A DNA stretch of 64,000 bases from Escherichia coli (lineage in GTDB: Bacteria; Pseudomonadota; Gammaproteobacteria; Enterobacterales; Enterobacteriaceae). Below are positions 1-64,000 of the stretch, in pieces. Where the stretch lies: assembly GCF_013122565.1 (NCBI RefSeq), contig NZ_CP053258.1, one strand, 5' to 3'. Below the pieces are notes generated by a model. It ran no database searches. It saw only the letters and a program-made list of their open reading frames with translations, and was not told the DNA's origin. Every line of letters begins with the position of its first letter. The first letter of the stretch is position 1. The translations under genes and the position numbers were made by a program.

Positions 1-15640: not shown

Positions 15641-18463
15641 ATGGATAAGATCGAAGTTCGGGGCGCCCGCACCCATAATCTCAAAAACATCAACCTCGTT
15701 ATCCCCCGCGACAAGCTCATTGTCGTGACCGGGCTTTCGGGTTCTGGCAAATCCTCGCTCGCTTTCGACACCTTATATGCCGAAGGGCAGCGCCGTTACG
15801 TTGAATCCCTTTCCGCCTACGCGCGGCAGTTTCTGTCACTGATGGAAAAGCCGGACGTCGATCATATTGAGGGGCTTTCTCCTGCCATCTCAATTGAGCA
15901 GAAATCGACGTCTCATAACCCGCGTTCTACGGTGGGGACAATCACCGAAATCCACGACTATTTGCGTTTGTTGTTCGCCCGCGTTGGCGAGCCGCGCTGT
16001 CCGGACCACGACGTCCCGCTGGCGGCGCAAACCGTCAGCCAGATGGTGGATAACGTGCTGTCGCAGCCGGAAGGCAAGCGTCTGATGCTACTCGCGCCAA
16101 TCATTAAAGAGCGCAAAGGCGAACACACCAAAACGCTGGAGAACCTGGCAAGCCAGGGCTACATCCGTGCTCGTATTGATGGCGAAGTCTGCGATCTTTC
16201 CGATCCGCCAAAACTGGAACTGCAAAAGAAACATACCATTGAAGTGGTGGTTGATCGCTTCAAGGTGCGTGACGATCTTACCCAACGTCTTGCCGAGTCA
16301 TTTGAAACCGCGCTGGAGCTTTCCGGTGGTACCGCGGTAGTTGCGGATATGGACGACCCGAAAGCGGAAGAGCTGCTGTTCTCCGCCAACTTCGCCTGCC
16401 CAATTTGCGGCTACAGTATGCGTGAACTGGAGCCGCGACTGTTTTCATTTAACAACCCGGCAGGTGCCTGCCCGACCTGTGACGGCCTTGGCGTACAGCA
16501 ATATTTCGATCCTGACCGCGTGATCCAGAATCCGGAATTGTCGCTGGCAGGTGGTGCGATCCGTGGCTGGGATCGCCGCAACTTCTATTATTTCCAGATG
16601 CTGAAATCGCTGGCAGATCACTATAAGTTCGACGTCGAAGCGCCGTGGGGCAGCCTGAGCGCGAATGTGCATAAAGTGGTGTTGTACGGTTCTGGCAAAG
16701 AAAACATTGAATTCAAATACATGAACGATCGTGGCGATACCTCCATTCGTCGTCATCCGTTCGAAGGCGTGCTGCATAATATGGAGCGCCGCTATAAAGA
16801 GACGGAATCCAGCGCGGTACGCGAAGAATTAGCCAAGTTTATCAGTAATCGTCCGTGCACCAGCTGCGAAGGGACGCGTCTGCGTCGGGAAGCGCGCCAC
16901 GTGTATGTCGAGAATACGCCGCTGCCCGCTATCTCCGACATGAGCATTGGTCATGCGATGGAATTCTTCAACAATCTCAAACTCGCAGGTCAGCGGGCGA
17001 AGATTGCGGAAAAAATCCTTAAAGAGATCGGCGATCGTCTGAAATTCCTCGTTAACGTCGGCCTGAATTACCTGACACTTTCCCGCTCGGCAGAAACGCT
17101 TTCTGGCGGTGAAGCACAGCGTATCCGTCTGGCGAGCCAGATTGGTGCGGGCCTGGTTGGCGTTATGTATGTACTGGACGAGCCGTCTATCGGCCTGCAC
17201 CAGCGCGATAACGAGCGCCTGTTGGGTACGCTTATCCATCTGCGCGATCTCGGTAATACCGTGATTGTGGTGGAGCACGACGAAGACGCGATTCGCGCCG
17301 CTGACCATGTGATCGACATTGGCCCAGGCGCAGGTGTTCACGGCGGTGAAGTGGTCGCAGAAGGTCCGCTGGAAGCGATTATGGCGGTGCCGGAGTCGTT
17401 GACCGGACAGTACATGAGCGGTAAACGCAAGATTGAAGTACCGAAGAAACGCGTTCCGGCGAATCCGGAAAAAGTGCTGAAGCTGACAGGCGCACGCGGC
17501 AACAACCTGAAGGACGTGACGCTGACGCTGCCAGTCGGTCTGTTTACCTGCATCACCGGGGTTTCAGGTTCCGGTAAATCGACGCTGATTAACGACACGC
17601 TGTTCCCTATTGCCCAACGCCAGTTGAATGGTGCGACCATCGCCGAACCGGCACCGTATCGCGATATTCAGGGACTGGAGCATTTCGACAAAGTGATCGA
17701 TATCGACCAAAGCCCAATTGGTCGTACTCCGCGTTCTAACCCGGCGACCTATACCGGCGTGTTTACACCTGTGCGCGAACTGTTTGCGGGCGTACCGGAA
17801 TCCCGTGCGCGTGGTTATACGCCAGGACGTTTCAGCTTTAACGTCCGTGGCGGACGCTGCGAAGCCTGTCAGGGCGACGGTGTGATCAAAGTGGAGATGC
17901 ACTTCCTGCCGGACATTTACGTACCGTGCGACCAGTGTAAAGGTAAACGCTATAACCGTGAAACGCTGGAAATTAAGTACAAAGGCAAAACCATCCACGA
18001 AGTGCTGGATATGACCATCGAAGAGGCGCGTGAGTTCTTTGATGCCGTACCTGCACTGGCGCGTAAGCTGCAAACGTTGATGGACGTTGGCCTGACGTAC
18101 ATTCGCCTGGGGCAGTCCGCAACCACCCTTTCTGGTGGTGAAGCCCAGCGCGTGAAGCTGGCGCGTGAGCTGTCAAAACGCGGCACCGGGCAGACACTGT
18201 ATATTCTCGACGAGCCGACCACCGGTTTGCACTTCGCCGATATTCAGCAACTGCTCGACGTGCTGCATAAACTGCGCGATCAGGGCAATACCATTGTGGT
18301 AATTGAGCACAATCTCGACGTGATTAAAACCGCTGACTGGATTGTCGACCTGGGACCGGAAGGCGGCAGTGGCGGCGGCGAGATCCTCGTCTCCGGTACG
18401 CCAGAAACCGTCGCGGAGTGCGAAGCTTCGCATACGGCGCGCTTCCTCAAGCCGATGCTGTAA
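15641..18463 (+). CDS. uvrA: excinuclease ABC subunit A
   Basis: 940 aa; two ABC ATPase modules (GLSGSGKSS and GVSGSGKST) and zinc-finger cysteines. Confidence 0.95.
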
Positions 18464-18468
18464 TCGTT

Positions 18469-18496
18469 AAGGCCGCTTTCTGAGCGGCCTTTTCCT
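18469..18496. terminator. bidirectional intrinsic terminator between convergent uvrA and yjbR
   Basis: aaggccgct-ttctg-agcggcctt hairpin followed by T-rich tract. Confidence 0.5.
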
Positions 18497-18497
18497 T

Positions 18498-18854
18498 TCA
18501 GAGTTGCACCAGCAATTTACGTTTTTCTTCCGGTAGCAAATTCACCGCCTGCTGATAAGACGCATCCACCAGATAATAGATTTGCGAATCTGGCAGCGAA
18601 CCGTCGAGATACACGGTGCTCCAGTGCGCTTTATTCAGATGGCGGCTTGGACGCACATCGCTGTGCTGCTGACGTAGCAGCTCCGCCAGCTCCGGGCTGG
18701 TTTTCAGCGAAACAGCTGGGCGATTTTCTACTTCTTTCACCATCGCAAACAGTACATCTTCCACTTTGATCTGCGTCGCTTTCCAGTCGTTATGCACGCT
18801 CTGTTCTGCGCCTGGTTTTGCCATGCAATATTGTAGCAACTCCGAAATGGTCAT
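18498..18854 (-). CDS. yjbR: DUF419 protein YjbR
   Basis: 118-aa ORF in conserved position downstream of yjbQ. Confidence 0.85.
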   Translation of the reverse strand: MTISELLQYCMAKPGAEQSVHNDWKATQIKVEDVLFAMVKEVENRPAVSLKTSPELAELLRQQHSDVRPSRHLNKAHWSTVYLDGSLPDSQIYYLVDASYQQAVNLLPEEKRKLLVQL

Positions 18855-18857
18855 TTT

Positions 18858-19274
18858 TTACTCCCCTTGTAGTGTCGCGATGATGCGACGCGATCCGCCG
18901 TGGATGCGATGTTCCCCCAGCCAAATGCCTTGCCAGGTGCCGGTCTGAATACGCCCTTTATGCACCGGCAATACAAGCGATGTTCCCAGCATTGAGGATT
19001 TGATATGAGAAGGCATATCGTCTGCTCCCTCATAGTCATGCTCATAATTTCCGTTGTCGGGAACGGTGCGGAGGAAAAAACGCTCCATGTCGTGGCGTAC
19101 GGTGGGATCGCAGTTCTCATTAAGTGTCAGAGAGGCGGAGGTATGTTGCAGCAACAGATGCAGTAAGCCGATGTTAACGCGCGGCATATCAGCCAGCTGA
19201 TTCAGAATTTCATCCGTTACCAGATGAAACCCACGAGATTTGGCGCTAAGCGTGAGCGTCTTTTGATACCACAT
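18858..19274 (-). CDS. yjbQ: UPF0047 family protein YjbQ
   Basis: 138-aa ORF; conserved position beside aphA. Confidence 0.85.
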
Positions 19275-19384
19275 GTGCTGCTCCTTGATAAAACTCTCTT
19301 AATCAGTTTGCAGCAAGACAGCGAAAGGATAAAGGTGTGATTAAAAAAACAGCATTCGGGAGAGTGTCACGCTCTCCCGCTCTG

Positions 19385-20305
<921 letters not shown>

Positions 20306-20501
20306 TTAATTTTTCGTTTATTATGATGAATCCTCTGCAAATGAGCGAAATTTGATAGAACATTTATCTGCTGTACGATTTAATGAACTTAATGATACAG
20401 CATTACAAAAACAATCGAAGTTTATAAAGATGATTTCTGGTTGACCAGAACCCTACCATACAATGGTGACTAATTTTATTACTCCCGAAGGAGATGATGA
20501 T

Positions 20502-21005
20502 ATGAATATATCATATGTGAATAGCAACAAAACGACATCTTTACCTGTTGAGCTAGATGCACTAAATAATAAAGATATCTCTTATGCCAAAGATTTTTCT
20601 TATGCCAAAGATTTCTTTTTATATATAGAAATACAGTTAAAAATTGCAAAAGATTTTTGTAGACCTGGAGAAGAAGTATCAAGTTCTATTGCAAGTACAG
20701 TTTTTCACGCTTTTATTGATTTAGTTAACAAAATCAGGGGTAAGAAAGATTGTATGTATATTTGCACGCTTTGCTGTTTTGCCGAGGAGGTTAAAGGTGA
20801 TTATTCTCATTACAGGACCTTTTCATTTGATATTGGTAATCAATATAAGGTTAAACTTACACAAAGCGGAAAAAAAGAGCTCTCTTTAACTTTAGAATTT
20901 AACGATACTATAATTGAATCTCAGAAAGTCACAGGCAATAAGGCAAAGCATATTCTTGAGGATATAGAAAAATTCTATCGTAACAAACCCGATACTTATT
21001 ATTAA
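20502..21005 (+). CDS. hypothetical protein, AT-rich, with internal hexapeptide duplication
   Basis: ATG at 20502 preceded by gaaggag (167 aa); alternative in-frame ATG at 20463 (180 aa) lacks an RBS; no recognisable domain. Confidence 0.5.
   Translation: MNISYVNSNKTTSLPVELDALNNKDISYAKDFSYAKDFFLYIEIQLKIAKDFCRPGEEVSSSIASTVFHAFIDLVNKIRGKKDCMYICTLCCFAEEVKGDYSHYRTFSFDIGNQYKVKLTQSGKKELSLTLEFNDTIIESQKVTGNKAKHILEDIEKFYRNKPDTYY
20581..20616 (+). repeat. 18-bp tandem duplication inside the coding sequence (encodes SYAKDF twice)
   Basis: cttatgccaaagattttt followed by cttatgccaaagatttct, 17 of 18 identical. Confidence 0.8.
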
Positions 21006-21226
21006 ATTTAATAATGGTTAGATGTGCAGAAATTATTACTCCGCCCAAAAAAACAGGATAAGGAATTCCAGATAATGAGGATAATCTTAACAATAAAAGA
21101 ACTAACAACGTTTATTATCTCTCACGTAGAACGATGGCATCAAAAAAATCATCTATAAAGAAAGAGTGAAAGCGACGACAATTTAATTTCACTGCAGGCT
21201 GGGTAGCTCCAGCCTGCTTTCCTGCA

Positions 21227-22420
21227 TTACATCACCGCAGCAAACGCCTTTGCCACACGTTGTACATTTGCCGTATTTAACCCGGCGACACACATGCGAC
21301 CGCTGGCGATGAGATAGACACCAAATTCTTCACGTAGTCGGTCAACCTGAGCGACACTTAAACCGGTATAACTGAACATGCCGCGCTGATTAAGCAGATA
21401 ATCGAAATTGCGTTCTGGCATCTCTGTGCTTAATACCTTTACCAGTTCCTGACGCATTGCCAGGATGCGAGTACGCATCTCTTCTACTTCCGCCAGCCAG
21501 CTGGCTTTCAATGCCTCGTCATTCAGCACCGCAGCCACCACCTGCGCACCAAAATTCGGCGGGCTGGAGTAGTTGCGGCGAACTGTTGCTTTCAATTGCC
21601 CCAGTATGCGACCTGCAGCTTCGGCATCTTCACACAGAACAGAAAGTCCGCCAACGCGCTCGCCGTAAAGGGAGAAAATTTTCGAGAACGAATTGCTCAC
21701 CAGAGCGGGTAATCCAGCGCTGGCAATGGCACGAATGGCGTAGGCATCCTCTTCCATACCGGCACCAAATCCTTGATAGGCAATATCAAGAAATGGGATA
21801 AGCTCGCGGGCTTTGAGAATTTCAATCACCGCATCCCACTGGTCATTAGTGAGATCGGCACCCGTTGGGTTGTGGCAACATGGATGCAGCAACACAATAC
21901 TGCGGGCAGGTAATGTTTTCAGCGTCGCCAACAGGTCATTAAAGCGCACGCCGTTAGTCGCTTCGTCATACCAGGGGTAAGTACTTACTTCGAATCCAGC
22001 CCCGGCGAATATTGCTACGTGGTTTTCCCAGGTAGGATCGCTGACCCAGACGCCTGATTCCGGGAAGTAGCGTTTCAGGAAATCTGCGCCCACTTTCAAT
22101 GCCCCTGAGCCGCCAAGGGTTTGAATGATTGCTATGCGCTGTTGTTGCAGTACCGGATGGTCCGCACCAAACAGCAGCGGCGCAATAGCATGGCGATAGC
22201 TGTTAAGCCCTTCCATCGGTAAATAAAGCGAAGCGCCATGAGGCTGCGCATTCAGTCGCGCTTCCGCATCCGCCACGGCTTTCAGTTGTGGAATAATTCC
22301 GTCTTCGTTGTAGTACAGACCGATACTTAAATTCACTTTGTCGCTGCGAGAGTCTTCTTTAAAACGCTCCATAAGCGTAAGAATCGGGTCGCCAGCGTAG
22401 GCGTCAACTTTTTGAAACAC
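21227..22420 (-). CDS. tyrB: aromatic amino acid aminotransferase
   Basis: GTG at 22420 ([14 protein letters not shown]...) gives 397 aa; PLP-lysine region [16 protein letters not shown] ggag upstream; the track extension to 22462 is not supported. Confidence 0.9.
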
Positions 22421-22501
22421 GCGATGGTTCTCCAGGTTTACGGGCAGGTGGTTAAAACACAATAAACCGGAAGAAGGCGAAGATCGAGTGGATGTTCAAA
22501 G

Positions 22502-23506
22502 TCAGTCAGGAAGTTGATGAAGAATTTGCCCCAGTCGATCTTGCAGCGAACCCGAAACCGAAAGATAAGGAATTTTCCTGCGCGATAATTCCTGTTCGTA
22601 CCACGCCTGCTGCCGCGCGCGAAAAGCCTCTCCTTGCCGGGTGCCATCCTGCACAAAGGGGAATTCCGCGCCGCAAAGCACTACCAGAGAGTATTGCCGC
22701 TCCGCCAGCTGGTGAAGTTCTTGCGGAGCATGACCATATTGATCAAGGGTATAGAACAAGGTCGTGAGTGGCGATGTGTCACATATAAGATAGCGATTAG
22801 CTTCTGCTTGTTGTTCCCGACTTACCTGTTCGCGGGCGATATGCAACAAATCGTCTGCGGTTAAAACGCCGTTTTTCTCTTCCCAATAGTCGCGACCAAA
22901 TTCAGCGACATACGCCGTATCGAGCACGTCCGCCAGCGCTTTTGAAAGTGTGCTCTTACCAGTTGATTCGCCACCAAGCAGACAGATACGGCGAACGAAA
23001 CTGCGATAAACGTCGTGCGCCAGCATGTAGCGATAGCGGTGAACGTCGGAACGAATCAGCGTTCCCGAAGGAGATTTATCGCCAAGTGGACGCTGTAATC
23101 GAACGTGTTCAACAGGTTGGGCAAAACGCTGTGCCAACACTTTAGCAAAACCGTCACCATAATCTTCTGCGGTAAATACAGCGTGTGGGCGGCAACGTAA
23201 TACGTGCAGGCACAGCGTCGCTACATAATGACGATGGATGTCCGCATCGGCATCGTTATGCGGTATGGCTGGTAAGTTATAACGCGCGATCAGTTCGGTA
23301 GTCAGTACCAGAACCGTCGCTCGTGGGAAGCGCACTTGCAGCCACATCAGGCGCTTTTCAGGTTCACAGTCAGGCATTTCCGGCACGGAATAACTGATGA
23401 TGAACAGTTCTTCACATTGTGCCAGCGCGGTATTAATCAACCGTTCATGACCACAATGCAAAGGCGCGAATTTGCCAACCACCAGTCCCGTTACGAAAGG
23501 CTTCAT
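22502..23506 (-). CDS. NadR-like bifunctional NMN adenylyltransferase / ribosylnicotinamide kinase without the N-terminal HTH domain
   Basis: ATG at 23506 overlaps the stop of the upstream pnuC-like gene (ATGA); N-terminal GKFAPLHCGHE nucleotidyltransferase HxGH motif; C-terminal GGESTGKST Walker A motif; about 334 aa versus about 410 for regulatory NadR. Confidence 0.7.
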   Translation of the reverse strand: MKPFVTGLVVGKFAPLHCGHERLINTALAQCEELFIISYSVPEMPDCEPEKRLMWLQVRFPRATVLVLTTELIARYNLPAIPHNDADADIHRHYVATLCLHVLRCRPHAVFTAEDYGDGFAKVLAQRFAQPVEHVRLQRPLGDKSPSGTLIRSDVHRYRYMLAHDVYRSFVRRICLLGGESTGKSTLSKALADVLDTAYVAEFGRDYWEEKNGVLTADDLLHIAREQVSREQQAEANRYLICDTSPLTTLFYTLDQYGHAPQELHQLAERQYSLVVLCGAEFPFVQDGTRQGEAFRARQQAWYEQELSRRKIPYLSVSGSLQDRLGQILHQLPD

Positions 23507-24060
23507 GATGCCCGCAGCTCCTTGCGCCACTGATACAAACCATGCCAGGCGTTAATCCAGAACAAGAAATATAAACCGGCGGTCAGGTTTAAACCGCGCG
23601 TCATATACAGAGGCACCGCCAGGGTATTCACCGCTAACCAGACGTACCAGTTTTCGATCCTTCTTCCCATCAACATGAATTGCGCCAGAACGCTGAAGGT
23701 CAAAATCAACGAATCCAGCCAGGGGGCCCAGGCATTGGTAAAGGTGTGGAGCAAAAAGCCGTAGCCGCCTGCCACGACAACGGCACAGAGTAACAAGAGG
23801 AAAAAGTGACTGGCTTGCGTCCGACGCACTGGCAAGACATCGCCACCCTGACCTTTCAGCCAGTGGATCCAACCGGTGATGCTGGTCGCGATGAAGAATA
23901 ACTGGAGCGTGACATCGGCATAGAGTTGCACGGACCAAAAAACCCAGCCATAAAGCATGCTACCAATTATGCCGATCCACCACGTATGCACATTGTTTCT
24001 GGCAGCCAGCCAGACGGAAACCGCGTATGCCAGACACGCGGCGATTTCTGAATAAGACAT
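23503..24060 (-). CDS. PnuC-family nicotinamide riboside transporter homolog
   Basis: 185-aa membrane protein; QLYADVTLQLFFIATSITGWIHW and ENWYVWLAVNTL segments resemble PnuC signature regions; strong SD gggaggg 4 nt before ATG. Confidence 0.7.
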   Translation of the reverse strand: MSYSEIAACLAYAVSVWLAARNNVHTWWIGIIGSMLYGWVFWSVQLYADVTLQLFFIATSITGWIHWLKGQGGDVLPVRRTQASHFFLLLLCAVVVAGGYGFLLHTFTNAWAPWLDSLILTFSVLAQFMLMGRRIENWYVWLAVNTLAVPLYMTRGLNLTAGLYFLFWINAWHGLYQWRKELRAS

Positions 24061-24082
24061 TGTCCCTCCCTGGAGACGGATA

Positions 24083-25162
24083 TTAATCCACGTATTTCAT
24101 CGCGACCCTTGAAGTCAGGCGCGTAATAAGTTCGTAAGCGCTTACTTTCGTCATTTCAGCGATACGTTCTACGGGCAAACCTTCACCCCATAAAATGACC
24201 GGGTCCCCGGCTTTGTCCTGCGCCTGTGGACCTAAGTCTACGCAGATCATATCCATCGCCACGCGCCCGACAATCGGCACTTCGCGACCGTTCACCAGCA
24301 CTGGCGTACCGGACGGCGCGGCGCGCGGATAACCATCGCCATAGCCCATCGCGACTACGCCAAGGCGGGTATCACGTTCGCTTACCCAGGTTCCACCATA
24401 ACCGACAGGTTCTCCGGCTTTATGCTCACGCACGGCAATCAGGCTGGAGGTTAGTGACATCACTGGCTGACAGCCAAAATCGGCACCGGTGGAGCGATCT
24501 TCCAGCGGCGAGACGCCATAAAGAATGATGCCCGGGCGCACCCAGTCAAAATGCGACTGTGGCCACAGCAGAATGCCACCCGATGCGGCAATGGAACGTT
24601 GACCTGGTTTGCCTTCGCAAAAGGTATTAAAGATAGCGAGTTGTTTCTCGGTTGCGCCACATTTTGGTTCATCCGCGCGCGCAAAATGGCTGACGATATT
24701 CACCGGCTGACGAACGTTTTTGCACTGGGTCAGGCGATGATAAAACGCCTCAGCCTGTTCCGGCCTTACGCCCAGACGGTGCATACCGGTATCGAGTTTC
24801 ATCCAGACGGTAACCGGCTCGTCCAGGCTAGCCTCTTCCAGCGCAGCCAGCTGTTCTTCGTTATGCACGGCGGTATGAAAATGTTGCGCAGAAATCGTCG
24901 GTAGATCTCTGGCATCAAAAAAGCCTTCGAGTAACAGTACAGGTTTGGTGATTCCCCCCGCACGCAGTCGCAGAGCTTCTTCGAGACGGGCTACGCCAAA
25001 GGCGTCAGCATCGGGGAGCGTTCGCGCGGTCTCAAGAAGACCGTGACCATAAGCGTTCGCTTTCACCACCGCAACCATTTTACTGGCAGGAGCCAGTTCA
25101 CGAAGACGTTGCAGGTTGTGTCGCAGAGCGCGGCGGTTAATCACAACAGTTGCCGCTTGCAT
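24083..25162 (-). CDS. alr: alanine racemase, biosynthetic
   Basis: 359 aa; PLP-lysine motif [10 protein letters not shown] near N-terminus. Confidence 0.95.
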
Positions 25163-25214
25163 TTGTGTTCCTTGATAAGTGTTTGCTTTAATTACCTAAT
25201 TCATAAAATAATTA

Positions 25215-26630
25215 TTATTCGTCGTCGTACTGCGGCCCCGCATAGTTGTCGAAGCGCGACCATTGACCGTTAAAGGTCAGGCGTACCGTCCCGATTGGGC
25301 CGTTACGTTGTTTACCGATAATAATTTCCGCGATGCCTTTTAAATCACTGTTTTCGTGATACACCTCATCACGATAGATAAACATGATCAAGTCCGCATC
25401 CTGCTCGATAGAGCCAGATTCACGCAGGTCGGAGTTGACCGGGCGTTTGTCGGCACGTTGTTCCAGAGAACGGTTCAACTGGGACAGCGCCACCACCGGC
25501 ACGTTCAGTTCTTTCGCCAGTGCTTTCAGCGAGCGGGAGATTTCTGCAATTTCCAGCGTACGGTTATCGGAAAGTGCCGGTACGCGCATCAGTTGCAGGT
25601 AGTCGATCATGATAAGCCCGATGCCGCCGTGTTCACGGGCAATACGGCGTGCGCGGGAACGCACTTCCGTTGGCGTCAGGCCGGAGGAGTCATCGATATA
25701 GATATTGCGTTTTTCGAGCAAAATACCCATGGTGCCGGAAATGCGCGCCCAGTCTTCATCATCGAGCTGCCCGGTACGGATTTTAGTCTGGTCAACGCGC
25801 GACAGCGACGCCAGAGAACGCATCATAATCTGTTCTGATGGCATCTCCAGCGAGAAGATAAGTACTGGTTTATCCTGCAACATCGCCGCGTTTTCGACGA
25901 GGTTCATCGCAAATGTGGTTTTACCCATCGACGGACGCGCGGCGACGATGATCAAATCCGACGGCTGCAAGCCAGCGGTTTTTTTGTTGAGATCGTCATA
26001 ACCGGTGTTTACTCCGGTAACGCCATCGTGTGGCTGCTGAAACAACTGCTCAATACGCGCCACGGTTGCGTCGAGCACATCGGCGATGTTCTTCGGCCCT
26101 TCGTCTTTGTTTGCACGACTTTCGGCAATTTTAAAGACGCGGGATTCAGCCAGGTCCAGCAGATCTTCGCTGGTACGCCCCTGCGGATCAAAACCGGCTT
26201 CGGCAATCTCATTCGCAACCGAGATCATCTCACGGACAACGGCACGTTCACGCACGATGTCCGCATAGGCACTGATGTTCGCCGCACTTGGCGTATTTTT
26301 GGACAGCTCTGCCAGATAAGCAAAACCACCGACGCTATCGAGTTGCCCCTGGCGTTCCAGCGATTCCGCAAGGGTAATCAGATCGATAGGACTACCGCTT
26401 TCCTGCAAACGCGCCATTTCAGTAAAGATATGACGGTGTGGGCGGGTGTAAAAATCGTCTGCTACCACACGCTCGGCTACATCATCCCAGCGTTCGTTAT
26501 CCAGCATTAAACCGCCCAACACCGACTGCTCCGCTTCGATCGAGTGCGGAGGCACTTTCAGCCCGGCAACTTGTGGATCGCGTTCGCGGGGTTCAGCCTG
26601 CTGTTTGTTGAAGGGTTTATTTCCTGCCAT
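25215..26630 (-). CDS. dnaB: replicative DNA helicase
   Basis: 471 aa; Walker A ARPSMGKTTFA; DnaB family motifs. Confidence 0.95.
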   Translation of the reverse strand: MAGNKPFNKQQAEPRERDPQVAGLKVPPHSIEAEQSVLGGLMLDNERWDDVAERVVADDFYTRPHRHIFTEMARLQESGSPIDLITLAESLERQGQLDSVGGFAYLAELSKNTPSAANISAYADIVRERAVVREMISVANEIAEAGFDPQGRTSEDLLDLAESRVFKIAESRANKDEGPKNIADVLDATVARIEQLFQQPHDGVTGVNTGYDDLNKKTAGLQPSDLIIVAARPSMGKTTFAMNLVENAAMLQDKPVLIFSLEMPSEQIMMRSLASLSRVDQTKIRTGQLDDEDWARISGTMGILLEKRNIYIDDSSGLTPTEVRSRARRIAREHGGIGLIMIDYLQLMRVPALSDNRTLEIAEISRSLKALAKELNVPVVALSQLNRSLEQRADKRPVNSDLRESGSIEQDADLIMFIYRDEVYHENSDLKGIAEIIIGKQRNGPIGTVRLTFNGQWSRFDNYAGPQYDDE

Positions 26631-26712
26631 AGTGAATGGAGTTACCGAGATAAAGAATGGGTCGAAACTTTACCATATGAAGCAGACCCTGACGATACGT
26701 TCTGGAGGACAC

Positions 26713-27696
26713 ATGGCAACACGAATTGAATTTCACAAGCACGGTGGCCCGGAAGTACTTCAAGCCGTAGAGTTCACTCCTGCCGATCCGGCGGAGAATG
26801 AAATCCAGGTCGAAAATAAAGCCATCGGCATCAATTTTATCGACACGTATATCCGCAGCGGCCTTTACCCGCCGCCATCACTACCCAGCGGATTAGGTAC
26901 CGAAGCGGCAGGCATCGTGAGTAAAGTCGGCAGTGGTGTAAAGCATATTAAGGCTGGCGATCGTGTAGTCTATGCGCAGTCGGCGTTAGGCGCTTACAGC
27001 TCTGTGCATAACATTAATGCGGATAAAGCGGCGATTCTGCCTGCGGCAATTTCTTTTGAGCAAGCTGCGGCATCCTTCCTGAAAGGCTTAACGGTTTATT
27101 ATCTGCTGCGCAAAACCTATGAAATTAAACCCGATGAACAGTTCCTGTTCCACGCAGCGGCTGGCGGCGTTGGCTTGATTGCCTGCCAGTGGGCAAAAGC
27201 TCTGGGCGCGAAACTTATCGGCACCGTAGGAACCGCGCAAAAAGCGCAGAGCGCGCTAAAAGCCGGCGCGTGGCAGGTTATTAACTATCGTGAAGAGAAT
27301 CTGGTCGAGCGATTGAAAGAGATCACCGGCGGTAAGAAAGTGCGCGTAGTGTACGATTCCGTGGGCAGAGACACCTGGGAACGGTCGCTGGATTGCCTGC
27401 AACGCCGCGGCTTAATGGTGAGTTTTGGCAACTCATCAGGTGCGGTTACCGGTGTGAACTTAGGCATTCTCAATCAAAAAGGCTCGTTGTATGTGACACG
27501 CCCTTCCCTGCAAGGCTATATCACCACGCGGGAGGAATTAACCGAGGCCAGTAATGAACTGTTCTCTTTGATTGCCAGCGGTGTGATTAAGGTCGATGTC
27601 GCCGAGCAGCAGAAATATCCGCTGAAGGATGCGCAGCGTGCGCATGAGATTCTGGAAAGCCGGGCGACGCAAGGTTCCAGCCTGTTGATTCCATAA
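26713..27696 (+). CDS. qorA: NADPH:quinone oxidoreductase (zeta-crystallin-like MDR family)
   Basis: ATG at 26713 preceded by ggagg gives 327 aa; AAGGVGLIACQ nucleotide-binding motif; the upstream in-frame extension overlaps dnaB. Confidence 0.9.
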   Translation: MATRIEFHKHGGPEVLQAVEFTPADPAENEIQVENKAIGINFIDTYIRSGLYPPPSLPSGLGTEAAGIVSKVGSGVKHIKAGDRVVYAQSALGAYSSVHNINADKAAILPAAISFEQAAASFLKGLTVYYLLRKTYEIKPDEQFLFHAAAGGVGLIACQWAKALGAKLIGTVGTAQKAQSALKAGAWQVINYREENLVERLKEITGGKKVRVVYDSVGRDTWERSLDCLQRRGLMVSFGNSSGAVTGVNLGILNQKGSLYVTRPSLQGYITTREELTEASNELFSLIASGVIKVDVAEQQKYPLKDAQRAHEILESRATQGSSLLIP

Positions 27697-27861
27697 AAGA
27701 AATAGGGCTTCCACCTGGGAAGCCCTTTCTTTTTATAGTTCGGCTGTATGTAGGGTACAGCACGATGAATCTGTTAGAGGCGCAATAGTGACAGATTTGA
27801 TTATCAATTCCTATTTTGTTCTAAGGATAAAACCTTAGGTTGTGATCATCCGCACAATCCC

Positions 27862-28104
27862 TTAGTAACGCCAGCGGTCATAACGCTGATATTTCGGCAC
27901 TTTTGGTGCTTTAATCGCCTTAATAACCCACACCACCGCAATCGCCAGTAGTAACCACGGCAGCAACTTAATCATCAATGCCAGCATACCGCCGAGGAAC
28001 ATAATGGCCGTCGCCACAACCAGCGCGGCGATAATGCCCAGCAACGAAACGCCGGTGACCATCAGCATGACAAAAAAGCCAATCACAAAAAGTAGTTCCA
28101 GCAT
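27862..28104 (-). CDS. pspG: phage shock protein G
   Basis: ATG at 28104 gives an 80-aa two-helix membrane protein (MLELLFVIGFF...); SD gggagag 5 nt upstream. Confidence 0.8.
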   Translation of the reverse strand: MLELLFVIGFFVMLMVTGVSLLGIIAALVVATAIMFLGGMLALMIKLLPWLLLAIAVVWVIKAIKAPKVPKYQRYDRWRY

Positions 28105-28129
28105 GATGCTCTCCCAAATATGAAATCTC

Positions 28130-28145
28130 TTGCTGGCATTACAAG
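28130..28145 (-). promoter_or_regulatory. candidate sigma-54 (-24/-12) promoter of pspG
   Basis: Reverse strand reads TGGCATGATTCTTGTA, resembling the TGGCAC-N5-TTG(C/T)A pattern of psp promoters; placed about 25-40 nt upstream of the pspG ATG. Confidence 0.35.

Positions 28146-64000: not shown

Follow-up and report, generated by a model that had tools for sequence, protein, structure and literature searches.

Two minus-strand genes lie between alr and tyrB in the 64,000-nucleotide stretch of Escherichia coli DNA analysed here (the window), the minus-strand order being dnaB, alr, pnuC-like, nadR-like, tyrB. Judged from their sequences, the two appear on balance to form a regulator-less module for the salvage of a pyridine riboside, most likely one leading from nicotinamide riboside (NR) to NAD. 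In the mechanism that we propose, the PnuC-like protein, with seven transmembrane helices (7-TM), would let an uncharged or cationic riboside diffuse through the inner membrane. The C-terminal P-loop domain of the NadR-like protein would then phosphorylate the riboside with ATP, trapping the mononucleotide in the cell, and the N-terminal HxGH nucleotidyltransferase domain would adenylylate the mononucleotide to the dinucleotide, NAD.

Table 1. Positions of the two genes, their motifs and their borders in the window.
Feature	Position	Strand	Remarks
alr stop codon	24083-24085	(-)	
Spacer between alr and pnuC-like, 22 bp, TATCCGTCTCCAGGGAGGGACA	24061..24082	(-)	carries RBS GGAGGGA
pnuC-like CDS	23503..24060	(-)	185 aa; predicted seven-helix Pnu-family facilitator
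TM6 ligand-binding motif WxxW(x)3N = WYVWLAVN, residues 138-145	23626..23649	(-)	motif per PMC5749112
ATGA overlap, pnuC-like stop/nadR-like start	23503..23506	(-)	read from sequence
nadR-like CDS	22502..23506	(-)	334 aa from ATG; NMN-adenylyltransferase-like and ribosylnicotinamide-kinase-like P-loop domains, no HTH
Nucleotidyltransferase motif GKFAPLHCGH, residues 11-20 (K12, H17, H20)	23447..23476	(-)	invariant in family alignment
Loop IPHNDADAD at the canonical YP(N/H)GW position	23240..23266	(-)	profile and pairwise alignments to E. coli, H. influenzae and L. lactis NadR and 9x6f
Second nucleotidyltransferase motif SGTLIR, residues 147-152	23051..23068	(-)	S147, G148, T149, R152 invariant
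Kinase Walker A GGESTGKST, residues 178-186	22949..22975	(-)	aligns with GGESSGKS of E. coli and H. influenzae NadR
Walker B region LICDTSPLTT (D243)	22760..22789	(-)	D243, T244, T248-T249 invariant; aligns with IDTDFVTT of E. coli and H. influenzae NadR
Lid motif QDGTR, Q286-R290	22637..22651	(-)	all five invariant; aligns with ADGLR/DDGLR of canonical NadR
Segment replaced in K-12 by a 173-bp REP-containing spacer	22499..24081		1,583 bp; blastn, K-12 junction against window

The start of the nadR-like gene was taken to be the ATG, as in the RefSeq annotation and in the homologues; a GTG eight codons upstream would give an alternative product of 342 aa. From the nadR-like stop to the tyrB GTG (22420) the gap is 81 bp. 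RefSeq names the first gene pnuC, and the PGAP label for the nadR-like protein is only 'AAA family ATPase'. The ATGA overlap would couple the translation of the two genes, which overlap or nearly overlap in other genera as well. Both ORFs are real genes and not chance ORFs, because they match the TIGR01528 and TIGR01526 families and solved NadR structures and have low dN/dS. By that measure, both are under purifying selection, with dN/dS against the B2 allele of 0.05 for pnuC-like and 0.14 for nadR-like, and all complete genomes inspected have both genes annotated as intact CDSs. The initial annotation of this DNA had correctly placed the genes and given their spacing, the coupling ATGA and two motifs of the nadR-like protein, PLHCGHE (residues 15-21) and the Walker A sequence, and it had assigned the first gene to the PnuC family and the second to NadR relatives that carry nucleotidyltransferase and P-loop kinase domains and lack the HTH; the profile matches below bear out both assignments. 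Its description of the 185-aa transporter as short was misplaced, since there is no truncation and this is the length of the 7-TM core that all Pnu transporters share.

The nadR-like protein aligns with TIGR01526 over residues 6-324 (profile positions 3-324 of 325; E = 2e-44) and matches four solved NadR structures (PDB 9x6f, 8x7f, 1lw7 and 6gye). It shares 28% identity with E. coli NadR (EcNadR) across EcNadR residues 67-357, that is, everything past the HTH, and in the pairwise alignment its N-terminus falls at about EcNadR residue 62, leaving no HTH. That domain is restricted to enterobacterial NadR, so its absence excludes the protein from the regulator subtype and not from the enzyme family. 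In an alignment of 14 diverse nadR-like sequences every catalytic motif of both NadR domains is kept, and the two activities may be regarded as putative. GKFAPLHCGH aligns with K72 and H80 of EcNadR, which are required for ATP and NAD binding, and R152 aligns with EcNadR R212; the Walker B and other kinase-domain motifs follow the definitions in PMC7221760. The scores stay below the curated equivalog cut-offs, at 152.1 against 341.15 bits for TIGR01526 and 93.3 against 201 bits for NF005988. The YP(N/H)GW sequence common to the NadR proteins of E. coli, H. influenzae and L. lactis and to 9x6f is absent, and the loop found in its place has no Trp and is poorly conserved among the 14 sequences. 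In the 1LW7 structure, the Trp of YP(N/H)GW belongs to the nicotinamide-recognition loop. In a neighbor-joining (NJ) tree, which carries no support values, the nadR-like proteins form a tight clade of their own on a long branch from EcNadR. The low identity to EcNadR, the score under the TIGR01526 cut-off and the missing loop thus define, at the level of sequence, a separate subfamily of NadR-related enzymes, and among the PDB profile and sequence matches that we found, no solved or assayed NadR falls inside it. Our literature searches on the pair in B2 or uropathogenic E. coli, on HTH-less NadR in proteobacteria and on MoxR/vWA genes with NadR or PnuC returned nothing specific.

Against TIGR01528 the pnuC-like protein reaches 77.8 bits (equivalog cut-off, 42.45) in an alignment that spans profile positions 3-186 of 187, and it matches the N. 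mucosa PnuC structure 4QTN at 2.6e-8. Its seven hydrophobic segments make up the 7-TM core, and a gate Trp is present at the end of TM3 (GWIHW, residues 63-67) and of TM7 (YQW, 176-178). The TM6 signature of the Pnu family, WxxW(x)3D/N, has been defined in PMC5749112. This motif ends in N in the pnuC-like protein, in E. coli PnuC (ENWLLWVIIN) and in N. mucosa PnuC; in the thiamine-specific PnuT the residue that was mutated is D166. Pnu transporters are typically encoded beside the kinase that traps their substrate, and the pnuC-like gene has such linkage, its overlap being with a gene of the trapping-kinase type. The marks of PnuT and PnuX are lacking, as the motif residue is N and not Asp, no TPP or FMN riboswitch is found and the linked kinase is of the NadR type. 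It is, by sequence family, a PnuC-family transporter, with NR as its putative substrate.

The gene neighborhoods of related proteins bear on what the pair may do. Related loci from several phyla were compared, and in 61 of the 80 the pnuC-like gene stands immediately 5' of nadR-like. In Andreprevotia and Chitinimonas, the nearest non-enterobacterial relatives, the pair is preceded on the same strand by a gene for an NrtR-family ADP-ribose-responsive repressor and one for an ADP-ribosyl hydrolase, and in Massilia an ADP-ribosyl hydrolase lies upstream, so that in all three genera the hydrolase gene shares an operon with the pair; these neighbors support a link to NAD. In about 39 of the 80 loci, nadR-like is the last gene of a same-strand operon of overlapping genes encoding a MoxR AAA+ ATPase, a 325-aa protein, a zincin/VWA protein, a 194-aa protein and a PaaK-like adenylate-forming ligase, sometimes with a radical-SAM enzyme. 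Between the MoxR and the zincin+VWA protein the operon has a helical-repeat/beta protein, and the C-terminal ...SADKWTRE of the 194-aa protein is invariant. The operons of Janthinobacterium, Duganella and Pseudoduganella have no pnuC-like gene. E. coli, other Enterobacteriaceae, Pseudomonas and Stenotrophomonas have the transporter and enzyme alone, the other operon genes not being adjacent. In the NJ tree, the operon-associated members are dispersed and include the deepest branches, and the pair-only forms are derived clades.

Each of the known systems resembles the pair in a different way. The NadR of E. coli and Salmonella, which is repressor, NMN adenylyltransferase and ribosylnicotinamide kinase in one, has its enzymatic domains in the same order, shares the HxGH, SxxxxR, Walker A, Walker B and lid motifs and likewise has a Pnu-family partner. 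The pair differs in its low identity (enzyme 28%, transporter 22%), in lacking the HTH, a nearby NadR box and the YPHGW loop, and in being a single operon, whereas the canonical E. coli genes stand apart, nadR at 4.63 Mb and pnuC behind nadA. Closer in form are the two-domain enzymes without a DNA-binding domain that are found beside pnuC: L. lactis NadR (6GYE) is HTH-less and has both enzyme activities, and NrtR-controlled operons have been documented as nadR-pnuC-nrtR in Streptococcus and nrtR<>pnuC-nadR in Hahella, a linkage resembling that of the NrtR-family regulator over the pair in relatives of the E. coli protein. L. lactis NadR is nevertheless of a different orthologous group, matching the nadR-like family profile at only 75 bits and keeping a PNGW loop. 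The initial annotation had spoken of a Haemophilus-type arrangement, which holds for the mechanism and probably not for the gene order. In H. influenzae (1LW7), as we propose here, PnuC permits facilitated diffusion, the NadR kinase drives uptake by trapping, and adenylylation gives NAD, and H. influenzae NadR matches the nadR-like family profile over its enzymatic part (105 bits, E = 4e-29). That organism depends on its NR route, whereas the E. coli pair is an accessory second copy, and the operon form is the one documented for Hahella and Streptococcus. The pnuC and nadR genes of H. influenzae are presumably unlinked. With N. mucosa PnuC (4QTN) and the wider Pnu family (PnuT, PnuX, PnuN), the pnuC-like protein shares the 7-TM core, WxxW(x)3N, the Trp residues ending TM3 and TM7 and the kinase linkage; the 244-aa N. 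mucosa chain has an extra N-terminal trimerisation helix, which the pnuC-like protein lacks.

The reading from NR to NAD is thus supported by several findings together: a transporter that scores above the equivalog cut-off for PnuC and whose TM6 motif ends in N, in a family usually encoded beside the trapping kinase; an enzyme that spans the enzymatic part of NadR, with no variation in GKFxPxHxGH, SGTxxR, Walker A, the Walker B Asp or the DGxR lid; the frequent adjacency of the two genes, their low dN/dS and the NrtR and ADP-ribosyl hydrolase neighbors in relatives; and the precedents of NrtR-controlled pnuC-nadR operons and of the HTH-less bifunctional L. lactis enzyme. Against it would speak the distance from EcNadR, the sub-cut-off scores and the generic PGAP name, together with the variable, Trp-less loop that replaces YP(N/H)GW, as well as the frequent place of nadR-like at the end of a larger operon, without pnuC in Janthinobacterium and its relatives. 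E. coli, moreover, already has a working NR route. The specificity for NR that the initial annotation had suggested stays putative, given 152 bits where 341 are called for, the missing loop and a similarly distant M. tuberculosis homologue in which neither activity was detected.

It can be hypothesized, with less probability, that the mechanism is the same and the substrate another one, e.g. nicotinic acid riboside, giving NaMN and NaAD, or a different riboside or nucleoside-like compound, so that the pair complements the canonical NR route. The different and variable loop, and the tight clade on its long branch under the equivalog cut-off, would fit this, as would the breadth of the Pnu family, whose substrates also include thiamine, riboflavin and, by prediction, deoxynucleosides; the retention of a paralogous route beside pnuC and nadR would also be easier to explain. 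On the other hand, the transporter passes the equivalog model for NR transporters and has the N-form motif, the neighbors in relatives indicate NAD itself, and neither the window nor 13 related pair-only loci have upstream a TPP, FMN or other riboswitch that would hint at a ligand.

A further, rather speculative idea starts from the larger operon: nadR-like may be the nucleotide-handling end of a widespread undescribed operon that makes, consumes or recycles a pyridine or other riboside nucleotide, and the B2 pair may be its detached import-and-activation half, with a substrate beyond those of canonical PnuC and NadR. In a variant that we consider improbable, nadR-like is primarily the nucleotide-handling part of a MoxR/VWA/ligase system and the E. 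coli pair a detached remnant that recycles an intracellular product such as NMN. The operon in about half of the related loci, with nadR-like last, and the operon-linked members at the deepest branches, from which pair-only forms are derived, would agree with this, and import cannot be the purpose where the transporter is missing, as in Janthinobacterium, Duganella and Pseudoduganella. However, the pair-only genera keep just transporter and enzyme, which is the set needed for uptake and trapping, and the NJ tree has no support values. Three of the operon proteins have no Pfam, PDB or PADLOC match, and searches with the partner proteins against NCBIfam/Pfam (single sequences and alignment) and, by profile, against PDB sequences were uninformative; the variant as yet makes no concrete prediction. 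Membership of the pair in an anti-phage defence system was rejected, as neither protein matched a PADLOC defence family at E <= 0.001.

That the nadR-like protein is catalytically silent or non-enzymatic, adding nothing to the NAD supply, is very unlikely: its model, the HTH-less M. tuberculosis NadRh, is comparably distant (about 28% identity to a canonical NadR) and has neither detectable RNK nor NMNAT activity, which with the generic PGAP name is what favors the idea, whereas nadR-like has motifs of both domains that are invariant across phyla, a dN/dS indicating constraint, and wide, tight coupling to a transporter that the mycobacteria with NadRh do not have.

As for expression of the proposed salvage module, the spacer between alr and pnuC-like is, by its length, too small for a promoter. 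There is no convincing terminator in it, the sole terminator-like match being the RBS hairpin without a T-run. Promoter-like matches occur at chance level (4 found, 3.6 expected), and the nearest, inside alr at 24273-24246, has 9/12 matches, which is not above chance. Control by a regulatory RNA or a NadR operator was rejected: Rfam gave no match at E <= 1 in 21000-27000, and no NadR box was found with up to 3 mismatches from 21444 to 26006. As the protein has no HTH, and as alr is followed by neither a NadR box nor a riboswitch or terminator, transcription of the pair probably comes by read-through from alr or starts at a weak promoter within that gene. In either case the pair would escape the NAD-dependent NadR repression to which the nadA-pnuC operon is subject.

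Of 5,426 complete E. coli genomes, 867 (about 16%) have the pair and 84% lack it; the carriers are mostly of phylogroup B2, e.g. UTI89, Nissle, ST131 and 536. Universal presence at the alr-tyrB junction had been named beforehand as an observation that would speak against the initial annotation, which had also expected the pair to be additional to the canonical genes. It is indeed an extra copy, since canonical nadR and canonical pnuC are each found in 5,424 of the 5,426 genomes. The adjacency of alr and tyrB in K-12 was also as expected, with an intergenic region of 252 bp. The idea that the pair had been wedged between them has the polarity reversed. Enterobacter, Kosakonia and Superficieibacter have the identical order dnaB-alr-pnuC-nadR-tyrB-aphA with equally tight spacing, the identities to these genera being 92-98% for DnaB, 82-90% for Alr, 83-86% for TyrB, 71-81% for the PnuC-like and 64-71% for the NadR-like protein. 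The K-12 junction matches the window at 100% identity through the first base after the alr stop; the match resumes 78 bp before the tyrB GTG, and the REP-containing filler lies between. A mobile-element origin was rejected, there being no flanking direct or inverted repeats around the pair, no mobility genes at the locus and no compositional anomaly (GC 0.52, like the neighbors). A recently acquired island in the lineage of this strain would agree with the absence from most E. coli genomes, and a diverged donor would account for the dS between two E. coli alleles (0.31-0.33, about three times the value for the genes on either side); such an island is nonetheless highly improbable, given the synteny and spacing in three other genera, identities that scale as under vertical descent, the lack of repeats and mobility genes, the unremarkable GC and the REP element at the K-12 empty site. 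We interpret the pair as an ancestral enterobacterial locus that about 16% of E. coli genomes, mainly of B2, have kept and the others have lost by deletion.

An old locus of the Enterobacteriaceae that was lost from K-12, the pair is of an ordinary kind: HTH-less PnuC+NadR modules are already the rule outside enterobacterial NadR, and the pair will be no surprise to specialists in NAD metabolism. The label 'AAA family ATPase' could become 'NadR-type NMN adenylyltransferase/ribosylnicotinamide kinase-like, HTH-less'. Should the pair prove active, about one in six E. coli genomes would have a second route from NR to NAD, and the carriers include major extraintestinal pathogenic B2 lineages as well as the probiotic Nissle 1917. 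Such a route, with neither a NAD-sensing repressor domain nor a NadR operator, could run while the canonical one is repressed. It may thus bear on NAD homeostasis in host niches and, more speculatively, on recovery from NAD-consuming stresses.

The two genes that the initial annotation had placed between alr and tyrB, tightly packed and coupled through an ATGA overlap, were confirmed in the window sequence, where the 22-bp spacer 3' of the alr stop holds the ribosome-binding site GGAGGGA and 81 bp separate the nadR-like gene from tyrB. RefSeq labels the pair 'pnuC' and 'AAA family ATPase'. The stated adjacency of alr and tyrB in K-12 also held, the XL1-Blue record having a 252-bp intergenic region; this empty site (K-12 locus L002:3022-3273) carries the REP element GCCGGATGCGGCGTGAATGCCTTATCCGGCC. 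In the alignment, identity between K-12 and the window is 100% through the first base after the alr stop codon and again from 78 bp before the tyrB GTG onward; between these junctions K-12 has 173 bp, including the REP element, and the window 1,583 bp. Genomes with and without the pair therefore differ completely in the sequence upstream of tyrB position -78.

Features of the window discussed in the text
Feature	Coordinates	Strand	Remarks
dnaB	25215-26630	minus	
alr	24083-25162	minus	
pnuC-like ORF	23503-24060	minus	185 aa
nadR-like ORF	22502-23506	minus	334 aa, counted from the ATG at 23506
tyrB	21227-22420	minus	GTG at 22420, end at 21227
AT-rich segment	20200-21100		between aphA and tyrB
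ORF in AT-rich segment	20463-21005		180 aa
NadR-box-like match	59963-59980		best match of the window

The notion that the pair was wedged into this junction is not supported. Superficieibacter, Kosakonia and Enterobacter have the order dnaB-alr-pnuC-like-nadR-like-tyrB-aphA, with a spacer of ~20 bp 3' of alr as in the window, and identity to the window falls smoothly over the dnaB-tyrB region in these genera (DnaB 92-98%, Alr 82-90%, TyrB 83-86%, PnuC-like 71-81%, NadR-like 64-71%). No flanking repeats were found around the pair, and its GC content (0.52) equals that of its neighbors. The simplest reading is that the pair is an ancestral enterobacterial locus lost by most E. coli lineages. Salmonella, Klebsiella and Citrobacter were absent among the named top protein matches, and loss appears to be frequent.

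At a coverage of at least 80%, the 1.75-kb pair region is present in 867 of 5,426 complete E. coli genomes. One allele class (82 genomes) is 95-99% identical to the window, the best at 98.1% and strain 536 at 96.3%, and the other (785 genomes, with UTI89, NU14, Nissle 1917 and ST131) is at ~91%. Canonical nadR and canonical pnuC are each found in 5,424 of the 5,426 genomes, and thus, as first proposed, virtually all carriers have the pair on top of the canonical genes; we infer the same for the window's own genome, of which 64 kb is visible. Comparison with NU14 gave dN/dS values of 0.05 for the pnuC-like and 0.14 for the nadR-like gene, so both are under purifying selection. The dS of the pair (window 22502-24060 vs NU14 L003:3103-4655) is 0.31-0.33, about three times the 0.08-0.10 of dnaB, alr and tyrB, which points to either an old polymorphism or recombination with a diverged Escherichia lineage.

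Next to these core genes, the segment between aphA and tyrB is another site of variation. In the window it is AT-rich (GC 0.30-0.31), and within its ORF lies a short repeat, SYAKDFSYAKDF. In K-12 the small gene yjbS occupies this position; in the closest complete genome it is a hypothetical gene with a frameshift, and in NU14 a 2-oxoglutarate-dehydrogenase-E1-like gene adjoins tyrB instead.

The 185-aa protein covers the whole curated PnuC model TIGR01528 at 77.8 bits (cut-off 42.45). Its match to the N. mucosa PnuC structure 4QTN is at 2.6e-8, and it shares 22% identity with E. coli PnuC. Seven of its segments are hydrophobic, TM6 carries the motif WxxW(x)3D/N in its N form (WYVWLAVN), and TM3 and TM7 have Trp residues at their ends. 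Since Pnu transporters are all built on a 7-TM core, to which just a few add a further N-terminal helix (PMC5749112), 185 residues make a complete minimal transporter. The initial assignment to the PnuC family was right, the protein being a predicted Pnu transporter, and its short length is no truncation.

By model and alignment, the 334-aa protein is related to NadR and lacks the HTH, as had been claimed: its match to TIGR01526 runs from end to end (E = 2e-44), but the 152 bits stay under the cut-off of 341; it also matches the solved NadR-type structures 9x6f, 8x7f, 1lw7 and 6gye, and it aligns at 28% identity with EcNadR from residue 67 on, all of it after the HTH. PLHCGHE (residues 15-21) and GGESTGKST (178-186) lie where the first reading had put them. 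In a 14-member family alignment (Enterobacterales, Pseudomonas, Andreprevotia, Pseudoduganella and metagenomes), the nucleotidyltransferase motifs G11 K12 F13 ... H17 x G19 H20 and S147 G148 T149 ... R152, the Walker A motif, the Walker B Asp D243 and the lid Q286 D287 G288 T289 R290 are all invariant. However, the YP(N/H)GW stretch common to the E. coli, H. influenzae and L. lactis NadR sequences and 9x6f, which we take to be part of the nicotinamide-recognition loop, is missing; IPHNDADAD aligns there, without a Trp and variable within the subfamily. K12, H20 and R152 are equivalent to EcNadR K72, H80 and R212, for which docking predicted ATP and NAD contacts; K72A lowers the affinity for both 8- to 41-fold.

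A scan for NadR-like relatives took one genome per species and kept the best 80 of 567 stretches. The pnuC-like gene is directly upstream in 61 of these 80 loci, including Pseudomonas, Stenotrophomonas/Xanthomonas, Andreprevotia, Chitinimonas, Oxalobacteraceae and Verrucomicrobiota. The nearest non-enterobacterial relatives of the E. coli protein in an NJ tree without support values are Andreprevotia, Chitinimonas and Massilia. In Andreprevotia (L013:2748-6047, L014) and Chitinimonas (L034:2732-6047, L040), two same-strand genes precede the pair, encoding an NrtR-family ADP-ribose-responsive repressor (NF050029, 173 bits) and a Tri1/DraG-type ADP-ribosyl(arginine) hydrolase (NF041672, 338 bits), neither of which reaches its equivalog cut-off; in Massilia (L078, L083) the hydrolase alone is directly upstream. 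Outside the NadR and NiaR lineages, NAD metabolism is known to be regulated by NrtR, and operons of pnuC and nadR linked to nrtR have been described. These neighbors are independent support for a link of the pair to NAD, and the arrangement suggests a module for NAD replenishment and de-ADP-ribosylation.

More unusual than the pair itself is a larger operon, located outside the window and outside E. coli. In 39 of the same 80 loci, the nadR-like gene closes a longer same-strand series of overlapping genes, whose composition was read from gene calls and precomputed Pfam matches in Microbulbifer, Verrucomicrobium and Janthinobacterium: a MoxR-type AAA_3 ATPase (~526 aa), a 157-aa small protein (Janthinobacterium-type locus L088 only), a ~325-aa protein without a family match, a 570-630-aa protein with a HEIGHH zincin-like motif and a VWA domain (DxSxS MIDAS motif), a radical-SAM/SPASM enzyme in some lineages, a 194-aa protein with an invariant C-terminus (...SADKWTRE) and no Pfam domain, a PaaK-like adenylate-forming ligase (~450 aa), and usually the pnuC-like gene, which is missing in Janthinobacterium, Duganella, Rugamonas and Pseudoduganella. 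The 194-aa protein has at least 2,894 homologs, and the named entries among the 120 matches listed are all 'hypothetical'. A literature search on this operon found no paper.

The standard Pnu/NadR logic probably applies to the pair. The analysis itself shows to which families the proteins belong, that their motifs are conserved, that the genes are coupled and under selection, and in which genomic context they lie; we infer the substrate and both activities. The riboside would enter by facilitated diffusion through the PnuC-like protein, be trapped through ATP-dependent phosphorylation by the P-loop kinase domain, and the mononucleotide would then be adenylylated to the dinucleotide by the HxGH domain, most likely as nicotinamide riboside to NMN to NAD. 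Against this stand the missing loop, the scores under the curated cut-offs and the precedent of M. tuberculosis NadRh, which at a similar distance from canonical NadR has neither activity. Another riboside, with nicotinic acid riboside the natural candidate, is an unlikely substrate, the divergent loop being set against the NAD-linked neighbors. That the protein has kept a recycling function from the larger operon is more doubtful still, even though operon-associated members occur throughout the NJ tree, including its deepest branches, and pair-only forms are derived clades. That the NadR-like protein is inactive is very improbable given its invariant motifs, the NadRh precedent notwithstanding.

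NadR enzymes without an HTH are well established, as are pnuC-nadR operons, the HTH being restricted to enterobacterial NadR, and the pair is a familiar salvage module in kind, already in RefSeq under generic annotation. What is new is modest: the NadR-like protein forms, as judged from its sequence, a separate orthologous group, the pair is found alongside canonical NadR and PnuC in B2 E. coli and is on the simplest reading ancestral at the alr-tyrB site, and its relatives connect it with NrtR/ADP-ribose genes and an undescribed MoxR/VWA/ligase operon.

The best NadR-box-like match of the window (TGTTTACCGTAATAAAAA, 1 mismatch) sits in the gap flanked by genes for a SorC-family regulator and a short-chain dehydrogenase. 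When up to 3 mismatches are allowed, the window has 50 matches, vs 27 in shuffles, an excess that probably reflects AT-rich intergenic composition and not real operators. Since neither a NadR box nor a riboswitch was found near the pair, nor a real terminator after alr, the 22-bp spacer is too small for a promoter and the NadR-like protein has no HTH, the pair is presumably transcribed by read-through from alr. If so, NAD-bound NadR would not repress the pair, in contrast to the canonical nadA-pnuC operon.
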